The notes under the pieces: generated by a model
Databases searched by the model: none
What the model saw: only the letters and a program-made list of their open reading frames with translations
What the model was told of the DNA's origin: nothing
Translations under genes and position numbers: made by a program
In this document: positions 1 through 64,000 of the stretch, in pieces
Layout: each line of letters starts with the position of its first letter
Position numbering within the stretch: the stretch's first letter is position 1
NCBI GenBank assembly: GCA_019338205.1
Contig: GCA_019338205.1_4761.1
Length of the DNA: 64,000 nucleotides
From: a phage
Strand: one strand, 5' to 3'

Positions 1-107
1 TGCACGGAAAACAGTATATTTGGTCATCTTTCTGTAAATCGTATGAGCTTTTAAGCTGGGCGATTGATGTATGGAAAATTGAATATGAAGTAATTACAGA
101 AGAGTGA
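1..107 (+). CDS. 3' end of hypothetical protein (partial, start outside window); C-terminus paralogous to 118..552 product
   Basis: In-frame translation ...QYIWSSFCKSYELLSWAIDVWKIEYEVITEE* resembles C-terminus of next ORF (QYLWSDFCQRYERLSWATRLWCVEYKEITK). Confidence 0.4.
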   Translation, partial: HGKQYIWSSFCKSYELLSWAIDVWKIEYEVITEE

Positions 108-117
108 GGAATACAAA

Positions 118-552
118 ATGAAAAAGTTGATGGCTACATTTCATGACATGCGAGATCTACCAGGTTTAGCACATATCGATTTTCCTGTTACTATGGAAGT
201 GTCGGAATATGACGGTTATCATGATATTCTGTTCATTAAAAATACTGAGTTTATCCGCTTAGGCGCTAAACCTGCTGTGCTATACCCAGAAGGAAACCGG
301 ACAGCGGTCAGAAAAACAAATTCTGTTAAATTGGCATTTAGTTCAGATGTTGACTTGGAACCAGCTTTCGGATATACTCCTGTCGAGATCACAAAATCGA
401 ATACTTCTTTCGTGAAAGTAGGAGAGAAAACGCATATTTCAACTATGCAAGACGGTACACAATATCTATGGTCCGATTTCTGCCAGCGTTATGAGCGTTT
501 ATCATGGGCTACCCGCTTATGGTGTGTTGAGTATAAGGAGATCACAAAATGA
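118..552 (+). CDS. hypothetical early protein
   Basis: 144 aa ORF, GAGG RBS upstream, stop overlaps next start. Confidence 0.6.
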   Translation: MKKLMATFHDMRDLPGLAHIDFPVTMEVSEYDGYHDILFIKNTEFIRLGAKPAVLYPEGNRTAVRKTNSVKLAFSSDVDLEPAFGYTPVEITKSNTSFVKVGEKTHISTMQDGTQYLWSDFCQRYERLSWATRLWCVEYKEITK

Positions 553-803
553 TCACCGGATATATTCCATATTCAACAACAAAACATATTGTCGGATTCG
601 AAGACATAGAAAAGTCTTGCTTTCCTCTCAAGGTTGAAGTAGACTTTATTACAGCGAACGGGTGGGCTTATGTTACCGTAGAAGAAATGAAGCGCGTAGG
701 GTGGGAAAACTGCATACACCTACCGCATCTTATCCTAGATGTTCGCGCTGGTGAAATTGATATTGCTGGAAAGATCTATGGAGACAATGTAAATGAAAAT
801 TGA
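549..803 (+). CDS. hypothetical early protein
   Basis: 84 aa ORF, AAGGAG RBS, overlapping ATGA coupling with upstream gene. Confidence 0.55.
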   Translation: MITGYIPYSTTKHIVGFEDIEKSCFPLKVEVDFITANGWAYVTVEEMKRVGWENCIHLPHLILDVRAGEIDIAGKIYGDNVNEN

Positions 804-990
804 AATTATTGATGATGGTGGATTTTCTTTCATGAATGGCGTTAAACTTCCTATCATCGTGGAAGGTCGTCGTTATGGGCTTGATTATCTTGTAGAAACG
901 CAGGAACTACAAAAAGCTGGCGTGCCAATTAAAGGTTATTTTCCTGAGTATGAATGGTGTTTTCGTGCAAATGAAGCCTGGGCGGTATAA
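793..990 (+). CDS. hypothetical protein, MKIEIID family paralog 1
   Basis: 65 aa; N-terminus MKIEIIDDGGFSFM..LPIIVEGR shared with next gene. Confidence 0.55.
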   Translation: MKIEIIDDGGFSFMNGVKLPIIVEGRRYGLDYLVETQELQKAGVPIKGYFPEYEWCFRANEAWAV

Positions 991-1008
991 CTAATTGAGG
1001 ATTATATT

Positions 1009-1266
1009 ATGAAGATTGAAATTATTGACCGTGCTGGGTATACTTTCATGGAAAAAGTTAAACTTCCTATCATTGTTGAAGGTCGACCCTTATGTCAAGG
1101 ATTCATGATAAAGACCAGAGAACTACGAAATGCGGGTGTTCCTGTTGAATCATGTTTCGGTGATGATTATGAATGGTGTTTCAGTGGTTTTCGTGCACAT
1201 AAAGTAAAAGAAGCACGAAAAGCGTCATGGTTTGCTCGCTTTAATAACTGGTTGAGGAATCTGTGA
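1009..1266 (+). CDS. hypothetical protein, MKIEIID family paralog 2
   Basis: 85 aa; GAGGATTATATTATG initiation region; paralog of 793..990. Confidence 0.6.
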   Translation: MKIEIIDRAGYTFMEKVKLPIIVEGRPLCQGFMIKTRELRNAGVPVESCFGDDYEWCFSGFRAHKVKEARKASWFARFNNWLRNL

Positions 1267-1604
1267 TGTGTGAAATGAAAAAGTATATGATTCTAAGTGA
1301 TTCAGGATACACCTTCTTACAAGGTATTGATAGTGACTCGCGTCCTATTGTATATGGAAAAGAACATCCGACCATTCTTGGGATCATTCTTGTTACGACA
1401 AGATCACTTCGTCGAGTGTCGGAAAGCCCATACCTACAAAACGTAAAGCAAGACCGAGAATGGGCTTTCGAGTTAGGTAAAGATCTTGTTGAGTGGGTAA
1501 ACTGTGAAGACAAGAACCAACGAAATCATGAAAGGAAGATTGCACGAAATGTACATAGAAAAAAACTTGATGAAATCAAAAACAGGATTCTACAATCAAT
1601 GTAA
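1266..1604 (+). CDS. hypothetical protein, distant member of same family
   Basis: GAGGA RBS 7 nt upstream of ATG 1266; SGYTFLQG motif resembles AGYTFMEK. Confidence 0.45.
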   Translation: MCEMKKYMILSDSGYTFLQGIDSDSRPIVYGKEHPTILGIILVTTRSLRRVSESPYLQNVKQDREWAFELGKDLVEWVNCEDKNQRNHERKIARNVHRKKLDEIKNRILQSM

Positions 1605-1824
1605 TAGGGTATTCATCGTCCTTCTGGATTCAGAAAACTATCCAGAACTCTCTAAAACGCGTTTTCCGTGCGTTGTTGAAGCACACAAGGCATATGCACC
1701 AGATAAACAGTTTATCGTTATGGCGAGCGAAATAGAGAGGTTAGGGGCGATCCCTAAACATGATGAATATGTGTTTCGTAAGGCGTTCTCTGTGCCTCAT
1801 TTTGGTGTAGAGTTAATTCACTAA
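1570..1824 (+). CDS. hypothetical protein
   Basis: ORF overlapping previous gene end; start uncertain. Confidence 0.3.
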   Translation: MKSKTGFYNQCNRVFIVLLDSENYPELSKTRFPCVVEAHKAYAPDKQFIVMASEIERLGAIPKHDEYVFRKAFSVPHFGVELIH

Positions 1825-1839
1825 AATCATAAAAAGTTG

Positions 1840-1868
1840 TTGACAGGGGATCGCGTATCCCCTATACT
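1840..1868 (+). promoter_or_regulatory. sigma70-like early promoter with spacer palindrome GGGGATCGCGTATCCCC
   Basis: TTGACA 1840-1845, 17 bp spacer, TATACT 1863-1868. Confidence 0.6.
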
Positions 1869-1911
1869 ACACACATCAAAACGAAACACACTTTTCTTAA
1901 GGAGAATCAAA

Positions 1912-2190
1912 ATGAGCAACCTGTCTTTCGCTAAAGTAGAAATTTCCAAAACTCGCGGTGGCATCAAAATCAAAACTTCCAATATCACTTCCTGCCGTGG
2001 TTGCGTCCGGTTTGCGTTCGACTTGGCAGCGAAGCTGGGTATTAAAACCTTTACCGTTGAGAGCGGATCTAACTGGACCACTCTGATTGTTACTGCCGCT
2101 TGGATCAATGGTGAGTATGTAGAAAAGGCATACTTTGACATTTTCTATGACTACGAAGAAAAATGCTTTTATGCACTGCAAGACATGTAA
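1912..2190 (+). CDS. hypothetical early protein
   Basis: AAGGAGAATCAAAATG RBS; downstream of promoter 1840. Confidence 0.55.
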   Translation: MSNLSFAKVEISKTRGGIKIKTSNITSCRGCVRFAFDLAAKLGIKTFTVESGSNWTTLIVTAAWINGEYVEKAYFDIFYDYEEKCFYALQDM

Positions 2191-2200
2191 GGAGGATAAT

Positions 2201-2509
2201 GTGACAACACAAGATATTGTTAATGTGCTTTATATCTGGACTACTGGTGCAATGATCTCGTATCTAGTATTCTGCTTGTACGCCAGATTCGACAAGGACA
2301 CCAAAGAGGTCGATACAGGAGCATTTTGTATTGCTGCAATCGTATGGCCTATAACGTGGACCGTGGTTGATATTGTTATGTGTTATAAGGGGCTGAAATG
2401 TTTTGGTTTGATGATTGCTGGTAAACCGGAAGCGAAGCCGCGCACGCATAAAGGATTCAGTCCAAAACCAGTCGATGACGGTCGATATAAACCGGAAGAA
2501 GATTTTTAA
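2201..2509 (+). CDS. hypothetical small membrane protein (GTG start)
   Basis: GGAGG RBS then GTG; hydrophobic segments. Confidence 0.35.
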   Translation: MTTQDIVNVLYIWTTGAMISYLVFCLYARFDKDTKEVDTGAFCIAAIVWPITWTVVDIVMCYKGLKCFGLMIAGKPEAKPRTHKGFSPKPVDDGRYKPEEDF

Positions 2510-2516
2510 AAAACTG

Positions 2517-2545
2517 TTGACATGAAAATGCGGTTATCATATAAT
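2517..2545 (+). promoter_or_regulatory. sigma70-like early promoter
   Basis: TTGACA 2517-2522, 17 bp spacer, TATAAT 2540-2545; short GCGGT/ACCGC repeat flanks -10. Confidence 0.55.
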
Positions 2546-2579
2546 GACCGCATCAAATGAACGATGTGAGGATTATATT

Positions 2580-2888
2580 ATGTTTATCTCTTCTGCTACT
2601 CCAGTTAAAGTTTACGGCGAAACTGTGTATCTTCCGGCTGGCTATCGCTATGTTATCGTTGACCGTCACGGTGTAGTGTATGCTTTTAAAGGCCGTCCGG
2701 TTGAGATTGATTCTGAATACGGTACATGGGGATATAAAGCCGCATACATGGATATTCCTGATTTGGGAGTACGTTTAGGAAGATTTGATAATGATGTTAA
2801 ACCATGCTTGATTAAGTATGCATCCTATGGTAAAACTGTTAAACCAAATAGCGTCGGCTGGATTGATGACGGCGTTAACGTGAAATAA
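2580..2888 (+). CDS. hypothetical early protein
   Basis: GAGGATTATATTATG initiation region. Confidence 0.6.
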   Translation: MFISSATPVKVYGETVYLPAGYRYVIVDRHGVVYAFKGRPVEIDSEYGTWGYKAAYMDIPDLGVRLGRFDNDVKPCLIKYASYGKTVKPNSVGWIDDGVNVK

Positions 2889-2902
2889 TGTGAGGTGAAT
2901 TT

Positions 2903-3196
2903 ATGCTGTCTACTCGTAAAATGGTTGTTGGTGTCGCTGAAAATGCTTTAGAAATCGCTGATGAGGCTTTGACCGTCGCTTATGTTCGACGTGAAGAATT
3001 GCTATTGAAACACGCGGATCTATTGGTTGAACGGAAAGAGACTATGAAAGCTGGTAAAAGCACGCTCGCGATTGCCATTAAACTATCTGATAGTGAAGAT
3101 GAGATCGTGGAGATCCACACTAAGATCAAGGAAGTAGAAAAATACTCTGAAATGCTGCGACATAATCTTGATGAATTAGGGGTAAATCATGGCTAA
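2903..3196 (+). CDS. hypothetical protein
   Basis: 97 aa ORF with GAGGTGA RBS. Confidence 0.55.
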   Translation: MLSTRKMVVGVAENALEIADEALTVAYVRREELLLKHADLLVERKETMKAGKSTLAIAIKLSDSEDEIVEIHTKIKEVEKYSEMLRHNLDELGVNHG

Positions 3197-3410
3197 GTTA
3201 CGATCTGGACGAGTTTTAACGCTGGCTGAACTGAAAGAAAAAGGTTTAGACCCTGATTCTGTAGGTATTAGACCTATTAATTACATTCTGTTTCTAGAGG
3301 GTAAACTCTTTACTAATGCTCATCCAGCATTAAATGCACCACATTTTTATAAGTGCAATGACTTTAACGGCTATATCGTTCCAGAATATTTCTTAGAATT
3401 TGATGATTAG
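3189..3410 (+). CDS. hypothetical protein
   Basis: 73 aa ORF, overlapping coupling. Confidence 0.45.
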   Translation: MAKLRSGRVLTLAELKEKGLDPDSVGIRPINYILFLEGKLFTNAHPALNAPHFYKCNDFNGYIVPEYFLEFDD

Positions 3411-3696
3411 TATAAAACACTCACCGACCGGAAAGGGGTCGGTGATCTTCAATGATGATAAACCGTTAATCTTAATTCGAAATGGTGACTGGACATTACA
3501 TTATACCCGTGTTACTATCCATTCACCGCCTAAAGAGATTCAACGGGAATTGGTTAGGATTGCCCTAACCGATAAGCATAAAGAGGCGGTGGGCTATTCT
3601 CTTTTGAAGTTGGGTGTTGACTTTCCTTTCGAGTATACGCTAACATTCAGAGAGCAGTCAGTGAAGCTAACAGAGATTCTATTCTCTGAGATATGA
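3400..3696 (+). CDS. hypothetical protein
   Basis: 98 aa ORF; start uncertain. Confidence 0.4.
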   Translation: MMISIKHSPTGKGSVIFNDDKPLILIRNGDWTLHYTRVTIHSPPKEIQRELVRIALTDKHKEAVGYSLLKLGVDFPFEYTLTFREQSVKLTEILFSEI

Positions 3697-3706
3697 GGAT
3701 TATATA

Positions 3707-4138
3707 ATGGTTTATCCAACTCCTAGTAAGATTTACATTGACGATACTCATTTTCTTGTTGAAATTATGGGTATCAAGTTTAGCGGTAATGTTAAAATTG
3801 TAGAATGGGAATTACACGGTCAACCTGTAACCGATTATGACCATTATATCCCTTTCGGTGGCGATGATAACTTTGTTTCATTTGACCATGAAGGTTACAT
3901 GAACTTTGAGCAAGACGATGTACCTTTGTATCTGGCAATGATGGATATTCCTATTAAAACAGAATATACAGAGGGCGATTGCGATTGTTGCGGATACTAC
4001 AGCGTAACAGATATTAAGCTGCCATCCGGTAAAGAACTTTACAAAGAGGATCATTTCGGAAACTGCAATTTTCCTTGCGGCTGGCAAGAATTTTTCGAAC
4101 TTGTAGAGATTGAGCGAACTTATTTGAGGAAGGGATAA
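3707..4138 (+). CDS. hypothetical Cys-rich protein
   Basis: GAGGATTATATAATG initiation region; CDCCGYY and CNFPCGW motifs. Confidence 0.55.
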   Translation: MVYPTPSKIYIDDTHFLVEIMGIKFSGNVKIVEWELHGQPVTDYDHYIPFGGDDNFVSFDHEGYMNFEQDDVPLYLAMMDIPIKTEYTEGDCDCCGYYSVTDIKLPSGKELYKEDHFGNCNFPCGWQEFFELVEIERTYLRKG

Positions 4139-4950
4139 TGAAGAAAGCATTAGGTTTAATTCCCTATACTGGCAATAAGGAAAAGCTATTGCCAGGTGTT
4201 AGTAAGTATTTCCCTAAGCACTATAACCGCTTTGTTGATGCCTTTTGTGGCGGCTTGAGCGTGTCTCTGTACGTCGAAGGTGATGTGCTAGCTAATGACT
4301 ATGACCATCGTTTAATTGACGCTTACAAGGCCATTGATGCGTGTCCTGATCCGGTTTCTACAATCAAGCGGATTATTTCCGAGAATGGTTTGTCTCGTGA
4401 TGATAAAGATGCTTACATGGCATTCCGTAAGAAGTATAACGAGAATCCAGATCCGCTATCGCTGTTTGTGTTGATTCAGCATAGTTTTAGCAACATTAAC
4501 CGCCATAATCGCAAAGGTGAATTTAATGCTAACTTTGGTCGCCGGACTTTTAACGAAAACGCGGTAGAGCGTGTCCTGAATTTTAAAGAAGAAAACAAAG
4601 ATGGTCGAATCAATTTTACTTCTGGACGATATGACGAGATCGAGATCTTGCCAGGTGATTTCGTTTATTTGGACCCGCCGTACCTTATCACTTCTGCTGA
4701 ATATAATAAGTTCTGGAGTGACGAGGAAGAGATTAAATTCTATCGGTGGGTAGAATCTATTATGGCGCGTGGTTTTCAGTTTGGTATCAGTAATGTCACG
4801 CATCATAAGGGAAATGTAAATGATCATCTTCTTGACTTTATCAAGCGGAATGATTTAAACTGCGTCCTGTTGAATAAGACCTATTGCCTAGACCGTTCAG
4901 GCGGCAAGTCTTCTGATACGCAAGAAGTTTATGTAACTAACGTAGATTGA
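4138..4950 (+). CDS. dam: DNA N6-adenine methyltransferase (Dam)
   Basis: AdoMet motif DAFCGG and catalytic DPPY motif; size 270 aa like T4 Dam. Confidence 0.8.
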   Translation: MKKALGLIPYTGNKEKLLPGVSKYFPKHYNRFVDAFCGGLSVSLYVEGDVLANDYDHRLIDAYKAIDACPDPVSTIKRIISENGLSRDDKDAYMAFRKKYNENPDPLSLFVLIQHSFSNINRHNRKGEFNANFGRRTFNENAVERVLNFKEENKDGRINFTSGRYDEIEILPGDFVYLDPPYLITSAEYNKFWSDEEEIKFYRWVESIMARGFQFGISNVTHHKGNVNDHLLDFIKRNDLNCVLLNKTYCLDRSGGKSSDTQEVYVTNVD

Positions 4951-4958
4951 GGTATAAT

Positions 4959-5240
4959 ATGGTAGAAATTTTTGGTTTTGAAGGTTACAACTGTAAGTAT
5001 TGCCAGAATGCAAAGCGCCTTTGTGAATCGCGTAAGATCCCTTACATCTACATTCCGGTTAATGATGGTGTGGACGAAAACGGTCGCCCTGTAAAGATTG
5101 ATTCTATCATTGCCGATATTCAGGATCGCGCAGGGGTAGAAGTTATTGCCACCATGCCGCAGATTTTCTATGATGGTGATTATATTGGTGGCTTTGATGA
5201 GTTCCGATCCTTTGTAGTCAAAAACAAGATTCATGGTTAA
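4959..5240 (+). CDS. nrdC: NrdC-like thioredoxin/glutaredoxin
   Basis: CKYC redox motif near N-terminus, ~93 aa, position upstream of gene 49. Confidence 0.65.
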   Translation: MVEIFGFEGYNCKYCQNAKRLCESRKIPYIYIPVNDGVDENGRPVKIDSIIADIQDRAGVEVIATMPQIFYDGDYIGGFDEFRSFVVKNKIHG

Positions 5241-5264
5241 ATACCTTCTTTGGAGGGTGAATTT

Positions 5265-5738
5265 ATGTTACTGACTGCTAAGAGTGCTAAAGAGTACAAA
5301 CAAGAACTATTCGAAAAACAGGGGGGCATTTGCCCCCTTTGTCAATTGCCACTTTTTGAGGATATGAGCAAAAACCATCTTGACCACGACCACGATCTAG
5401 ATGGTAAAGGTCAAGGCCGCGTAAGAGGATTGCTTCATTCGTGTTGTAACCGCTTAGAAGGATCGTTGACCGGAGACTTTAAACGGTTTGGTGTTGGTGC
5501 TTTAGGTGCTGACTTCGTTGTTTGGGCTACAAACTATGTTAATTACATCAAAGGAGACTACACCAACAATCATTTACATCCTCAATATGCTGTTGATAAA
5601 GTAAAACGATTTTCACGCTTGACACGCGCGGAGATGGTTGCTATTATGGACGCAGAAGGTTTCGATTACTGCGACGCTGATACACGAGAAGAGATCACGA
5701 AGAAGTATAAGAAACAATTTATACAAAGATTAAGATAG
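5265..5738 (+). CDS. 49: recombination endonuclease VII (gp49)
   Basis: ICPLCQ zinc motif, HLDHDHDL, RGLLHSCCN, FSRLTRAEM closely match my recollection of T4 endo VII. Confidence 0.8.
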   Translation: MLLTAKSAKEYKQELFEKQGGICPLCQLPLFEDMSKNHLDHDHDLDGKGQGRVRGLLHSCCNRLEGSLTGDFKRFGVGALGADFVVWATNYVNYIKGDYTNNHLHPQYAVDKVKRFSRLTRAEMVAIMDAEGFDYCDADTREEITKKYKKQFIQRLR

Positions 5739-5741
5739 TAG

Positions 5742-5770
5742 TTGACAATAAGAAATGGGAGTAGTAAAAT
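5742..5770 (+). promoter_or_regulatory. sigma70-like early promoter with GGGAGTA/TACTCCC inverted repeat across -10
   Basis: TTGACA 5742-5747, 17 bp spacer, TAAAAT 5765-5770. Confidence 0.6.
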
Positions 5771-5801
5771 ACTCCCATCTAATCAAGAAGGAGAATCAAC
5801 A

Positions 5802-6074
5802 ATGCGTAAGATGTTTAAATCCGGTGTGGCCTATGTTTTTAAATCTGAGCAAGCACGTAAAGACTTCCTAGAGGATGACTACGAAGGATTGAAAGATACC
5901 TACGAAGTCATCAAGAATGGGTTTACTGTTCTTAAAGTGTCACCTATTGGTTATGTAAGTGAAATCTCGGTTGATGGGAAAACATATACCGCTAAAGACT
6001 TTGATCCGCGTTGGGAATTTATGCTTCTTCCGTGTGACCGCATTCTGTTTCGTGCTGTTCAATTAGTGAAATGA
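5802..6074 (+). CDS. hypothetical protein, GF(K/T)VL-module family
   Basis: 91 aa; module GFTVLKVSPIGYVSEISVDGKTYTAKDF. Confidence 0.55.
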   Translation: MRKMFKSGVAYVFKSEQARKDFLEDDYEGLKDTYEVIKNGFTVLKVSPIGYVSEISVDGKTYTAKDFDPRWEFMLLPCDRILFRAVQLVK

Positions 6075-6088
6075 TAGAGGATTATATT

Positions 6089-6649
6089 ATGGTACAGAAA
6101 ACATACAAAGTATATTCGGTTAAGTCACCCAATGACGCTGTTTTTGAACGAGGTCGTTACTATACTTTCCGTAGTGCAGAAACAGTCGCAGAATTTATCA
6201 AACGATGTCCGCAACATAATAAGTTCTTGTATGACGTGCTTTGTAACGGCTTTAAAGTTCTCACTGTTGATGCGATGGGGCGTGTGTATCTGGTAGAAAC
6301 TCATGAGTATGAAGGTGCATCTGTTCTGATTGCTGCAAACGAGCGAAAATACTTTAAACGCATCACTAAAAAGCAGTTTGAAGAAATGAAACCAATTAAG
6401 AAAGAAGAATCTCTGGAAGATCTGATTAACTTGTTTGCGAAGTCTTCTTTGGTATCATTGACGCTGGAAGATTTTAGCTTTGATAATCAGCTATACTTTA
6501 AAAATGCCGATGACTTGAAAGATTTTCTGATTGAGAATAAACCTAAGCTAGAAACCTATATCAAAGGTGAGATTAAGCGCATGGAACATCAAGCAAAATA
6601 TAGCGCAGATAAAGTAGCTGAACTGAAAGAGATCCAAAGGTCACTTTAA
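6089..6649 (+). CDS. hypothetical protein, GF(K/T)VL-module family
   Basis: GAGGATTATATTATG; GFKVLTVDAMGRV and ERKYFKRITKK shared with next gene. Confidence 0.6.
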   Translation: MVQKTYKVYSVKSPNDAVFERGRYYTFRSAETVAEFIKRCPQHNKFLYDVLCNGFKVLTVDAMGRVYLVETHEYEGASVLIAANERKYFKRITKKQFEEMKPIKKEESLEDLINLFAKSSLVSLTLEDFSFDNQLYFKNADDLKDFLIENKPKLETYIKGEIKRMEHQAKYSADKVAELKEIQRSL

Positions 6650-6652
6650 CGC

Positions 6653-6681
6653 TTGACATGATGAAACGGGAGTAGTAAGAT
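6653..6681 (+). promoter_or_regulatory. sigma70-like early promoter with GGGAGTA/TACTCCC inverted repeat
   Basis: TTGACA 6653-6658, 17 bp spacer, TAAGAT 6676-6681. Confidence 0.6.
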
Positions 6682-6712
6682 ACTCCCATCTAAACAACGA
6701 GAGGATTATATT

Positions 6713-7891
6713 ATGGCTAAATTCTTTGAAGGGCATTACTACGCATTCCGTGAAGGCGGTAAAGATGAGTTTCTAGACTTTTCTCGCTATTCAATTACTC
6801 TGACCGATACTTCGCGCCGTGGTCATATTCGGGTTGCTGAAATTGTAGAAAAGGGCTTTAAAGTATTAGAAAAAGATGACCACGGTCATGTTGTTACTAT
6901 TGAAGCTGGAGATGTAGTTTATTCCGCTGAGGATATCGTTTATTATTGGGCTACTATGATTATGCACAATGAGCGCAAATACTTTAAACGCATCTCAAAA
7001 GAGGCATACGAAGCGATGAACAAGAAAGAGGATGCAATGCCGACTTACTTTGAAAAAGGTAAATGTTATTCGTTTACCCCGGAAGGTTTGCAAGAATTTA
7101 AGCGATTCTGGGGAGAGCATGATCCAGAGCACAAAGAAGCCATGAAACTTGTTGATTTTGTCGAATATGGCTTTTTAGTTGAAGAAGAATTGCACGGATC
7201 GGCTACCATGATCACCGCGAAAGGTGAAACTGTTAAGGCGGATCGTTTTTGTGACCAATGGAATTGCTTGTTTGACGGTAGCGAATTTGAATACTTCGCG
7301 GAAATCACGCGAGTTGAATATGTCCGTATGCAAGAGCGTGGTCAGAGATTTAAAGTAGGCGAACGATACAAGCCAAATCCACATAATTTGCCTCATTGGT
7401 TTAATACTGAAACCGTATCCAGTCATGTTATTGAAATTATTAAAACGCTGGAACATGGATTTAAGGTAACTAAAGTAGATTCTTTCGGAAGTGTTGACGC
7501 TGTTGAAGTTGATGGTGTAGAATATACTCCTAAATCTTTCGGGCTTTGCTGGTATCACCTGATCAGCAATGATGAACGTTATTACTTTGTTGAACTGCCA
7601 TCTGAACCGGAAGAAGCACTAGAAGATCATGATCATCTGTCTGAACTGGTTAAGCTGTTTGGTGATCTGCCGGATGGTGTAGGGGTGGCGGTAATGGGTG
7701 AAGGTGCTGTTATCCGAAACCTGAAAGACTTTAAAAAGTTCTTGATTGACATGCTGCCTAAACTTGATGATAATCTCGATAAAGATATTCAGAATCGCAA
7801 AGAAATTGTTAAAGATACTGAAAAAGAGATCGAAGAGATTCGAGCAATTCGCCAGAAGGTGAAAGCAGTAAAGAAAAAAGTTAGTTCTTGA
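6713..7891 (+). CDS. hypothetical protein with repeated GF(K/T)V modules
   Basis: 392 aa; internal repeats GFKVLEKDDHGHV, GFKVTKVDSFGSV; ERKYFKRISK motif. Confidence 0.6.
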   Translation: MAKFFEGHYYAFREGGKDEFLDFSRYSITLTDTSRRGHIRVAEIVEKGFKVLEKDDHGHVVTIEAGDVVYSAEDIVYYWATMIMHNERKYFKRISKEAYEAMNKKEDAMPTYFEKGKCYSFTPEGLQEFKRFWGEHDPEHKEAMKLVDFVEYGFLVEEELHGSATMITAKGETVKADRFCDQWNCLFDGSEFEYFAEITRVEYVRMQERGQRFKVGERYKPNPHNLPHWFNTETVSSHVIEIIKTLEHGFKVTKVDSFGSVDAVEVDGVEYTPKSFGLCWYHLISNDERYYFVELPSEPEEALEDHDHLSELVKLFGDLPDGVGVAVMGEGAVIRNLKDFKKFLIDMLPKLDDNLDKDIQNRKEIVKDTEKEIEEIRAIRQKVKAVKKKVSS

Positions 7892-7915
7892 CATGCGAAG
7901 GGAGTATGCTATAAT
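7888..7915 (+). promoter_or_regulatory. sigma70-like early promoter with GGGAGTA/TACTCCC inverted repeat
   Basis: TTGACA 7888-7893, TATAAT 7910-7915. Confidence 0.6.
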
Positions 7916-7945
7916 ACTCCCACTTAACAACGAGAGGATTATATT

Positions 7946-8440
7946 ATGTGGGTACAAGATGTTTGGTATACTGTAACTAAAGAAAACCTTGACGCATTCA
8001 GCGACCAATCTTGCGCTAATAGCTCAATTGCTGATATTCTTGAAGATGTGTTTGGTGGTGTAGATAAAATTCGTTTTAAAGTTGTTGTTAATTCTATGGG
8101 GTGTGTAAAAGACCTATATACCGATGATAAAGACCTTGATCTTAAACTTCATCTTCGTATTGATAATGCAAGTCTAGGTTATTGGTTTGAAGATAACGAG
8201 TATGAATACTTCACACCAGCAATTAAAGTTTTTGCAACTAAACTGGAAGCTGTACTAAATCTCCGACCAATTAATGTTGACGGTTACATTATCAAAAATA
8301 TTCAGGAGTGGGATTCATATCTAGATCAGATTATCCGAAATAGTAAGCAGGAAGCCGCTAATAAGAAGCGACAAGAGATCAAACAACTGAAAGCTGAACT
8401 GGAAGCGGCGGAAAAAGAATTAGCAGAACTGGTAAAATAA
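7946..8440 (+). CDS. hypothetical protein with C-terminal coiled coil
   Basis: GAGGATTATATTATG; 164 aa. Confidence 0.55.
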   Translation: MWVQDVWYTVTKENLDAFSDQSCANSSIADILEDVFGGVDKIRFKVVVNSMGCVKDLYTDDKDLDLKLHLRIDNASLGYWFEDNEYEYFTPAIKVFATKLEAVLNLRPINVDGYIIKNIQEWDSYLDQIIRNSKQEAANKKRQEIKQLKAELEAAEKELAELVK

Positions 8441-8449
8441 CTATCAACG

Positions 8450-8471
8450 AGCGGGAGAAATCCCGCTTTTT
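8450..8471 (+). terminator. intrinsic terminator hairpin AGCGGGAGAAATCCCGCT + T-run
   Basis: stem-loop followed by TTTTT. Confidence 0.55.
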
Positions 8472-8484
8472 CATAGGTGATACA

Positions 8485-10347
8485 ATGGAAAAACTAATCA
8501 AAGACATTACAGAGATCGCAACGGGTAAAGAAAACGAAGTAAGCAAAGAGAACGCGAACAAAGACGCGCGAACATTCCCGACACGTCGAGATCTGATTGC
8601 TGGTGCTGTGTCTAAACAGATTGCTAAAACCGTGTTACCTGAGCACATCTATAAAGCGCATGTAGACGGTGATATTCATTATCATGATATGGATTATGCA
8701 CCCGCTATGCCGTTTACTAACTGCTGTCTTGTTAATCTAAAAGACATGTTAGAGAATGGTTTTAAATTGGGTAGCGCACAAATCGAAAGTCCGAAATCAA
8801 TCGGCGTTGCTTGTGCTGTAACCGCTCAAATTATCGCACAGGTGGCAAGTCATCAATATGGCGGGACCACAATTGCAAATATCGATCAGGTGTTAGCGCC
8901 GTATGTTGAGAAAACATATCATAAACACCTTGCTGATGCCGAAACCTACGGAATCAAAGCTAATACTCTCTATGCACAAGAGAAGACAGAAAAAGAAACG
9001 CTAGACGGATATCAGGCGTTGGAATATGAGATCAACACTTTGTTCTCTACCAACGGTCAAACACCTTTTGTGACTTTAACCTTTGGTATGGGTACTAGCT
9101 GGGAAGAAAAACTGATTCAGAAAGCGATCTTGAAAGTTAGAATTAAAGGTTTAGGTAAAGATGGTATAACTCCGGTGTTTCCTAAGCTGGTGATGTTCTT
9201 AGAAGAAGGATTAAACCTTAAACCGGAAGATCCGAACTACGACATTAAGCAACTTGCATTGGAATGTTCTAGTAAGCGTCTTTACCCTGATTATATCTCT
9301 GCGAAGAATAACCGTAGTATCACCGGATCTAGTGTTCCGGTTAGCCCGATGGGTTGTCGTAGCTTCCTGGGTGTGTGGCATAATGAGAAAGACGAGGAAG
9401 TATTAGACGGACGTAATAACTTAGGTGTTGTGACTCTGAATCTTCCGCGTATTGCCCTTATTGCCTCGCGTCGTGCTGGTAAAGCGTCTGTAATGCGCAG
9501 AATTGAGCTATTCGAACAAGAGCTAGCTAATCGTATGCCTATTTGCTTTGATGCGCTCATGAGTCGCGTAGACGCTTTAAAAGGGGCTAAAGCCAATGTT
9601 GCTCCGGTGCTGTATACAGAAGGTGCATTTTTCCGTATTCATCAAAACGATGAAATTTTGGAAGTGCTGAAAGATGGTCGCGCTAGTATCTCTCTTGGAT
9701 ATATTGGTTTACATGAGGTATTGAGCGTCCTGTTTGGTGTTCATCCGTTTGATTCGGAAGATGCGCAGCGATACGGTAAACATATTCTTAAGATCTTGCG
9801 TCATTATACTGAAAAATGGAAGGATGAAACCGGACTTGGGTTTAGTCTTTACGGTACGCCAGCCGAGAGCCTTTGCTATCGATTTAATCGACTGGATCGA
9901 GAGCAATTTGGTATTGTTAAGGGTGCTACCGATAAAGACTGGTACACTAACTCATTCCACCTTGACGTAGACCGGAAAGTCACACCATTTGAGAAAATCG
10001 ACTTTGAGAAAGATTATCACTGGCTGGCGTCCGGTGGCATGATCTCTTATGTTGAGTTCCCAGACATGAAAAACAACCTGAAAGGTCTTGAAACTGTAGT
10101 AGACTATGCAATGGATAAATTGCACTACTTCGGTGTTAATACTCCTTCTGATGTATGTCATGTATGCGGATCTAATAAGGAAATGAGAGCGACCGAGTCT
10201 GGTTTTGTTTGCCCTGATTGCGGCAATGACAATCTGGAAAAGATGAATGTTATCCGTCGCGTTAGTGGATATCTTGGATCTGTTGATCTGCGTCCATTTA
10301 ACCACGGGAAACATTCCGAGATGGTAAACCGCGTTAAGCACATGTAA
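8485..10347 (+). CDS. nrdD: anaerobic ribonucleoside-triphosphate reductase (NrdD)
   Basis: 620 aa; C-terminal Cys cluster CHVCG..CPDCG and glycyl-radical motif RVSGYLG; uninterrupted (no intron evident). Confidence 0.85.
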   Translation: MEKLIKDITEIATGKENEVSKENANKDARTFPTRRDLIAGAVSKQIAKTVLPEHIYKAHVDGDIHYHDMDYAPAMPFTNCCLVNLKDMLENGFKLGSAQIESPKSIGVACAVTAQIIAQVASHQYGGTTIANIDQVLAPYVEKTYHKHLADAETYGIKANTLYAQEKTEKETLDGYQALEYEINTLFSTNGQTPFVTLTFGMGTSWEEKLIQKAILKVRIKGLGKDGITPVFPKLVMFLEEGLNLKPEDPNYDIKQLALECSSKRLYPDYISAKNNRSITGSSVPVSPMGCRSFLGVWHNEKDEEVLDGRNNLGVVTLNLPRIALIASRRAGKASVMRRIELFEQELANRMPICFDALMSRVDALKGAKANVAPVLYTEGAFFRIHQNDEILEVLKDGRASISLGYIGLHEVLSVLFGVHPFDSEDAQRYGKHILKILRHYTEKWKDETGLGFSLYGTPAESLCYRFNRLDREQFGIVKGATDKDWYTNSFHLDVDRKVTPFEKIDFEKDYHWLASGGMISYVEFPDMKNNLKGLETVVDYAMDKLHYFGVNTPSDVCHVCGSNKEMRATESGFVCPDCGNDNLEKMNVIRRVSGYLGSVDLRPFNHGKHSEMVNRVKHM

Positions 10348-10352
10348 TTTTC

Positions 10353-10384
10353 AGCCGATCCGAAAGGGTCGGCTTTTTCGTTTT
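10353..10384 (+). terminator. intrinsic terminator
   Basis: AGCCGATCCGAAAGGGTCGGCT hairpin + TTTTTCGTTTT. Confidence 0.7.
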
Positions 10385-10390
10385 GGGGTG

Positions 10391-10418
10391 TTGACAACCT
10401 GATTAGCTAATGTATAAT
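10391..10418 (+). promoter_or_regulatory. sigma70-like early promoter
   Basis: TTGACA 10391-10396, TATAAT 10413-10418. Confidence 0.55.
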
Positions 10419-10447
10419 GCTCACATCGAAAACAACGAGAGGACAAC

Positions 10448-10990
10448 ATGATGATGATGTTTTGTGTACTGAGCAAAGAAGTTAAACTTCGTAAACTGGA
10501 AATTGGCGATGGTGTTGTTGTTAAAATGCACGCTAGCACATTGGCTAGTTTTAATTTAAAGGAAAGTTTTTTTATTAGAGGAACGGTGGTTAATATCTGC
10601 TGGAGTCAATGCGAAGGAATCCGTAGCTTTTGCGTAATTGACGATGATAATAACCTGTATGTGATTCGCTATCATAATAATTCTGTATTGGTCTATACCG
10701 ACAATTCACGAGAATTATATACTCTTGAATTTGTTAAGCGTACTGATTGCGACCTATTTGTTCGTGCTTATGAAGAAGATGGCTGTTTTGCGACTGAAAC
10801 AGAAACAAATGAATATGTTCCTATGGAAGTAGGGGCAGAAATTAAACACAAGATCACGGATCGTATTTTTAAGGTTGTGGCGGTTGCTCATACTCAATTT
10901 GTAGCGCAAGCGCCGGATGAAGAATTTATTATCTACAATATTGGTAATGCAAGTTCTCATTTTCATAATGTACTATATCGCGACCTTTGA
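10448..10990 (+). CDS. hypothetical protein
   Basis: 180 aa ORF with GAGAGGA RBS. Confidence 0.55.
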   Translation: MMMMFCVLSKEVKLRKLEIGDGVVVKMHASTLASFNLKESFFIRGTVVNICWSQCEGIRSFCVIDDDNNLYVIRYHNNSVLVYTDNSRELYTLEFVKRTDCDLFVRAYEEDGCFATETETNEYVPMEVGAEIKHKITDRIFKVVAVAHTQFVAQAPDEEFIIYNIGNASSHFHNVLYRDL

Positions 10991-11007
10991 TAATGTGTGA
11001 GGTGAAT

Positions 11008-11529
11008 ATGAAATCATTAAACCGTAAGCGTAAAGCACAACGACACAAAGAACGAGCTAAAAAGATTGCTATTGAACTCTGTGAGCGTGAGGATAGCTAT
11101 TTGTCTACTGGTCGTTTGTATACATTCCATGCATTGATTGATGGTAAGCCAGTGTTGCATAATCATGATTGCTTGGCACTGTTTCACGAGATCGAACCAA
11201 TCCATCGTGAATGTGATGACAACAAAGCAAAAGGTCAATATTTCCTTACGTGTTCGTGTGGTCATGCTGGTTGTGCTGGATATTGGGAACCTGTTACTAT
11301 CCGTGAGAAAAATGATACCATTCAATGGGTCGCCCGTACCCGCGATGGTTATGATAAAGGTGCTGATGGTACTGGCGATAACGTAGTTTACTTTAATCGT
11401 GATTGGTATTATATGGCGCGATGTATGATCCTGTTTTATCTTGACTCGATGCCGTATGAATATTTCAGTTTCCAGAATGGGACCGAACTGACAGGGAAGG
11501 AATGGTCTGAATACATTCGAAAAATTTAA
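11008..11529 (+). CDS. hypothetical Cys/His-rich protein
   Basis: GAGGTGA RBS; basic N-terminus; CSCGHAGCAGYW motif. Confidence 0.55.
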   Translation: MKSLNRKRKAQRHKERAKKIAIELCEREDSYLSTGRLYTFHALIDGKPVLHNHDCLALFHEIEPIHRECDDNKAKGQYFLTCSCGHAGCAGYWEPVTIREKNDTIQWVARTRDGYDKGADGTGDNVVYFNRDWYYMARCMILFYLDSMPYEYFSFQNGTELTGKEWSEYIRKI

Positions 11530-11538
11530 AATAAATGC

Positions 11539-11567
11539 TTGACGGGGATCGCGAGATCCCCTATACT
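11539..11567 (+). promoter_or_regulatory. sigma70-like promoter with spacer palindrome GGGGATCGCGAGATCCCC
   Basis: TTGACG 11539-11544, 17 bp spacer, TATACT 11562-11567. Confidence 0.55.
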
Positions 11568-11609
11568 ATATTCATCAAGACGAGATACAACTTTACAGGA
11601 GAATCAAAT

Positions 11610-11762
11610 ATGTGGACTTTACTGATTTGGGAAACTGAAAACGCACAAGTAGAAATCCGTGAATACGAATACCTAAGCCCAGCTTATCTATTAGCATCTC
11701 GCGGTGGTTACTATAAAGCGCAGATTGTAAACGAGTTCGGGGTGATTGAATATGAGTTCTGA
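11610..11762 (+). CDS. hypothetical small protein
   Basis: 50 aa ORF with GGAGAATCAAATATG RBS, downstream of promoter. Confidence 0.4.
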   Translation: MWTLLIWETENAQVEIREYEYLSPAYLLASRGGYYKAQIVNEFGVIEYEF

Positions 11763-12255
11763 TACATACGGCAAACTACGCTATGCCGATATTAAAGATT
11801 GTGATATGGTTAACGGTGAGGGAGTGAGAGTCTCCCTTTACGTTACCGGATGTTCACACGCATGTGATGGTTGCTTTAATGCTAGCCTACTCAATCCTAA
11901 GAACGGGGAACCATTCACCGATGATACAATGGGATTGATTCTGGATCTGCTTAGACCTGATTTTATTCAGGGGCTAACATTCTTAGGTGGCGATCCACTG
12001 TATAAACGCAATTTAAAGGGTGTACAGCGGATCATCGATGAAGTAAAATCATGGATGCCAAATAAAGATATTTGGCTATGGTCTGGTTATACCCTTGACC
12101 AATTGAATGATGAGCAAAGAAAAATTGTAGAATCAGTTGACATGTTCATTGATGGGCGTTATATTAAAGATATGCCAACGAAGAAGCCGTGGCGGGGGTC
12201 TGACAATCAAGTACAATACAAGATTGTTAATAGTATTCCAGTGAAAATTATTTGA
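11746..12255 (+). CDS. nrdG: anaerobic RNR activating enzyme (NrdG, radical SAM)
   Basis: CxxxCxxC cluster GCSHACDGC; adjacent to nrdD. Confidence 0.8.
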   Translation: MNMSSDTYGKLRYADIKDCDMVNGEGVRVSLYVTGCSHACDGCFNASLLNPKNGEPFTDDTMGLILDLLRPDFIQGLTFLGGDPLYKRNLKGVQRIIDEVKSWMPNKDIWLWSGYTLDQLNDEQRKIVESVDMFIDGRYIKDMPTKKPWRGSDNQVQYKIVNSIPVKII

Positions 12256-12265
12256 GGTGATTATT

Positions 12266-12793
12266 ATGAAATGGGAAGTTGGTAAAACTTACAAGATTGA
12301 ATGCGAAGCGTCGAAAGCCGAACTAACTAAATTTTCGTCGTCTATTAACAGATGTATTGTTGACTTGTTGGCTGGTCGCCCGTTTAGGGTAGAAGACCTT
12401 GACGATGATGGTGATGTTAGAGAAATTACTGTTATTGGTAGTAATTTCGACTCTATGACGTTAAAAGAATCCCCTATTGGCTGTTCCGGCGTGTGGTTTT
12501 GGTCGGGTGAGCGTCGTTTCTTTACCGAAGTTACTATTGAACCTAAGATTCCAGATTCGGAAGAAAAAGAAGAAGACCTAACTTTAGAACGCCTGGGTCT
12601 GCTTATGGAAGCCTACGACATTCAGTTGATCGATAAGATGGGGTTACATAATAGCATTGCCAAAATTACTACCCTAGAAGGTATTAAGAGCGTACTGGAT
12701 GGTATGCCTAGCCGGATCGGTGCTATCCGAGAATACAAACAAACGCGCGACCGTATGATCCAATTAGAATCACGTATCAAAAATGAGAGATGA
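12266..12793 (+). CDS. hypothetical protein, MKWEVGKTY family paralog 1
   Basis: N-terminal MKWEVGKTYKIE; C-terminal helical tail. Confidence 0.55.
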   Translation: MKWEVGKTYKIECEASKAELTKFSSSINRCIVDLLAGRPFRVEDLDDDGDVREITVIGSNFDSMTLKESPIGCSGVWFWSGERRFFTEVTIEPKIPDSEEKEEDLTLERLGLLMEAYDIQLIDKMGLHNSIAKITTLEGIKSVLDGMPSRIGAIREYKQTRDRMIQLESRIKNER

Positions 12794-12797
12794 TATT

Positions 12798-13262
12798 ATG
12801 AAATGGGAAGTTGGTAAAACCTATGCGTGGAAAGATGTAAAAGATGCAAACCAATTTTTTAAATGGTATGATGTTGATTATTTGAAATATCTGAGATTAC
12901 CGTTTAAAGTTGCGTCGGTTGATGCGAAAAAAGGATACGTGCGGTCTGTATATCTTCATGATGGAACTTATATGAGTTCAACCGATGTAGGTCTATCTTG
13001 TTGGTTTCTGGATCATGACCGTAGCAGATTTGAAGAAATTATTATTCCAGAAGAATCTAAATTAATTGATCTTCTCAAGTTGGCGATGGATAATTATAAA
13101 ATCCGCTTTGAATGCAAATCACATGCGGCTATCGGTGCTAACGCATTGCGTCATATCTCCAGTTTTGAAGAGTTGAAAGATTTTCTTGACAAAATGCCGG
13201 AAAGAGTGCAAGCTATACAGGAAGCAGAGAAAGCATTAAACGAACTTGATAAAATCGGTTAA
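12798..13262 (+). CDS. hypothetical protein, MKWEVGKTY family paralog 2
   Basis: N-terminal MKWEVGKTYAWKD. Confidence 0.55.
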   Translation: MKWEVGKTYAWKDVKDANQFFKWYDVDYLKYLRLPFKVASVDAKKGYVRSVYLHDGTYMSSTDVGLSCWFLDHDRSRFEEIIIPEESKLIDLLKLAMDNYKIRFECKSHAAIGANALRHISSFEELKDFLDKMPERVQAIQEAEKALNELDKIG

Positions 13263-13274
13263 GGGGAATATATT

Positions 13275-14099
13275 ATGAAATGGGAAATTGGTAAAACTTA
13301 CACCTGGAAAGACGAAAACGCTAAAACTGAGTTTATTACTAACGGAGAAGGTGTTCTTTCTCCACTTAACAGCGATATTAGTGCAGCTATTGGTGACAAG
13401 CCATTTACCATCATCGAGATCGAGGGTAACGGTTGGATTGATGCAATAGAGCTAGACGGTGTTTATCATACGGCGAAAACTGCTACAGGAAAAGACATTT
13501 GGACTGCAACATATTTCTTTAGTCCATTCGATAGAAAATTCTTTCGTGAAGTTGAAGAAGTTCCCCAGAAATGGGAAGTTGGTAAAACTTATACTTGGAA
13601 AGATGTGAATGCTATGACAGACTTCTGCCATTATGCTGAAAACGCATCTAACCTTAATTATGTTATTGCACGAGCAATAAATTATAGACCTTTTACTGTT
13701 AAAAATGTTCGTCCATGTGGGCAAATTGATGTAATTGAAATTGATGGTAAAGACCATACTCTAATGAGCGCAACCGAAGATAGAGACCATAAAGGAACTA
13801 GCTGGTTTATTGATTCTGATAGAAAATTCTTTCGTGAAGTAGAAGAATTGGAAGTTATAACCACTGATTCTAAGATCGTTGGACAGTTGAAACGTCTGTT
13901 TAGTAGTCGTTACGGCCTGACAATGGTTAAATTTGGCGAAGCAAATGAAGGTAAAACCTTTGAACGTTTCGATGATTTCATTGCGGCACTTGACAAGATG
14001 GATGAAATCATGCAAGATCGCCAGAAGATTAAAGACCTTCAAGAAGACATTAAACGTCGTGAAGTTGAATTTTTGATTGGTAAAGAGCGAGGTTGGTAA
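13275..14099 (+). CDS. hypothetical protein, tandem double MKWE(I/V)GKTY domain
   Basis: MKWEIGKTYTWKD at N-terminus and QKWEVGKTYTWKD internally; repeated DRKFFREVEE. Confidence 0.55.
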   Translation: MKWEIGKTYTWKDENAKTEFITNGEGVLSPLNSDISAAIGDKPFTIIEIEGNGWIDAIELDGVYHTAKTATGKDIWTATYFFSPFDRKFFREVEEVPQKWEVGKTYTWKDVNAMTDFCHYAENASNLNYVIARAINYRPFTVKNVRPCGQIDVIEIDGKDHTLMSATEDRDHKGTSWFIDSDRKFFREVEELEVITTDSKIVGQLKRLFSSRYGLTMVKFGEANEGKTFERFDDFIAALDKMDEIMQDRQKIKDLQEDIKRREVEFLIGKERGW

Positions 14100-14100
14100 T

Positions 14101-14583
14101 ATGTTTGTTGCTGGCGTGACCTATCAGTGGAAAGATAAGAAAACGAGAGAAGATTTTGCAAACTTTAGCGTTGCAAATGATGCAATAGCAGAGTTTATAG
14201 GCGACCGTCCATTTAAAGTTATCGCATTTGATCACCATGCATCGGATGTTGATTATGTTTCTGCGATTGAAATTGATGGCACGGTATACACCTGCTGCAA
14301 TGTTGATGATGTACGGGAATACGCGCACAACTGGTTTTTGCAATCAGAAGAACGTCATTTTAAAGTGGTATCGGCAGAACTGACCACTGATGCAATGTTG
14401 GAACAATTTTTCAACAACTACGAAGTTTCTGTACGTCGATACGGTGAAGAGGAAGTATTTAAAATTGATGACTATAATCAGTTTAAACGAGTATTCGCCA
14501 CTAAGATCCAACGTGATATTGAACGCGAGAAGCGCATTAAGGAACTGGAAGAAGAACTAGAAAGATTAAAGGCTGAGAAATGA
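14101..14583 (+). CDS. hypothetical protein, diverged member of same family
   Basis: VTYQWKDKKTREDF..GDRPFKV..AIEIDGTVYT; coiled-coil C-terminus. Confidence 0.5.
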   Translation: MFVAGVTYQWKDKKTREDFANFSVANDAIAEFIGDRPFKVIAFDHHASDVDYVSAIEIDGTVYTCCNVDDVREYAHNWFLQSEERHFKVVSAELTTDAMLEQFFNNYEVSVRRYGEEEVFKIDDYNQFKRVFATKIQRDIEREKRIKELEEELERLKAEK

Positions 14584-14849
14584 TCGAGATATACGGTATA
14601 CCGAAAGAGGCTTATCATTGTTATGGTTGTATTAGTGCAATGAAGCTACTGGATGATCTGGGTATTCCGTATACACTTAAACCAGTATTCAAGCCGGTCG
14701 GGGTTGACATTATTCCCGACCGTGATATGATTGAAGAACTGGCGGGGAGGCTAAACTCAAAGAGCCTCCGGTTTGTATACCCCCAGATATTCATTGACAA
14801 CGAGCACATTGGAGGCTATAAAGAACTGAGGGCGATTTATGATTATTGA
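14580..14849 (+). CDS. glutaredoxin-like protein (NrdH-like)
   Basis: CYGC active-site motif near N-terminus; ~89 aa. Confidence 0.6.
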   Translation: MIEIYGIPKEAYHCYGCISAMKLLDDLGIPYTLKPVFKPVGVDIIPDRDMIEELAGRLNSKSLRFVYPQIFIDNEHIGGYKELRAIYDY

Positions 14850-14997
14850 GAATTTAGTTTCGGTGTTCATTATTGCTTTATTTGCTATAATGACTTTACC
14901 GTTGAAGAAGTGTAAGCACTGTAACGGAACAGGATTGCGTGGTGATGGGTGTTGCGCTCATTGTCATGGATCTGGTAAAGTAAGTATCATTAAGTAA
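14839..14997 (+). CDS. small membrane-anchored protein with two CxxCxGxG zinc-finger motifs
   Basis: 52 aa; hydrophobic N-terminus then CKHCNGTG and CAHCHGSG. Confidence 0.4.
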   Translation: MIIENLVSVFIIALFAIMTLPLKKCKHCNGTGLRGDGCCAHCHGSGKVSIIK

Positions 14998-15018
14998 TTC
15001 TTGAGTGAGGAATATATT

Positions 15019-15306
15019 ATGTTAGTACACAATGCAATCGCACACATGGTTTATTCTCGATTTGGGCGCATGGAAGAAATCAATATTACCGACGCAGATT
15101 TAGATCTGATGCAAGTCGAAGGCCAGACATATCTGAAAAATAACGGCGTGAATATCGGTAAAGCGCGTGTGCGTGAATTGTTAGTTGAATATATTCTCTC
15201 TGAATTTGGCATTAGTGCTTTCGGTGTGAAAGAGATTGCACCTAAGCGCGAAATTTCTGATAAAATGATCAAGAAATGCCAGAAAGCACGACGTAAGGGT
15301 TTCTAA
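15019..15306 (+). CDS. hypothetical protein, translationally coupled to downstream NTPase
   Basis: GAGGAATATATTATG; stop/start TAATG overlap with next gene. Confidence 0.5.
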   Translation: MLVHNAIAHMVYSRFGRMEEINITDADLDLMQVEGQTYLKNNGVNIGKARVRELLVEYILSEFGISAFGVKEIAPKREISDKMIKKCQKARRKGF

Positions 15307-16775
15307 TGAAGATTGAAACATTAATTGCATTGCCAGCGGCGGGGAAAACTGATGCTATACTTTCCCACGTCCTAGAGACAAAAGAAAAAGCGGTTATTGC
15401 TTCGCCATCTCGTGTTTTAAGTGAACAATCTTACAATAAGTTTAAAAGAATGGGCGGTCGTGCTGTCTTGATTGATAGCACAAGACTAAGAAGCCTTAAG
15501 ACAGTGCAAGCGTCGATAATGCAATCAGTTAAAGACGGTGCTGATGTGATATTCATTACACATACAGCGTTATCTAATATGGAACGTTCAAAAATGTTTG
15601 GTGAATATGCTCTTTACATTGATGAAGTTCCTCAACTGGTTGAATTTAATGAGTATCCGTTTAAGTCTAATCTTGAACTTATCACGAAGCATTGCGAACC
15701 AATCGCCGACGAATCGGAATGCCTACAGAACTTAGTTCTAAAAGACTCTGAGAAGGCCGTTATCAAAGAAAAGATAGAAAGTGCAAAGGATGGTACTGAT
15801 ATGATCGATTCTTCTCTTAGAGGGCTTTATGAGGCGTTATTAGAGAAGAAAATCAACGTTATGGTAAAACATAACGAAGGACACCGGAAGAATGGGTCGA
15901 AAATTGTTTTCTTGAACGATAACAAACACGGTACGTGGGGAGACTTTAAAAAGGTTACGATAGCATGTGCAAATCTCTTTGATACATATAGCGGGAAGTA
16001 TCTACGATACTATGCAAATTGCGATTTTGTTCCGAGTGCGCTAGAATCCAGACTATATTTCAAAGAGTATAAAAATACAGATAGAGTTAATATCATCCTT
16101 ATGACGGACTCTGAACGATGGTCGCGTCACCAGTCAGAAACAAACAATACCTTTGAACGTCTTGTTGATATGGTTAAAAATGAATGTGGCGATGACTTCA
16201 TTTATACCGTGAATCGGGACCGAGAAGCGTGTACAAATGGTATTGGTGAGCGGATACCTTACGGATCTTATGGTCTTAACTCTTACATTCATCATAAAAA
16301 TGTTGCTGTGATGTTCAGCTTTAACCCGCAACGATGGGAGATTGATATTTTAAAAGGTCTTGCTAATAGTTGTGATCTCCCGACAAACGAGTTTTTGAAA
16401 GCGCGTCATGTGTCTGATTATCTGGAACCAGCATTTCAATTATGTTTGCGTTGTAACCTGAGAGACAACGAGAGCAAGGAGAATGTTAATCTATATGTTC
16501 CTGATTTGGCGTTGGTAGATTATCTAAAAACGTTTCTACCTGATGCCAATGTAATAACAGACCGAATGATTCCGCTAGAATGTGGTGAGCGTAAAGGGCG
16601 AAAATCATTTAAAAAGATGTTCGATTTTAACGAGCAAGAGAATGCAAGATTTAACGGATTTAAGTACCGCATGAAGAAAAAGGGAAAAACTCTTGATCCG
16701 TCTGACGGTGAATCTGTAGAGATGGTTAGAGTGTGGATAACTAAGCAAAGAAAGTATAATGGTAATGGGGAATAG
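15306..16775 (+). CDS. P-loop NTPase of unknown function (Walker A/B, helicase-like N-terminal domain)
   Basis: LPAAGKT Walker A, YIDEVPQ Walker B-like; 489 aa, no match to a T4 core gene that I recognise. Confidence 0.55.
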   Translation: MKIETLIALPAAGKTDAILSHVLETKEKAVIASPSRVLSEQSYNKFKRMGGRAVLIDSTRLRSLKTVQASIMQSVKDGADVIFITHTALSNMERSKMFGEYALYIDEVPQLVEFNEYPFKSNLELITKHCEPIADESECLQNLVLKDSEKAVIKEKIESAKDGTDMIDSSLRGLYEALLEKKINVMVKHNEGHRKNGSKIVFLNDNKHGTWGDFKKVTIACANLFDTYSGKYLRYYANCDFVPSALESRLYFKEYKNTDRVNIILMTDSERWSRHQSETNNTFERLVDMVKNECGDDFIYTVNRDREACTNGIGERIPYGSYGLNSYIHHKNVAVMFSFNPQRWEIDILKGLANSCDLPTNEFLKARHVSDYLEPAFQLCLRCNLRDNESKENVNLYVPDLALVDYLKTFLPDANVITDRMIPLECGERKGRKSFKKMFDFNEQENARFNGFKYRMKKKGKTLDPSDGESVEMVRVWITKQRKYNGNGE

Positions 16776-16815
16776 CCCGAAAGGGTTATTTCCTAAATAA
16801 TAGCGAGGGTGCGAA

Positions 16816-17349
16816 GTGTCTGATTATGTAAACAATAAAGAGCTTTACGAAGAAATTTGCCGTTGGAAACAACAAATTGCAGCAGAAGGTCGGCAAGTTC
16901 CAATGAGCGATCAAATCGGCCTAGCAATTATGCAAATCTCTAAAAATCTATCACGTCGTTTTAACTTTTCTGGTTATAGTCAAACATGGCGCGAAGAAAT
17001 GATCGACGACGGAATCGAAGCGGCGGTCAAGGGTTTGATTAATTTTGACGAGACAAAGTATAAAAATCCTCATGCTTACATCACGCAAGCGTGCTTTAAT
17101 GCTTTTGTACAGCGCATTAAAAAAGAGAGAACAGCGACAGCCGCAAAATACAAATATTTTGTGCATCATGTATATGACGAACGCGACGCTGATATGTGCC
17201 AGATTGCTGATGAGGCATTCATACAGGACATTTACGATAAAATCAACAACTACGAGGAATCGGTCAATAAACCGAAAGCGCCAAAGGTTGAAGATGTATT
17301 GACCGAGGAATTGCCTAGCCTGGACCAATTTTATGAGATTGAAAATTAA
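16816..17349 (+). CDS. 55: late-transcription sigma factor gp55
   Basis: [48 protein letters not shown] match T4 gp55 as recalled; GTG start. Confidence 0.85.
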
Positions 17350-17566
17350 CATTTCCCGTTTGCTGGAAGAAGCAGAGTTTGAAACTGACCTTGTGCCGTA
17401 TTTCGCCAAATTATTTTTGAGAGATTGCGGCGTTCCGGTGATTATCGATCCGTGCAATATCAAATCACCGGATCTTGAGGTCTTTACGGGTACAATCTCA
17501 CATAGCTATAATGTATCAGAAGATGAATTTTCTTTAATAATTGATTATATCCCAGAAGGAAAATAA
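17333..17566 (+). CDS. hypothetical protein
   Basis: 77 aa ORF overlapping gp55 stop. Confidence 0.35.
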
Positions 17567-17567
17567 C

Positions 17568-17855
17568 ATGACTTACGATGAACAGCATGACCAGATTGCA
17601 GTGAATGAAGTAGACAAAGTACAAGCAGAACTAGAGGCTAAAGCCGCTAAGAAAGCGGAAAAGATCTTGCGTAAGAACTCGCGAGAGATTGCACGCCTTA
17701 AGCGGTGGGCTGAACAAGCTATCATCGATGATAACCGTGATGCGTATATCTACGCTATCGGAAAGTTACGTGATATCTATAAACAGCCACACACGCCAGA
17801 ACTGCTTTCTGCTATGTGGATTAGTACACGGCAAACGGTATTAAGTATGCTGTAA
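17568..17855 (+). CDS. hypothetical protein
   Basis: 95 aa ORF with AGGAAAATAACATG RBS. Confidence 0.5.
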   Translation: MTYDEQHDQIAVNEVDKVQAELEAKAAKKAEKILRKNSREIARLKRWAEQAIIDDNRDAYIYAIGKLRDIYKQPHTPELLSAMWISTRQTVLSML

Positions 17856-17865
17856 TGGCTTTATA

Positions 17866-17900
17866 AGGGAGACTCCGAAAGGGGTTTCCCTTTTTATTTT
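17866..17900 (+). terminator. probable intrinsic terminator
   Basis: GC-rich imperfect hairpin GGGAGACTCCGAAAGGGGTTTCCC + TTTTTATTTTT. Confidence 0.5.
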
Positions 17901-17945
17901 TCTATGATATAGTGAGAGCATCGAAAACGAAGAGAGGAAGAGACT

Positions 17946-18971
17946 ATGAAAATTTTGCTTTTAGGTGATCTGCATACTGGCATCGGTGGCGATGATCCGT
18001 GGGTGCATGAATATATTTTAGACACGATCAAGAAAGCGGTTGATTATTCTAAAGAAAACGGTATTAAGATATGGATTCAAACAGGGGATTGGTTTGATTG
18101 TCGCAAGGCTATCACACATGAAACCATGAAATTTAACCGTACTAAGGTCATCCCATTACTGGAAGAGGCAGGAATCACCTGTTATATCACGGTCGGGAAT
18201 CATGATATGTTTAAGCGCAATAAGATCCAGCCTAACTCGCCGCGTGAAGTGTTAAGCCAGTATGATTGCATTAAGGTTATTGATAAGCCGGAAACAGTTA
18301 CCTTTGATGGGGTATCATTCGACCTGTTCCCGTGGTTTTGTGATGACAATAAATCCGAGGTTTTAGAGTTTATTCAAAATTCATTCAGCGAATATTGTGT
18401 AGGCCATTGGGAGTTGTCCGGCTACTATTTCTATAAAGGGTTAAAATCCGAAGGTTATAGCGCGGACTTCCTCAAGAAATACCGTGAAGTGTTTTCCGGT
18501 CACTTTCATACTATCAGTGATGGCGGTAACGTAACGTATATAGGTACACCATACACACTAACGGCGGGTGACGAAAACGATCCGCGTGGTTTTTGGGTAT
18601 TCGATACAGATACACACAAAAAGGAGTTTATCCAGAATGACAAAACTTATCATGTGCGTATCACTTACCCGTCAGATGATAAAATCGATGTAGAACGCTT
18701 TAAAGGGCTTAGTGTGCGCCTAATTGCAACGGTCGCTGATAATGGGTTAACTAAGTTAGAAAGCGCGTTAGAGGCCGTTGTACACAAGCTAAAAGTGGTC
18801 CATAAGCTGGAGAGTAGCGCATCACAGGAAACAGGTGTTATTGAAGTTAAAAGCACTATTCAGATGGTCTATGAATATCTGGAAGAACAAAACCTAGAAC
18901 CGGAAGAACTTGCGGCAGTTAAGCGTATCTCTGATGAACTTTTAGCCGAAGTAAATAGCGCAAAAAGTTAG
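17946..18971 (+). CDS. 47: recombination nuclease subunit gp47 (Mre11/SbcD-like)
   Basis: LGDLH, GDWFD, GNHD phosphoesterase motifs; 341 aa. Confidence 0.8.
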   Translation: MKILLLGDLHTGIGGDDPWVHEYILDTIKKAVDYSKENGIKIWIQTGDWFDCRKAITHETMKFNRTKVIPLLEEAGITCYITVGNHDMFKRNKIQPNSPREVLSQYDCIKVIDKPETVTFDGVSFDLFPWFCDDNKSEVLEFIQNSFSEYCVGHWELSGYYFYKGLKSEGYSADFLKKYREVFSGHFHTISDGGNVTYIGTPYTLTAGDENDPRGFWVFDTDTHKKEFIQNDKTYHVRITYPSDDKIDVERFKGLSVRLIATVADNGLTKLESALEAVVHKLKVVHKLESSASQETGVIEVKSTIQMVYEYLEEQNLEPEELAAVKRISDELLAEVNSAKS

Positions 18972-19000
18972 TTGACGCGGGGAGAAATCCCCGTTATACT
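18972..19000 (+). promoter_or_regulatory. sigma70-like promoter with spacer palindrome GCGGGGAGAAATCCCCG
   Basis: TTGACG 18972-18977, 17 bp spacer, TATACT 18995-19000. Confidence 0.55.
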
Positions 19001-19025
19001 CTCTAAAAATTGATGGGAGGTTATT

Positions 19026-19277
19026 ATGATTACTGACACACTGAAAGAATTTAACGCAAGTTTAGAGAAGTTTACTAAGATCCGAGTTTTTGAGGTTGTT
19101 CGGAATGGTCAACATATGCTATCCTTCCGTTCTAATTACGGGATGTGGACACATGATGAAATTCCTTTCGACCGAGACAATATCACTAGACTGGAACTAG
19201 CAACCATCGTATCCCGTAAGGTTGCTGATATTACCCAGAATGTTATTGCTCGTGGGTCTATGGAGTCTGTACGATGA
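19026..19277 (+). CDS. hypothetical protein
   Basis: 83 aa ORF with GGGAGG RBS. Confidence 0.5.
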   Translation: MITDTLKEFNASLEKFTKIRVFEVVRNGQHMLSFRSNYGMWTHDEIPFDRDNITRLELATIVSRKVADITQNVIARGSMESVR

Positions 19278-19591
19278 AAACACTTGCACAAAAAGTAATG
19301 GAATTTAATGCAGCGTTGCCTATGTTTGCTCGCCGTAAGGGGATCTCCGTTGATGTATGGTATTCCAAAGAGCATGAAGAAGTTCGGATGATGCTCGAAA
19401 AGCGACTCACTGACACTACCGTTAAGTGTAAGTTTCGCTCTATTCCTCGCGATGAAATAGAATTTGATGAAAGCTATTACTTTACGCTGCGTCATGTGCT
19501 GAAACAAGCAATGGATGAACTTTTAGAAGACCTGAAACAATATGAGATTGAAGGGGGAACATATTATGAATACGACTATGGTCGCGGCTGA
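19274..19591 (+). CDS. hypothetical protein
   Basis: 105 aa ORF, ATGA overlap coupling. Confidence 0.5.
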   Translation: MKTLAQKVMEFNAALPMFARRKGISVDVWYSKEHEEVRMMLEKRLTDTTVKCKFRSIPRDEIEFDESYYFTLRHVLKQAMDELLEDLKQYEIEGGTYYEYDYGRG

Positions 19592-20138
19592 TCCAGATAA
19601 ATTGGTAATGCAACATTTTATTACGCTGTTGCATAACTACACGATAAAACAATCACATTACAAGAATCCGATTTATGGTTATCTGAAAGCGAATATTTCA
19701 TCTACGTGGGGTCAGCCAGTGGTTAAGCTGTATTATGATGATGGTTATCATCGTTATCTTAAAGTGATACATCCACAAGAATTGATGATCAATATGGATA
19801 TGGGCGTATTTGTAAAAGACAAAGTAGAATCCATTATTAAGAGTGTGGTTGGTGAATATAATCCGATTGTATATGGTGCTTTCGTACAGTGGAAACAATC
19901 CAGCAAGTATTATTTTCCGAATACTCCATTGACGTTAACAGGTTGGATCTCTGTCATGCATAGTGGGGTATTCCTGGAAGCGTCAGAGACAATGTATAAA
20001 GGGTATATTCTCCCACATCGACTGGTGAAGTGTGATTATCGCTTGACTGTAGGTGAATTTCGCGATATTCTGGAACAACAAGCGGAAGACCTGCAAGGTG
20101 AAATTGAAGAATTTTTAGAGGAACATAAACTAAAATGA
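19566..20138 (+). CDS. hypothetical protein
   Basis: 190 aa ORF; GGGGGAA RBS. Confidence 0.5.
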   Translation: MNTTMVAADPDKLVMQHFITLLHNYTIKQSHYKNPIYGYLKANISSTWGQPVVKLYYDDGYHRYLKVIHPQELMINMDMGVFVKDKVESIIKSVVGEYNPIVYGAFVQWKQSSKYYFPNTPLTLTGWISVMHSGVFLEASETMYKGYILPHRLVKCDYRLTVGEFRDILEQQAEDLQGEIEEFLEEHKLK

Positions 20139-20398
20139 TTCTATCGATGACCTACCTTAGACACAGGGTTATAGAAGGTCTTCGCGAATATCTGGCATTG
20201 AATAAAGGGATTTATGTTGATCCCTTTATGACATATGATCCTGCGACACTGGATTATGTGATCATGTTGCCAGATCGCAGAGACACATTAGTTAAAGTGA
20301 AGGCGGCAAGTGTTTACAACATTGATGAAGATGTGTTAGCATTTAATATTATGGAATGTGTGATTGCGGAGTGGATTAATGGCAAAGTTAAATTTTAA
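20135..20398 (+). CDS. hypothetical protein
   Basis: 87 aa ORF, overlap coupling. Confidence 0.45.
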   Translation: MILSMTYLRHRVIEGLREYLALNKGIYVDPFMTYDPATLDYVIMLPDRRDTLVKVKAASVYNIDEDVLAFNIMECVIAEWINGKVKF

Positions 20399-22061
20399 AA
20401 CCTTGCGCTATCAAAATATAATGAGCGTTGGTGCTGAACCTGTAGAGATTCAGCTAGACGGATTCAAAAAGACACTAATCACTGGCGTTAACGGTGCTGG
20501 TAAATCAACAATGATCGAGGCGCTTTGCTTTGTGTTGTTCGGTAAACCGTTTCGTAGTATCAAGAAAGGCCAATTGATTAACAGCGTCAACAAAAAGAAA
20601 CTGTTAGTCGAAGTCTGGTTTGAACTGGACGGGAAAGAGTTTTATATCAAACGTGGTCAAAAGCCGGAAGTATTCGAAGTGCATCGCGACGGTCAAAAGA
20701 TCGACGAGAGCGCAAGCACCAAAGACTTTCAGGAATATTTTGAAGGTATCATAGGCATGAACCTAGCCAGCTTCAAACAGATCGTTGTTTTAGGCACTGC
20801 TGGTTATGTTCCGTTTATGAGTCTTCCGGCAGCGGGTCGCCGTAAACTGGTCGAGGATTTGCTTGATATTGCTACGCTAGGCGAAATGGATAAACTGAAT
20901 AAAGCGTATGTGCGCGAGATTACCCAGAATATCCAAATGCAGGAAATGAAAGCTAATCACGTTCAGCAACAAATCAACACTCATAAAAAGTACATAGAAG
21001 ACGCTAGCAAGGCGAGTGCCGAGAATCTCCAGCGTTTACAGAATATGTATGATAAAGAGGTGGAATCGGCTAAAGCATTTAAAGCCGAAGAAACTCGCTT
21101 GACCGATGAGCTATTGGCTGTTGTTATGCCGGAAGATCCTAGCGCGGCATTGGCTAAAATTAATACGGCTATCGCACAGATTGGTGCGCAGATCCAGAAC
21201 TTTGACCGTGTTATTCATATGCATGAGAAAGGAGGGATCTGTCCTACGTGCACACAACCGATCATTCAGGGTAATGATCAAGCGGTGCGCGAGCAAAAAG
21301 CACAAGCAGAACATAAGCTGTCTCTGATTGACGAGAAGCGCGTAGAATACGCAGAGAAAGCCAATTCTTTCCAGACAGCACAAACTAAGGTCTTGGAAAT
21401 TAAACGCGCTATAGAGTCACAGAGAGCTAATTTAACGGCATCTGTAGGTCGGGCTAAACAGATCCAGAAAGCAATTCAGGAATTACAAAAAGAAAGGGTT
21501 GACAATTCCGAAGAACTTGCTAAACTGGAACACGAACTGGTAGAGATCACTAATGAAAAATCAAAACTAGTTCTTGAAAAATATCACCGTGGATTTGTAA
21601 CAGAAATGTTGAAGGATTCCGGTGTTAAGGCGTCTATCGTCAAGAAATATATTCCATATTTCAATGATCGGATTGCGTATTATCTTGATATCATGGAAGC
21701 GGATTATATCTTTACGCTAGATGAAGAGTTTAACGAAACAATCAAATCACGGGGGCGTGAATCGTTTTCGTATACATCGTTCAGTCAAGGCGAAAAGGCA
21801 CGTATTGACCTTGCGATGCTCTTTACATGGCGTGATGTTGCTGGTAAAGTATCTGGTACTAATATTTCTTTGTTGGTACTCGACGAAATTTATGATGGGG
21901 CTACTGACGTTCAGGGCGTAAAAGCACTTGATTCCATCATTGACAAGTTAGATGATAACGTGTATATTATCAGCCATCGTGACCATAACCCTGATGATTT
22001 TAGCCGTCATCTCAAGATGGTTAAACGTGGGCGATTCACTGAAATGAATGTTAACATTTGA
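20379..22061 (+). CDS. 46: recombination nuclease subunit gp46 (Rad50/SbcC-like ATPase)
   Basis: Walker A GVNGAGKST, long coiled-coil middle, Zn hook-like CPTC, C-terminal LLVLDE Walker B. Confidence 0.8.
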   Translation: MAKLNFKTLRYQNIMSVGAEPVEIQLDGFKKTLITGVNGAGKSTMIEALCFVLFGKPFRSIKKGQLINSVNKKKLLVEVWFELDGKEFYIKRGQKPEVFEVHRDGQKIDESASTKDFQEYFEGIIGMNLASFKQIVVLGTAGYVPFMSLPAAGRRKLVEDLLDIATLGEMDKLNKAYVREITQNIQMQEMKANHVQQQINTHKKYIEDASKASAENLQRLQNMYDKEVESAKAFKAEETRLTDELLAVVMPEDPSAALAKINTAIAQIGAQIQNFDRVIHMHEKGGICPTCTQPIIQGNDQAVREQKAQAEHKLSLIDEKRVEYAEKANSFQTAQTKVLEIKRAIESQRANLTASVGRAKQIQKAIQELQKERVDNSEELAKLEHELVEITNEKSKLVLEKYHRGFVTEMLKDSGVKASIVKKYIPYFNDRIAYYLDIMEADYIFTLDEEFNETIKSRGRESFSYTSFSQGEKARIDLAMLFTWRDVAGKVSGTNISLLVLDEIYDGATDVQGVKALDSIIDKLDDNVYIISHRDHNPDDFSRHLKMVKRGRFTEMNVNI

Positions 22062-22278
22062 CAGAGTAACGCAGCCGGAGTTAGAATTGTATACCTTAAT
22101 CAATCTATATTCCGGTGAAGAATATGTAGTTAGTATGGGGGATATGAAAAACAGCATATACAGCGATGCAGACATAACAAAAATGTTGTCTTGTCGTCAT
22201 CATGAGTTTATGCTGGTCCCCAACTTTGATAAACTCGATTACCCTGATGCTGGGGTTGCAACAAACTTTAGAACGTGA
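22048..22278 (+). CDS. hypothetical protein
   Basis: 76 aa ORF overlapping gp46 stop. Confidence 0.35.
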   Translation: MLTFDRVTQPELELYTLINLYSGEEYVVSMGDMKNSIYSDADITKMLSCRHHEFMLVPNFDKLDYPDAGVATNFRT

Positions 22279-22308
22279 TATACTGATTTTATTTTGGAGA
22301 TTAATATT

Positions 22309-22686
22309 ATGACTACTTCCGCAAACCTGGCTAAAATTACTGTAGCAGACATTCAGAACAAGAAAACCAGTCTCGAATTTGACCGAGCAATGAACAAGAT
22401 CCGTAAAGCGTGGGTACTACAAATGCCGGAAAGCGAGAAAGCTAAAATGAAGGTTATCCCACAGCAAGCACGCTTTGAACTGTACGCGCATATTGATGAT
22501 ATGGTGCAAAAAGAATGGATCGCGGCAATGCGCAAGTATTACGATGATTCAATTGCTAAAGGTGCTAAAACTATTCGAGGTAAAGATATTCTCGAAAAAG
22601 GTTATCAGATTGACACTGATGAACTGCTGATTGAAGCCGCTAGCGTAGTAGTAACTCGTCTGATCGCAATTGCTGATGGGAAGTGA
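22309..22686 (+). CDS. hypothetical protein (RpbA-position)
   Basis: 125 aa ORF between gp46 and gp45, where T4 has rpbA; identity not verified. Confidence 0.45.
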   Translation: MTTSANLAKITVADIQNKKTSLEFDRAMNKIRKAWVLQMPESEKAKMKVIPQQARFELYAHIDDMVQKEWIAAMRKYYDDSIAKGAKTIRGKDILEKGYQIDTDELLIEAASVVVTRLIAIADGK

Positions 22687-22690
22687 TAGA

Positions 22691-23068
22691 ATGAAACGTA
22701 TGAGCTTAAAAGAACAAATGCTATTCATCCTACAAAATAGTAAATTATGTCATATTCCGTTTGACTATATCAAAGATAATGATGTAATGAACTACCGTCA
22801 CAGGATAGAGTGTATTGAGTGGTATTTTGTCCTAGATAAATTTGTTGATGATGTGATTCGTCGTAAACTTGCGTTTGATGTTCGTGGTGATCTGGTATAT
22901 CTCGACGGAAAAAAGACCGCAAAGAATCCTGTTACTGTCTATGCTCTGCAACAATACTTGACAGCTTACATTGGATTGAAGTATACTCACTCATCCGATA
23001 AGGAAGCCGAGAAAAAATTTATCGAAAGAATGCTAAAGATTCAAAATGAGCACGAAGTAAACCCATAA
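22691..23068 (+). CDS. hypothetical protein
   Basis: 125 aa ORF upstream of gp45. Confidence 0.45.
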   Translation: MKRMSLKEQMLFILQNSKLCHIPFDYIKDNDVMNYRHRIECIEWYFVLDKFVDDVIRRKLAFDVRGDLVYLDGKKTAKNPVTVYALQQYLTAYIGLKYTHSSDKEAEKKFIERMLKIQNEHEVNP

Positions 23069-23098
23069 TTAATTGATTAACATGATAAAGGTGATTTG

Positions 23099-23785
23099 AT
23101 GAAACTGACTAAAGAAACCATTGCTACCCTGAAAAACTTTTCCGCTATTAACCCAGGTATCATCCTGAAAAAAGGAAACGTCCTGATCACCAAAAACATG
23201 ACAAACGTTGTATATGGTGAAGCGACTCTGAATCAAGAACTGGAACACGAAATTGGGATCTATGATCTTAACTCTTTCTTGGGTATTCTGAATCTGGTAG
23301 GCGATGAAGCAGATATTACGGTTGATGACCGCACCGGAAACATTCGTGTGTCTAATGATCGTCTGAAAATTAATTATCCTGGTGCTAGTGCTGCCGCCAT
23401 CGTATCACCGAAAGGCCGAGTTACTCCACCTGCAAGCGATGTAGATTACGAACTGAGCAACGACGATCTGAAACAGCTTATGAAAATGAGCAATCAGCTT
23501 AAAGTGGATCGCCTTGAATTTCTTCCGATTGATGGTCGTCTGATGATCAAAGGCTGGGAAGAGATTGACAAAAATAATCCGAATGAGATGTTTTGTCTTG
23601 ATATGGGCGAATATACCGGAACCGCAGACTTCCATTTCTTTATTCGTAAAGATAACATGAAACTGGTTGCTACTGACTTCGGCGATTACAAACTTAGCTT
23701 CACTCGCCGTAAGGCTGTATGGCTGGCAAGTGAAACCGTATCTTATATGATCGCGTGTGACCTTGACTCCAGCTACACCGACTAA
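23099..23785 (+). CDS. 45: sliding clamp gp45
   Basis: N-terminus MKLTKETIATLKNFSAINPGI resembles T4 gp45; 228 aa. Confidence 0.8.
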   Translation: MKLTKETIATLKNFSAINPGIILKKGNVLITKNMTNVVYGEATLNQELEHEIGIYDLNSFLGILNLVGDEADITVDDRTGNIRVSNDRLKINYPGASAAAIVSPKGRVTPPASDVDYELSNDDLKQLMKMSNQLKVDRLEFLPIDGRLMIKGWEEIDKNNPNEMFCLDMGEYTGTADFHFFIRKDNMKLVATDFGDYKLSFTRRKAVWLASETVSYMIACDLDSSYTD

Positions 23786-23796
23786 TATAATGATTG

Positions 23797-23823
23797 TGGG
23801 GAGTGTAAATACTCCCCGTTTTA
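23797..23823 (+). terminator. hairpin GGGGAGTGTAAATACTCCCC, attenuator/terminator-like
   Basis: perfect 7 bp stem followed by GTTTTA; same stem sequence as the promoter-embedded repeats. Confidence 0.4.
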
Positions 23824-23850
23824 ATGATGTAATTTGTGAGAGGTGATTAT

Positions 23851-24825
23851 ATGCTGAGTGTTAATGAAAATGAGTTTCAGTGGGAACAGAAATACCGTCC
23901 GAAATCAATTTCTGAATGTATTCTGCCGGAAGCAGATAAAAAGATCTTCGCGCAGATTGTTAAGCAAGGCCGAATCCCTTCTATGATCCTGCATAGCCCA
24001 TCGCCAGGTACTGGTAAAACAACCGTTGCTAAGGCGCTTTGCGAAGATGTGGGTGTTGATTATCTGTTTGTTAACGGCGCAGATTGTAAGATTGATTTTA
24101 TCCGCGATGAGATTACACGCTTTGCGCAGAGTGTATCACTCGATGAAGAAAAAAGAGAAAAAGGCAAAGTTGTTATTATCGATGAGTATGACCGAGCGGG
24201 GCTAGCTGATGCTCAAAGACACTTGCGTAGTTTCTCTGAGGCATACTCAAACAACGTGACATTCATTATCACAGCAAACGATCTAGAAGGTATTATCCCA
24301 GCGTTACGATCTCGATTTGACCCCATCACGTTTGGATCTCCGACTAAAGATGATCAGCTTCGCATGATGAAAGAAATGATCGTCCGGTGTAAAGCAATTC
24401 TTGATAAAGAAGGTGTACCAGTAGAAGAAATGCGCGTATTAGCGGAATTGGTTAAGCAGAACTTCCCAGACTTCCGGCGCGTAATGAAACTTTTGGACCG
24501 CTACGCTAAACACGGTAAAATTGATGCTGGCGTATTGAGTATGGTTATCGAAAGTAGCAATACCGAAGTAACCGATGTGGTGGAAGCACTTAAAACTAAA
24601 CAGTTTGCTAATGTGCGTAAACTTGCACCACGCTATACCAATACATACGCTCAATTTGTCAAGAAACTTTATAATGAGTTGTATACTCAAGTTAAGCCAG
24701 CTTCTATTATTCGTCTGACCGAGATTATCGGTGAAAATAATCAGATGTTTGCGCACGCGGCTGATAAAGAGATTCACATTGTCTTTTTGTTAATGCAATT
24801 AATGGTTGAATTGGAGTTCGTATAA
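23851..24825 (+). CDS. 44: clamp loader large subunit gp44 (AAA+)
   Basis: EQKYRP, HSPSPGTGKTTVAKALC, IIDEYDR motifs. Confidence 0.85.
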   Translation: MLSVNENEFQWEQKYRPKSISECILPEADKKIFAQIVKQGRIPSMILHSPSPGTGKTTVAKALCEDVGVDYLFVNGADCKIDFIRDEITRFAQSVSLDEEKREKGKVVIIDEYDRAGLADAQRHLRSFSEAYSNNVTFIITANDLEGIIPALRSRFDPITFGSPTKDDQLRMMKEMIVRCKAILDKEGVPVEEMRVLAELVKQNFPDFRRVMKLLDRYAKHGKIDAGVLSMVIESSNTEVTDVVEALKTKQFANVRKLAPRYTNTYAQFVKKLYNELYTQVKPASIIRLTEIIGENNQMFAHAADKEIHIVFLLMQLMVELEFV

Positions 24826-25403
24826 TGTTAGGTCAATTTTTCGGTGAAGATGATACACAATTAAACGAGCATGAAATTGCATGGCGCTCTCGTGATTGGG
24901 AAAAGGTGTCTGAATTAGCGGATACATTCACCGAGAAAACCGACAATGCATTATTTGCTCTGATGGATCATATCACCTTAGATAAACAGCGCGTTAATGT
25001 TGGGAACAATTCTGCATACAATCAGAGATGGATTAATACCGCTCTTTCCCAGCACGCAGATTGTCTATATAGCGCGTATGTGATGAATTTAATCGGTCAT
25101 GGCCTCCCAGATCAAATGCATTTTGATTATCTCTTACAGAGTATTTCTAAGGGGAAACGATACGGTAAATGGGCTAAAATAACAGAAGAATTGGACCAAA
25201 AATTGGTTTTAATGGCAGTGGCGAAAGCATATTGTGTAAATATGGATGACGCCCGGTTTTATCTCGATTTGGCTAATGAAAAGGGATATATGGACAAGTT
25301 ATTGAAGCACATTAAACCGTATGCGACCGATGAACTTTTGGCGGGTGTTACTAAGAATCAGACAGAAAGGAAACGACTTAAAAAGATTATAGAAAGGTGG
25401 TAA
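24825..25403 (+). CDS. 62: clamp loader small subunit gp62
   Basis: 192 aa, ATGA-coupled to gp44, synteny. Confidence 0.65.
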   Translation: MLGQFFGEDDTQLNEHEIAWRSRDWEKVSELADTFTEKTDNALFALMDHITLDKQRVNVGNNSAYNQRWINTALSQHADCLYSAYVMNLIGHGLPDQMHFDYLLQSISKGKRYGKWAKITEELDQKLVLMAVAKAYCVNMDDARFYLDLANEKGYMDKLLKHIKPYATDELLAGVTKNQTERKRLKKIIERW

Positions 25404-25404
25404 A

Positions 25405-25767
25405 ATGATTGAAATTAATTTGATTAGTCCTGAAAACTTCCTTAAAATTAAGGAAACTTTAACCCGCTGCGGCATTGCCAACAATCGTGACAAGACACTG
25501 TATCAGTCTTGTCATATTCTCCAGAAGAAAGGGCGCTATTACATCGTTCATTTCAAGGAGTTGTTGAAATTAGATGGTCGTAGTGTTAAAATGACGTGGG
25601 AAGATGAATTGCGCCGTAATAACATTGCAAAACTTCTTGCGCAGTGGAATCTATGCACCCTGATTGATAGTGATTTTGAAACTACCGAAGTTAATAATTT
25701 CCGTGTACTGTCTTTTAAACAGAAAGAAGAGTGGACGCTGATCGAGAAATATCAGATCGGGCGATAA
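25405..25767 (+). CDS. regA: translational repressor RegA
   Basis: MIEINL.., LYQSCHILQKKGRYYIVHFKE, FRVLSFKQK resemble T4 RegA; synteny between 62 and 43. Confidence 0.8.
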   Translation: MIEINLISPENFLKIKETLTRCGIANNRDKTLYQSCHILQKKGRYYIVHFKELLKLDGRSVKMTWEDELRRNNIAKLLAQWNLCTLIDSDFETTEVNNFRVLSFKQKEEWTLIEKYQIGR

Positions 25768-25788
25768 GATACTGATGGGATAGGGGTA

Positions 25789-25817
25789 TTGACAAACTAA
25801 GTCGATTCCCCTATAAT
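25789..25817 (+). promoter_or_regulatory. sigma70-like promoter upstream of DNA polymerase gene
   Basis: TTGACA 25789-25794, 17 bp spacer, TATAAT 25812-25817; imperfect inverted repeat GGGGTATTGAC/GTCGATTCCCC. Confidence 0.55.
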
Positions 25818-25849
25818 GAGTGTCTTTCGTAAGTGAAGGAGTTTATATT

Positions 25850-28528
25850 ATGTATTTTCTGTCATGTGAGCGAGTAGGTGATAAGATCTACGAGCGTTAT
25901 ATTGATTATGCTGGACAAGAACAAGAGCGTTACGTTGAATATACGCCAACATTATTTCATCATGCCGCGCCTGGTATGGTTACGAATTATAAAGATATCT
26001 ATGGCAAGCCTTGCATTGCTAAAAAATTCCCATCTATGAACGAGGCCAACAAATGGCGTAAAAAGATGGGAGAAATGGGGCAAGAGGCACTAGGGATGGA
26101 TGATTTTATCATCTCCTATCTGTCCGATACATATAAAGGCGAGATTCGATATGACCGAAATAAAATCCGTGTAGCGTGGGTTGATATTGAGGTCACTGCC
26201 CCAGAATTTCCTAAACCAGAAGAAGCGAAATATCCTATCGATGCAATTACGCATTATGATTCCGTACATGATCGTTTCTTTGTATTTGATTTGAAAGGAA
26301 AAAACGGTGAAATCTGGGAAGCAAGCAAGTCTATTCTTCGACCTGATATTGTGGAGCGCGTTGTTTATAACGTTTATGACACAGAAGATGAATTGCTGTT
26401 AGAATACATCCGATTCTTTGAGGAAAACCGACCCGTTGGTTTCACTGGCTGGAACACAGAAACATTCGATATTCCATATATCATTAAGCGTATCAGCAAT
26501 AAGTTTGGAAGTCGAACGGCAAACCGTTTAAGCCCGTGCGGTAAGATTAAATCCCGAATCTCACAGGATGATTTTGGCAACGAGCGTGAAGCATTTACGA
26601 TCATGGGGATCGAAAGCCTTGATTATATTGACCTGTACAAGAAATTTAGCTTTACGACTCAACCAACATATGCGTTAGATTATGTTGCTGAATATGAGAC
26701 AGGAATCGGTAAGGTTGATTATGATGGTCCGTTAAAGAAATTGCGTGATGACAATCATCAACTTTACATCGATTATAACATCGGCGACGTTGATCGTGTG
26801 CTGGCGATTGATAAAAAGCGTGGATTTATCGATCTTGTGTATAGTCTATGTTTCTATGCAAAGATTAAATTTAACCATGTTTATAACCCGATGAAAGTAT
26901 GGGATGCTATCATCTTCGGATCTCTGAAAGCTGAGGGTAAAGTAGTACCGGAAAATAAGATACAGCCTAAGCAGACTTATCCGGGCGCATTCGTAAAAGA
27001 ACCTGTGCCGAATGCTTACCGTTGGATGATGAGCTTTGACTTAACAAGTCTGTACCCATCTATTATTCGACAGGTTAATATTTCTCCTGAAACAATCGCT
27101 GGATCTTTTGATGCTGCACCGATGCACGAGTATATCAATAAAACTGCACCACGTCCGAGTGATGAGTATTCTTGCTCGCCTAACGGATGGATGTATAGAA
27201 AAGATATTCATGGTATCGTACCGATTGAGATTAAAAAGGTATTCGATCAGCGTAAGCAGTACAAAAACATGATGTTGGCATGTGATCGCAATGCTGAACT
27301 ATGTAAAGCGATTCTACACGATGAAAATCATGTTTATGGGGGAACCATTAGCTATAGCGTTGAAGTGCGTCACGACTTTGATGAAGCGTTTAAATCGATG
27401 CTTTCTGAATTAAGTAAAGATGCCTTAGAGAAATTGCTGGAAGAATGTAAAGACGAGTCGATCTTGTGCAATACAAACCAGCTTTCTCGAAAAGTTTTGA
27501 TTAACTCCCTTTATGGTGCGTTGGGGAATCCTAAATTCCGTTTTTATGATCTCCGTAACGCTAGTGCGATCACCTTGTTTGGTCAGCTTGCAATTCAGTG
27601 GATTGAGCGTAAGATTAACGAATACTTAAACGAGCTTTGCGGAACAACCGATTTTGCATATGTTCGTTATTGTGATACTGACTCCGTTTATGTGCTGGTT
27701 AACAATGTTGTTGATAAGGTTGGCGGGGAAGACCGTTTCGACGATACCGAAAAACTTGTTGACTTCCTTGATAATTTCGGTAAACATCGAATGGAACCGA
27801 TTATCGACAAAGGATATCGCGAGTTATGCGAGTACATGAACAACTACGAGCACTTGATGTTTATGGACCGCGAGGCAATTGCTGGTCCTCCGTTGAAATC
27901 TGCGGGTATCGGTGGATTCTGGACTGGTAAAAAGCGTTATGCTCTTAATGTTTGGGATATGGAAGGAACGCGCTTTGCTGAACCTAAGCTAAAAATCATG
28001 GGCTTGGAAACGCAACGTAGCTCTACACCTAAAGCATGTCAGAAATCACTGAAAGAATGTATTCGCCGTATGTTGCAGGAAGGGGAAGAATCGCTACAGA
28101 AATACTACGGTATTTTTGAGCAAGAATTTAGAAAACTTGACTATCTTGAGGTTGCTGCGGTATCATCTGCAAACAACCTACAGAAATACAGCGATTCAAA
28201 CGGGTATCCGATTAAGGGTTGTCCGTATGCGGTTAAGAGTGTATTGTGTTATAATCGTAATGCTCGAAAATTCGGACTAGATCCGATTCGTGAAGGCGAG
28301 AAGGTTATGATTGTACCGCTTAAAGATCGAAATCCGTTTGGAGAAATCTGTTTTGGTTGGTTGTCTGGTACTCGTATTCCTCCAGAAATTGAATCAGAGG
28401 TGTTGAAGTGGTTGGACTGGCCTTTGTTGTTTAATAAGACTTTCGTCAAACCACTGGAGAACATTACCACGGCTGCAAAGCTGCAATATGAAAAGGTGGC
28501 ATCGCTCACGGACCTGTTTGACATTTAA
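25850..28528 (+). CDS. 43: family B DNA polymerase gp43
   Basis: Exo motifs (DIEV, YNIGDVD), polymerase motifs (DLTSLYPSII, YCDTDS); ~892 aa. Confidence 0.9.
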   Translation: MYFLSCERVGDKIYERYIDYAGQEQERYVEYTPTLFHHAAPGMVTNYKDIYGKPCIAKKFPSMNEANKWRKKMGEMGQEALGMDDFIISYLSDTYKGEIRYDRNKIRVAWVDIEVTAPEFPKPEEAKYPIDAITHYDSVHDRFFVFDLKGKNGEIWEASKSILRPDIVERVVYNVYDTEDELLLEYIRFFEENRPVGFTGWNTETFDIPYIIKRISNKFGSRTANRLSPCGKIKSRISQDDFGNEREAFTIMGIESLDYIDLYKKFSFTTQPTYALDYVAEYETGIGKVDYDGPLKKLRDDNHQLYIDYNIGDVDRVLAIDKKRGFIDLVYSLCFYAKIKFNHVYNPMKVWDAIIFGSLKAEGKVVPENKIQPKQTYPGAFVKEPVPNAYRWMMSFDLTSLYPSIIRQVNISPETIAGSFDAAPMHEYINKTAPRPSDEYSCSPNGWMYRKDIHGIVPIEIKKVFDQRKQYKNMMLACDRNAELCKAILHDENHVYGGTISYSVEVRHDFDEAFKSMLSELSKDALEKLLEECKDESILCNTNQLSRKVLINSLYGALGNPKFRFYDLRNASAITLFGQLAIQWIERKINEYLNELCGTTDFAYVRYCDTDSVYVLVNNVVDKVGGEDRFDDTEKLVDFLDNFGKHRMEPIIDKGYRELCEYMNNYEHLMFMDREAIAGPPLKSAGIGGFWTGKKRYALNVWDMEGTRFAEPKLKIMGLETQRSSTPKACQKSLKECIRRMLQEGEESLQKYYGIFEQEFRKLDYLEVAAVSSANNLQKYSDSNGYPIKGCPYAVKSVLCYNRNARKFGLDPIREGEKVMIVPLKDRNPFGEICFGWLSGTRIPPEIESEVLKWLDWPLLFNKTFVKPLENITTAAKLQYEKVASLTDLFDI

Positions 28529-28546
28529 GATAAAGTGTGTATAATG
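28518..28546 (+). promoter_or_regulatory. sigma70-like promoter
   Basis: TTGACA 28518-28523, TATAAT 28540-28545. Confidence 0.55.
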
Positions 28547-28589
28547 GCGGGTGTTGGGTTACGATACCCACCAATGTGAGAAATATATT

Positions 28590-28778
28590 ATGAGAGACAT
28601 TGAAAAGATTAAACGTGAACGTGAGGAAGGCATAGAGCATTTCAAGAAAGTTCACGGAAATCACAGCAACGAAGTATTTGTGACGATCAATGTTGATGCG
28701 ATGAAAAAGTTAATTCAAGAGCACTACAAAGATCGAATAACAATGAAGCAATTAAAGTATTACGGATTAACTGAATAG
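28590..28778 (+). CDS. hypothetical small protein
   Basis: 62 aa ORF, GAGAAATATATTATG. Confidence 0.45.
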   Translation: MRDIEKIKREREEGIEHFKKVHGNHSNEVFVTINVDAMKKLIQEHYKDRITMKQLKYYGLTE

Positions 28779-28789
28779 AGGTATTAATA

Positions 28790-29860
28790 ATGTCTGTACT
28801 GGAAAAACTGAAAAAGAACTCTACCCTGAAAACTACTGCGGTACTGTCTAAATCCAGCTTCTTTAACGAAAAAACAAATACTCGCACTAAGATCCCGATG
28901 CTGAATATTGCGTTTTCAGGTGATCTTAAAAAGGGCTTTCAATCTGGTCTGATTTTCTTTGCTGGTCCGTCTAAGCACTTTAAATCAAACATGGGATTAA
29001 CTTGTGTTAGTGCATACATGAAACAGAATCCTGATGCGGCGTGTTTGTTCTTTGATTCTGAGTTCGGTATTACACCCGCTTATCTTGAATCTATGGGTGT
29101 AGATCCTGATCGCGTGGTGCATGTTCCAATCAAGAACATCGAAGAACTTAAATTTGAAATCATGAACCAGCTTGAGCAAATTACCCGTGAAGATAAAGTG
29201 ATCATCTTTATTGACTCAATCGGTAACTTAGCAAGTAAAAAAGAAGTTGAAGACGCGATTAATGAGAAATCCGCACAGGATATGACGCGAGCGAAAGCAC
29301 TTAAAGGCTTGTTCCGTATGGTTACGCCGTATCTGACTATGAATGATATCCCGTGCATCGCTATTAACCACACTTACGAAACGCAAGAAATGTTTAGTAA
29401 GACCGTTATGTCCGGCGGTACGGGCGCGATGTATTCAGCCAATGAAGTTTTCATTATTGGTCGTCGTCAGCAGAAAGAAGGAACCGAAATTACTGGTTAT
29501 GATTTTATCCTGAATGCGGAAAAATCACGAACCGTTAAAGAAAAATCGAAGTTCCCGATTAGCGTAACATTTAGCGGTGGCATCGATCCTTATTCTGGCT
29601 TGCTGGAATTGGCTGTAGAGTTAGGTTGGGTAGTGAAACCGTCAAACGGCTGGTATTCTCGTTCCATCCTGAATACTGAGACCGGAGAGATGGAAACCGA
29701 AGAACGCAAGTTCCGTGCTAAAGAAACCAATAGCATTGAGTTCTGGAAACCACTTCTGACAAACGATAAGTTTAACGAAGCAATCAACGATCATTATAAG
29801 CTGGGGCAAGTGATCAGCGACGAAGCAGTTGACAAAGAAATCGAAGATATGTTAGCATAA
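28790..29860 (+). CDS. uvsX: recombinase UvsX (RecA-like)
   Basis: FAGPSKHFKSN Walker A, strong resemblance to T4 UvsX over the ATPase core. Confidence 0.9.
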   Translation: MSVLEKLKKNSTLKTTAVLSKSSFFNEKTNTRTKIPMLNIAFSGDLKKGFQSGLIFFAGPSKHFKSNMGLTCVSAYMKQNPDAACLFFDSEFGITPAYLESMGVDPDRVVHVPIKNIEELKFEIMNQLEQITREDKVIIFIDSIGNLASKKEVEDAINEKSAQDMTRAKALKGLFRMVTPYLTMNDIPCIAINHTYETQEMFSKTVMSGGTGAMYSANEVFIIGRRQQKEGTEITGYDFILNAEKSRTVKEKSKFPISVTFSGGIDPYSGLLELAVELGWVVKPSNGWYSRSILNTETGEMETEERKFRAKETNSIEFWKPLLTNDKFNEAINDHYKLGQVISDEAVDKEIEDMLA

Positions 29861-29871
29861 CAATGGTAGTA

Positions 29872-29894
29872 AAGGGGCTACGTGCCCCTTTTTC
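29872..29894 (+). terminator. intrinsic terminator
   Basis: AGGGGCTACGTGCCCCT hairpin + TTTTT. Confidence 0.65.
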
Positions 29895-29915
29895 ATATCT
29901 AGAGAGGATTATATT

Positions 29916-30233
29916 ATGGATAAGAAACCAACAAGTTTAGAAGAAGCACACAGCTTGATTCAAGAAGCAATGAAGACAGTTATTCAGGAATTGATAATTG
30001 TTGATGAAGAGGGAGAACATCATATTGTCTATATTCATAATGTTGAATACGATCCAGACACTAAAGGTATTATGGTCGACTACTCCACGCCGTCAGATCG
30101 TGATGTGGTATATCCACACGTCATTAAGGCGTTAACCGCGCAGATCAAAGAAGCAGAAGAAAAGTTGAAAAAAGAAACTTTCTGGTATAAACTCAAGACC
30201 TTTGTTATGCGTGTAGTTGGGGGCTATGTATGA
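29916..30233 (+). CDS. hypothetical protein (gene 40 position)
   Basis: GAGAGGATTATATTATG; 105 aa between uvsX and 41. Confidence 0.5.
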   Translation: MDKKPTSLEEAHSLIQEAMKTVIQELIIVDEEGEHHIVYIHNVEYDPDTKGIMVDYSTPSDRDVVYPHVIKALTAQIKEAEEKLKKETFWYKLKTFVMRVVGGYV

Positions 30234-31642
30234 TTAAAACTATCTTTTCACAGTTGATTTACAATGGCGCATTCTTTACGAATGTATGGCCTCACCTTAA
30301 AGCGGACTACTTCACCGAAGACGAAGAAAAACTGATTTATAAGCTGATTAAAAAGCACGTAGACGAATATTCCAATATTCCTACGCCAACTGCATTACAG
30401 ATTGCTTTAGACAAGGAGAGAGGCAATCAGACAACATATGAAGGGGCTAAAACTCTTCTTGATTCGCTTGAGAATACACCGGAAGACCTTGATTGGTTAA
30501 TGAAGGAAACCGAAAAATTTATTCGTGACCGCGCTATGTATAATGCAATGTCACGGGCGCTAGAGATTCAGGCGAACGCACAACTACCAAAAGAGAAACA
30601 GAATAAGAAATTGCCGAGTGAGGGTGCTATCCCTGAGATCATGCAGGAAGCACTATCCATTACGTTTGATTCTGATGTAGGTCATGACTGGTTTAATGAC
30701 TTTGAAAAACGATTCTTGCTATATCAGACTAAGGCGAATAAGATCCCGTTTAAGCTGCCGATGTTGAATAAAATCACGAAAGGAGGGGCGGAAAGAAAAA
30801 CGCTAAATGTGTTGCTTGCTGGTGTAAACGTTGGTAAATCGCTTGGCTTGTGTTCTCTTGCTGCGGATTATATGGAATGTGGTTATGATGTATTGTATAT
30901 CTCAATGGAGATGGCAGAGCATGTCGTAGCCAAACGTATCGACGCAAACTTGCTTGACATTACATTAGATGAATTGGATAATGGTAATGTTTCTTTTGCG
31001 GAATATTCCGCACGTATGAAGCGTGTTAAGAATAAGAAGATCGGGGATCGTCCGGTTGGAAAATTGATGATCAAGCAGTATCCGACTGGTGGCGCAAACT
31101 CCAATCACTTTGAGGCGTTAATGAATGAATTGCGACTCAAGAAACAGTTTAAACCTGATGTTGTGATTGTTGACTATCTGGGGATTTGCGCATCGTCTCG
31201 CTTGCGTGTATACTCTGAAAATAGTTACACACTAGTTAAGGCGATTGCGGAAGAACTGCGAGGATTTTTTGTTAAGTGGGATGTTGTTGGTTGGACTGCG
31301 GCACAGACTACCCGCGAGGGTTGGGATGCTTCCGACCTTAACATGAGTGATACCGCTGAATCAGCAGGTCTTCCGGCTACTGCCGACTTTATGTTGGGTG
31401 TTATCGAAACCGAAGACCTGGCTAAAATGGGCGTCCAACTCATGAAGCAGATCAAGTCTCGTTACGGTGATAAGAACTATTATTCACGGTTTAACGTTGG
31501 TGTGAAGAAAGGCAATCAGCGTTGGTATGAAGTACCAAACCAGATCGCAGATCAGGAGAATGCACAAGTTAAACCACAAAGCGCACAGCAAGCCGAGAAA
31601 CGAGAAAAACTCGACGAGCTAGCAAATAACATGACTTTCTAA
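30230..31642 (+). CDS. 41: replicative helicase gp41 (DnaB-like)
   Basis: Walker A GVNVGKSLG, Walker B VVIVDYLG; 470 aa. Confidence 0.85.
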   Translation: MIKTIFSQLIYNGAFFTNVWPHLKADYFTEDEEKLIYKLIKKHVDEYSNIPTPTALQIALDKERGNQTTYEGAKTLLDSLENTPEDLDWLMKETEKFIRDRAMYNAMSRALEIQANAQLPKEKQNKKLPSEGAIPEIMQEALSITFDSDVGHDWFNDFEKRFLLYQTKANKIPFKLPMLNKITKGGAERKTLNVLLAGVNVGKSLGLCSLAADYMECGYDVLYISMEMAEHVVAKRIDANLLDITLDELDNGNVSFAEYSARMKRVKNKKIGDRPVGKLMIKQYPTGGANSNHFEALMNELRLKKQFKPDVVIVDYLGICASSRLRVYSENSYTLVKAIAEELRGFFVKWDVVGWTAAQTTREGWDASDLNMSDTAESAGLPATADFMLGVIETEDLAKMGVQLMKQIKSRYGDKNYYSRFNVGVKKGNQRWYEVPNQIADQENAQVKPQSAQQAEKREKLDELANNMTF

Positions 31643-31692
31643 TAAAATGCGCCCTACGGGGCGCTGGTGAATGATTTGATAGGAGATATAAC

Positions 31693-32328
31693 ATGATCGC
31701 TAATGCTTTACCGCCAAAATGGATCGTAAGTCGCTTTTATACTCTCAAGGAAGGTAACGCACCTGATGGTCGTCCGATCCGAGATCTGTTTCTGGAGATG
31801 ACTACAGCCGAAGCACAGTTTTATAATGATCTGACAGACGATAAGCCATTTCTCGTAAATTCGGTGGACCTTGATGGCAATGTCACATCAATCATCACAC
31901 ATGGTGGGGGAGTGAAAAATATTACTTCTCTGCGTGATCACGGTTGGGAAATTGCTTGTGTATTTCCTGCGGATGTACGCGGATTCTTTGATGAGGTATC
32001 TGATATTAAAGTAAATGCACTGGAACCATATGACGAGATCCCACCACTGAAAGAAGAAAAAGAGTTGACACCGGAAGATGTAGATAGTACACTACACCCC
32101 GACCTATTTAAGAAGATTAGCGGTTTATGGACTGTTACCCTGTATCCAACCGCATTAGGTCTAGAATTGGGTATGCCAACTTATTCTGATATTGATAACT
32201 GGAATAAGAGCATTGATAAAGATGTTGAAAAACAGCGAAATAATGCTAAAATGCAACTTAAAGAGAAACGCAAAGATCTTGAACGACAACTGAAAGAAAC
32301 AAAACATTTGCTTTCTACATTCGCTTGA
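31693..32328 (+). CDS. hypothetical protein
   Basis: 211 aa ORF. Confidence 0.5.
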   Translation: MIANALPPKWIVSRFYTLKEGNAPDGRPIRDLFLEMTTAEAQFYNDLTDDKPFLVNSVDLDGNVTSIITHGGGVKNITSLRDHGWEIACVFPADVRGFFDEVSDIKVNALEPYDEIPPLKEEKELTPEDVDSTLHPDLFKKISGLWTVTLYPTALGLELGMPTYSDIDNWNKSIDKDVEKQRNNAKMQLKEKRKDLERQLKETKHLLSTFA

Positions 32329-32358
32329 TCTATAATGAAACTCTAAGGAGACTATATT

Positions 32359-32736
32359 ATGAAAAATATGATTACGCCGGAAGATGTAGCATTCAAAACC
32401 GCATTCAACGGAGATATTCTTATTTTTATCGACGGTAAACACGCCGGAATGATTGAACCGGAAGGTCGCTGGGGTGTTGCTGAACTATATAACGTGGCGG
32501 GTGTAGAAGGTCATAAAACAGCACTTGTTTTCTTGTCAGATAAAGATCAAATGCGTCGAAAAATTGCTGCGCTCTATAATGAAGCAGTATATTTCTACGA
32601 ACCGTTTCATCGTATTAAAACGATCTCCCGCGTGACTCGAAAAGATGTTAATGCTTGTGTTATCAAGATTGTAGAGAATCAGGATAAACTGACGAAAGAC
32701 CAGATTGTTGACTTACTGAAAGAGATTATTCTATGA
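32359..32736 (+). CDS. hypothetical protein
   Basis: 125 aa ORF, AAGGAG RBS; possible promoter TTGCTT-17-TATAAT at 32308-32336. Confidence 0.5.
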   Translation: MKNMITPEDVAFKTAFNGDILIFIDGKHAGMIEPEGRWGVAELYNVAGVEGHKTALVFLSDKDQMRRKIAALYNEAVYFYEPFHRIKTISRVTRKDVNACVIKIVENQDKLTKDQIVDLLKEIIL

Positions 32737-32908
32737 TTGGATTTAAACAGTTTGTTGAAGAAAATAAACTCAAAGAAGATATGACCGCTGGCGATGCTGG
32801 CGGCAATCCTGAGAAGATCGCAGCAGGTGAAACGAGCGGATCTATTACCAATCGTGGACCTAGTGTAGCGGGTAAAGAAAAACGCAAAAAGGAGAAAGAC
32901 GGTGCTTA
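32732..32908 (+). CDS. hypothetical small protein
   Basis: 58 aa ORF, overlapping coupling. Confidence 0.3.
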
Positions 32909-33059
32909 GTATCATCATGTTTATCGTTGGCTTGCTGTCCGCTATTGTCGGTGTTGTTGTTTTCGGATTATCTGGACACAAAACAAAAACAGAAAAGTTA
33001 TCCGAGATCACAATGTATGTTGGTGTAGTTCTCATTCTGTTGTCGGTGGCGCTTAAATG
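32897..33059 (+). CDS. hypothetical small membrane protein
   Basis: 53 aa, two hydrophobic segments; GTG start. Confidence 0.3.
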
Positions 33060-33260
33060 ATTACGATGAAATGTCTTAAAAGCACATATGCACTTTTTGA
33101 AGCCGGAAAAGAATATGAATTTACAGAACTTGATTCGGTAGGCCGTTTTCGTGTATTCTCTTACACATCGCCAGATGGTAGTGTCTACAAATTTGGCTTA
33201 GATGAAAACGGAGAGAATGAAAATGAAAGTGTAGGAACTTTCATGAAATTTGAGCTATAA
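33057..33260 (+). CDS. hypothetical protein
   Basis: 67 aa ORF. Confidence 0.4.
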   Translation: MITMKCLKSTYALFEAGKEYEFTELDSVGRFRVFSYTSPDGSVYKFGLDENGENENESVGTFMKFEL

Positions 33261-33269
33261 GAGGTTATT

Positions 33270-34298
33270 ATGATTTACTACGCAGATTATGAAATAGCGG
33301 AAAAAGCCATATACGGCGAACGAAATTTTAAACGGTTGCATACTAGCTCATTTACGCTGGTCTGTAGTTGTCCGATCTGCGGTGACTCAAAGAAAAATCA
33401 TACTCAAGCGCGATTCCGTATCTATACCTATAAGGATAGTTTGCGTTGCGGCTGTTTCAACTGTAACTACAATCAGCCATTAGGTGAATTTCTCAAACAG
33501 TATAAGCCGGACCTATTCAGGGAATGGCTTATGGAACGACGGAAGGAACAAGGCGACCACAAGAACACCACGTTCAAGCCACTGAAAAAGGTAGAAAAGC
33601 CGGAGATTAAGAAAGTGCAAACATTGCCTTTCTGCGAGAGATTAGATACTCTTCCGGCTAATCATCCTATAATAAAGTATGTCAGTGATCGCTGTATTCC
33701 TCACGATAAATGGGATCTTCTGTATTTCACGAGAGAATGGCAAAAGGTAGCAAATCACATTAAGGCTGATACTTTCAAGAATCCACAACCTGAACCGCGT
33801 TTAGTGATTCCTATCTTTAACCGCGAGAACAAGATAGAATCCATTCAGGGGCGAGCATTGAGAAAGGATTACGGAAAGACCAAATATATGACGATTAAAA
33901 CTCATGAGTTAGCGAGTAAGGTCTATGGTCTTGAACGCGCCGATCCGAGTAAACCAGTGTATTTCTTAGAAGGTCCGATCGATTCATTGTTTATTGATAA
34001 CGGGTGTGCAATTACTGGCGGTACTTTGGGATTAGATGAAATCCCTTTCCCAGACCAGCGAGTGTTTGTACTTGATGCGGAACCACGGTCTGCCGATACA
34101 ATGCACCGACTGGAAAAGTTTATCAATGCAGGGGAAAAGATTGTATTGTGGGACCGTTGCCCGTGGCATTCTAAAGACGTTAACGCCATGATTCAGGACG
34201 AGGGCGCTACACGCGACCAGATCATGGAATATATCAAAGAGAACACCGTACAAGGTCTGATGGCTAAAATGCGGTTTATGAAATATTGTAAATTTTAA
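33270..34298 (+). CDS. 61: DNA primase gp61
   Basis: N-terminal zinc ribbon CPICGDS..CGCFNC; TOPRIM-like core; 342 aa; adjacent to gp41. Confidence 0.8.
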   Translation: MIYYADYEIAEKAIYGERNFKRLHTSSFTLVCSCPICGDSKKNHTQARFRIYTYKDSLRCGCFNCNYNQPLGEFLKQYKPDLFREWLMERRKEQGDHKNTTFKPLKKVEKPEIKKVQTLPFCERLDTLPANHPIIKYVSDRCIPHDKWDLLYFTREWQKVANHIKADTFKNPQPEPRLVIPIFNRENKIESIQGRALRKDYGKTKYMTIKTHELASKVYGLERADPSKPVYFLEGPIDSLFIDNGCAITGGTLGLDEIPFPDQRVFVLDAEPRSADTMHRLEKFINAGEKIVLWDRCPWHSKDVNAMIQDEGATRDQIMEYIKENTVQGLMAKMRFMKYCKF

Positions 34299-34312
34299 TT
34301 AATGAGGTGAAT

Positions 34313-34831
34313 ATGTCAGAATTTAATTCTTGTGCTGGTCTGGTTAACGAAAAAGATATTAACGCGGCTATCGCCGCATATCATCACGCGATTGCAGAAG
34401 GTAAAGATCCGTTTCAGGTGATGCTAGAAATGCAAACTGGTTTGCAGGTTGCATTATCCGAAAAATTTGATTGGGTCCCAAATCCAACTAAGCTAGAGAC
34501 TTGCGGTGAAATGCTGGATTGGATGCAACGGATGGATGACGCTATCGCAGACGAAACACGAGAGCTTTACACATCGCTGGGTGGAATGTCCAATGGTAAA
34601 GATGCAAGTGCAATCTGGAAAATGTGGAAAAAGAACCACGGAGAAGCGCGAGCGCGTAAATTCTCTGAACTGTCACCGGAAGATCAGCTTGAAGTGAAAT
34701 TTGAATTTGTGGACGCGATCCACTTCATTCTGTCAAAGATGATCCCGCTGGGTATTGACGCTCAAGAACTCTTTATTCTGTACTATCTGAAAAATGCTGA
34801 AAACTTCGCCCGTCAAGAACGCGGCTACTAA
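34313..34831 (+). CDS. MazG-like NTP pyrophosphohydrolase (gene 56 dCTPase family candidate)
   Basis: acidic helix motifs (DDAIADETRE, EVKFEFVDAIHFIL) and size ~172 aa; position beside primase. Confidence 0.45.
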   Translation: MSEFNSCAGLVNEKDINAAIAAYHHAIAEGKDPFQVMLEMQTGLQVALSEKFDWVPNPTKLETCGEMLDWMQRMDDAIADETRELYTSLGGMSNGKDASAIWKMWKKNHGEARARKFSELSPEDQLEVKFEFVDAIHFILSKMIPLGIDAQELFILYYLKNAENFARQERGY

Positions 34832-34838
34832 AAATTAG

Positions 34839-34867
34839 TTGACACTACTCTATAATGGTTTTATTAT
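34839..34867 (+). promoter_or_regulatory. candidate sigma70 promoter
   Basis: TTGACA 34839-34844, 17 bp spacer, TATTAT 34862-34867. Confidence 0.35.
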
Positions 34868-34897
34868 GCCTCCCGTCGAAAGATTGGAGGCTTTTTT
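34868..34897 (+). terminator. terminator-like hairpin that sequesters the downstream Shine-Dalgarno
   Basis: GCCTCC..GGAGGC stem + TTTTTT; GGAGG of 3' arm is the only RBS for ATG 34901. Confidence 0.55.
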
Positions 34898-34900
34898 ATT

Positions 34901-35404
34901 ATGCAATTTACACCAGAAGAACTTAACATCATTGATGAAGTGATGAACTCTAAAGAAAATATCGATATGTCGATCCTTAATGGATTGATCGAAAAGACTG
35001 AGCGGTTAGTGCATCATGAAGCCTTGTATCGCGGTGTGAGCAAAAGAGAAGGCCGTAAGCTGGATACCTTAATTGTTGGTGATTCTTTCGTTGTAGAGCG
35101 TCCTATGAGCTTTACGCCACTGCAATCAACAGCAGAGGACTTTGCAACCGATGTTTATGCAACAGGAAAGATTATTGCAATAAAACCTACCAAGCCTTGC
35201 ATGAATTATTACGAACATGCTATTGACCGAGTGGTGTCTAAAGAGTATGACAATCCGACTACTCGACTGTCTTTGTATGCTATGTTGGCAGATGAGCGCG
35301 AGTGCATATACAAGACAGGGACGACCATGATCCTTGATGAGATCGAGGAAGTTTACGCGTGTAATGGCGATCTGATAGAGATTTACAAATTTTCTTTAAT
35401 TTAA
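34901..35404 (+). CDS. candidate ADP-ribosyltransferase (ModA/ModB-like)
   Basis: R-S-ExE-like arrangement (LYRG, STAED, ADEREC) and synteny upstream of dda; weak. Confidence 0.3.
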   Translation: MQFTPEELNIIDEVMNSKENIDMSILNGLIEKTERLVHHEALYRGVSKREGRKLDTLIVGDSFVVERPMSFTPLQSTAEDFATDVYATGKIIAIKPTKPCMNYYEHAIDRVVSKEYDNPTTRLSLYAMLADERECIYKTGTTMILDEIEEVYACNGDLIEIYKFSLI

Positions 35405-35407
35405 GTG

Positions 35408-35436
35408 TTGACAGCACAAACCAGATAGACAATAAT
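35408..35436 (+). promoter_or_regulatory. sigma70-like promoter
   Basis: TTGACA 35408-35413, A/T-rich -10 region, C/A-rich leader. Confidence 0.4.
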
Positions 35437-35465
35437 ACACCCATACCAACTAAGGAGAATCAATT

Positions 35466-36221
35466 ATGAAACTGTTTGCTTTTAAATCTAACGAAGAATT
35501 GGCGCTGGTTGTTTTCCGTCTGAACTCTATCATGGCTGGCGCTTCACGTCGCAACAAAGACTTCTCTATGAGCTTAGTCACTGTGCGTAACATTTACCGT
35601 CAGACTCATTGCGCATATTCAGGTGAAGCGTTCGGTGAAGGTGATGATGGACTCTCCTTAGAGCGCATTGATTGCAATCTAGGATATGTTGATGGCAATG
35701 TAATTCCGGTTAAACTGAAATACAATTCTTTCCGTGGCAATCACACTATCGAATCTCTTAAAGAGATCCAGGAACTAGGAACTAACGGTAAACTTTCTGA
35801 TGATGAAATTGCCCTACGTGCGAAGTACATCGAGTGGATCGAACTTAACGAGAATCGCATCAAAAATCAGGAAATAGCAATCGAAGAAAAGAAGTTAGCA
35901 ATCGAGCGCCACAAAAAGCACAACGAACCGGAGAAAGCAGAGGCAGCCGAGCGAGCGATTAAAAATACTCTCTTCCGTATGGAAGAACGTTATCAGAAAA
36001 TTACAGATCTCAAGCAAGCCCTTAGCGAAATCAACAAGAAAGAAGAAAAACTTAAGGCTATTGCAAACAATACCGAAGTCGTGCTAAAATATACCAGCGT
36101 TTTGATTGAATCTCTTTCTAAGTATGAGAACTTAACGCCAGCACAAAAAGAACGCGTGAAATACGGGCTTCCGATTGATGCGTCGTGGATTGAATTGATG
36201 AAAGCGAAGGTAGGTTTATAA
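35466..36221 (+). CDS. hypothetical protein with coiled-coil C-terminal half (Srd-position)
   Basis: 251 aa; AAGGAG RBS; synteny only. Confidence 0.5.
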   Translation: MKLFAFKSNEELALVVFRLNSIMAGASRRNKDFSMSLVTVRNIYRQTHCAYSGEAFGEGDDGLSLERIDCNLGYVDGNVIPVKLKYNSFRGNHTIESLKEIQELGTNGKLSDDEIALRAKYIEWIELNENRIKNQEIAIEEKKLAIERHKKHNEPEKAEAAERAIKNTLFRMEERYQKITDLKQALSEINKKEEKLKAIANNTEVVLKYTSVLIESLSKYENLTPAQKERVKYGLPIDASWIELMKAKVGL

Positions 36222-36535
36222 TGCATGTATTTGCTGTATGTTATCGTGATAAAGACGGATTCTTTCAATACTCAGTGGACGCGAAGGGTCGCGTCCTAAC
36301 TTGCGAAACACATGATGCTGCGTTAGCGTCAATGTGTGATCAGATAGATTATTGTGAGAGTCTATTGGCAGGTGAACCGAAATACAAGGTTGTACCTAAA
36401 CGAAAATTTGGCATAATCCGGTCTTCTGAAATTGTTCGGGATGGTATCGAATATAAAATTCCTGAATATGAAAAAGAACGGGTACGGCGAGAACTCAATA
36501 CTATCTGTGTTCGCAAGGTGAGGATTTTAGGATAA
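36221..36535 (+). CDS. hypothetical protein
   Basis: 104 aa, ATGA coupling. Confidence 0.5.
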   Translation: MHVFAVCYRDKDGFFQYSVDAKGRVLTCETHDAALASMCDQIDYCESLLAGEPKYKVVPKRKFGIIRSSEIVRDGIEYKIPEYEKERVRRELNTICVRKVRILG

Positions 36536-37926
36536 TGAGCAGAGTATTAACTTTCGATATGTTAACAGACGGACAAAAACATGCTTTTGATGTTCTAATG
36601 AAACGCATTGAACAAAAGAAGCATACAACTGTCCGTGGTGCGGCGGGTACTGGTAAAACCGCAATGATGAAATTCATTGTTCAGGAAATGGTCCGTCGTG
36701 GTGTAACTGGTGTGGTTTTGGCAACGCCTACCCACCAGGCTAAAAAAGTTTTGAGTAAAGCGGTAGGTCGTCAAGCATTTACTTTACATGCACTACTGCG
36801 ACTAAACCCGACCAACTATGAAGATACTCAAGTATTTGAGCAAAAAGATACTCCTAAGCTAGATGATGTTCAGATCATCATTGTTGATGAAGCGAGTATG
36901 GTCGATAAGAAACTATTTGATATTCTCATGAAGAGTATCAACGGTCGAATTGTTATTATTGCCGTGGGTGATCTGTACCAGTTACGACCAGTTGATCCGA
37001 GCGGTGCAACGTCGATCTCTCCTTTCTTCACCGATGAAAGGTTTCAGAATGTAGAACTTACAGAGATTAAACGATCTAATGCGCCAATAATTGATGTGGC
37101 GACCGCTGTCCGTAATGGTAAATGGGTATTCGAAAAGCAGTGCGGTAACGAGGGTGTATTCCATAGCTCAACTCTGCCGGAGTTTATGAAGCATTATTTC
37201 GAAACCGTTAAAACGCCGGAAGACCTTCTAGAAAACCGTATTCTGGCCTACACTAACAAGAGCGTCGAAAAACTCAATGAAATTGTACGTAAGCGCGTTT
37301 ATAACACCGATGAACCAGTGATTGTAGATGAAATTCTGGTTACTCAGGAACCATTGATCGAATATCTGCGAGATGAACGCGGGAAGAAGATTCCCAATGT
37401 TATTTTTAACAATGGTGAGATGATCCGAGTTAAAGAGGTCATCCCGCGTGAATTTACATTACGTTGCACGGGGGTAGATCCGCAACCAGTTTTAGGCTAT
37501 ACTCTGAAAGTGGAAAGCGTCGATGATGACGAAGACAAAGAAATCCTAAATCAGAAAGTTGGTTTAGATGCAGTCGGAATCACTACAGATAAACCGGATT
37601 TAGTAGAAATCAACATTCTGACAGAACAACGCCAGAAGAACATTTTCTCTATCTATCTGAATACGGTCGCCGGACAATATCGCGAAATGAAGAAAGAGAA
37701 TCCAAAATTTAAACCAGATTGGGATTCCTTCTGGACGATGAAACGTATGTTCTTGAATGTAAAAGCATTACCAGCTTGCACCATTCATAAGTCACAAGGG
37801 ATCAGCGTAGACCGCGTGTTCCTGTATACTCCTTGCATGTGTACAGACAATGTTGACTTTGAATTGGCAATGCAGTTATTATATGTGGGTGTTACCCGTG
37901 CGCGGTATCGAGTAGACTATATTTGA
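36535..37926 (+). CDS. dda: SF1 DNA helicase Dda
   Basis: Walker A GAAGTGKT, IIVDEASM Walker B, C-terminal VGVTRAR; 463 aa. Confidence 0.85.
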   Translation: MSRVLTFDMLTDGQKHAFDVLMKRIEQKKHTTVRGAAGTGKTAMMKFIVQEMVRRGVTGVVLATPTHQAKKVLSKAVGRQAFTLHALLRLNPTNYEDTQVFEQKDTPKLDDVQIIIVDEASMVDKKLFDILMKSINGRIVIIAVGDLYQLRPVDPSGATSISPFFTDERFQNVELTEIKRSNAPIIDVATAVRNGKWVFEKQCGNEGVFHSSTLPEFMKHYFETVKTPEDLLENRILAYTNKSVEKLNEIVRKRVYNTDEPVIVDEILVTQEPLIEYLRDERGKKIPNVIFNNGEMIRVKEVIPREFTLRCTGVDPQPVLGYTLKVESVDDDEDKEILNQKVGLDAVGITTDKPDLVEINILTEQRQKNIFSIYLNTVAGQYREMKKENPKFKPDWDSFWTMKRMFLNVKALPACTIHKSQGISVDRVFLYTPCMCTDNVDFELAMQLLYVGVTRARYRVDYI

Positions 37927-37936
37927 GGAAATTATT

Positions 37937-38104
37937 ATGATTATGCGAAGTATCCCAGAATTTGACGAAGTGACGGTACGCCGTCACAATGGAACTGTTA
38001 CCATGTGTTTTAGTTGGGGTCATTATGGATGGAACGTATCCGGCGACAGTGAAGCTGAATGTATCAATAAAATGATCGAATATTTCACTAAGCGAGGGTT
38101 TTGA
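37937..38104 (+). CDS. hypothetical small protein ending ..KRGF
   Basis: 55 aa ORF; C-terminal segment duplicated in next ORF. Confidence 0.3.
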   Translation: MIMRSIPEFDEVTVRRHNGTVTMCFSWGHYGWNVSGDSEAECINKMIEYFTKRGF

Positions 38105-38105
38105 T

Positions 38106-38283
38106 ATGGCTAATGAAGCCAGAAGAACGAAGAGTTTAGATACGCGGTGTAAGCCAAAAATGACAAACGAACAGTTACAGGATTTTTTGGCTGTAGCTCT
38201 TAATTCGTCAAAAAAATCTCGTGACTACCAAGCTGTATGTATCAATAAAATACCAGAACATTTCATTAAGCGAGGGTTTTGAT
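38106..38283 (+). CDS. hypothetical small protein ending ..KRGF
   Basis: 58 aa ORF; shares 3' ~45 bp repeat with previous ORF. Confidence 0.3.
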
Positions 38284-38526
38284 ATGGTTGTTATTAATGA
38301 TATGGCTAATGTAATACATCTACAATCAATTGTCGCGTGGAACCGTCAAAAGATTCATTGTGACTATGCACAACATGTAATTAATTTTAACAACAAAGTA
38401 CGCGCATACATGGCAACGGACCGACTGTTAACCGATAATTACGGTAACGGGATTATTGATTGTAGCGGTTTCATTCTGGATAAAAACGATCTGGAGTTGT
38501 TCCGGCATATCGCGGAGGATATTTAA
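38284..38526 (+). CDS. hypothetical protein
   Basis: 80 aa ORF. Confidence 0.4.
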   Translation: MVVINDMANVIHLQSIVAWNRQKIHCDYAQHVINFNNKVRAYMATDRLLTDNYGNGIIDCSGFILDKNDLELFRHIAEDI

Positions 38527-38527
38527 A

Positions 38528-39196
38528 ATGCTTCCAGTGGATTTAATGATTGACTTTGAAAGTTTAGGTTATCCGCCTGATGGGGCGGTTATCAATATGG
38601 CGGCAATCGGATTTAAAGAAGATCCGCACAATCCACCTACATTTAAAGAACTGATTGACAATTCCTTTCTGGTAAAATTTGATATTCCTTCCCAGAAAGG
38701 TGTAAGGGTGTTTGATCATGGTGTGGTTGAATGGTGGAAGAATACCGCCTCAGAAGGCATGAGAAAGCAATTAATCACAAATGGTACGGAAGTATCAACT
38801 AAAGAAGGTTTAGCGCGTTTTAACGCATTCTGTGAAGCCGTAGGAGTAGATCCGGTTAAATCCGTATTGTGGTCACGCGGTAATGCGTTTGATATTCCGT
38901 TACTAGTTGATATGATCCGCCGTGCACACAATACACGAGAGACGTTCAGCCTTGAGCCTGTGCGATTCTGGAATATCCGAGATGTTCGCACCGCCATTGA
39001 GCGTACATTGATGCATCGCGGGATGTGTGAGTGTCCGTTACCAATGGGTACGCTAGATGGTTTTATCGCACATGATGCAATTCATGATTGCGCTCGCGAT
39101 ATTCTTATGCTAATCTATGCACAACGTTATGCTATGGGTCTGGAAGACCTACCAGAAAATCCAGATCCAAATTCAGTTAAGAAACAAAGGGGATAA
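38528..39196 (+). CDS. dexA: exonuclease A (DexA, DnaQ-like 3'-5' exonuclease)
   Basis: Exo I DFES, Exo III HDAIHD motifs; adjacent to dda as in T4. Confidence 0.65.
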   Translation: MLPVDLMIDFESLGYPPDGAVINMAAIGFKEDPHNPPTFKELIDNSFLVKFDIPSQKGVRVFDHGVVEWWKNTASEGMRKQLITNGTEVSTKEGLARFNAFCEAVGVDPVKSVLWSRGNAFDIPLLVDMIRRAHNTRETFSLEPVRFWNIRDVRTAIERTLMHRGMCECPLPMGTLDGFIAHDAIHDCARDILMLIYAQRYAMGLEDLPENPDPNSVKKQRG

Positions 39197-39197
39197 T

Positions 39198-39371
39198 ATG
39201 CCATTATACGATTATTCTTGTGAAGAACACGGTCAATTTCAGAAAATCCGCAAAATTTCCGAGCGTGAAAAGGCAGAATGCCCTGAATGTGGTAAAGAAT
39301 GCAAACAGGGATTAACTGCCCCGCGCGGGATTAATGGCGGGTACTATGATAAAAATGTGCGCGTGTCATGA
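39198..39371 (+). CDS. FmdB-type zinc-ribbon protein
   Basis: MPLYDYSCEEHGQF...CPECGK pattern. Confidence 0.5.
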   Translation: MPLYDYSCEEHGQFQKIRKISEREKAECPECGKECKQGLTAPRGINGGYYDKNVRVS

Positions 39372-39470
39372 GTCATATACTTGACAATCACTCAATTTTT
39401 AATATGATTGTTGCAGCCGTCTTTGTGGCGGTTGCAGTAAGTTATGGTTATGTTATGAAGAGGTTTAATA

Positions 39471-41294
39471 ATGAGTGAGTTCCGCATTTTATCGGATCGT
39501 GAACATGTTCTTAAGCGTGCAGGAATGTACATAGGATCAACAACTTACGAAGAACATCAACGTTTCCTGTTCGGTAAATGGACAAAAATTTCATATGTTC
39601 CTGGACTGGTTAAAATCATTGATGAGATCATCGACAACTCTGTAGACGAGGCGATTCGCACTAATTTTGAATTTGCCAATGTGATTAGCGTCGATATCCA
39701 AAACAATATTGTTACGGTAACAGACAATGGTCGCGGTATTCCTCAACATATGGTTACTACCCCAGAGGGCACGCAGATTCCGCAACCTGTAGCCGCATGG
39801 ACACGAACAAAAGCAGGGTCTAACTTTGATGATACCAATCGATTAACGCAAGGGATGAACGGTGTGGGGTCGTCGTTGTCAAATTTCTTTAGCGATTGGT
39901 TTACTGGTGTGACCTGTGACGGCGAAACAGAAATGACCGTTCAATGTACAAACGGTGCTGAAAATATCACATGGTCATCGAAACCATCAAAATTGAAGGG
40001 AACAAAGGTTACATTTTGCCCAGACTTCGACCACTTCGAAGGTTATATGATGGACAACTCTGTTTTAGATATTGTTCATGATCGTCTGCAATCATTGAGC
40101 GTAATATTTCCTAAGATCACGTTTAAGTTTAATGGTAAACGTATTGTTAGTAAGTTCAAGGATTATGCTAAACTATACAATGATGATCCGTTTGTCATTG
40201 AAGATAAAAACTTTTCACTTGCCCTAGTTCCGGCGGTCGAGGGAGAAGGTTTTAAATCAGTATCCTTTGCTAACGGTCTGTTTACCAAAAACGGGGGAAC
40301 ACACGTTGATTATGTGACAGATGATCTTTGTGAAGAGATTGTAAAACGAATCAAGAAAGAATATAAGGTTGATGTTACTAAAGCTGCGGTTAAATCTGGA
40401 TTGACCTGTATTCTTATTGTTCGTGAATTGCCTAACCTTCGTTTTGATTCACAGACAAAAGAACGCTTGACTAACCCGACTGGTGATATCAAGCGTCATA
40501 TTGATCTTGATTTTAAAAAGCTGGCTAAAGTCATTGCTAAGAAAGAAAACATTATCATGCCTATTATTGCTGTAGTCCTGGCACGCAAAGAGGCAGCAGA
40601 TAAAGCGGCAGCGACTAAAGCAGCAAAGGCAGCAAAACGGGCTAAGGTAGCAAAACACGTTAAAGCTAACCTTATTGGAACTGACGCAGAAACTACCCTG
40701 TTTTTGACGGAAGGTGATTCCGCGATCAACTATCTGATCTCTGTACGTGATCAAGATTTACATGGCGGTTTCCCGTTGCGAGGTAAAACTCTTACAACGT
40801 GGGAACAACCGGAGGCAAAGATCGTTAAGAACGCCGAAATTTTTAACATCATGGCGATCACTGGCTTGCAATTTGGTGTTGATGCATTGGAAGTTATGCA
40901 ATACAAAAATATTGCGATTATGACCGACGCTGATACTGACGGGATCGGGTCTATTAAACCTAGTCTGATCTCTTTCTTTGCACGTTGGCCTGAATTGTTC
41001 GAAGATGGACGAATCCGGTTTATCAAAACACCTATTATCATTGCTGAACCAAAGAAAGGTGGTGATGTTCGATGGTATTATGACCTAGAAGATTTCGAGA
41101 ACGACCGAGATAATATCAAAGGTTACAACATTCGATATATCAAAGGTTTAGCATCGCTCACAGAATCAGACTATCATCGCGTGATCAACGATCCTGTCAT
41201 GGAGATCATCACGTTACCGGAAAACTATAAAGAGCTATTCGATTTGCTCTATAGTGAAGATGCAGATCAGCGCAAAATTTGGATGCAATCATAA
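39471..41294 (+). CDS. 39: DNA topoisomerase II large subunit gp39 (GyrB-like, uninterrupted)
   Basis: GHKL ATPase motifs (VTDNGRGIP, GMNGVGSS), TOPRIM LTEGDSA, DADTDG; 607 aa single ORF. Confidence 0.85.
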   Translation: MSEFRILSDREHVLKRAGMYIGSTTYEEHQRFLFGKWTKISYVPGLVKIIDEIIDNSVDEAIRTNFEFANVISVDIQNNIVTVTDNGRGIPQHMVTTPEGTQIPQPVAAWTRTKAGSNFDDTNRLTQGMNGVGSSLSNFFSDWFTGVTCDGETEMTVQCTNGAENITWSSKPSKLKGTKVTFCPDFDHFEGYMMDNSVLDIVHDRLQSLSVIFPKITFKFNGKRIVSKFKDYAKLYNDDPFVIEDKNFSLALVPAVEGEGFKSVSFANGLFTKNGGTHVDYVTDDLCEEIVKRIKKEYKVDVTKAAVKSGLTCILIVRELPNLRFDSQTKERLTNPTGDIKRHIDLDFKKLAKVIAKKENIIMPIIAVVLARKEAADKAAATKAAKAAKRAKVAKHVKANLIGTDAETTLFLTEGDSAINYLISVRDQDLHGGFPLRGKTLTTWEQPEAKIVKNAEIFNIMAITGLQFGVDALEVMQYKNIAIMTDADTDGIGSIKPSLISFFARWPELFEDGRIRFIKTPIIIAEPKKGGDVRWYYDLEDFENDRDNIKGYNIRYIKGLASLTESDYHRVINDPVMEIITLPENYKELFDLLYSEDADQRKIWMQS

Positions 41295-41297
41295 CAC

Positions 41298-41325
41298 TTG
41301 ACATACAAGGGAGATTCTCTATAAT
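41298..41325 (+). promoter_or_regulatory. sigma70-like promoter inside a terminator-like hairpin
   Basis: TTGACA 41298-41303, TATAAT 41320-41325; flanked by AAGGGAGA/TCTCCCTT + TTTTC. Confidence 0.5.
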
Positions 41326-41359
41326 GGGAGTCTCCCTTTTCTTTTATGAGGATTTAATA

Positions 41360-41659
41360 ATGAGCAAAAAGAATAACATGATGATGAGTATGGCAAAGTT
41401 CATGGAAGCAGACCTGATCAAAAATACAGTACAGCATGAACGCCAGCGCGAAGCCGCAGTGATTGCAGAACAAGGTTTTCAGGTTATTCACAATCCACCT
41501 AAAGATACGATTAAATCGAAATACAGAGACGATCTGAAAGACCATGAAGTACGGGAACTGGTTAATGATCTGCATGACATTGCCATCAAATATCATGGTT
41601 ATCAGTGCTTACGAGAACTGATCGCAGAGCGAGTAATGGATGCATTGAAAAAAGATTAA
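41360..41659 (+). CDS. hypothetical protein
   Basis: 99 aa ORF. Confidence 0.5.
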   Translation: MSKKNNMMMSMAKFMEADLIKNTVQHERQREAAVIAEQGFQVIHNPPKDTIKSKYRDDLKDHEVRELVNDLHDIAIKYHGYQCLRELIAERVMDALKKD

Positions 41660-41666
41660 AAATCTG

Positions 41667-41695
41667 TTGACACTGGACCGGGGATATATCATAAT
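41667..41695 (+). promoter_or_regulatory. sigma70-like promoter with GGGGATAT/ATGTCCCC inverted repeat around -10
   Basis: TTGACA 41667-41672. Confidence 0.5.
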
Positions 41696-41725
41696 GTCCC
41701 CATCGAAAACAAAAGGTTGACTTAT

Positions 41726-41920
41726 ATGAAACCGTTTAAGAATGAAGAAACTCAAAAATTTTGTGAAAAAATTGCAGAAATCTACTTGACAGGGGAGAAG
41801 GAAAAAGCTAATATTATGTTCAATAAGTCAGTTTCCATGATGAAAGTAGCACGCTGGGAACTGATCGCAATGCAAGACCAAATTCGTTATCTAGTAACAA
41901 AGGAGAATCAAAATGCGTAA
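41726..41920 (+). CDS. hypothetical protein
   Basis: 64 aa ORF. Confidence 0.4.
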   Translation: MKPFKNEETQKFCEKIAEIYLTGEKEKANIMFNKSVSMMKVARWELIAMQDQIRYLVTKENQNA

Positions 41921-42107
41921 CCATTACATCGAACTGGCAAGCCGTAAAGTTTCAGACCTGAAAGGCGTAATTGCTTACTATGAAGAAGTCCTGAAAAACA
42001 AAATTGCTGATTGGGAACGTAAAGAATACAGCAAGTGCTTAGAGAAAAGCCGCGCTGAACTGGTTGACGCAGAAGCCCATCTGCAATGGGTGATTGAAAA
42101 TGTATAA
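41913..42107 (+). CDS. hypothetical protein
   Basis: 64 aa ORF with GGAGAATCAAAATG. Confidence 0.45.
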   Translation: MRNHYIELASRKVSDLKGVIAYYEEVLKNKIADWERKEYSKCLEKSRAELVDAEAHLQWVIENV

Positions 42108-42117
42108 GGAGTAGAAA

Positions 42118-42375
42118 ATGAGTCGAAGTTTTGATTTTCTGATCGCCAAGTGTCATCGAGAAAAGAAATCGATGGACCTGTTTATGGAGTGTTTGAGGTA
42201 TGAATATGCGCATCTTCGTAAACACAAAATTGACCCGCAGGTTTCCTACGAAAACATCAAGAAATATGCGAAAGAAGTGATTGACAACGATTGCACCGTG
42301 ACATATAATGCGTTTATTGATTTATGGGCTTGGGATGTAATCTACGCAGAGATGGACAAAGAAGATTTTAATTAA
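42118..42375 (+). CDS. hypothetical protein
   Basis: 85 aa ORF with AGGAG RBS. Confidence 0.45.
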   Translation: MSRSFDFLIAKCHREKKSMDLFMECLRYEYAHLRKHKIDPQVSYENIKKYAKEVIDNDCTVTYNAFIDLWAWDVIYAEMDKEDFN

Positions 42376-42389
42376 GTGAGGATCATATT

Positions 42390-44498
42390 ATGAAAATGCA
42401 TATTGATAATGAAGAAGTATTTGGCAGTGACTTGAGCGGTGCGGTTGATTTTTCACTGAAAGCAAGTAGCAAGGCTTTTATGGTGCTTTCTAAGAACACT
42501 TATCAATATTGTGAGCGTGCTTGCGTCCGTGAGTATTCGTGCAATGCTACCGACACTCACAAAGAAGCCGGAACCTTAGATCGTCCGTTTGATATTCATT
42601 TACCGACTGCAATCGAACCGTATTTTTCTGTGCGTGATTATGGTACGGGTATTCCGTCTAAGAAAGAATTAGAACAACTGTTTACGGTTTACTTTGAATC
42701 AACAAAAGACCAGACTAATGATTATATCGGATCTTTTGGTTTAGGTGCGAAGTCTGCTTATAGCTATACTGACAACTTTACAATCGTAAACTACTACAAT
42801 GGTCGCGCTTATGGCTTTACTGCATTTGTGCAAAACTCTATGCCGAAAATGGTGCAGATTTTCGACGAACCGACCTATGAAGACAACGGTCTGAAAATCA
42901 CTATTCCGGTGAAAGAAAAAGACATTCAGACATGGCATCGAGAAGCACAATTTGTACTTCGTCATTTTGGGGAACACAAACCTAATATCAATGCAATCGA
43001 AATTAATTATTTCCCTAGCTTTGATAATTATTATGTTTGCAATGGGCGTGATAACGATTCCTATGTAGTATATGCAATCATGGGTAAGATCCAGTATCCG
43101 ATCCCGTATGAATATGTTCGCGGAACATGGTTAGAAGCTGTAAACCGCCAGCACCAGACCATTTACATTAATTTTGAGTTGGGTGATCTGGACCTGATGC
43201 CATCGCGTGAAGAAGTTCACTTGTCAATTGAGACTAAAGCGAACATCGAAAAACGCATTGCAGAAATCAATGAAATGATGTTGGAAAAGGTTAAAGAAAA
43301 GATCGCCAACATTAAAACAGAGCGTAAACTTGCTCAATTTATGAGCGAGTATTCATCGACGCAACGCAATATTATTAGCAAGATGGGTAAGATCGGACAA
43401 TGGGACGATCCGGTAGCAATCTATAATAAGTTTGTGAATGCGGGTAAAGATTCGCCTAATGACGTAGAAGGTCAGGTGTATACTCTGTATCGTACTCGTC
43501 ACACAATCAGTAAATTGCGCCCTGCTTTCGTTAGCAGTCAATACAACATTACGCATTTTGTATGGATGCATAAAGAAGATATTATGTGTCTTATTGATGA
43601 TACCGATAAACCGAAACTGCGTGCACTGACTCTTAACGGCATGGTCCAGGAATACGGCATCAATAAAAAGGTACTTGTGTTCCGTCAGCGCAACGAAAAA
43701 CATATGGAGACTTTCGAGTACATCAAACAGTATTATGATGATTCTGAAATGACCGTGATTAAAGTGTCTGAGGCCGATGATCTGCGTGCTAAAGCAGTTA
43801 AACCGGAGAAGACCGAGCGTACACAACGTGAAGCGACTCCTAAGCTGCCTAACGTGTATATTATGGAAAAGATTGGTGACAGTTGGCATAAAACCAGCCA
43901 TCACATGAAAGCGGCAGAGATTCGCGAGTTATCAGGCTTGCACATGTTCCGCGTGGGTGATGCATTCGAAAGCCGTAGCCGTCAATCGATCTATAATGAA
44001 AATACATTACACACGGCGCTTGACTACTTCGGGGTAACAAAGTATATTATTACACGTAACGAGACACAAAAATATCTCGTTGACGAACAATTGGAATGTG
44101 CGCTAGAATTTGTTCGCGGTAAGCTGGCTGGTCTGGCTAAGAAGGTTAAGACCAATCATCTGGGGTATGGCGAATATCTGGGTGTGATCACTATGTTGTT
44201 TCATGACGATGAATTAGAACGCTGTATTCCAGAATTTATTGACAGACTGTACGGTCGTCATTATAATAAAGAGGTTTCCAAGTTACTCCTTCGTACTCGT
44301 TGGATTATGGACGAAGAAACTAAAAAGATCTGTGATGAAAAATTCACGGCAGCAAACGAACGAATTAAAGCAGTTTGTGCGAAGTTTAAAGAGAATAGCC
44401 CGTTACTGTATGATATTGTAGATAACTGGTATCGTATTCTGCATAACGACAAACGCGCACAAGACTTTATGAAACTGGTTAAGAATGTTAAATTTTAA
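42390..44498 (+). CDS. rIIA: rIIA protein (GHKL-type ATPase domain)
   Basis: Bergerat-fold motifs DYGTGIP and GSFGLGAKSAYSY; 702 aa; synteny 39-rIIA-rIIB-52. Confidence 0.75.
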   Translation: MKMHIDNEEVFGSDLSGAVDFSLKASSKAFMVLSKNTYQYCERACVREYSCNATDTHKEAGTLDRPFDIHLPTAIEPYFSVRDYGTGIPSKKELEQLFTVYFESTKDQTNDYIGSFGLGAKSAYSYTDNFTIVNYYNGRAYGFTAFVQNSMPKMVQIFDEPTYEDNGLKITIPVKEKDIQTWHREAQFVLRHFGEHKPNINAIEINYFPSFDNYYVCNGRDNDSYVVYAIMGKIQYPIPYEYVRGTWLEAVNRQHQTIYINFELGDLDLMPSREEVHLSIETKANIEKRIAEINEMMLEKVKEKIANIKTERKLAQFMSEYSSTQRNIISKMGKIGQWDDPVAIYNKFVNAGKDSPNDVEGQVYTLYRTRHTISKLRPAFVSSQYNITHFVWMHKEDIMCLIDDTDKPKLRALTLNGMVQEYGINKKVLVFRQRNEKHMETFEYIKQYYDDSEMTVIKVSEADDLRAKAVKPEKTERTQREATPKLPNVYIMEKIGDSWHKTSHHMKAAEIRELSGLHMFRVGDAFESRSRQSIYNENTLHTALDYFGVTKYIITRNETQKYLVDEQLECALEFVRGKLAGLAKKVKTNHLGYGEYLGVITMLFHDDELERCIPEFIDRLYGRHYNKEVSKLLLRTRWIMDEETKKICDEKFTAANERIKAVCAKFKENSPLLYDIVDNWYRILHNDKRAQDFMKLVKNVKF

Positions 44499-44509
44499 GA
44501 GGTGATATT

Positions 44510-44641
44510 ATGACTAAACTGACCGCTATCCAGAAAGAAACCATCCGTAAACAATACGCTCGCGGCTTGACTAAAGGCGAACTGGCACGAATCTATAATG
44601 TATCAGACCGCACAATCCGCAAGGTTGTCGAAGCAAAATAA
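44510..44641 (+). CDS. small helix-turn-helix protein
   Basis: 43 aa; GLTKGELARIYNVSDRTIRKV HTH-like; GAGGTGA RBS. Confidence 0.4.
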   Translation: MTKLTAIQKETIRKQYARGLTKGELARIYNVSDRTIRKVVEAK

Positions 44642-44642
44642 T

Positions 44643-44653
44643 TCTGGTATAAT
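44643..44653 (+). promoter_or_regulatory. candidate extended -10 promoter (TGgTATAAT) for rIIB
   Basis: TGGTATAAT followed by leader hairpin GGGCG..CGCCC. Confidence 0.35.
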
Positions 44654-44703
44654 GATGTGAATCGGGCGGCGATAGTCGCCCAACTAATAGAGGAATGAAT
44701 ACT

Positions 44704-45696
44704 ATGACTAAAGCAAAAATCACCGTCTCTGACCGTAACGTTCAATGCCTGGATTCTGAAAAACAAATCAAACTGGCTAAACAGTGGGGCGAAGGTAAGT
44801 TTACTACCCGCGAAGCACTTGCGGCAGCATTTGGGGTATCTCGTCGTACTGCCTCCCGTGTATTACTGATTCAGAAAGACGCAGTAGCGGAAGGTCGCAA
44901 GGCACTAGAAAAACGTAAAGCACGCCGTAAAACCAGTAAAGGAAAAGGCGGTGAACGCGCAAAAAAGCCCGTGACTACTTCCTCAAAAATCGTAGCAATA
45001 GCCTCAACTAAGTTTATTACTATTACATGTGGTGACATTGTTTATACTGCTGATCCGTCGCATGTTAACTTTAATGAAGCACTGGAAGCGATTAAACATA
45101 ATGATTTCATCAAAGCTATTACGCTGATTGACATTAAGAAAGCGGTTGAAGTATATTATCACGGCGCTTTCCGTATCGAAAATGGTATTGTGTATTATCA
45201 TAATATTGTTCTTGATAATAATCTGACTCGTCGAGTTGTGGAGTCGATTAAAGAGAATAAGCCATATACGCACTATCTGAACTTCTTTGAGAAGTGCAAG
45301 AAAAACCCTAGCCGTAAGGCCGTAGATCGTCTATTTGACTTCTTAGAGCACAACGACATTGAGATCGTGGAAGATGGTTGTTTCTATGCATGGAAACGTG
45401 TTGATGTTGATTATAAAGATTTCTTTACGCATACGTTTGATAATAGCCCAGGTCGCACGGTTAAAATGAAGCGTAAAGACGTGGACCCAGATGATGATCG
45501 CACTTGCTCTAATGGCCTCCACGTTGCAGCGAAACACTATATTCCGCACTATGGCGGTGGACGAGGCCGAATCATTAAATGTAAAGTTGATCCGCGTCAC
45601 GTTGTAAGTATCCCGAAAGATTATGCGAATGCCAAAATGCGCTGTCATCGTTACTATGTGGTTGAAGATGTAACCGAAGGTTTTAGCCATTACTAA
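44704..45696 (+). CDS. rIIB: rIIB protein
   Basis: size and position downstream of rIIA; N-terminal HTH-like segment. Confidence 0.6.
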   Translation: MTKAKITVSDRNVQCLDSEKQIKLAKQWGEGKFTTREALAAAFGVSRRTASRVLLIQKDAVAEGRKALEKRKARRKTSKGKGGERAKKPVTTSSKIVAIASTKFITITCGDIVYTADPSHVNFNEALEAIKHNDFIKAITLIDIKKAVEVYYHGAFRIENGIVYYHNIVLDNNLTRRVVESIKENKPYTHYLNFFEKCKKNPSRKAVDRLFDFLEHNDIEIVEDGCFYAWKRVDVDYKDFFTHTFDNSPGRTVKMKRKDVDPDDDRTCSNGLHVAAKHYIPHYGGGRGRIIKCKVDPRHVVSIPKDYANAKMRCHRYYVVEDVTEGFSHY

Positions 45697-45710
45697 CAGA
45701 GGAATTAATT

Positions 45711-46028
45711 ATGGTTGATATGAAAGTTACTTGCGAAAGTGCACATGTTGAAGTAGAACAGGTAGCATATCCATCTCGACGCGTTACGGTGACTTTAGAC
45801 GATGTGGATCTGGCTAATAATGTTACCGTTGAAGATATCGTTAATGAGTATGATCATAGCGAACTGCTAGATGCAATCCCTGAACATGTTGTTATTCAGC
45901 ACGTAGTAAGCAATAATGATCCATCGACTTTCATTAAAGAATATGGCGCTGATGAAATGCTCGATGAAATTGGTGAAAAGATTGTTATTGCATGGCTTGA
46001 AAACAACGGCTATACTGTAGAACAATAA
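45711..46028 (+). CDS. hypothetical acidic protein
   Basis: 105 aa ORF. Confidence 0.5.
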   Translation: MVDMKVTCESAHVEVEQVAYPSRRVTVTLDDVDLANNVTVEDIVNEYDHSELLDAIPEHVVIQHVVSNNDPSTFIKEYGADEMLDEIGEKIVIAWLENNGYTVEQ

Positions 46029-46035
46029 TAAACAT

Positions 46036-46060
46036 AGGCCGCGCAAAGCGGCCTTTCTTA
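46036..46060 (+). terminator. intrinsic terminator
   Basis: AGGCCGCGCAAAGCGGCCT hairpin + TTCTT. Confidence 0.5.
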
Positions 46061-46073
46061 GAGGGAATACATT

Positions 46074-46367
46074 ATGACGGTCACGATTATTACCAAATAC
46101 GACGACGAAAATGTGATTTACGGTGATGTGGTTGTTGTTCACGGTCGTAGCATGAAAGTTACTGGTAATTGTAAAGATGGTGCTATTATTTGCGGTGAAT
46201 TGGTGAGAACCGTCAATCCTATCACCGACGAACAAAAGCGAGTCATTATCAGAAAACTTAAAGACAGTGGATATTGTAACGTTGTGGTGATTCAGGAAAA
46301 ATTTGAAGTAGGCCACTTATACACAAATCAGAAAACAATTCCGGTATCAATGGTTAAAGGCGGTTAA
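46074..46367 (+). CDS. hypothetical protein
   Basis: 97 aa ORF. Confidence 0.5.
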   Translation: MTVTIITKYDDENVIYGDVVVVHGRSMKVTGNCKDGAIICGELVRTVNPITDEQKRVIIRKLKDSGYCNVVVIQEKFEVGHLYTNQKTIPVSMVKGG

Positions 46368-46369
46368 TA

Positions 46370-46732
46370 ATGCTAGGTCATTCTAAAATAGAAGATTGCT
46401 CATTCAGAGCAATGAAAGATGATTTTTCGGTCCTGTACGCGTCTATCCGAGAGTTGTTTGTAGATTTTAAGCAATTCAGAGAATACAAAGGCGTTAAGAT
46501 GCGGGAGTGGGTATTCTGGCCTTTCTATATCATTACTCTGTTTTCTATGGTATTTTGTTTTGTCGGGATCACTATCGCTAGCTTTGTTACTTGCGTTTTC
46601 TTGATTATCCGGTGTATCATGTTTGCTTTGATTGCTGCCCCGTTTATTGTGTCAATCCTTCCGTTAAAATGGCTATTGGATTGGGCTGATAAATCTGATA
46701 AAGTAAAGAATGTGATTTGTAAGCGTGTATGA
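46370..46732 (+). CDS. hypothetical membrane protein
   Basis: 120 aa with two long hydrophobic segments. Confidence 0.5.
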   Translation: MLGHSKIEDCSFRAMKDDFSVLYASIRELFVDFKQFREYKGVKMREWVFWPFYIITLFSMVFCFVGITIASFVTCVFLIIRCIMFALIAAPFIVSILPLKWLLDWADKSDKVKNVICKRV

Positions 46733-46739
46733 GGTGAAG

Positions 46740-48086
46740 ATGAATAAATCAGTTACTTACCGCAGCCTTGAAAGCATTGTACATAATGAAGCTAAGGAAT
46801 ATGCGATCTATTCCGCCGAGGAACGCGGTATTCCTCAATTAGTAGATGGTCTTAAACCAGTGCAACGCTTTGTTATGGAATGCGCTTTGCAAAAGAGTAA
46901 AGGCGACCGTAAGAAATTCCGTAAGATGGCAGATATTGGATCTGGTGTTGCTGAGTTGGGTTATCACCACGGGGAAACTAATGCCGTAGAAGCCGGATCA
47001 CTCATGGCGAATACATGGAGCAATAATACTCCACTGCTTGACGGTCAAGGTAACTTCGGATCGCGTTTAGTCCAGAAAGCGGGTGCGGCACGTTATATTT
47101 TTGCTCGTGTGCATGAAAACTTCTTTAAAATCTATAAAGATATGAATTGCGCACCTAAGCACGAAGATCTGGAACACATCCCGCCAGCGTTCTACTTGCC
47201 AGTTGTGCCAATGGTATTGGCTAATGGTATTAGTGGTATTGCTACAGGGTATAAAACTGACATTTTACCGCATTCACTGGAAAGCCTCATTGAATGCACA
47301 GAGCTAGCACTTGCCGGAAAACTGGATAAAGAACCTAGTGTTCAATTCCCGAAATTCACGGGTAAAGTTATCCCGCGAGATGATCGCGATGGTGTGATTC
47401 TTGAGGGTACATATGAACTAAACGGCAAGACTAAGCTGACAATATCAGAAGTTCCTTATAAGTTCGACCGTGAAGAATATGTAGCGGTACTGGATGCACT
47501 GGAAGAAAAAGATCTGATTGTATCGTATAATGACCGTTGCTCTAAGGATGGATTCAGATTTGAAGTAACACTGAAACGCGATTATTTCAAAAGCGAAGAT
47601 GAATCCGCTCGACATGAGCAAATCATGAAGGATTTTAAACTAACACAGTTAGTAGCCCAGAATATCGTAGTGGTTAATGAACGTGGTTTAGTAGAAGTAT
47701 TCGAGAAAGCGAGCGATCTGATCCGTCGATTCGTCGAAATCCGATTAGGGTATGTCGATAAGCGCATTGAATTGATGCAAGCGGAAACGCTGGAAGCATA
47801 CAATTATGCAATGGCTAAAGCCGAATTTATCGATCGCGTAATTAAGGGCGAAATCGAGCTACAGGGAAAGAAAAAGGCCGAGGTAATGCAATCCATCAAT
47901 GGACATGAAAAACTGCGTCCATACGCCGATAAGCTAGTTTCTATGCCATTGTATAGCGTTACTCAAGAAGAGTATGATCGACTGGTCAAAGATGCCGAGA
48001 AACATCATAGTGAATATGAGTATTGGACAAAGACGACCGCAATGAAGGAATATAAGAAAGATCTTAAAGAACTTAAGAAGGGTTGA
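46740..48086 (+). CDS. 52: DNA topoisomerase II medium subunit gp52 (GyrA-like)
   Basis: GLKPVQRFV, GYHHGE, LLDGQGNFGS, YIFARV motifs; active-site Tyr region. Confidence 0.85.
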   Translation: MNKSVTYRSLESIVHNEAKEYAIYSAEERGIPQLVDGLKPVQRFVMECALQKSKGDRKKFRKMADIGSGVAELGYHHGETNAVEAGSLMANTWSNNTPLLDGQGNFGSRLVQKAGAARYIFARVHENFFKIYKDMNCAPKHEDLEHIPPAFYLPVVPMVLANGISGIATGYKTDILPHSLESLIECTELALAGKLDKEPSVQFPKFTGKVIPRDDRDGVILEGTYELNGKTKLTISEVPYKFDREEYVAVLDALEEKDLIVSYNDRCSKDGFRFEVTLKRDYFKSEDESARHEQIMKDFKLTQLVAQNIVVVNERGLVEVFEKASDLIRRFVEIRLGYVDKRIELMQAETLEAYNYAMAKAEFIDRVIKGEIELQGKKKAEVMQSINGHEKLRPYADKLVSMPLYSVTQEEYDRLVKDAEKHHSEYEYWTKTTAMKEYKKDLKELKKG

Positions 48087-48292
48087 TTATGAAAGAATAT
48101 CCAGAAGGCGGTTATGTGGCTTTCGTGTACAACAATAAAAAGATTGTGCCAATGGTCGTTGAGACTATGGAAGAAGCCAACCGGATCACTATTGAATCTC
48201 TGAATAAGTTAGCAGAGATAACAAACACACCAGAACACAGAGCAACGATAGACTATTTGATGAAAGAATTTTTGGAGGGAAAGTATGACTGA
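48083..48292 (+). CDS. hypothetical protein
   Basis: 69 aa ORF coupled to gp52. Confidence 0.45.
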   Translation: MIMKEYPEGGYVAFVYNNKKIVPMVVETMEEANRITIESLNKLAEITNTPEHRATIDYLMKEFLEGKYD

Positions 48293-48680
48293 ACGACGCA
48301 TTACTTCAAATGGTTTGGGTACTCATCATGCCTGGATGGTTGACCCAGACAAAAATCCTTATAAACTTTACGATACAACGATTAAACCGTGGAATAATGG
48401 CGTATGGAAAACACCACCCACAACAGCACCTATTATGACTGATCCGCAACCGATTAGCCCTATGGCGGAACCAGTACAGATTAAGCCGTTACCTTACCAG
48501 ATAACAACGAATAGCATCGCCAACAAACAAGAAAATGATATTGATATGATCTACGAGATGATTAAACTTTGGCGTGATGTTTATCTGGGCGTTCTCTGCA
48601 ACACAGATAAAAGTGCACATGCGGCAGCGGTACTGGCATCTCATGCGGTAGACGAAGCCAAAAAGAAATTTAGTAAGTAA
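48285..48680 (+). CDS. hypothetical protein
   Basis: 131 aa ORF. Confidence 0.5.
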   Translation: MTERRITSNGLGTHHAWMVDPDKNPYKLYDTTIKPWNNGVWKTPPTTAPIMTDPQPISPMAEPVQIKPLPYQITTNSIANKQENDIDMIYEMIKLWRDVYLGVLCNTDKSAHAAAVLASHAVDEAKKKFSK

Positions 48681-48690
48681 CTGATTATTA

Positions 48691-48721
48691 AGCCGATCCT
48701 TGTGGTCGGCTTTTTTATTTT
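48691..48721 (+). terminator. intrinsic terminator
   Basis: AGCCGATCCTTGTGGTCGGCT hairpin + TTTTTTATTTT. Confidence 0.75.
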
Positions 48722-48730
48722 AAAAAGTTG

Positions 48731-48759
48731 TTGACTTCACGAATCCAGCCTCGCATAAT
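48731..48759 (+). promoter_or_regulatory. sigma70-like promoter
   Basis: TTGACT 48731-48736, 17 bp spacer, CATAAT. Confidence 0.5.
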
Positions 48760-48790
48760 ACACACATACCAAACAAAAGGAGAATCAAAG

Positions 48791-49063
48791 ATGAGCAACG
48801 AAAACAGCAAAGTGTTAGCAATTGCAAATAAAGTAGGTTACTGGAAATGCTGGGATGATATGGAGAAATTAGGCGGTCGCTATCTCGATAACTTAGAGTT
48901 GCATTATTGCCAAGCGCGTAATGCAGAAGTTGCGGGAGTAGCAATCGAAGATATTCCGTCTAAGGTCTTCGGATTCTCTAAAGATGATACTTTAGAATAT
49001 GTTTTCAAGGCTGTTATGGATCAAGCATGGGAAGACGCAGAGACACGCGCTCTTGATTGGTGA
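48791..49063 (+). CDS. hypothetical protein
   Basis: 90 aa; AAGGAGAATCAAAGATG. Confidence 0.5.
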   Translation: MSNENSKVLAIANKVGYWKCWDDMEKLGGRYLDNLELHYCQARNAEVAGVAIEDIPSKVFGFSKDDTLEYVFKAVMDQAWEDAETRALDW

Positions 49064-49067
49064 TAAT

Positions 49068-49229
49068 ATGAACTGGTATAAAATTTGGAAAAATCAGGTG
49101 GAGGCTTATCTAGGGTATAAGCCCACCGACGAAGAATTACTTGAAGCAATGTACGAAGACGGACTAAATCCGAAAGTAGCCGCGCAAGAATACGCGGAAT
49201 GGGTGAAGGTCGAAAATAATTTAAAATAG
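49068..49229 (+). CDS. hypothetical small protein
   Basis: 53 aa ORF. Confidence 0.35.
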   Translation: MNWYKIWKNQVEAYLGYKPTDEELLEAMYEDGLNPKVAAQEYAEWVKVENNLK

Positions 49230-49232
49230 TTG

Positions 49233-49261
49233 TTGACGTAAAGAAACGGGAGTAGTAATAT
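49233..49261 (+). promoter_or_regulatory. sigma70-like promoter with GGGAGTA/TACTCCC inverted repeat
   Basis: TTGACG 49233-49238, 17 bp spacer, TAATAT 49256-49261. Confidence 0.55.
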
Positions 49262-49293
49262 ACTCCCATACCAAACGAAAGAAGGAGAATCAC

Positions 49294-49506
49294 ATGAAAT
49301 CTAGTGAGCAAGTAGTGACTGAATTTATGAGCTACGAAGGAAACCGCATCTTTGGACGTTCTCAAGTTCGCGAGATCGTAGAAGAAGTTGCGGGAGAGTT
49401 TGCGGAATCTGGTCACGTTATCACGCAAGAACGTAAAGAAGAAGCAGTAAGCCAGATCATGGCTATGCAGAAAATGCGTATTAATGCACGAGCGGGTAAA
49501 AATTAA
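49294..49506 (+). CDS. hypothetical protein
   Basis: 70 aa; AAGGAGAATCACATG. Confidence 0.5.
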   Translation: MKSSEQVVTEFMSYEGNRIFGRSQVREIVEEVAGEFAESGHVITQERKEEAVSQIMAMQKMRINARAGKN

Positions 49507-49516
49507 AAAATAGTTG

Positions 49517-49545
49517 TTGACAGGGGATCGGCGATCCCCTATACT
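49517..49545 (+). promoter_or_regulatory. sigma70-like promoter with spacer palindrome GGGGATCGGCGATCCCC
   Basis: TTGACA 49517-49522, 17 bp spacer, TATACT 49540-49545. Confidence 0.6.
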
Positions 49546-49576
49546 AAACTCATCAAGACAACGAAGGAGAATCAAA

Positions 49577-49732
49577 ATGAAACATACTCACAAATTAATG
49601 GTTAAATTTTAAGGCGCTAAAGGATATGAACGTTACGGTGTATTCTTCTCTGAGGATGATGCATGGAATGCTGGTCTGGCAACGTTCGCCGAGCACAACA
49701 ACATTGAAGACTTTACTGTAGAAGAAATTTAA
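49577..49732 (+). pseudogene. small ORF interrupted by an in-frame TAA (candidate pseudogene or readthrough)
   Basis: Promoter + AAGGAGAATCAAAATG, 11 codons, TAA at 49610-49612, then 39 in-frame sense codons to TAA 49730-49732. Confidence 0.35.
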
Positions 49733-49739
49733 AAAGTAG

Positions 49740-49768
49740 TTGACACCGGATTAAGGGAGTAGTAAGAT
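49740..49768 (+). promoter_or_regulatory. sigma70-like promoter with GGGAGTA/TACTCCC inverted repeat
   Basis: TTGACA 49740-49745, 17 bp spacer, TAAGAT 49763-49768. Confidence 0.6.
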
Positions 49769-49802
49769 ACTCCCATCAAGACAAAACACTGAGGAATATA
49801 TT

Positions 49803-50561
49803 ATGAAAAACATTATCGCTGCTATCGTTCTTTCTGCTACTGCTTTCGGTGCTAACGCTGCGTCCTTTGATTGCGCTAAAGCTACTACCAAATCAGAGAA
49901 GTTTATTTGTGCTAATGAGTCTATCTCCGCACTGGACTCTAAACTTCATGAAGTGTATGTTAAGGCTGTTAAGATTGATCCGTCTCTGAAACAAGAGCAA
50001 CGAAACTGGAATAAAACTGTTCGTGATACAATGATCAATATCGGGCAGATTCAGCCACTGGAGGCTGTATACAACGCTCAAATCCAAAACTTGATGAATG
50101 TATTACCTAAAGAAGAAACCGCGTCAGAAAGCGATTCAGAGACTTCTGCGAAGGTTGAAGAAGAACAACCGAAACAGGAAGCAAAAGTGGTAGAAGAACC
50201 GAAGGTCGAAACTTTTACCTATCAATGCACTGTTCGCTATGAGTGGAGTATTAAAGATGGAATTTCTACCAAAATTAAAGAAGCGCCACTGTATGCCAAA
50301 TATGGAAATCAACCAGGAGATCTTAAAGTAACCATTAAAAATGGGAAGATGGTTGATTTTGTATACATTGATGAATACAACGTACACAAAGCAAACGTAC
50401 AAGAAACCGTTATGACTAAAGGCGGGTTTTATAAGAATGTTGGCAAGAAAGATCTATATGAATACTCCGTTTTCGAACCAAACGACGGAACTATTCGATT
50501 TGAAAAACGTCATCCTACATTCGGTGGAGCAATTGATGTAGATCAATACGTTTGCAAGTAA
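49803..50561 (+). CDS. secreted protein with LprI-like architecture (DUF1311-like N-domain + MliC-like C-domain)
   Basis: Signal peptide MKNIIAAIVLSATAFGANA; FDCAKATTKSEKFIC..LDSKLHEVY..QRNWNKTVRD; acidic linker; C-domain with two Cys. Confidence 0.55.
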   Translation: MKNIIAAIVLSATAFGANAASFDCAKATTKSEKFICANESISALDSKLHEVYVKAVKIDPSLKQEQRNWNKTVRDTMINIGQIQPLEAVYNAQIQNLMNVLPKEETASESDSETSAKVEEEQPKQEAKVVEEPKVETFTYQCTVRYEWSIKDGISTKIKEAPLYAKYGNQPGDLKVTIKNGKMVDFVYIDEYNVHKANVQETVMTKGGFYKNVGKKDLYEYSVFEPNDGTIRFEKRHPTFGGAIDVDQYVCK

Positions 50562-50572
50562 GAGGTTAAATT

Positions 50573-50860
50573 ATGCAATTCAATAACATGAAGATTACAA
50601 AAGATTGGTGGAAGGCGATGCAAGATACTCCAGAAACCAAATTGAATGAGACCACAACAACAATACAAGTTGATTACGAAGATCCGAAAGACATATACAG
50701 AGAGATTTTAATCAGAGAGCTTATAAAAGCTGGAAACTATCAAACACCAGATGGCCTTATTGACATGATGGTTAAAGGTCTGTATAGTGGTAAAAATCCA
50801 GATATTTTACCGTGGTACGAGGGATATTTTAAAACATATCGTGACCACAACCGAAAATAA
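50573..50860 (+). CDS. hypothetical protein
   Basis: 95 aa ORF. Confidence 0.5.
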   Translation: MQFNNMKITKDWWKAMQDTPETKLNETTTTIQVDYEDPKDIYREILIRELIKAGNYQTPDGLIDMMVKGLYSGKNPDILPWYEGYFKTYRDHNRK

Positions 50861-50883
50861 GTTGTTGACGTGAGGATTATATT

Positions 50884-51075
50884 ATGGTAATTTTTAATCG
50901 TGATGGTATCATAGTTCGGCAACATCCATTCCTTGAATACTATCAGGTTGAACAATGGGGATATGGGGATTGCTCGCGCTCATACGGTCAAAGCTGGGGA
51001 TACCGTACAGTTTTTGAATCAACTAATATTGACAAAATACGACAGAAAGTTTTAGAACTTCTGAACGATAAGTGA
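50884..51075 (+). CDS. hypothetical protein
   Basis: 63 aa; GAGGATTATATTATG. Confidence 0.45.
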   Translation: MVIFNRDGIIVRQHPFLEYYQVEQWGYGDCSRSYGQSWGYRTVFESTNIDKIRQKVLELLNDK

Positions 51076-51085
51076 GGATTGCATC

Positions 51086-51454
51086 ATGGAAATTCAAAAC
51101 AATTACGAAAAATGTGTTATTATCAATGATCTGCAACGTCAATTGCATCATTACGAAACCGATTATAAAACATCAACAAAAACCGGAAAGTTGAAAGTGT
51201 GGGAAGTCTGGTATAACCGAAACTATCTGGGAAGCATCCACAAACTTGATCGCAGTGATGTTTATACAATGCATGTAGGCGCTTGTGGTGAATCGGATGT
51301 AGCATCTAATTTCATGGAAGCACTTGCATTCTATGTAGAATATCTGGTAGACTATATCGAGTTGGAAGAGGAAGTGGTAGAATTGCTTCCTCCACCGGAA
51401 GAAGCGCCGGAAGCAACGATCCTGAAAGCATTAAAGAAAATCTTTGTTAAGTGA
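51086..51454 (+). CDS. hypothetical protein
   Basis: 122 aa ORF. Confidence 0.5.
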   Translation: MEIQNNYEKCVIINDLQRQLHHYETDYKTSTKTGKLKVWEVWYNRNYLGSIHKLDRSDVYTMHVGACGESDVASNFMEALAFYVEYLVDYIELEEEVVELLPPPEEAPEATILKALKKIFVK

Positions 51455-51462
51455 GGTGAACT

Positions 51463-51795
51463 ATGAAAAATGTACTGATTGTGTGGGAACTGATTCCAGA
51501 AACTACTGAATTATACATGGTACAGGTTGATAATAAAGAATTTGAAATTCTGAAACGCGTCAACTGCAAATATATTAACATTGATGACATAACCCCAGAA
51601 ATGGACTATGTAAACTATGCTCTCATGCAGCCTAGTTGGATTATGGATGAAACTAAAGCAGACGCCGAATCGCTGGGTGTACCGGAAGAAGTATTAGCGA
51701 AATGGCATCAATTCAAAGTTGAAATAAAGGAGGGCGAACCGTTTATTCCTAGCGGTATGATCGATGCGGTGATCGTAACAGGTTTTCATCTGTAA
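51463..51795 (+). CDS. hypothetical protein
   Basis: 110 aa ORF. Confidence 0.5.
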   Translation: MKNVLIVWELIPETTELYMVQVDNKEFEILKRVNCKYINIDDITPEMDYVNYALMQPSWIMDETKADAESLGVPEEVLAKWHQFKVEIKEGEPFIPSGMIDAVIVTGFHL

Positions 51796-51807
51796 GGAGA
51801 TTATACA

Positions 51808-52140
51808 ATGTTTAACTATGACAAATATGAATCATGGAAAGCGACCGAATTGAAAGAGGCAGCGCGGTTAATCACACCGCGTCTTTATCCGGTGCTGTTT
51901 AGCGCCGATAAAGTAACAAGGGAAGTCAACGAGGCGCTATCGGTTTTAGGCTATCTGATCGATAAAGTAGAGAAAACATCGGTATTCACAAATAGCGTAG
52001 AATATACACGGTATCGAGTGTTTTTAGATTCCTTGCTCGTTGTCATTAAGGCACTAAATGATCATAACTACACCATGAACATGACGAAAATAATCGACGA
52101 AGCAAGAATTATGACAGAGAATATTTTCGGTAAATTTTGA
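51808..52140 (+). CDS. hypothetical protein, paralog of 52249..52578
   Basis: C-terminal ..ARIMTENIFGKF vs ..ARKLAENVYGKF. Confidence 0.5.
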   Translation: MFNYDKYESWKATELKEAARLITPRLYPVLFSADKVTREVNEALSVLGYLIDKVEKTSVFTNSVEYTRYRVFLDSLLVVIKALNDHNYTMNMTKIIDEARIMTENIFGKF

Positions 52141-52142
52141 TT

Positions 52143-52265
52143 ATGAAAGATGATGAATCATTGAAAATTGCACTGGTTATGTTATTACACTGTATAGAAT
52201 TAGCAAACCACGAAAAAATGTTGAAACAACAGCGTGAAATTATGAGAGGTGATTATGATCGAGTT
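52143..52265 (+). CDS. hypothetical small protein
   Basis: 40 aa ORF filling intergenic gap; weak. Confidence 0.2.
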
Positions 52266-52578
52266 TGAAATTGACAACTTTCACGAAAAAGCAGAAGACA
52301 TAACCAAAATTTTGATTAGTCGAGGTGCATATAATACTAAAGATATTATAAAAGAAGTTAATGTAGCGATGGACGCGATCCGAAATGAATTTAAACATAT
52401 TTCAGAGATTGGAGAAAATGGTCATCTTGAAGATGTTGAGCTGGTAGCACTGCGACGCTATTACTTCTTTGTTGATTGCATCATTGATCTAGCTAAAAAT
52501 TATAGTCATTACATGAAAGATATTGTAAAAGATGCACGTAAGCTGGCAGAGAATGTTTACGGGAAGTTTCCAGAATGA
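52249..52578 (+). CDS. hypothetical protein, paralog of 51808..52140
   Basis: 109 aa; GAGAGGTGATTATG. Confidence 0.5.
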   Translation: MIMIEFEIDNFHEKAEDITKILISRGAYNTKDIIKEVNVAMDAIRNEFKHISEIGENGHLEDVELVALRRYYFFVDCIIDLAKNYSHYMKDIVKDARKLAENVYGKFPE

Positions 52579-52823
52579 AATTAGAACAAGCGATTGTATA
52601 CTTTGAGATGGGCTATGATATTGCTCGTGTAGAGTGGGAAGATGGTGATTTTGTCCGATTGATTGATCTTCCAGAAACAGCTATTGCACTGGTCAAAGTA
52701 GAAAACGGCATACAACGCAATTACGCGTTTTCTGACGAAGACAAACAAGCCGATGACTGGTACGCTACATGTTTTCATCATACAGCGTCAAAATGCGATT
52801 CAGGCGCGTCTATGCGTCAATAA
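52575..52823 (+). CDS. hypothetical protein
   Basis: 82 aa ORF, last plus-strand gene before convergent terminator. Confidence 0.45.
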   Translation: MKLEQAIVYFEMGYDIARVEWEDGDFVRLIDLPETAIALVKVENGIQRNYAFSDEDKQADDWYATCFHHTASKCDSGASMRQ

Positions 52824-52858
52824 AAAAGAAGGGGAGGCCGAAAGGCTTCCCCTTTAAG
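52822..52858. terminator. bidirectional intrinsic terminator between convergent early (plus) and late (minus) units
   Basis: AAAAAAGAAGGGGAGGCCGAAAGGCTTCCCCTTTAAGTT: GC stem flanked by A-run and T-run. Confidence 0.75.
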
Positions 52859-53515
52859 TTATCTAATCCTTCCGAGGATTCTGGCAGATTGATTGCAAAG
52901 AGTATCTAAATTCTCAATGTCAATATCCGGTTTATTCTTCCATGCAATGGAGATACTACCAGAATAGACATTGTCGAGATTGAATATAGGACAAGAATAC
53001 ATAACCCCTATATCGATACTCTCTAATTTCTTTTCTCTTGATGGAATATACTGGAAATCTTTATCGGTAAAATAGGATTTACCTAAAAGATGCCTACGAT
53101 ATTCTTCACTCGTTTTATTGATAGGGAATCCGCCTAAATTCTTTTCGTCGATCGTATGAGGTAGCTTTCCTTCATATGCCACCAAATCAACAAAATAGTT
53201 TAGGTTTTTCGGACGAAAACTAAAAACAGCAGAAAAATCGGCATCAGCCGACACATGAACTATCTGTAACTGCTCCTGTGCTGCATTATCAAAATTGCGG
53301 TCTTTCTCTACCTGGAGAACGTGAGCATAAGTCTCATAACGAGTCTCTTTATAAAGCGCAAATAACTCGTTTTTACTATAAACGACAAATGCTAATATAG
53401 ACAACACGACGGCAGCAAAAACACGAAGTACGAGCAACTCCGTGCTTTTAGTTGTGAAAATAGCGCGCAGGACATTTGAGATAGCAAAGTCTTTCCCTTT
53501 TTCAGAAACTTGCAT
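52859..53515 (-). CDS. t: holin T
   Basis: 218 aa; QLQIVHVSADADFSAVFSFRPKNLNYFVDLVAYEGKLP, YSCPIFNLDNVYSG, ARILGR match T4 holin t as recalled. Confidence 0.85.
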   Translation of the reverse strand: MQVSEKGKDFAISNVLRAIFTTKSTELLVLRVFAAVVLSILAFVVYSKNELFALYKETRYETYAHVLQVEKDRNFDNAAQEQLQIVHVSADADFSAVFSFRPKNLNYFVDLVAYEGKLPHTIDEKNLGGFPINKTSEEYRRHLLGKSYFTDKDFQYIPSREKKLESIDIGVMYSCPIFNLDNVYSGSISIAWKNKPDIDIENLDTLCNQSARILGRIR

Positions 53516-53548
53516 ATAATGCCCTAAGATAACTATGACAGTGTACTC

Positions 53549-53788
53549 TTATTTAGGTACTTGACTATCACTAGGTTTATCTTGCTCGTTGCTATCTTCT
53601 GACTGATCTTTATTAAACTCCTTATAAAGTTCTTCCACAAAACGATCATCAATTGGCGTATTGGTATAAGCCGCAAGACGACGAGCGCAATAGAAGAAAA
53701 TTTTAGTGAGCATCTTTTCACTAATTAACTTTGACAATAGTTTCATTCCGAAATTAGACAAAGCACCAATGACGATATTATAGACCAT
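53549..53788 (-). CDS. hypothetical small protein upstream of holin
   Basis: 79 aa; AAGGAG RBS; amphipathic N-terminus, acidic C-terminus. Confidence 0.5.
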   Translation of the reverse strand: MVYNIVIGALSNFGMKLLSKLISEKMLTKIFFYCARRLAAYTNTPIDDRFVEELYKEFNKDQSEDSNEQDKPSDSQVPK

Positions 53789-53841
53789 AGCCGTTTCTCC
53801 TTAGTAGTTCCCTTCCCTGGGAGTTTTCCTTAATTCTTTTT

Positions 53842-54144
53842 TTAACGGTTGCTCAAGCGTCTATAACGAAGATGGGAAATACCCCTGTTTGTAGTTACCG
53901 TGATCGTTACTCCCTGCGGCACAATACAAGAATGGATCTGTCCCCAATCATGACCCTTATGACTTCCAGACACACAGAAGCCATGCAAAAGCAATTCTGA
54001 GTCACCACCGCCACCACCAGAAGAACTAGCACCAAATGAAACCGTACCGAAAGCGTCGGCTGTCCAACCGTTAGGAATATCAAACCATCCCTGATTCGCT
54101 TTACCGGCTTTATTGTCTAAAACTCCATACACCCAATATCCCAT
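53842..54144 (-). CDS. glycine-rich small protein, tandem paralog C
   Basis: MGYWV..GWFDIPNGW..GGGGG; AGGAG RBS; TAATG coupling to upstream paralog. Confidence 0.6.
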   Translation of the reverse strand: MGYWVYGVLDNKAGKANQGWFDIPNGWTADAFGTVSFGASSSGGGGGDSELLLHGFCVSGSHKGHDWGQIHSCIVPQGVTITVTTNRGISHLRYRRLSNR

Positions 54145-54449
54145 TAATGCATTCTCCTAAATTGGAAGTGGTTTAAACTTCCTTTACCAATACTAAAACT
54201 GACAGTAGCGCCAGCACCAACTAAAGAACTTGCTCCCCAACTTCCTGCATTACCAGCGTGATGACCTGATTCGAGAGTACCGTTTACATATAATTCTGCG
54301 TCCAGGTCACCACCGCCACCAACGGCTTCGGCATGAACAGACACAATACCGCATGAATCAGCCACCCAACCATTAGGGATACCAAACCACCCACCATTAG
54401 CATAAATGCTAATAGCATTAGCCATTCTTCCCGCAACCCATCCAGCCAT
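54144..54449 (-). CDS. glycine-rich small protein, tandem paralog B
   Basis: MAGWV..GWFGIPNGW..GGGG; GGAG RBS. Confidence 0.6.
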   Translation of the reverse strand: MAGWVAGRMANAISIYANGGWFGIPNGWVADSCGIVSVHAEAVGGGGDLDAELYVNGTLESGHHAGNAGSWGASSLVGAGATVSFSIGKGSLNHFQFRRMH

Positions 54450-54451
54450 AA

Positions 54452-54748
54452 TTAAAACTCCATAAATTTAAAGTATTCAATACCACCGCCACCACCATGA
54501 CCAAAGGTGACAGTACATCCAGCAGGAACAAACGCATTAACCGTAAATCCCCAATCCCCACCACCACGACGACGCGCGGCGACCACACCGTCAACGGAAA
54601 TATGAATATCACCCCAAACATCACGAGCGGTATGCCGCAAAACGGCAACACCAGCACGACCGGGGACATATCCATTAGGAATGTCAAATACATGCCATTT
54701 TACAGCATCGATTTTAGTTCCTTGTTCATTACTTACCCAATAGCCCAT
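54452..54748 (-). CDS. glycine-rich small protein, tandem paralog A
   Basis: MGYWV..FDIPNGY..GGG..GGGGG; AAGGA RBS after hairpin. Confidence 0.6.
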   Translation of the reverse strand: MGYWVSNEQGTKIDAVKWHVFDIPNGYVPGRAGVAVLRHTARDVWGDIHISVDGVVAARRRGGGDWGFTVNAFVPAGCTVTFGHGGGGGIEYFKFMEF

Positions 54749-54786
54749 TTAAAATCCTTAGCGGGGATTTCTCCCCGCTATTTAAA

Positions 54787-57700
54787 TTAACCAAATAATT
54801 TTGCTTCAATTGCAGCAAGACGATCATGAAGAATTTTATTTTCTTCTTTCAGACGGTTATTTTCTTCTTTAAGAAGTGCGATTTCTTCGGTGTGTTCGTT
54901 GATTGCCGCAGTATTTAAACCAATTACACCGTTATAGTTCAAACGAAGTAGAGCTTCGCCATCAGGGTCACCTTCAACTAATTCTGGTAAAATAGCTTGA
55001 ACTTCTTGAGCAATTAAACCGGCGTTAGGTTCCCATTTCTGATTGCCTTCTTCATCTAGGCCTCGCTTCTGCATATAAGTGTAACCATTAATTTTGGAAA
55101 GCCTCTCAGAAGCATTTTCAAATTTAACAAGGTCTTTTTTAACACGAATATCAGAACGAACATAAACATCGCGGACATATGTGGAATAGGAATCGCTTTG
55201 TTGGATTAAATGACCAAAAGAAATAATAGCTCTTCCGTGTTCAGTCCACAGAGCACCAGTGGTATCCCAAAGACCTTCATGGAGATGGTAAGCGGACGAC
55301 CATGAAGCAATATGCATTCCATTTGCAACCATATTGATTCGGCCGTCACCACCATGAACTAATCCAGTATCATTATCACCAATAACAACACATGCGCCTG
55401 TCCATACAGGGTCACCTCCACCAGCTGATACTCTTACTCCAGCTTTAACCATGTCAGGAACGTACATGTTTCCATTATGGTGGAATTCGAAGACAGCTTG
55501 CGGATCAGAACCATTTTCCTGGTTACCTACACGAATAATACCTTGTGCCCAGTTATTAGGAATGCGTCGCATACCAAAATCAACGCCAGAAAAATATCCT
55601 TCGTTAGTAATACCAGATTTTCCTTTAATAATAGGGTAATAGCAGTCATTACCGACATAACCAAAATCCACAAATATAGGAGCTTCTTGACGCCATTGAT
55701 TTCCCCAATCGCCGGCCTGGTGTGCGATCCATTGTGTACCGTTTATATGAAGGCGGTCTCTATTAAAATTAAATGTTCCTTGTCCTTGAGGAGAAAGCGA
55801 TATTTCGCCGTTATTTGTTATGTATACAGCGCCTTGTGTAATGTAACTGTAAAAGCCTAGACCATTGTCACCACCGCCTTTGCCTATATACCAGTTACCT
55901 GTACCGTCTATGTCACCACGAATATGCAAAGAATTACTAGCAGTTGTTGATAATACAATAGAATCACCCGGACGTTTAATAATCAATCTACCTTCGGATT
56001 CAACTTCACCAAAAAATTTAGTCTTAATTGCACCAGTCGCTAAAGTACGTTCAGTGGAAAAATGAACGCCTTTGCTATCTTCTAACTGGATGATGTTATC
56101 ACGAGCATTATTACTATCACCCCAATGGTTAAATTTAAAATAATCTCGTGATCCTAAACGTCCGGCGTCAAAAATCATCAAGCCTTTCATGTTAATATCA
56201 CCACCAAAAAATGCGGTGAGAGAATCACATTTTAATTTTAAAACGTTAGCACGACTAGTACCACCTAAAGAAACATCACCAGTGCTAAATTCATAACTGA
56301 AAGGTCTATTTGTATTAAAGTTTCCATCTTTATCATTTTCGTCGGTGGAAAGAATATAAAGACGCGAGCTATCAGCACGGAAAATTGTACCAAAATTTCC
56401 GCCATACATACGGAAAGCATTAGCTGGGCGGAATTTAACTTCTGCGTTAAAAGTTGTAGTTGATTTAAACGTGGTTGCAGCACCGAAGTTAACTGCACCA
56501 TTAAAATCTTGTTGAGCTGTCCATGTATGGCGACCATCTTCAAGAACAACACGACGAACTCTGCAACTTCTATTTCCCGGATTACCAGCAACACGAACGA
56601 CAAAATAACGGTAGTTATTTTGTGTCACAGTACCGCGCCAAACCTGAACAGTACGCCCTGTGCTAGTGTGTTCGCTAGGACCGACGGAAAACAGAATCAA
56701 GTTTTCATCAATCGTGCCCCAATCCATATTTTCTGGCATGTTCTTTATTTTGTTCAAAGGAACGCTAAACATACTACCGGGGACAAAATCAAAAGTTTGC
56801 CAATCTAACTCTGTTAATTTAGATTTAACACCACCCATACCCAAAGTAATTGGCATAGAATAGGACGTATATACTTCGTACCAATTGCCCCAGATGTTAT
56901 TTGTCATCGCACGTTCAAACACGCGAGATCGCGTAGTTTCACCCGTTCCTGCGGTAGTGAAACGTTGGAAAATAGCGCCGCCGGAAGCACGCTGTTTAAC
57001 CTCAAGCAATCCGGTCATCTCAACCGGAACACCTTCTGCAACTGGACGGTTAATAACGGCATCAGTGCCTAAAATATTATATAAGCCAGGAGAACGAAAA
57101 TTATTAAGATCCCCGTCATAAAATGTGCTGGGAGTAACCATGCCTACTTGTTGCCACGGTCCCCAATTCGGAGCTTCTGGATCCCATGCACCAGCAAGAC
57201 AACGAACATATACAACACCCATTCGGGTAGTATAACGTTGCGTGCGAGAATAGTTACCACCTTCATAAATTTCTAAAAGACCTTGCGCGAGACCACCTTC
57301 TTCTGGGTAATTTCGAGAAAATGATGCAATGGAACTTGAACTATTTCGCCATAACCCAAAATGAGAAGCATCACCTAAAGTATTCAAGTCTAGTGTAGTT
57401 GATAGTGGACGTGTGCCAGTTTGAATATTGCGCCACGGACCCCATGGACCATCTACGCCATTCCATTTCGCGGACAAAGAACGGATATAAACGTTACCAG
57501 ACCGAACCGTATAACGCTGAGTGCCAGCAAATTGACCAGCCACAAATACTTCTAATACACCTACAGCATTCTCTTCTGGGAATTTATTTGCTGGCTGCGC
57601 ATTTGTTGAAGTTGATTTAGACCAAACGCCAGTAAATTTACCAGTAGGTCCATAATTATCTAAATTTGCATCAGATGGCAACTCACCGCGAAAGTGTCCC

Positions 57701-57849
57701 AAAGTAATTACATTATTGCTGTCATCTTTTGTATATAGTTCTCGATCCGCTAGGTTAATAGCAAGTTCACCCGGAGTTAGAATATTCGCATCCGGCTTGC
57801 GACCTGCCGTACTTGTTCTTTTAAATTGGATTCTCTGTAAATCTGCCAT
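54787..57849 (-). CDS. 37: long tail fibre distal subunit gp37 with C-terminal intramolecular chaperone-like domain
   Basis: N-terminus MADLQRIQFKRTSTAG..GELAINL like T4 gp37; C-terminus SDIRVKKDL..GYTYMQK..GLIAQEV..coiled coil resembles peptidase S74-type chaperone domains. Confidence 0.8.
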   Translation of the reverse strand: MADLQRIQFKRTSTAGRKPDANILTPGELAINLADRELYTKDDSNNVITLGHFRGELPSDANLDNYGPTGKFTGVWSKSTSTNAQPANKFPEENAVGVLEVFVAGQFAGTQRYTVRSGNVYIRSLSAKWNGVDGPWGPWRNIQTGTRPLSTTLDLNTLGDASHFGLWRNSSSSIASFSRNYPEEGGLAQGLLEIYEGGNYSRTQRYTTRMGVVYVRCLAGAWDPEAPNWGPWQQVGMVTPSTFYDGDLNNFRSPGLYNILGTDAVINRPVAEGVPVEMTGLLEVKQRASGGAIFQRFTTAGTGETTRSRVFERAMTNNIWGNWYEVYTSYSMPITLGMGGVKSKLTELDWQTFDFVPGSMFSVPLNKIKNMPENMDWGTIDENLILFSVGPSEHTSTGRTVQVWRGTVTQNNYRYFVVRVAGNPGNRSCRVRRVVLEDGRHTWTAQQDFNGAVNFGAATTFKSTTTFNAEVKFRPANAFRMYGGNFGTIFRADSSRLYILSTDENDKDGNFNTNRPFSYEFSTGDVSLGGTSRANVLKLKCDSLTAFFGGDINMKGLMIFDAGRLGSRDYFKFNHWGDSNNARDNIIQLEDSKGVHFSTERTLATGAIKTKFFGEVESEGRLIIKRPGDSIVLSTTASNSLHIRGDIDGTGNWYIGKGGGDNGLGFYSYITQGAVYITNNGEISLSPQGQGTFNFNRDRLHINGTQWIAHQAGDWGNQWRQEAPIFVDFGYVGNDCYYPIIKGKSGITNEGYFSGVDFGMRRIPNNWAQGIIRVGNQENGSDPQAVFEFHHNGNMYVPDMVKAGVRVSAGGGDPVWTGACVVIGDNDTGLVHGGDGRINMVANGMHIASWSSAYHLHEGLWDTTGALWTEHGRAIISFGHLIQQSDSYSTYVRDVYVRSDIRVKKDLVKFENASERLSKINGYTYMQKRGLDEEGNQKWEPNAGLIAQEVQAILPELVEGDPDGEALLRLNYNGVIGLNTAAINEHTEEIALLKEENNRLKEENKILHDRLAAIEAKLFG

Positions 57850-57916
57850 TTTATAAAATCCTTAACGGTTGTTAGAATAATATTATTTAGAAAAGCGGGG
57901 ATTATCCCCGCTAGAA

Positions 57917-59407
57917 TTAGAAAGTACCAAAATCAATTACCGCATTAAGCGGAACCGCGCCAACTTCGGCAGGGGTAGGTTTGTGTCCTTCGTGGTATAA
58001 TTCAAATGTATCGGTGTCCTGAGTATTGTTGCGTGATTTAACGAAAATAATTTTAGAATCATGTGTGATGCCTAGTTTCTCGTGCGCTTTAATATCACTA
58101 ACACGATGAATCATTGCTGTGCCATCTAAGCTATTAAGTCCAGCGTAGCAATTATCACCATTATAGTTAGCTTTTGCGGTACGAACGCCGTTTGCAGCGG
58201 GAACTGTCAAAGCACCTCTCATGGTATCGCCAGTAACATTAACATAGCGAGCATCAGCCAATTTACGGTTATCTACATAGTTCCATGCAGTCCATGATTC
58301 ATTAGAACAAGAACGCCAGCACATCGGATGATCAATAGATTCAGGATAGTATACCTGAACAATTCGACGAGTACCGACCGCATCTTCTGGGCGATATACC
58401 ATCAAAACGCCGTTATAATAGCTATCAGACGGTTTATTAGTACCTGATCCAGCATTTTCCACACGATAGATACCGCGATTAATAAGAGTGTTCCAATCAA
58501 CGTTTCCAATGATTGTTGGATTTGCTACCATTGATTTTTTCTCAAAGTAGCTCAAACGAACCAATTCATTAGGACCAGCAGGATCGTTTGTCGCCAACAT
58601 TCTAGGCGCTTGCAAGTTACCTTCCATAATATCACCAGCACGTTTAACCTGTGCATCATTGGTGACATTGCCTAGCCCAACATCGGCTTTAGTTGGTTTA
58701 TTGTTGGTGTGATAAAAACGACCTTCTCTGCCATTAACAAAAATGGTAGGCTCATCTTTACTTCGGAAGACCAACGTATCAAGAACGTTACCATAATAGA
58801 TCTTAGTCGCATCAAAATTAATTAAATCACGTTCCCTTGCAATTAATTTCGAATCAACCGATAGTTTAACAGTGACAGTGTTTAAATTATATGTTCCTGT
58901 GAGAGTATCACCGCGACGAGACACCAAATCTAAATCATTATTCGTTGGTTTATTAACAGGGCTATAGACGCGTTGACCTGTGTCTTTAATGGTTGTCCCT
59001 TCGATAGTCCCTTTAGACTTAAATTCGCCCGTTGTGGTGTCAATATACGCCATAATAACGCCATCACGGGCATTAACAAAGCCGATTGACTTCCATGAAT
59101 GCAAACCCCAGCTTACGCCGTCAAAATTAGCAGCGTCGCTCTGACCTTTAAAGATACCATTCTTTTTGGTTTCTCCAGCCGATGCGCTACCTACGCTTAA
59201 ACCTTCCTCGAAATGAACTTGCTTTTGAAATGTGCCACCTTCGGATGCACTAACAGCATCAAAATCGGTAGCCGAAGGTCTATCAAAAGCGGTATAGATT
59301 TTATGACCTTTGTAGAAAAGCTGATCCCCCGCTGGCTGGATCGTCAAGTTTCCTTGCGTCCAAATGGGAGATCCACCTACAGTAGATCCATATTTCAAAT
59401 CTGCCAT
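57917..59407 (-). CDS. 36: long tail fibre subunit gp36 (extended, 496 aa)
   Basis: N-terminus MADLKYGSTVGGSPIWTQGN..PAGD like T4 gp36; synteny. Confidence 0.7.
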   Translation of the reverse strand: MADLKYGSTVGGSPIWTQGNLTIQPAGDQLFYKGHKIYTAFDRPSATDFDAVSASEGGTFQKQVHFEEGLSVGSASAGETKKNGIFKGQSDAANFDGVSWGLHSWKSIGFVNARDGVIMAYIDTTTGEFKSKGTIEGTTIKDTGQRVYSPVNKPTNNDLDLVSRRGDTLTGTYNLNTVTVKLSVDSKLIARERDLINFDATKIYYGNVLDTLVFRSKDEPTIFVNGREGRFYHTNNKPTKADVGLGNVTNDAQVKRAGDIMEGNLQAPRMLATNDPAGPNELVRLSYFEKKSMVANPTIIGNVDWNTLINRGIYRVENAGSGTNKPSDSYYNGVLMVYRPEDAVGTRRIVQVYYPESIDHPMCWRSCSNESWTAWNYVDNRKLADARYVNVTGDTMRGALTVPAANGVRTAKANYNGDNCYAGLNSLDGTAMIHRVSDIKAHEKLGITHDSKIIFVKSRNNTQDTDTFELYHEGHKPTPAEVGAVPLNAVIDFGTF

Positions 59408-59440
59408 AAAGTAACCTCAAAAATTAGTTATAGTTCCGAG

Positions 59441-59448
59441 TATTTATA
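59441..59448 (-). promoter_or_regulatory. T4-type late promoter TATAAATA upstream of gene 36
   Basis: reverse complement of plus TATTTATA; 33 nt upstream of gp36 ATG; gp55 is present in window. Confidence 0.55.
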
Positions 59449-59567
59449 GAATGTTAACAAAATATCGCTTCGCGACGTGCCGTAGGCACTGACTAATTTT
59501 TAACCGAAACAAACTTTTCTATATTCTAAAGATCTTTCTTCGTTTTGGTTACATTTTAACCAACTGT

Positions 59568-59599
59568 ATAAAAATAAAGCCGACCACATGGATCGGCTT
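59568..59599 (-). terminator. intrinsic terminator after gene 35
   Basis: minus strand AGCCGATCCATGTGGTCGGCT + TTTATTTTTAT. Confidence 0.7.
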
Positions 59600-59609
59600 G
59601 TTAAAAATG

Positions 59610-60749
59610 TTAATCAACATCGAACTCTTTAAAGTTGTTGGATGTGATGTGTTTATTATCTCTAGGAAGTTTAAGAAGACTCATTACAGGGTTAGTAAAA
59701 TCACCGTTATCCTGAATATGAGTTGTTCTAACACCATTAACACCAAATGAAGTAGGACCAGTAGTTTTGACGACTCCACTGATCGGCGTTATTAGTATGT
59801 TTCTAATTTTAACAATACCTTCATTTGAGTTGGTTGGATATCTGATACAACCAGTTACTACACTATCGACACCTTCCGGCACGGTATAGACGGCTTCAAA
59901 CTTTTCCCATTGGTCTTTTTTGCTGGCATTGTATCGAACACCAGTTTTATATTGTCCATCGGTGAAGTAGTTGTGATAGAAACGCGCTGTTACGTTGGCT
60001 GCGGCTGCGGCACTATCACGGAACAATTCAAATGATAATGATAGTTTGTCACCTGCCTTTATGTTAAAATATTCAAGTGGTGCGCTGATCTCATCATGAG
60101 GCCATTGTATTAGCTCGAAATGTTCGGCATCTTCACTAACATACTCAACCGGATAATCTAAAAATCGTTGTGGTGTTCCTGTTATAGCAAGATCATCTAT
60201 AGTATCATAGACTTTCTCAATTTGTATAGATGAATCTTGTCCTTCCCCGTGGGTCGCTTGCATCCCTTCGCACACAATTTTACCCATTTTAGTAGAATAA
60301 ATTGCTGCATAGGATACACGAGGCATTTGCTGTAGCAAAATGTGATTCGGGAATGATACAGATCCCATCTTAGAAAATACAACATCACTTATCGGATCTG
60401 CAAACAATTCTCCATGCGTTGCCATCGCAATGATATAGTCACCTTTCAGCAAAGAAAGATAATCACGCATTGCCAAAACAGCACCGCGACCATAGAATAC
60501 CTTTTCTTCGTGTAGTTGTCCAGTTGGAGTAAGAACTTTAAAATTTAGGCCATTTTCATAGCCAGTGCCAACGATCTCCACTCCATTAAATCTAATCCTT
60601 GCTGGTTTGGTAGAATCCGCATTAGATCCGCGAACTTCCAGCTTATACATCACAGAGTTATTTTCTGAAATGCTGGTAAATGTCGCAGAGTCTTCGTCGA
60701 AATGCGCAAACCTAATTCCAGTGTTGCGTAATTCTATATCTTGTGTCAT
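59610..60749 (-). CDS. 35: long tail fibre hinge subunit gp35
   Basis: 379 aa; position between gp34 and gp36. Confidence 0.6.
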   Translation of the reverse strand: MTQDIELRNTGIRFAHFDEDSATFTSISENNSVMYKLEVRGSNADSTKPARIRFNGVEIVGTGYENGLNFKVLTPTGQLHEEKVFYGRGAVLAMRDYLSLLKGDYIIAMATHGELFADPISDVVFSKMGSVSFPNHILLQQMPRVSYAAIYSTKMGKIVCEGMQATHGEGQDSSIQIEKVYDTIDDLAITGTPQRFLDYPVEYVSEDAEHFELIQWPHDEISAPLEYFNIKAGDKLSLSFELFRDSAAAAANVTARFYHNYFTDGQYKTGVRYNASKKDQWEKFEAVYTVPEGVDSVVTGCIRYPTNSNEGIVKIRNILITPISGVVKTTGPTSFGVNGVRTTHIQDNGDFTNPVMSLLKLPRDNKHITSNNFKEFDVD

Positions 60750-60783
60750 AATAACCCCATAGGGGGACTTTCGCCCCCTTTAA

Positions 60784-63700
60784 TTAGTCTTCCCAGATAA
60801 AGTCTACGGTACGAGTCAGATTATTGGCGATGATTTTAACATTACCAACTTTGATCCAATCACGAACCGTCATAGAGTTCATTAAACCACCTTCTGCAAC
60901 TACTGCCCCGATTTCCTGAGCGGTAGGCTTATTCTGTTTGGTGTAAATTTCACCCCATGCGGTCCATTGACCACCAGTACCGGAACGGATATAATGTTTA
61001 TGAGTACCATCGGGGGACCAAAGCTGGGTAAGCCCGTCCGCGTCAGTACCCCATTGCATCAGAGTACCGTTTTTCTTCTCTGGATAAGTTTCTTTGATGT
61101 TCTGGGTAGAAACGCGCATATTCCAGAAACCGATGTTACCAATTGCTGGTGCAGTAGTAGCGATCGCTTCATGCTTAACTGATACAATAGACGCATTATC
61201 CATAATCAATTTACCAGTCATTGTATCACCAGCATTCTTAACAAACTGACGATTAAGAACTTCGTCTGCGTTTCCTGCGTGGACGATCTGATATTTCTGT
61301 CCGGCAATCTCTGTAGTAAGCGTCTGATAACCTGCTTTGATGTTAACACTTCCACCGTGACCGATATTCAGCATACCATCTGGGGAACGAGTCATTGCCG
61401 GATTAGACTGGTCAACAATGTATAAACCGCCTTGTTTCGCATACAGGTTGCGACCTGCAATAAAGTCTCTATATGCTGTCGCGTCGCCATTGTGTTTCAT
61501 AGCAAAGGCGTAATGCTCAACGACTCCACCATCATTGATTTTACCGAAAGCGATAGCATCACTATCAACAACTTGCGCTGTTCCAGTACCACCAACGATA
61601 ATAGACCATGAGTTTTTCATGCCTTCCGATGCGGTTGTGCCATGCAGAGTAATTCCGGTGTGTCCGTCAACTCCACGCTCACCCAACACCAGATGACCAT
61701 TACTCGGATCATCAGTAGAGTTCTTAGTCACAGACAGAGTTTCAAAGGAACCAGATTTTAAACAATCTAAATCGCCCTTCACGTTAACGTTTTTATTAAA
61801 CGTGTAATTGCTCTCAATGGTCTGGTCAATGTCTCTACGCGCCCATTTAGCGGCCTCTACGTCACCCAATTTCAAACTATTCTGAGCGGTTGCCATCTTA
61901 GGTAAGAAATTAGCAAGTGCGTAGTTTAATCCTTTAGGGGTAACAGCAATTCCGTCATGCTGGTAGTTTCCTAGTTCTTGAGTAGAACCTTGCAGATTGT
62001 CACCAACAAAACAGTTTTCCTGAGTAGCAACTTTCAAGAAACCACGACGAGCTTCGGTTGCTTTCCATGTATCCTCTGTCTGAACAACATATTTGAAGTT
62101 CTTCGGAGAAATTGCTACATTAGCCAGTGTACCAGCCACGGTTTCGGCTTGAGTACCAACGCGGATAATACCTTCTTTACCTTCGGTGGCCTTTTTGCCT
62201 TGCAGCTTTTTAGGAGTGATGATTGTAGTATCATCTTGACCAACATCCGTAAGCTGAGTAGTAGCAACTTTAGCGACACCTTTTGTGTCTTCGGTTGCAT
62301 CAAGACCTCTGATCATGATACCTTGCCACAAGTCACCAGTAAGGTTAAGCCCCTGAGTCGGGTCTACTTTCAAACGCTGTGCATTCTCAAAGAAGGTTTT
62401 AATCTTCAATGGGGTAGAAATGCGAGCATCGTCACGACCTGCGTCAAACTCTTCTTGAGTTGCAATTTCTGCTAAACCATGTAAAGTTTCCGTTGCGCGG
62501 CGAGTATGCAGCTTTTTAGGCGTGATGATATGGTTATCACTTTGACCTAAGTTTGTTTCTTCCTGAGTTGCAATTTCAGCGATACCAGTACGCGATTCGG
62601 TAGCAGTACGTTTCGTTAGCGTGCGAGTCGTGATTAGTAAAGCATCTTGCGGGGTTGATTCTGTAGCCCCTTGCACTTCCGCGTCAGTTGCCAGATACCC
62701 AACACCACGGGAAGTTTCGGTCGCCTTAACTTCGTTGATGTTTTGCGGAGTAACGATTTTAGCGTGGTCATTGATGTTATAGATCCCTGTACCAGCTTCA
62801 CCCCTTAGAGCGGCAGCATTACCGCCTACCTGAACAATTTCAGCGATACCAGCAAGATCCTCTGACGCTCGACGCTCTTCTAACTTCTTAGGAGTGATTG
62901 CGCGGGTATCGTCTAAACCTTCGTTGGTTTCATGTTGAGTTGCAATTTCCATCACACCACGACGGTCTTCGGTAGCAACACAGTCATTTAACTTTTTAGG
63001 TGTAACGATAACATCATCCAGGAAGCTGGAACCAGTATCTTGATGCGTTTCCGCTTGAGTTGCAATGCGAGCAATACCGCGTCGAGTTTCGTTGGCTGTT
63101 TTATTAGCCAGAACCTTTGGAGTCACCGCAACTTCGTCGCTAGGATTCTCTTCATGGTTTTTATTCGTTTCAGTCTGGGTAGCCAGTGCAATTACACCAA
63201 CACGATCTTTACGAGTCGGATCTACTCGTTCTACAATCGGGTGAGCATGTGCCACCAACCAGTATTTCTTACCATCATCACCTTCTGAATAAGAGAACTC
63301 CAGATAAGGTACATAATCATTTGCAGCGTTGAAAGACAATTCAGATACTCCCGTCCATGTATCGGTCCCATTGAATGGGTACTCGCTACGCTTAGGAAAC
63401 TGAACCGTGTTTTTCTGCATAAGGATTTTTGTATCCTCTTCTGAGGTAATGATTCGGCAAGTCTGGTTTCCGCGCATATACTGCATAGAAACTTGAATAC
63501 GATCACCCGGCTCGACATTGGTCGGTAAAGTCAAGGTAACATCACGATCACCAAATACTGCAACATAGCTATTAGGGGATAAGCGAGTATCACTAATGAT
63601 AGGATTCAAGCGAACAGACTGATCACCATCCCACAAACGCCATAAGTTTTCCGGTTTGTCAAATATGAATACACCATGACCGCTACGCTTACCAACAATT

Positions 63701-64000
63701 TCTTTTACCCCGAAAGTACCGATCGATTGTTCTTGCGCACCTTCATGCACTTTTACCGTAACATGGTTGGTTGCAGTCAATCCGTCAAGATCGGTAGTCT
63801 GGATCATATCACCGTTATTAGCAAACTTAGGAAGCATCAAAACAATGTTACCCAAAGAACTACGGCGGAATACCTGATCACCGTTTTGCATCTGGATCGG
63901 GTCGATAGATGGTTGTGCATATACCCCGCGTGGCTCCGTTCCCGTCTGGTAAACGTGCCAGCGATTGCGAACAAAAATGAAGTAGTTCATTGCATAAGGG
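60784..64000 (-). CDS. 34: long tail fibre proximal subunit gp34 (5' end beyond window)
   Basis: FPKRSEYP, repeated TPKKL..ATE.RRG..IATQ units, C-terminus RDWIKVGNVKII like T4 gp34; ORF open to window edge. Confidence 0.85.
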   Translation of the reverse strand, partial: PYAMNYFIFVRNRWHVYQTGTEPRGVYAQPSIDPIQMQNGDQVFRRSSLGNIVLMLPKFANNGDMIQTTDLDGLTATNHVTVKVHEGAQEQSIGTFGVKEIVGKRSGHGVFIFDKPENLWRLWDGDQSVRLNPIISDTRLSPNSYVAVFGDRDVTLTLPTNVEPGDRIQVSMQYMRGNQTCRIITSEEDTKILMQKNTVQFPKRSEYPFNGTDTWTGVSELSFNAANDYVPYLEFSYSEGDDGKKYWLVAHAHPIVERVDPTRKDRVGVIALATQTETNKNHEENPSDEVAVTPKVLANKTANETRRGIARIATQAETHQDTGSSFLDDVIVTPKKLNDCVATEDRRGVMEIATQHETNEGLDDTRAITPKKLEERRASEDLAGIAEIVQVGGNAAALRGEAGTGIYNINDHAKIVTPQNINEVKATETSRGVGYLATDAEVQGATESTPQDALLITTRTLTKRTATESRTGIAEIATQEETNLGQSDNHIITPKKLHTRRATETLHGLAEIATQEEFDAGRDDARISTPLKIKTFFENAQRLKVDPTQGLNLTGDLWQGIMIRGLDATEDTKGVAKVATTQLTDVGQDDTTIITPKKLQGKKATEGKEGIIRVGTQAETVAGTLANVAISPKNFKYVVQTEDTWKATEARRGFLKVATQENCFVGDNLQGSTQELGNYQHDGIAVTPKGLNYALANFLPKMATAQNSLKLGDVEAAKWARRDIDQTIESNYTFNKNVNVKGDLDCLKSGSFETLSVTKNSTDDPSNGHLVLGERGVDGHTGITLHGTTASEGMKNSWSIIVGGTGTAQVVDSDAIAFGKINDGGVVEHYAFAMKHNGDATAYRDFIAGRNLYAKQGGLYIVDQSNPAMTRSPDGMLNIGHGGSVNIKAGYQTLTTEIAGQKYQIVHAGNADEVLNRQFVKNAGDTMTGKLIMDNASIVSVKHEAIATTAPAIGNIGFWNMRVSTQNIKETYPEKKNGTLMQWGTDADGLTQLWSPDGTHKHYIRSGTGGQWTAWGEIYTKQNKPTAQEIGAVVAEGGLMNSMTVRDWIKVGNVKIIANNLTRTVDFIWED

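Follow-up and report, generated by a model that had tools for sequence, protein, structure and literature searches.

Three small tandem genes, here called A, B, and C, occupy the gp38 position behind the long tail fibre gene of a Krischvirus (an RB49-like, T4-type coliphage), and we propose that their products form a three-subunit tail-fibre tip module that replaces the gp38 adhesin. We put the probability of this reading at roughly 0.45; within it, the location in the virion, the hetero-oligomeric state, the docking to the fibre, and the binding of a receptor are what we infer. The window, that is, the whole stretch of phage DNA analysed, is 64,000 nucleotides long, and its region around the triplet is 95% identical to the phage vB_EcoM_G2248 (G2248).

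Gene A (54748..54452, minus strand) codes for 98 aa and is the first of the triplet. It is followed after a gap of 2 nt by gene B (54449..54144, minus strand; 101 aa), the stop codon of which overlaps the start codon of the third gene, C (54144..53842, minus strand; 100 aa), in the sequence TAATG. Each gene is preceded by its own Shine-Dalgarno sequence situated 7–9 nt upstream of the start codon (AAGGA, GGAG, and AGGAG for A, B, and C, respectively). The proteins begin with MGYW (A), MAGW (B), and MGYW (C), have the core motif (V/W)F(D/G)IPNG(Y/W) in common, and carry glycine runs, which are GGG and GGGGG in A, GGGG in B, and GGGGG in C. The orthologues of the A type have FKFMEF at the end, while those of the B type end with RFKRMx and often have an N-terminal extension. 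Neither a signal peptide nor a membrane segment was found in the sequences of A, B, or C.

The BLASTP comparison showed that the three proteins align with each other from end to end at a pairwise identity of 28–42% (E 7e-20 to 1e-6). Judged by these alignments, their paralogy is above chance. For the triplet genes compared with their orthologues from three phages and three prophages, the Ka/Ks values ranged from 0.05 to 0.41 (0.07–0.41 for gene A and 0.05–0.21 for gene B). Because of the end-to-end paralogy and these Ka/Ks values, we conclude that A, B, and C are real, constrained genes and not fragments. A sequence-only reading of this DNA had described three tandem, coupled paralogs of ~100 aa, each with its own Shine-Dalgarno sequence, as well as the M(G/A)(Y/G)W starts, the shared core, and the glycine runs, and all of this was reproduced by our coordinates, spacings, and alignments.

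The gene upstream of the triplet is gp37 (54787..57849, minus strand), which codes for the distal subunit of the long tail fibre. Its product of 1020 aa is a mosaic and matches phrog_1699 (E 2.7e-187), Gp34_trimer, and Peptidase_S74. The holin gene t lies downstream of the triplet (53515..52859, minus strand). The sequence-only reading had positioned the triplet correctly between gp37 and t, but it did not mention a conserved ORF of 79 aa (53788..53549, minus strand; phrog_402) that is found between C and t. Its identification of this place as the gp38 slot of T-even phages agrees with the gp37–gp38 layout of other Krischvirus and T-even phages that have the gp38 adhesin.

A GC-rich hairpin (54759..54780, minus strand; core GCGGGGA-GAAA-TCCCCGC) is located between the stop codon of gp37 and the Shine-Dalgarno sequence of gene A. 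This hairpin carries a terminator annotation in G2248 and could act as a terminator. Its counterparts with other stem sequences are present at two further triplet loci (L013 and L020) and in the gp37–gp38 spacer of phage PP01. The only exact copy in the window of the T4-type late promoter motif, TATAAATA, was found by motif match upstream of gp36 (59441..59448, minus strand), and it is likely the start of a gp36-gp37-A-B-C transcript. No separate late promoter was found ahead of gene A, where only TTTAAATA is present.

The Peptidase_S74 domain (PF13884) was detected in residues 899–958 of gp37, starting from profile position 1 (E 2.4e-12) and preceded by VYVRS. It belongs to the C-terminal intramolecular chaperone of gp37 (54790..55155, minus strand; residues 899–1020). 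On the basis of what is known about the S74 family, gp37 is predicted to cleave itself after Ser898, between VYVRS and DIRVKK. An S74 domain is present in every fibre encoded upstream of a triplet. Thus, the earlier statement that gp37 has its own chaperone was right; meanwhile, the argument attached to it, that a gp38 is then not needed, does not hold, since the gp37 of the T2/PP01 type has the same chaperone and yet is followed by a gp38 adhesin.

The nucleotide comparison revealed the mosaic structure of the locus. The stretch 58000..55472 is 87% identical to the Krischvirus G2494. The following segment, 55933..54861, is 97% identical to gp37 of the Tequatrovirus PP01 and 91% identical to that of RB69; this segment (54861..55933, minus strand) encodes a T2-like distal tip, of the PP01/RB69 type, together with most of the chaperone, and is the proposed docking platform. 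At the protein level, residues 795–898 of gp37 are 99% identical to PP01. In PP01 and RB69, a hairpin and a Shine-Dalgarno sequence separate the corresponding end of gp37 from gene 38, whose product is labelled the distal fibre tip in the PP01 annotation. In the window, the similarity to PP01 ends within the chaperone, and there begins a horizontally exchanged cassette (53828..54846, minus strand) that comprises the final ~20 codons of gp37 along with the hairpin and the genes A, B, and C. The nucleotide identity of 54846..53828 to the E. coli siphovirus prophages L007, L009, and L010 is 92%, and in the prophages L008 and L011 the similarity reaches further, to positions 55388 and 55410. The GC content is 0.43–0.49 in the cassette versus 0.36–0.40 in its flanks. 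The stretch 53850..52801 is again similar to G2494 (98% nucleotide identity). As the PP01-like tip is continued by the prophage-like cassette, the triplet occupies the exact gp38 position of the phages having the same fibre end. The 92% identity shows that this ~1 kb cassette has recently been exchanged between E. coli prophages and a virulent phage of the T4-like kind.

The gp38 gene of Krischvirus phages is located either next to gp37 or ~55 kb away from it. We mapped the distal site between ORF078 and ORF080 of phage Phi1. In G2494, gp38 is adjacent to gp37, the distal site is empty, and there is no triplet; in Phi1, gp38 is found at the distal site, and a triplet is again missing. Phage KFS-EC has an intact distal gp38, which is 98% identical to that of Phi1, and its triplet is broken by a frameshift and an A/C fusion that arose from a deletion between the stretches coding for the glycine runs. 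In G2248, G37-3, and UPWr_E1, the triplet is intact, and both of the known sites lack gp38. For G37-3 and UPWr_E1, the absence of gp38 was read at these two sites only. For G2248, no gp38 was detected by tblastn in 160 kb of its genome or in the stretches of the window that match the remaining ~10 kb. In the window itself, whose 64 kb end just short of the distal site of this phage (it falls just outside position 1, at the equivalent of G2248 45250-45311), tblastn with gp38 of G2494 revealed no gp38 homologue. Hence, an intact triplet and gp38 were never found together in seven Krischvirus genomes, which are related and not independent of each other. Likewise, no gp38 was observed at any of the triplet loci examined.

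In several respects, the triplet resembles the gp38 adhesin of T2, T6, S16, and PP01. Both are encoded separately and directly after a gp37 with a self-cleaving chaperone, behind a hairpin and a Shine-Dalgarno sequence; both are paired with the same gp37 tip types, and both have glycine-rich stretches. However, the gp38 adhesin is one protein of ~260 aa, whereas the triplet codes for three proteins of ~100 aa. The adhesin is built of a beta-helix and a polyglycine-II sandwich and contains ten glycine-rich motifs and hypervariable segments; the triplet proteins are predicted jelly-rolls with one or two glycine runs each and without hypervariable segments. Unlike the gp38 adhesin, the triplet is also found in siphoviruses and podoviruses. 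The gp38 of T4, a fibre assembly chaperone that is absent from the virion, has only the slot between gp37 and t in common with the triplet: there is no sequence relation between them, and the gp37 of T4 lacks the S74 chaperone, whereas that of the window has its own. The Pfam and PHROG searches showed no homology of A, B, or C to the gp38 adhesins of the T2/S16 type, and no family match to the T4 gp38 was obtained. The earlier view that the three proteins are unlike either kind of gp38 is therefore correct.

No family match for A, B, or C was found in Pfam, PHROGs, NCBIfam, PADLOC, or the PDB sequences. The weak matches to the PDB sequences of the "Pizza" designer propellers, as well as the profile matches to giant NHL, ankyrin, and DUF4347 proteins, were discarded as repeat-motif noise. 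The family is rare. An exhaustive profile search of 1.84 billion protein representatives yielded 18 hits, 3 of them spurious repeat proteins, and a word-indexed search of 5.8 billion proteins yielded 38 clusters originating from E. coli, Shigella, Salmonella, or unnamed assemblies. Only 4 of the 50,697 phage records carry the family, all of them Krischvirus (G2248, UPWr_E1, G37-3, and KFS-EC). It is present in 24 of 5426 complete E. coli genomes, on the chromosome every time. IMG/VR provided nine loci, all of the near-identical prophage type. The species-representative genomes contained no additional triplet loci, and tblastn with the distant orthologues revealed no further cultured phages. 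The triplet genes are labelled hypothetical in every record, and literature searches on Krischvirus and gp38, UPWr_E1, KFS-EC, and C1q/TNF-like fibres revealed no description of them; the family is undescribed.

The gene context was examined at the locus of the window, in the four other Krischvirus isolates, in siphovirus prophages of E. coli and Salmonella, at a T7-like locus, and in three further metagenomic lineages. At every locus, the triplet has three members in the order A-B-C, with near-constant spacing, and directly follows an ORF with Peptidase_S74; in KFS-EC, this arrangement is decayed. In the E. coli and Salmonella siphovirus prophages, the triplet (98/101/100 or 99/132/99 aa) is situated between an S74 fibre of 1027–1235 aa and the major tail protein. 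At the metagenomic T7-like locus, a fibre having both Phage_T7_tail and Peptidase_S74 is followed by the triplet and then by a T7-like holin. The triplets of the three further metagenomic lineages also follow S74 fibres, and in one of these lineages the triplet is succeeded by a second fibre gene, as at locus L022. Sets of one, two, or four intact copies were not encountered at any of the loci examined. A fibre-tip or receptor-binding accessory role, as the sequence-only reading had suggested, is likely in view of the synteny with S74 fibres in three morphotypes and the mutual exclusion with gp38 in the seven Krischvirus genomes.

Near-identical triplets (83–95% aa identity) are paired with at least two kinds of fibre tip, the PP01 type and the "KATHWG" type. 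The idea that the triplet is tied to one fibre-tip type was therefore rejected. For the same reason, the docking site of the triplet on the fibre, if there is one, must be generic.

In the neighbour-joining tree, the proteins encoded at the first position form one clade across the loci, and those at the second position form another. The proteins of the third position fall mostly into one group, and they never cluster with the neighbours from their own locus. As the clades follow the position and not the locus, we conclude that the triplication is ancient and that each gene has been retained since. The three lineages thus have a long history and do not substitute for one another; this and the coupling of the genes fit an obligate hetero-complex. 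The recent diversifying triplication assumed by the earlier reading is contradicted by these ancient lineages, orthologous across distant phages, and by the purifying selection acting on them.

The structure of C was modelled with AlphaFold2 using an alignment of 29 sequences (pLDDT 83.9, pTM 0.71). The model consists of a short N-terminal helix (residues 2–12, pLDDT ~62) and a jelly-roll beta-sandwich, in which the glycine run sits in a loop between two strands. The single-sequence AlphaFold model of the gene A product had a pLDDT of 57 and was too poor for use. When the model of C was compared with the PDB using Foldseek, the top matches were the cerebellins, C1QL, lymphotoxin, and the collagen X NC1 domain; these were weak, with E-values of at least 1.6e-3 and TM-scores of 0.4–0.55. 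The fold matches also include carbohydrate-binding modules. In a viral structure library, weak matches to the C-terminal parts of tail fibres and to proteins with C1q or collagen repeats were obtained. The predicted likeness of C to the C1q/TNF heads is one of fold, with scores below the level of homology. The C1q/TNF heads (C1q A/B/C, cerebellins, and lymphotoxin) form trimers, which are heterotrimers in C1q and lymphotoxin. They are only 5–19% identical to the triplet proteins, which show no signature of this family in Pfam or in the PDB sequences; besides, these heads are ten-strand jelly-rolls of ~130 residues, whereas the sandwich of the triplet is of ~85 residues. The polyglycine (PGII) fold proposed earlier is not supported by this model, which is a jelly-roll with matches among C1q/TNF heads and carbohydrate-binding modules and has its glycine run in a loop.

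A fibre of the cyanophage Pam3, gp24, contains a TNF-like domain and a glycine-rich domain in its receptor-binding end (PMC9608196). The triplet would be comparable to it in having a TNF-like sandwich with glycine-rich elements, the place of the triplet at the fibre end being our proposal. However, in Pam3 the TNF-like domain belongs to the fibre chain itself, is homotrimeric, and depends on a separate chaperone, gp25; no sequence relation to the triplet was seen.

In phage S16, one gp38 caps the gp37 trimer by means of three conserved Trp residues; each of them sits at the apex of a short helix and is inserted into one of three symmetry-equivalent gp37 pockets (PMC6851490). The first helix of gp38 reads G-W-(I/V)-G. 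The proteins A, B, and C all begin with M-(G/A)-x-W-V, in which Trp4 is invariant in 29 enterobacterial sequences; this segment is within the N-terminal helix predicted with low confidence. The distant orthologues have Leu, Met, or Tyr in place of Trp4. The proteins A, B, and C differ from each other most in the loops. Hypervariable segments like those of gp38 were not found in the triplet, and Ka/Ks was below 1 throughout.

From these observations, the following mechanism may be proposed. The gp37 protein would be folded by means of its own C-terminal S74 chaperone and would then cut itself after Ser898. Equal amounts of A, B, and C would be made from the coupled genes, and the three proteins would assemble into a complex of C1q/TNF-like jelly-rolls, a pseudo-threefold cap placed on the exposed threefold-symmetric end of gp37. 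By analogy with the three-helix Trp plug of the single gp38, each subunit might dock by its short N-terminal Trp helix, and the variable loops of the jelly-rolls, including the loop with the glycine run, would contact the receptor on the cell surface. The hairpin ahead of gene A may lower the expression of A, B, and C relative to gp37; such damping, if it occurs, along with the equal synthesis from coupled genes, would fit one A-B-C complex per three chains of gp37. We favour a hetero-trimer because all three genes are conserved and coupled. Docking to the generic end of an S74 fibre, as proposed here, would account for the mobility of the module together with the 3' end of fibre genes among myoviruses, siphoviruses, and podoviruses.

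A more specific version of this proposal describes the triplet as a portable adhesin made of one copy each of three different C1q/TNF-like proteins, the N-terminal aromatic helices of which are inserted into the three pockets left after S74 self-cleavage. We regard this version as tentative and, on balance, doubtful. If true, it would mean that a three-protein adhesin solves the symmetry problem of the monomeric gp38 by another route and serves as a ready-made host-range cassette across fibre types.

The other explanations have to be weighed against the same evidence. It seems unlikely that the role of A, B, and C is to assist S74 fibres in assembly or maturation, with all three absent from the finished virion and receptor binding left to gp37. 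As such helpers, they might aid the release of the chaperone, shield the hydrophobic end of the fibre, or help the fibre to attach. S74 fibres normally do not need an extra chaperone, and the vast majority of them have no triplet, as the 18 hits among 1.84 billion proteins show. In T4, a pure chaperone, gp38, occupies the very same slot. The association of the triplet with the S74 chaperone and not with one tip type would suit an assembly factor, as would a sequence variation that is low for an adhesin. On the other hand, the PP01-type end of gp37 serves to carry an adhesin, and the search of the closest relative, G2248, revealed no other one. The predicted fold of C also resembles binding heads and not Tfa or the gp38 chaperones.

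According to another explanation, which we consider somewhat less probable still, the proteins do act at the fibre tip, but A, B, and C form separate homo-oligomers used as alternative or mixed caps, thus providing several receptor specificities. Whatever the context contributes in favour of a tip role counts just as much for this arrangement. The C1q/TNF-like jelly-rolls are commonly homotrimeric, and the paralogs are most divergent in the loops. However, independent caps would be expected to undergo gain, loss, and reshuffling, and the examined loci included none with one, two, or four intact copies; instead, all three lineages have been kept in the same order across a long divergence, with tight coupling at every locus.

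It is also improbable, more so than either of the preceding explanations, that the triplet is cargo riding on a recombination hotspot in the conserved S74 sequence and has a role unrelated to the fibre, such as counter-defence, phage exclusion, or lysis timing. The exclusion between the triplet and gp38 would then be a coincidence. The siphovirus prophages carry the triplet amid a structural operon, far from any lysis gene in the sequence examined, and at L022 it is followed by a second fibre gene. No match to defence-related families was obtained with PADLOC. The sole hints in favour of cargo are the nearby holins and the fold matches to XepA and YomS. These proteins of the Bacillus prophages PBSX and SPbeta are pentamers in crystal structures; they differ from the triplet in having no link to S74 fibres, and their fold score is no better than those of many other sandwiches.

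Finally, decay of a single gene or chance ORFs can practically be dismissed: only the KFS-EC locus has decayed, to the A/C fusion with a frameshift, nothing points to decay in the window, and the separate start codon and Shine-Dalgarno sequence of each ORF, the end-to-end alignment, the tree, and the conservation as separate genes with Ka/Ks of 0.05–0.41 exclude the degraded-gene origin against which the sequence-only reading had asked its own proposal to be checked.

The three-subunit tip module therefore remains our preferred reading of the triplet. The papers searched on the host range of T-even phages give only two solutions for the fibre tip: the T4-type solution, in which the head of gp37 binds the receptor and gp38 is a chaperone, and the T2/T6/S16-type solution, in which a gp38 adhesin caps the fibre. 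Models for receptor prediction that are keyed on gp38 or gp37 would miss the triplet. For structural biology, a homotrimeric fibre capped by a heterotrimer would be of interest, and a cassette found on the fibres of three tail types is a candidate plug-in module for phage retargeting. For the T-even phages themselves, the triplet would represent a third option for the fibre tip, which is most likely common to siphoviruses and podoviruses as well.

The nucleotide comparison showed that gp37, the gene of the distal subunit of the long tail fibre, and its surroundings (window positions 52801-58000) are a mosaic of three sources. The Krischvirus backbone covers positions 58000..55472 and 53850..52801, a fibre tip resembling that of the Tequatrovirus PP01 covers 55933..54861 (97% nucleotide identity), and a cassette of an E. 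coli siphovirus prophage covers 54846..53828 (92% nucleotide identity). The junction between the PP01-like and prophage-like stretches of gp37 lies within the coiled-coil end of its Peptidase_S74 (S74) chaperone. In one metagenomic lineage, a second tail-fibre gene of 902 aa (L022:1375-4083; phrog_6921, with a weak match to Collar) follows the triplet of small paralogous genes A, B, and C; thus, the triplet there makes up one block with the S74 fibre gene before it and the second fibre gene after it.

In the phage KFS-EC (MH560358.1), a single ORF of 107 aa (L004:6149-6472) is a fusion of A and C. A deletion linked the stretch coding for a glycine run near the end of A with its counterpart midway through C, leaving the remainder of C out of frame. 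The same genome also carries an intact gp38 adhesin gene approximately 55 kb away from the fusion (L037:5142-5918). This second gp38 site, flanked by two small conserved ORFs, is shared by KFS-EC and Phi1 (EF437941.1, 44989-45765). In G2248 (equivalent positions 45250-45311 of MK327932.1), G37-3, UPWr_E1, and G2494, it is an empty, hairpin-bearing spacer of ~61 nt, the sequence of which is identical in G2248 and G37-3. In the phage studied here, the site is located just past window position 1 and hence outside the window. The screening of the G2248 genome for gp38 brought to light two large Hoc-like proteins of 409 and 846 aa (MK327932.1, 104364-108185; L018:4364-8185), each with repeated Ig-like modules and both with the conserved C-terminal segment YVHP(L/I)PWRRTSF.

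A 79-aa ORF of phrog_402 (function unknown; 53549-53788, minus strand) separates the adhesin slot from holin t in all the Krischvirus phages examined, regardless of the tip module. On the plus strand, the adjacent ORFs of 110 and 109 aa (51808-52140 and 52249-52578), annotated as hypothetical in relatives, look like paralogs judging from their sequences, with the common C-terminal motif ...(E/D)ARxxxENxxGKF. The 252-aa ORF at 49803-50561 (plus strand), conserved in G2248, G2494, and KFS-EC as a hypothetical protein, has an N-terminus resembling a signal peptide (MKNIIAAIVLSATAFGANA), and its middle part is acidic and rich in lysine. Whereas chance alone would give ~5 exact copies of the T4 late-promoter motif (TATAAATA) in a window of 64 kb, there is a single one (59441-59448, minus strand), which lies just upstream of gp36.

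In most of the triplet loci, a GC-rich hairpin directly follows the stop codon of the fibre gene, ahead of the Shine-Dalgarno sequence that serves the gene downstream. Such hairpins are found at 54759-54780 in the window, at L007:7964-8000 in an E. coli siphovirus prophage, and at L012:7261-7300, L013:1954-1989, L020:1825-1863, and L033:4149-4179. The stem sequences differ among the triplet loci, and the gp37-gp38 spacer of PP01 has a hairpin of this kind as well. The post-fibre hairpin might set the expression ratio of the fibre versus its tip proteins.

Follow-up and report, generated by a model that had tools for sequence, protein, structure and literature searches.

The closest described counterparts of the hairpins studied here are the PeSLs (promoter-early stem-loops) of RB49 and phi1 (Arbiol et al. 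2010, PMC2839356; Comeau et al. 2014, PMC4122927), which belong to the same genus and have the same type of G(n)-loop-C(n) stem. According to Arbiol 2010 (PMC2839356), the U-less RB49 stem-loop PeSL211/210 (AGGGGAT-cacgt-ATCCCCT) lowered the expression of a downstream lacZ to a similar extent as rrnB T1, a reduction that could come from changes in mRNA or in translation and not from termination. The rho-independent terminators predicted in RB49 include those at 19-->20, 13-->14 and 35-->36 (Nolan et al. 2006, PMC1524935). The GCGGGGA stem of the present hairpins is found again in RB49 at the gp18/gp19 junction (AGCGGGGA-gaaaa-TCCCCGCT, without a U-run and 4 nt before TAAGGA), at gp19/gp20 (GCGGGGA-gaagt-TCCCCGC, also without a U-run) and after gp54, where AAAGGCGGGGA-taa-TCCCCGCCTTT followed by TTATTTT forms a bidirectional terminator; related GGGGG stems are found at 13/14 (a GGGGGA stem) and 34/35. 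The terminator list of Nolan et al. 2006 (PMC1524935) has no entry for the RB49 34/35 and 18/19 hairpins.

T4 offers a second set of counterparts. Extra-stable tetraloop hairpins, C(UUCG)G and GNRA, are said to have been described in T4 intercistronic regions by Tuerk et al. in 1988. Like the hairpins considered here, they are intercistronic GC stems closed, in the mRNA, by a GNRA or UNCG loop, which is mainly UUCG in T4 and mainly GAAA in the present phage. At the T4 35/36 junction a UUCG hairpin is followed by a U-run and by TATAAATA, and the 34/35 and 36/37 junctions consist of 8-nt gaps without a hairpin. Bacterial stem-loops that stabilise mRNA act either by protection of the 5' terminus, as in ompA, or as 3' barriers of the REP or malEFG type, and the mRNA of T4 gene 32 has RNase E processing sites beside stem-loops.

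The DNA analysed here (referred to as the window) is a stretch of 64,000 nucleotides assigned to the genus Krischvirus (RB49/phi1-like T4-type coliphages), with an identity of 95-97% to RB49, phi1, vB_EcoM_011D4 and other Krischvirus members. A preliminary description of the window had reported five hairpins, named A to E below. All five are present in the sequence, and the genes to which they were assigned (gp34/gp35, gp36/gp37, gp37/Gly-rich ORF and nrdD) were correctly identified; the coordinates were exact for C and D but off by 2-3 nt for A, B and E (54757-54776 was given for A and 57892-57910 for B). On the late strand the order is gp34, hairpin E, gp35, gp36, hairpin B, gp37, hairpin A and the small ORFs, and the features used in the following are:

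1-52,840, plus strand: early and middle genes
8450..8467, plus strand: hairpin C, AGCGGGA-GAAA-UCCCGCU followed by 4-5 U and a C, a predicted intrinsic terminator
18972..19000, plus strand: PeSL with hairpin D, an early promoter of the sigma-70 type with near-consensus hexamers, TTGACG (18972-18977) and TATACT (18995-19000) being separated by a 17-nt spacer
18978-18993, plus strand: hairpin D, CGGGGA-GAAA-UCCCCG, filling the promoter spacer (6 bp, or 7 with the flanking A/T)
52828..52855, both strands: strong bidirectional terminator at which the early (plus) and late (minus) units converge (-23.2 kcal/mol; annotated in GEC-3S and RB49)
52,860-64,000, minus strand: late genes
53515-52859, minus strand: 79-aa ORF and holin t
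53828..54846, minus strand: fibre-tip cassette of about 1.0 kb, comprising the last ~60 nt of gp37, hairpin A and three Gly-rich ORFs
54748-53842, minus strand: the three Gly-rich ORFs, of ~100 aa each
54760..54779, minus strand: hairpin A, AGCGGGGA-tttc-TCCCCGCT on the plus strand and AGCGGGGA-GAAA-UCCCCGCU in the late RNA
57849-54787, minus strand: gp37, then hairpin A
57884..57891, minus strand: TCTAAATA, candidate late promoter for gp37, matching TATAAATA at 7 of 8 positions
57894..57912, minus strand: hairpin B, AGCGGGGA-tta-TCCCCGCT on the plus strand and AGCGGGGA-UAA-UCCCCGCU then UUUC in the late RNA
59407-57917, minus strand: gp36, then hairpin B
59441..59448, minus strand: late promoter TATAAATA upstream of gp36, corresponding to the predicted RB49 late promoter Pl:150089
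59577..59599, minus strand: canonical intrinsic terminator after gp35, AAGCCGAUC-CAUGU-GGUCGGCUU then UAUUUUUAU, matching the RB49 '35-->36' terminator
60749-59610, minus strand: gp35
60761..60779, minus strand: hairpin E, AGGGGGC-GAAA-G(U)CCCCCU in the late RNA, with a U (T) bulge
...60784, minus strand: gp34, then hairpin E

The late fibre/holin transcription unit ends at the 52828-52855 terminator. Hairpins A, B, D and E are intergenic GC-rich stem-loops of the G(n)-loop-C(n) type upstream of an SD and start codon, and C lies upstream of nrdD.

The repeated GC-rich hairpins are real and exceed chance. Perfect GC-rich hairpins number 17 in the window against 2.0 +/- 1.4 in dinucleotide shuffles (an 8-fold enrichment), the palindrome GCGGGGA-N3-6-TCCCCGC occurs twice against an expectation of 0.00, and the strong hairpins found in an energy scan of the window are mostly intergenic. 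The frequency of the motif, on which the preliminary description had made its recurrent family depend, is likewise above expectation, with 4 copies of AGCGGGGA against 0.69. Nearly the same 8-bp stem had been claimed for A to D, but an identical one, AGCGGGGA/TCCCCGCT, is shared by A and B only; the stem of C is a G shorter, at 7 bp, and that of D has 6 bp. A Krischvirus-specific motif is ruled out, the exact stem being found in at least 120 unrelated IMG/VR viral contigs, with flanking U or A runs in roughly half of them, a number that is about what chance would give in so large a collection and hence uninformative on enrichment. Searches with Rfam covariance models returned 0 matches at the gathering threshold over the whole window, and 0 at E <= 1 over 52700-61000.

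Hairpin B begins 4 nt past the gp36 stop codon, reads AGCGGGGAUAAUCCCCGCUUUUCUAAAUAAU on the late strand and is followed by a short U-run (GCUUUUC, that is 4 U counting the last base of the stem), the SD lying 29 nt further downstream. The late hairpins had been described as placed just 5' of the SD, devoid of a U-run and not simple terminators, which is correct for A and E but not for B. As an intrinsic terminator B is borderline and was missed by a strict terminator scan; the orthologous RB49 site is the TransTerm terminator '36-->37', with a score of 100 (Nolan et al. 2006, PMC1524935, Additional file 6). The G2248 record annotates A, B and E as putative terminators, and B is annotated as a terminator in GEC-3S and TB34 as well. 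B is thus considered as a predicted intrinsic terminator or attenuator. Like the terminators predicted in RB49 by TransTerm, B and C are GC-rich stems just past a stop codon, with a U-run in C and a short one in B; E and the RB49 18/19 hairpin differ from these terminators by the lack of a U-tract in the tail.

Directly after the U-run of B, 34 nt upstream of the gp37 ATG, stands TCTAAATA, a candidate late promoter that would probably serve gp37; the spacing from TATAAATA to gp36 nearly equals that from TCTAAATA to gp37. Neither octamer is frequent in the window, where TATAAATA has a single copy against 5.3 expected (the sole consensus copy) and TCTAAATA a single copy against 4.3. Over ~164 kb TCTAAATA has 3 copies, all oriented in the sense direction, upstream of gp37, of an endolysin-like ORF and of gene 32, and the identical octamer upstream of gene 32 is labelled 'late RB49 promoter' in the RB49 record AY343333. 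The HMM list of RB49 late promoters of Nolan et al. 2006 has no entry between genes 36 and 37. In late promoters of the T4 type TATAAATA occupies positions -13 to -6, and a C at -12, as carried by TCTAAATA, is reported as rare outside Aeh1. By analogy with the T4 35/36 junction, where a hairpin, a U-run and a late promoter follow each other in the arrangement proposed here for B, hairpin B would probably act, where gp36 ends, as an intrinsic terminator of partial effect, and TCTAAATA would re-initiate late transcription for gp37. A reading of the loops of B (TAA/TTA) and of the gp38-type junction hairpin (AAT/ATT) as 'flips' produced by inversion was rejected, each being a single central transversion.

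Hairpins A and E are of another kind. A begins 7 nt past the gp37 stop codon and its 3' end adjoins the SD AAGGA (54755-54759) of the first small Gly-rich ORF, the late-strand tail being AAGGAUUUUAAAUG; E begins 4 nt past the stop codon of gp34, its GGGGG core 5 nt past it, and is separated by 3 nt from the gp35 SD (GGGG), with UAUGGGGUUAUUAUG as its late-strand tail. Both tails are without a U-run, and efficient intrinsic termination in E. coli needs a U-tract. In A, B and E the SD is 3' of the hairpin, with a normal spacing of 5-8 nt between SD and ATG. A split RBS like that of T4 genes 38 and 25 was therefore rejected; in the T4 37/38 hairpin the stem lies between SD and AUG, whereas hairpin A is upstream of its SD. 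Programmed frameshift, read-through and bypass were also rejected, as no in-frame slippery site was found at the stop-proximal hairpins and each of the downstream ORFs starts from an SD and ATG of its own and is kept as a separate gene. The idea that the A junction is a deleted copy of the B junction was unconvincing, the shared TAAGGATTTTA being merely an extended SD consensus.

Such a position between stop codon and SD, which the RB49 18/19 and 13/14 hairpins have too, would also suit translational devices, in which the hairpin insulates the RBS from de novo 30S loading and the terminating ribosome melts the stem, thereby coupling the two cistrons; in a variant with the opposite effect, for E, the CCCCC arm, once released, could bind the GGGG SD and reduce the synthesis of gp35. 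This is what the stop-hairpin-SD geometry of A and E suggests, together with the RB49 18/19 hairpin ending 4 nt before UAAGGA, the RBS-proximal hairpins that tune translation of T4 genes 38, 25, e and soc, and the extension of hairpin A (core folding energy -17.4 kcal/mol) into a helix taking in the AUG, predicted in the window at -22.6 kcal/mol (z = -3.7). However, the extended helix is not kept in G2248 and an AUG-sequestering structure around A was consequently discarded, B and the RB49 19/20 hairpin are 17-29 nt from the SD, the SD is never within the stem, and the same stems are plain terminators elsewhere. We consider a translational role as unlikely for these hairpins.

The strand on which the hairpins are selected is indicated by their loops. 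Among the hairpins with 4-nt loops in the window and in positions 50-145 kb of RB49 (~159 kb altogether), 14-15 carry a GNRA or UNCG loop on the sense strand and 0 on the antisense strand (binomial p of 6e-5 to 1e-4), GAAA being by far the most frequent loop. The sense-strand loop of A, C, D and E is GAAA; that of B is a UAA triloop and no stable tetraloop. The stem of hairpin A leads to the same strand: it is kept across 12 cassette copies with changes of the G·U type only (G for A at the outer pair, U for C in the 3' arm), which are G·U pairs on the sense RNA and would be A·C mismatches on the opposite strand. Over 10 distinct versions of the cassette, pairing on the sense strand holds in 80 of 80 stem cells. 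This second line of evidence is supportive but modest because it contains no compensatory double changes. The tetraloop bias and the G·U-only changes taken together point to selection on the hairpins at the level of the sense-strand RNA, and the proposal of a recurrent family acting as RNA is supported on this point.

The same observations bear on the possibility that the hairpins terminate antisense ('anti-late') transcripts that run into the late genes from early-strand transcription. On the opposite strand the AU-rich spacers at the stop codons would read as U-rich tails, and the plus-strand tails of A (TTTAAATT, caught by the terminator scan) and E (TTTAATT) are of this kind. Against it, the GNRA loops of A and E are on the late sense strand and read UUUC on the plus strand, the substitutions in A would break pairing there, B has no plus-strand T-run, and the bidirectional terminator at the convergence of the two units already closes the early unit. 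Termination of antisense transcripts is accordingly held to be quite improbable.

Hairpin A is part of a cassette with a history of its own. The three Gly-rich ORFs of the cassette are paralogous, and its gp37 part is the C-terminus of the Peptidase_S74 intramolecular-chaperone domain. The cassette is 79-97% identical to copies in E. coli prophages and in 4 other Krischvirus phages; it was found in chromosomal prophages of 24 of 5,426 complete E. coli genomes, and IMG/VR prophage contigs carry it too. In the prophages it is placed after an unrelated tail fibre of 1,176 aa, in a siphovirus-type late operon with the layout capsid, fibre, three ORFs, tail tube and tail tip. Judging from these matches, the fibre-tip cassette is horizontally shared and mobile, and hairpin A travels with it; the hairpin is not present in RB49. 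A scan of genome contigs with the small ORF gave no genuine relative, and the gp35-based scan of IMG/VR recovered only 3 loci. The loops vary (GAAA, GAGA, GAAAA, CGAAAA and one inverted UUUC), the last variant being a true inversion of GAAA to TTTC in the hairpin A of UPWr_E1.

The persistence of hairpin A in phages without T4-type proteins argues for a role that uses host machinery. The suggestion that the hairpins are binding sites for a phage factor is made unlikely by this retention in E. coli siphovirus prophages, by the loops, which vary and in one case are inverted, by the variable distance between the arms, and by the frequent occurrence of the same stem as a terminator in the unrelated viral contigs.

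A role at the DNA level was also considered, with the inverted repeats as recombination linkers or phage-protein binding sites in the swapping of fibre modules, by analogy with PeSL shuffling. Arbiol et al. (PMC2839356) speculated that GGGG...CCCC may be the target of a DNA-binding recombination protein, the distal fibre locus has three alternative module forms within Krischvirus, and the inverted loop in UPWr_E1 shows that the arms can recombine or template-switch. The homology boundaries, however, lie elsewhere, and the hairpins were rejected as recombination breakpoints: divergence of gp37 starts 30-105 nt inside the gene, and prophage homology starts 58 nt inside gp37, which leaves hairpin A internal to the block and off its edges. 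Moreover, the tetraloop strand bias and the G·U-only changes contradict a strand-symmetric function, the spacing of the arms is variable (3 to 5 nt), and hairpin A is maintained in the siphovirus prophages in spite of their lack of T4-type proteins. With regard to the PeSLs, A, B and E are located in late operons, share the stem-loop component only and are away from module breakpoints. A DNA-level function is very improbable on these grounds.

Conservation is informative to different degrees for the late hairpins. Over 12 Krischvirus genomes B and E show little or no variation, which is uninformative because their flanks are equally conserved (93-98% identical). The GGGGGC-GAAA-GCCCCC stem of E is perfect in most of the 11 relatives; the lengths of the G and C runs vary in three of them (L001, L002 and L009), and the extra T is found in the window only. 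Hairpin A, on the other hand, is retained while its flanks diverge, the cassettes being only about 80% identical. Chance palindromes or hitch-hiking remnants of recombination, without any function, would fit the identity of the Krischvirus flanks and the absence of hairpins at the same junctions in T4; since the fibre genes of T4 are expressed although 34/35 and 36/37 have no hairpin there, the hairpins at these junctions are dispensable in principle and represent lineage-specific refinements. The 8-fold enrichment over shuffles, the intergenic placement, the sense-strand bias of the stable tetraloops and the preservation of A amid diverging flanks all stand against an absence of function, to which we give hardly any credence.

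Our reading is that the hairpins are GC-rich (GGGG...CCCC) stem-loops of the sense mRNA, of a type found throughout the genomes of RB49-like phages, and it is probable that they punctuate transcription units through the host machinery, most likely as terminators, attenuators or stabilisers of mRNA ends; at A, B and E the biochemical outcome would be termination, stabilisation or both. A and E, along with the RB49 18/19 and 19/20 hairpins, would most likely be U-less attenuators and exonuclease barriers. Very AU-rich spacers (UAAUU...) usually attract RNase E, and the hairpins are flanked by single-stranded spacers of this sort between cistrons, as are stem-loops that stabilise operon mRNA. The layout would fit cleavage by RNase E followed by protection against exonucleases, the likeness to stabilising stem-loops being one of architecture only. 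In such a scheme the hairpin A or E would stabilise the upstream message at its 3' end, a cut within the AU-rich spacer would leave the downstream message with a hairpin-protected 5' end, and the relative levels of the adjacent cistrons would be modulated.

The preliminary description had proposed that the hairpins may set the dosage of fibre subunits, a possible role, though one that agrees poorly with virion stoichiometry. T4 virions contain gp34 and gp35 in a 3:1 ratio and gp19 and gp20 at about 138:12, whereas gp18 and gp19, and likewise gp36 and gp37, are equimolar. The copy number in the virion thus falls across the hairpin junctions 34/35 and 19/20 but not across 18/19 and 36/37. It is unlikely, in our opinion, that the U-less hairpins between stop codon and SD (A, E, RB49 18/19 and 13/14, with the GCGGGGA stem in several cases) constitute a distinct portable late-mRNA device for subunit ratios. 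In one form of this proposal RNase E would cut the UAAUU spacer and the hairpin would be a protective 5' cap for the downstream cistron; in the other the hairpin would be a ribosome-coupling switch, either form setting the subunit ratios for tail and fibre assembly. Portability is suggested by the movement of hairpin A with the cassette between siphovirus prophages and virulent T4-like phages.

The hairpins are largely ordinary, that is, they fall within the described set of stable promoter-embedded stem-loops, attenuators and terminators between the genes of RB49-like phages. A and E add new, uncharacterised members to the known GC-rich, stable-tetraloop intercistronic hairpins of RB49-like and T4-like phages. 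The present yield is mainly a tidying of the annotation (a known PeSL for D, a known predicted terminator for C, a predicted terminator with a probable gp37 late promoter behind it for B, and unexceptional intercistronic hairpins for A and E). If the late hairpins do tune the ratios of adjacent tail and fibre proteins, they would provide simple portable dosage parts for engineered phages, for example in the swapping of receptor-binding modules, and would add late-gene examples to the regulatory stem-loops of RB49-like phages.

The two early sites had been correctly recognised as a terminator before nrdD and as a stem in a promoter spacer, but they are not special elements. C, 18 nt upstream of nrdD (ORF 8485-10347, identified as NrdD by the Pfam family NRDD), reads as a canonical intrinsic terminator and would act as such; it is the site of the RB49 TransTerm terminator 'nrdD<--RB49ORF057c' (Nolan et al. 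2006, PMC1524935, Additional file 6). D, placed after a gp47-like ORF, has the makeup of a textbook PeSL of the subclass 'SLS between -35 and -10' (Arbiol 2010, PMC2839356), and its hairpin would be the attenuator stem of a promoter-plus-attenuator cassette. A scan of 52700-64000 for sigma-70 promoters gave 25 sites against 25.9 expected and none that encloses A, B or E. The sole overlap is a 9/12 match at B, which takes the variable loop as its '-10' and is unconserved in relatives. The layout of D recurs in the window at 1845, 11544 and 49522, and upstream of nrdA in RB49; the other PeSL subclass, with the -10 box in the loop (GGGAGTAGTAAGATACTCCC), is found at 5755, 6668, 7900, 49248 and 49755.

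Re-use of a stem was also found elsewhere in the window, where another stem, AAGCCGATCC...GGTCGGCTT, recurs and, with a T-run behind it, forms a terminator at three sites distributed over the early and late strands:

10353-10374, plus strand, AAGCCGATCC...GGTCGGCTT terminator
48690-48712, plus strand, AAGCCGATCC...GGTCGGCTT terminator
59577-59599, minus strand, AAGCCGATCC...GGTCGGCTT terminator

AGCGGGGA is therefore no special case: repeated use of a single stem sequence is a general feature of this genome. Five near-identical hairpins, GGGAGTA-gtaaNat-TACTCCC, are also present on the plus strand:

5755-5778, plus strand, GGGAGTA...TACTCCC hairpin
6668-6687, plus strand, GGGAGTA...TACTCCC hairpin
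7900-7921, plus strand, GGGAGTA...TACTCCC hairpin
49248-49267, plus strand, GGGAGTA...TACTCCC hairpin
49755-49774, plus strand, GGGAGTA...TACTCCC hairpin

Their loop contains a -10-like TAAGAT or TAATAT, and they are a subclass of PeSL (promoter-early stem-loop, a sigma-70-type promoter with a stem-loop) in which the stem-loop overlaps the -10 box.

Hairpin A, located between gp37 and the first small glycine-rich ORF (54760-54779, minus strand), carries the loop TTTC at the equivalent site of phage UPWr_E1 versus GAAA in the window (late strand). The four loop nucleotides of UPWr_E1 are inverted, giving the exact reverse complement, while both arms are conserved; template switching, or else a recombination event involving the two 8-bp arms, presumably caused the change. 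A longer helix is predicted around hairpin A in the window (54746-54793, minus strand; -22.6 kcal/mol, z = -3.7), in which AUUUAAA pairs with UUUAAAU and the AUG of the first small ORF is included in the pairing. It is probably incidental, judging from the sequence of G2248, because the flanking pairing is broken in that genome. In hairpin E, between gp34 and gp35 (60761-60779, minus strand), the window has one additional T (GAAAGTCCCCC) that creates a bulge and is absent from all 11 relatives examined. Most of these have the perfect stem GGGGGC-GAAA-GCCCCC, and length changes in the G/C runs were found at three loci (L001, L002 and L009).

The distal-fibre region (window 52859-57849; loci L005, L006, L009, L010, L011, L001 and L008) exists in the genus as three alternative modules:

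Module 1, gp37 alone: RB49, GEC-3S
Module 2, gp37 and a gp38-type adhesin of 260 aa: FL04, KMB43, phiS
Module 3, gp37 and three small ORFs: window, G2248, UPWr_E1, G37-3

Divergence sets in 30-105 nt within gp37. The gp38-type adhesin of FL04, KMB43 and phiS is preceded by a hairpin of its own, AAGGGGGC-nnn-GCCCCCTT. The small ORFs of the window are as follows:

53842-54748, minus strand, three tandem paralogous glycine-rich ORFs of about 100 aa each, downstream of gp37

The gp37 upstream of them ends C-terminally in a Peptidase_S74 intramolecular chaperone. The three ORFs share 28% mutual identity and the motifs W-V and F-x-IPNG; none matched a Pfam family or had detectable similarity to the gp38 adhesin, and the first gave a single, weak and unannotated PHROG match. 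Among 5,426 E. coli genomes, 24 have prophages with the same trio, there downstream of an unrelated tail fibre. It may be a fibre-tip or adhesin accessory set.

Two octamers were considered as late promoters:

59441-59448, window, minus strand, consensus late promoter TATAAATA
57884-57891, window, minus strand, TCTAAATA
5134-5141, L142 (RB49), minus strand, TCTAAATA
42181-42188, L143, minus strand, TCTAAATA

The single copy of TATAAATA in the 64-kb window, versus 5.3 expected, shows that this octamer is avoided outside functional sites. TCTAAATA has the behaviour of a variant late promoter. The window is depleted of it (1 copy versus 4.3 expected), and in about 164 kb it occurs three times, always sense-oriented and 5' of a gene: once at gp37, once at the endolysin-like ORF102c and once at gene 32. 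The copy at gene 32 bears a late promoter annotation in the RB49 record AY343333. An internal TATAAATA also lies, with several strong hairpins, in a 503-nt non-coding gap of RB49 behind the major capsid gene, between gene 23 and ORF162w (L142 44865-45367). With a predicted fold of -133 kcal/mol, this gap might encode a structured RNA.

Follow-up and report, generated by a model that had tools for sequence, protein, structure and literature searches.

The adhesin gp38 is the main host-range determinant used for predicting and engineering receptor specificity in T-even-like therapeutic phages. In Salmonella phage S16, gp37, the distal subunit of the long tail fibre, is reported to lose its last 113 residues by autocleavage at S^SDRRIKK, so that the gp38 dock becomes exposed (PMC7917993); gp38 attaches by three helices, each tipped by a tryptophan, that enter three equivalent pockets in gp37 (PMC6851490). 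The needles of T4-type fibres carry 7-9 HxH motifs (PMC6563267). In T-even phages of the T2/S16 type, whose adhesin is gp38, a C-terminal Peptidase S74 domain is standard, and its occurrence in the phage studied here is therefore in itself no novelty. The less ordinary part of the locus is the replacement of gp38 by three small related genes, whose products may make up a fibre tip of a new kind.

The window analysed here is a stretch of 64,000 nucleotides from a Krischvirus (an RB49-like phage). Over the interval 54787-55260 the plus strand is full of stop codons, and the minus strand encodes the last 157 codons and the stop codon of an open reading frame (ORF) of 1020 aa. An earlier note on this DNA had read the interval as a chaperone domain at the end of gp37, and the strings that it quoted (SDIRVKKDLVKF, INGYTYMQK, NAGLIAQEVQAILPELV and the LKEEN repeats) are all present in the minus-strand ORF. 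The features of the locus are as follows.

54787..57849, minus strand: gp37 homologue, long tail fibre distal subunit, 1020 aa, precursor of 112.8 kDa (ORF list)
55156..55398, minus strand: S16-like mature fibre tip, residues ~818-898, ending in ...YVRDVYVR, the predicted docking platform after release of the module (6f45_A alignment)
54790..55155, minus strand: intramolecular chaperone / Peptidase_S74 module, residues 899-1020, 122 aa, 13.7 kDa (Pfam PF13884)
55138..55155, minus strand: SDIRVK motif, putative scissile site and Ser-Lys dyad (Ser899 at 55153-55155, Lys904 at 55138-55140)
54859..54900, minus strand: LKEENNR/LKEENKI, imperfect 21-nt duplication in the terminal helix (DNA alignment and protein comparison)
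54759..54780, minus strand: GC-rich palindromic stem-loop lying between gp37 and the AGGA and ATG of ORF A (consensus scan and sequence)
54452..54748, minus strand: ORF A, first paralogue in the gp38 slot, 98 aa, 10.6 kDa, 18% Gly, ending in ...FKFMEF
54144..54449, minus strand: ORF B, second paralogue, 101 aa, modelled as an N-terminal helix and a C1q/TNF-like jelly roll
53842..54144, minus strand: ORF C, third paralogue, 100 aa, whose start overlaps the stop of B (TAATG)

The long ORF matched PHROG 1699, 'long tail fiber protein distal subunit', with E = 2.7e-187. Its residues 1-798 are 86% identical to gp37 of Krischvirus G2494, and residues 459-519 match the Pfam family Gp34_trimer. A single HxH motif was found in the 1020 residues, which sets this gp37 apart from the T4 type, as the earlier note had held for the tip; it is a distal subunit of the T2/S16 type without a T4-type HxH needle. 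In a search with the whole ORF, residues 818-1006 aligned to residues 25-201 of 6f45_A (E = 1.7e-40), and within this match the tip residues 818-898 paired with residues 25-92. By this alignment, the distal domain is homologous to the triangular and interdigitated domains of S16 gp37. A gp37 of the S16/T2 type implies a mature fibre of about 99 kDa and a receptor-binding part that is to be sought in a separate tip protein.

The chaperone module makes up the last 122 of the 1020 residues of this PHROG 'long tail fiber distal subunit' protein. PF13884 matched residues 899-958 over profile positions 1-57 of 58 (E = 2.4e-12; 47.4 bits, the curated cut-off being 22 bits). The C-terminal stretch of 157 aa, searched alone against PDB, matched 6f45_A, the S16 long tail fibre distal subunit, with E = 1.4e-34, and it also matched the autoprocessing domain of MYRF (7dc3); matches of this strength lie well outside what chance would give. 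A search with a profile of such chaperone modules yielded 6f45_A (6.5e-45), tail fibre 8jov (1.3e-7), MYRF 7dc3 (1.6e-7) and the GA-1 neck appendage (gp12) 3gud (9.5e-4); in the same search T5 pb1 stayed below significance (E = 0.52) and no endosialidase came up by sequence. The S74-like character suspected from the letters was thus borne out, and we regard membership of the Peptidase S74 / intramolecular chaperone family as almost certain. The likeness to endosialidases and T5 fibres holds at the level of this family, but the closest relative is S16 gp37. The module also lies inside the interval that had been assigned to it, but the first 35 residues of that interval belong to the mature fibre tip and the module starts at Ser899.

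The SDIRVK motif at its start was aligned with the S16 cleavage site S^SDRRIKK and with SDERHK of GA-1, and S1, D2, R4 and K6 of the motif are invariant among six fibre chaperone modules, including that of S16. The catalytic role of the Ser and Lys residues comes from published endosialidase work. An AlphaFold2 monomer model of the 157-aa stretch, built on a 10-sequence alignment, had a pLDDT of 52.5, with the terminal ~58 residues predicted as helical and confident only in the last ~30 (pLDDT 80-91); the fold identity of the module rests on its 54% sequence identity to the S16 module in 6F45_A. Given this close homology to S16 gp37, the module very probably autocleaves, with the cut predicted between Arg898 and Ser899. 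The same homology supports the earlier proposal that the fibre trimerises with the help of its own chaperone and then releases the C-terminal module.

The heptad-like LKEEN repeats that had been noticed are present, but they amount to just one imperfect 21-nt duplication, too short and too imperfect to be called as a tandem repeat by TRF. The duplication was revealed by DNA alignment with G2248, UPWr_E1, G37-3 and the prophage L004, and it is missing from the closest relatives, G2248 and UPWr_E1. It is situated at a recombination joint, where the S16-like chaperone module meets a 3' end common to all triplet-carrying loci. Within the protein, it falls in the terminal coiled coil at a distance from the active site.

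The three ORFs that follow gp37 take the place of gp38. In G2494, gp38 (266 aa) is located exactly where the window, G2248, UPWr_E1 and G37-3 carry A, B and C. The most productive point of the earlier note was its suggestion that the chaperone domain alters the possible role of the small glycine-rich proteins encoded downstream, which occupy just this gp38 position. Searches with tblastn using gp38 of G2494 and S16 gave no match in the window and no match (E <= 1) in the complete genome of G2248, which is the closest complete genome to the window. An hhalign comparison of the A/B/C family with gp38 returned a probability of 0.1%, indicating no relationship, and on this ground a split gp38, with A, B and C as its fragments, was rejected as their origin. 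S16-like and RB49-like (...DVYIR) fibre tips were each found both with gp38 and with A-B-C, as expected if gp38 and A-B-C use one dock. ORFs B and C are 40% identical (E = 5e-15). The gap between A and B is 2 nt, B and C overlap by 1 nt, and the three genes are translationally coupled. The stem-loop ahead of ORF A is possibly a partial terminator or an RNA-stabilising hairpin; a 'putative terminator' is annotated at the equivalent place in G2248.

The A/B/C family is rare and unannotated: a set of 1.84 billion proteins contains about 15 representatives. No family of known function was matched by A, B or C in Pfam, NCBIfam and PHROG, including the Pfam C1q/TNF profiles. The triplet is undescribed in the literature searched on the carrier phages and on Krischvirus gp37/gp38. 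In every locus retrieved (at least 10 distinct ones, from Krischvirus phages, prophages of E. coli and Salmonella, and divergent metagenomic contigs), an S74-ended fibre is directly followed by A, B and C in that order. The orthologues of ORF A hold the same position in all loci, and the division into three orthologous groups can be followed down to ~25-30% identity. Around the glycine runs, the loops differ from phage to phage. The isolated phage KFS-EC has a deleted, frameshifted A/C fusion and no B, so some hosts may not require the triplet, or the record may be misassembled.

The triplet-bearing prophages of E. coli and Salmonella are siphovirus-like and unrelated to the Krischvirus phages; they have a GpJ tail tip and a portal like that of lambda. 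For the capsid of the donor prophage, no close relative was found among isolated phages, the best being DCP80 at 45% identity. The triplet was not found among PLSDB plasmids, for which reason an SSU5-like phage-plasmid was dropped as a candidate donor. All 26 triplet copies in complete E. coli genomes are chromosomal. The GC content over A and B is 0.44-0.50 versus ~0.36-0.42 in most flanking 300-bp windows, with values of up to 0.46 in gp37. Glycine codons explain this rise and it was set aside as a sign of transfer.

The AlphaFold model of ORF B (pLDDT 85) shows a C1q/TNF-like jelly roll behind an N-terminal helix, the helix being the low-confidence part (pLDDT 55-59). The modelled jelly roll can be superimposed on gC1q/TNF domains with moderate scores; its best structural neighbours are gC1q/TNF-like trimeric heads and viral fibre knobs. 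In C1q, too, the heterotrimer is made of three paralogues encoded in tandem, which is the arrangement put forward here for the triplet. A, B and C each start with G-x-W-[VIL] at the head of the predicted helix. The tryptophan is invariant in 21 A, B and C sequences from the three orthologous groups and from E. coli and Salmonella elements, and is replaced by Y, L, M or N in some distant members of the family.

The best explanation of these observations, to which we assign a probability of about 0.6, is that an S16-type gp37 releases its S74 module by self-cleavage and is capped by A, B and C in place of gp38. The C-terminal module of 122 residues would nucleate trimerisation of the beta-helical tip and then cut between Arg898 and Ser899 with a putative dyad of Ser899 and Lys904 at +5, giving a mature gp37 of 99 kDa and a 13.7-kDa fragment that would not be expected in the virion. 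Cleavage would uncover the distal face of the fibre, which is the gp38 dock in S16-type phages. The exchange of gp38 for the A-B-C cassette, which also occurs in prophages of E. coli and Salmonella, would have taken place by recombination within the terminal helix of the chaperone module. A, B and C would contribute one copy each to a C1q/TNF-like heterotrimeric knob, whose three N-terminal Trp helices would plug into three symmetry-related pockets of the gp37 tip and whose glycine-rich variable loops would bind the receptor. The odds that A, B and C act as a fibre-tip adhesin are about even, and their association as a 1:1:1 heterotrimer is somewhat less probable than that. The heterotrimeric cap, we infer, may dock where gp38 does.

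The weakest competitor concerns the module itself, which could be a degenerate remnant that folds without cleaving and stays on as the distal end of the fibre. The extra heptad of the window module, absent from its relatives, could be taken in this sense, but the duplication, being part of the terminal coiled coil, is remote from the active site; Ser899, Asp900, Arg902 and Lys904 are conserved, the match spans the full Pfam profile and the 54% identical S16 module does cleave, all of which makes a non-cleaving remnant very improbable. A more serious alternative is that A, B and C are no virion components at all but fibre assembly factors, similar to Tfa or to T4 gp38/gp57A, or unrelated moron genes, with the processed gp37 tip binding the receptor. 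Small genes just downstream of fibre genes very often encode chaperones, such as Tfa of Mu and P2 and gp38 of T4; no adhesin signature can be recognised in A, B and C, and KFS-EC appears to tolerate a disrupted triplet. Against this, the fibre has a chaperone module of its own, so that a second, three-protein system would be redundant, and the triplet occupies exactly the slot of a structural adhesin, gp38, that is itself gone from the genome. The predicted fold resembles C1q, TNF and viral fibre knobs and is unlike known fibre chaperones, and the glycine-run loops vary between phages as receptor-binding loops do. We therefore consider a role outside the virion unlikely.

Slightly less likely again is an arrangement in which A, B and C each form a homotrimeric cap, so that the fibres carry alternative tips with three receptor specificities. 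Most C1q/TNF-like and fibre-knob domains are homotrimers, three identical Trp helices would suit three identical gp37 pockets, and the paralogues differ most in the putative loops. However, independent caps should vary in number, whereas every intact locus has exactly three genes, one from each group and in the same order. This order is constant down to ~25% identity and the genes are translationally coupled; obligate hetero-oligomers, C1q A/B/C among them, typically show such a pattern.

Returning to the self-released S74 module and the A-B-C cap, a fuller version of this reading can be offered, though more tentatively than the heterotrimer as such. A, B and C would constitute a previously undescribed split adhesin of miniature C1q/TNF-like proteins, a 1:1:1 knob that docks only after the S74 self-cleavage, with one Trp helix per gp37 pocket, as a three-fold-symmetric counterpart of gp38, which is monomeric and asymmetric. 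The cassette and the last ~20 codons of the fibre gene would travel together between lytic, T4-like Krischvirus phages and the siphovirus-like prophages found in E. coli and Salmonella, and the cassette would be interchangeable with gp38 on two types of tip. Should the adhesin indeed consist of A, B and C, they would provide a compact module for retargeting, made of three ~10-kDa proteins, a natural case of one dock that takes both monomeric and trimeric caps, and evidence that adhesins pass between siphoviruses that are temperate and myoviruses that are lytic. Since the window phage, G2248, UPWr_E1 and G37-3 are without gp38, receptor prediction based on gp38 is inapplicable to them.

Among the known systems, the S16/T2-type tip (PDB 6F45; Dunne et al. 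2018, as summarised in PMC6851490 and PMC7917993) has a homologous gp37 tip and chaperone module. The two share the cleavage motif (S)SDxRxKK and the gene order from the fibre to the tip protein or proteins and the holin. The S16-type phages have a monomeric gp38 of 250-266 aa with an N-terminal attachment domain bearing three Trp and a polyglycine sandwich of glycine-rich motifs and hypervariable segments, whereas the window has three paralogues of ~100 aa with a predicted C1q-like jelly roll. Krischvirus vB_EcoM_G2494 and the window have the same flanks, namely gp36, a 79-aa ORF and the holin t, and gp37 of G2494 is likewise S74-ended (SDSRLK...). In G2494, however, the chaperone module comes straight after the shaft (...GNGSFSDVYIR) and is followed by gp38, with no S16-like tip segment in between; the window differs by the extra S16-like tip domain, the S16-like chaperone module and the A-B-C cassette.

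K1F endosialidase, the GA-1/phi29 neck appendage, T5 pb1 and MYRF belong to the same Pfam family as the window module and share with it the N-terminal S-D-x-R-x-K, the G-[LI]-I-A-Q core and a terminal helix. The relationship to these modules is only distant, and the window module serves a T-even gp37 beta-helix. T4 gp37 has the same position in the fibre and the same N-terminal joint to gp36, but it relies on an iron-binding HxH array and on the external chaperones gp38 and gp57A, whereas the window fibre has one HxH motif, no T4-type gp38 and a folding that is predicted to be self-chaperoned. For the A-B-C proteins, the trimeric heads closest to the ORF B model were those of C1q A/B/C, C1QL, cerebellin, collagen VIII/X NC1 and BclA, along with viral fibre knobs. 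No similarity to these proteins exists in sequence, and the domain is smaller, with ~80 versus ~130 residues (given as about 25% smaller). It also lacks a fused stalk of the collagen or fibre kind and has just a short N-terminal helix.

The segment 54787-55260 encodes, on the minus strand, the final 157 codons and the stop codon of a 1020-aa ORF. We assigned this ORF to the distal subunit of the long tail fibre (gp37) since it matches PHROG 1699 (E=2.7e-187), contains a Gp34_trimer domain (Pfam) at residues 459-519 and is 86% identical over residues 1-798 to gp37 of the Krischvirus vB_EcoM_G2494. The features of the locus and its two flanking genes are:

57917-59407, gp36, flanking the gp37 locus
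54787-57849, minus strand, gp37 homologue
54790-55155, minus strand, chaperone module proper
54452-54748, minus strand, ORF A
54144-54449, minus strand, ORF B
53842-54144, minus strand, ORF C
52859-53515, holin t, flanking the gp37 locus

The N-terminal part of gp37 (residues ~57-335, ~56845-57681, minus strand) contains tandem repeats of ~90 aa and matches PHROG 4618, "tail collar fiber protein"; repeats 1 and 2 are 37.5% identical (E=1e-17) and a third copy is weaker (E=0.026). Several "tail fiber domain-containing proteins" of ~170 aa (P0052-P0054), called as separate short genes on contigs of phage-genome size (~166 kb), are 87-93% identical to the gp37 C-terminus, which suggests that some relatives have split or frameshifted gp37 genes.

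The C-terminus of gp37 matches the entire Peptidase_S74 profile of Pfam (residues 899-958, E=2.4e-12, 47.4 bits against a cut-off of 22). The closest solved structure is the gp37 tip of Salmonella phage S16 (6F45 chain A), with E=1.7e-40 (residues 818-1006) and, when only the segment 54787-55260 is used, E=1.4e-34. The S, D, R and K of the SDIRVK motif (Ser899 at 55153-55155, Lys904 at 55138-55140) are invariant in the aligned chaperone modules. Given these matches and invariant residues, the S74 domain is, at the sequence level, real and far above chance. Six fibre chaperone modules were combined into a profile, which reached the tail fibre 8jov (E=1.3e-7), the MYRF autoprocessing domain 7dc3 (E=1.6e-7) and the neck appendage module of GA-1 (3gud, E=9.5e-4); its match to T5 pb1 was not significant (E=0.52). 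The earlier note was thus correct in its observation of a chaperone-like end and essentially correct in interpreting it, with some refinements: the segment contains the module but its first 35 residues belong to the mature tip; the proposed likeness to endosialidase and T5 modules holds at the level of the Peptidase_S74 family, with pb1 itself below significance and the S16 tip nearest; and the "LKEEN repeats" are present but amount to one imperfect 21-nt duplication that is missing in the closest relatives.

For S16, the last 113 residues of gp37 are described as an intramolecular chaperone (PMC7917993), with autocleavage at DLNVS^SDRRIKK after trimerisation uncovering the docking surface for gp38, the separately encoded tip adhesin. 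The sequence DVYVR^SDIRVKK in the gp37 studied here aligns with this cleavage site and the two modules are 54% identical, so that by homology a 112.8-kDa precursor should be processed to a 99.1-kDa product and a freed 13.7-kDa fragment. An inactive S74 domain is unlikely, the motif being intact.

The closest relatives of the region are the RB49-like Krischvirus phages vB_EcoM_G2248 and UPWr_E1, with G37-3 further off; no record in the phage collection represents the same phage. In a usual Krischvirus genome such as that of G2494, gp37 is directly followed by gp38 (an adhesin of 266 aa), after which come a conserved 79-aa ORF and the holin; in the window, as in G2248, UPWr_E1 and G37-3, the place of gp38 is taken by three ORFs of ~100 aa (A, B and C). 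Searches with tblastn using G2494 and S16 gp38 as queries did not find gp38 in the window, nor in the complete G2248 genome at E<=1, indicating that gp38 is replaced rather than relocated. In some Krischvirus phages gp38 is reported to lie far from gp37 or not beside the holin (bioRxiv 10.64898/2026.04.02.716166; PMC12032242), and adhesin placement in this group may be more fluid than in the loci examined here. The 79-aa ORF (53549-53788, minus strand; PHROG 402, function unknown), located between the adhesin slot and holin t, is kept in every Krischvirus genome examined, with gp38 or with A-B-C; its N-terminal half is hydrophobic and its tail acidic. At 49803-50561 (plus strand) lies a 252-aa ORF, annotated as hypothetical in G2248 and in Escherichia virus KFS-EC. 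Its N-terminus shows an apparent signal peptide (MKNIIAAIVLSATAFGANA) and a motif that contains Cys, and the product resembles an accessory protein of the secreted or periplasmic kind.

A, B and C are paralogs (B and C, 40% identity, E=5e-15; A to B and C, 28-33% identity, E=2e-7) with no match to a Pfam or NCBIfam family or to a PHROG family of known function. When 1.84 billion representative proteins were searched exhaustively with a profile, only about 15 small family members emerged. The triplet was present in 3 intact and 1 degenerate of 50,697 phage records and in 24 of 5,426 complete E. coli genomes, where its location was chromosomal without exception and its annotation in each case "hypothetical protein (x3)". 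Three orthologous groups make up the family, each recognisable by its final residues (...FKFMEF, ...FKFRRMH or ...LRYRRL). In every locus retrieved from Krischvirus phages, E. coli and Salmonella prophages and divergent metagenomic contigs, the order is A-B-C immediately after a fibre gene ending in Peptidase_S74; at one prophage locus (L007) the third gene was merely left uncalled. The 2-nt gap between A and B and the overlap of B and C in TAATG suggest coupled, equimolar translation.

The prophages carrying the triplet combine a lambda-like portal with a protease-capsid fusion and a GpJ tail tip; for their capsid, isolated phages offer no close relative (best identity 45%). Here the S74 fibre and triplet are located between the head and tail genes (L004, 3231-7662, and equivalents L005-L011 and L020), and ahead of them is encoded a protein of 277 aa. 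The C-terminus of this protein (..EEKPTPAEIEAVSIHDRIDFGEY) mimics that of the window gp36 (..HKPTPAEVGAVPLNAVIDFGTF), a T-even-like gp36/gp37 joint inside a siphovirus-like element. The triplet of KFS-EC (L018, MH560358.1; locus coordinates 4447-4969, minus strand) is degenerate: residues 1-89 of A are joined via a glycine run to mid C, B is deleted, and a frameshift puts the remainder of C (HDWGQIHSC...RLSNR) in a different frame. Either the deletion is real and the phage viable, the triplet then being dispensable on its host, or the record contains an assembly error.

Fibre tips of the RB49-like type (...GNGxFxDVYIR^SD) are paired with gp38 in G2494, and in G37-3, KFS-EC and the prophages with A-B-C; for S16-like tips the partner is gp38 in S16 and A-B-C in the window, G2248 and UPWr_E1. 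Such free mixing is as expected if gp38 and the triplet use the same dock. Regardless of the upstream chaperone type, the fibre gene ends in ~60 nt (EENK[LI]L[RH][DE]RLAAIEAKLFG) that are near-identical in all triplet-bearing loci, a similarity that marks the recombination joint, at which the 21-nt duplication is exactly located.

The AlphaFold2 model of B (29-sequence alignment, pLDDT 85.2, pTM 0.71) has an N-terminal helix of low confidence (residues 2-13) followed by a seven-strand beta sandwich. The top 14 Foldseek matches in the PDB were all gC1q domains (E from 2e-3), and its neighbours among predicted viral structures were tail-fibre knobs and proteins with C1q domains or collagen repeats. 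This similarity, of moderate strength, has no counterpart in sequence, and we describe the predicted fold as a C1q/TNF-like jelly roll, not as family membership. In nature this fold forms trimers; the A, B and C chains of C1q, encoded in tandem, make up a heterotrimer.

Each of the three phage proteins A, B and C starts with M-[GA]-x-W-[VIL], where a predicted helix begins. The Trp is invariant in 21 of 21 sequences compared (three groups, E. coli and Salmonella elements), including B proteins with N-terminal extensions; some distant family members lack it. In S16, monomeric gp38 joins the gp37 trimer through a three-helix bundle; a conserved Trp at the tip of each helix inserts into one of the three hydrophobic pockets of gp37, which are equivalent by symmetry (PMC6851490). 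The N-terminus of S16 gp38 reads ..GPWVGSS..QNWASL..PFWISS... Between gp38 and A, B or C, hhalign found no relation. Solely on the strength of genome comparisons and a predicted structure, we propose that A, B and C are virion tip proteins. The simplest fit to the three-gene rule, the coupled translation and the trimer-forming fold would be a 1:1:1 heterotrimeric knob, which would offer three Trp helices to the three gp37 pockets after departure of the chaperone module. The variable residues concentrate near glycine runs, and the surrounding loops would be candidates for receptor binding. That A, B and C are instead non-structural assembly factors is less likely, since the fibre carries its own chaperone and the slot belongs to a structural adhesin, and the invariance of the three-gene set makes it less likely that each forms a homotrimeric alternative cap.

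The single HxH motif of this gp37 contrasts with the 7-9 motifs of T4-type needles (PMC6563267), so the distinction from T4 drawn in the earlier note was correct. The S74 domain itself is a further example of the well-known S16/T2 architecture; such ends are standard among T-even phages with a gp38 adhesin, and gp37 of G2494 likewise ends in an S74 module (SDSRLKINKE...). What sets the locus apart from the ordinary is that gp38 has given way to three paralogs, a rare and unannotated set that is strictly linked to S74-processed fibres in unrelated phage lineages, which suggests, on comparative and modelling evidence only, a variant of the system in which a processed gp37 is combined with a separate tip adhesin.
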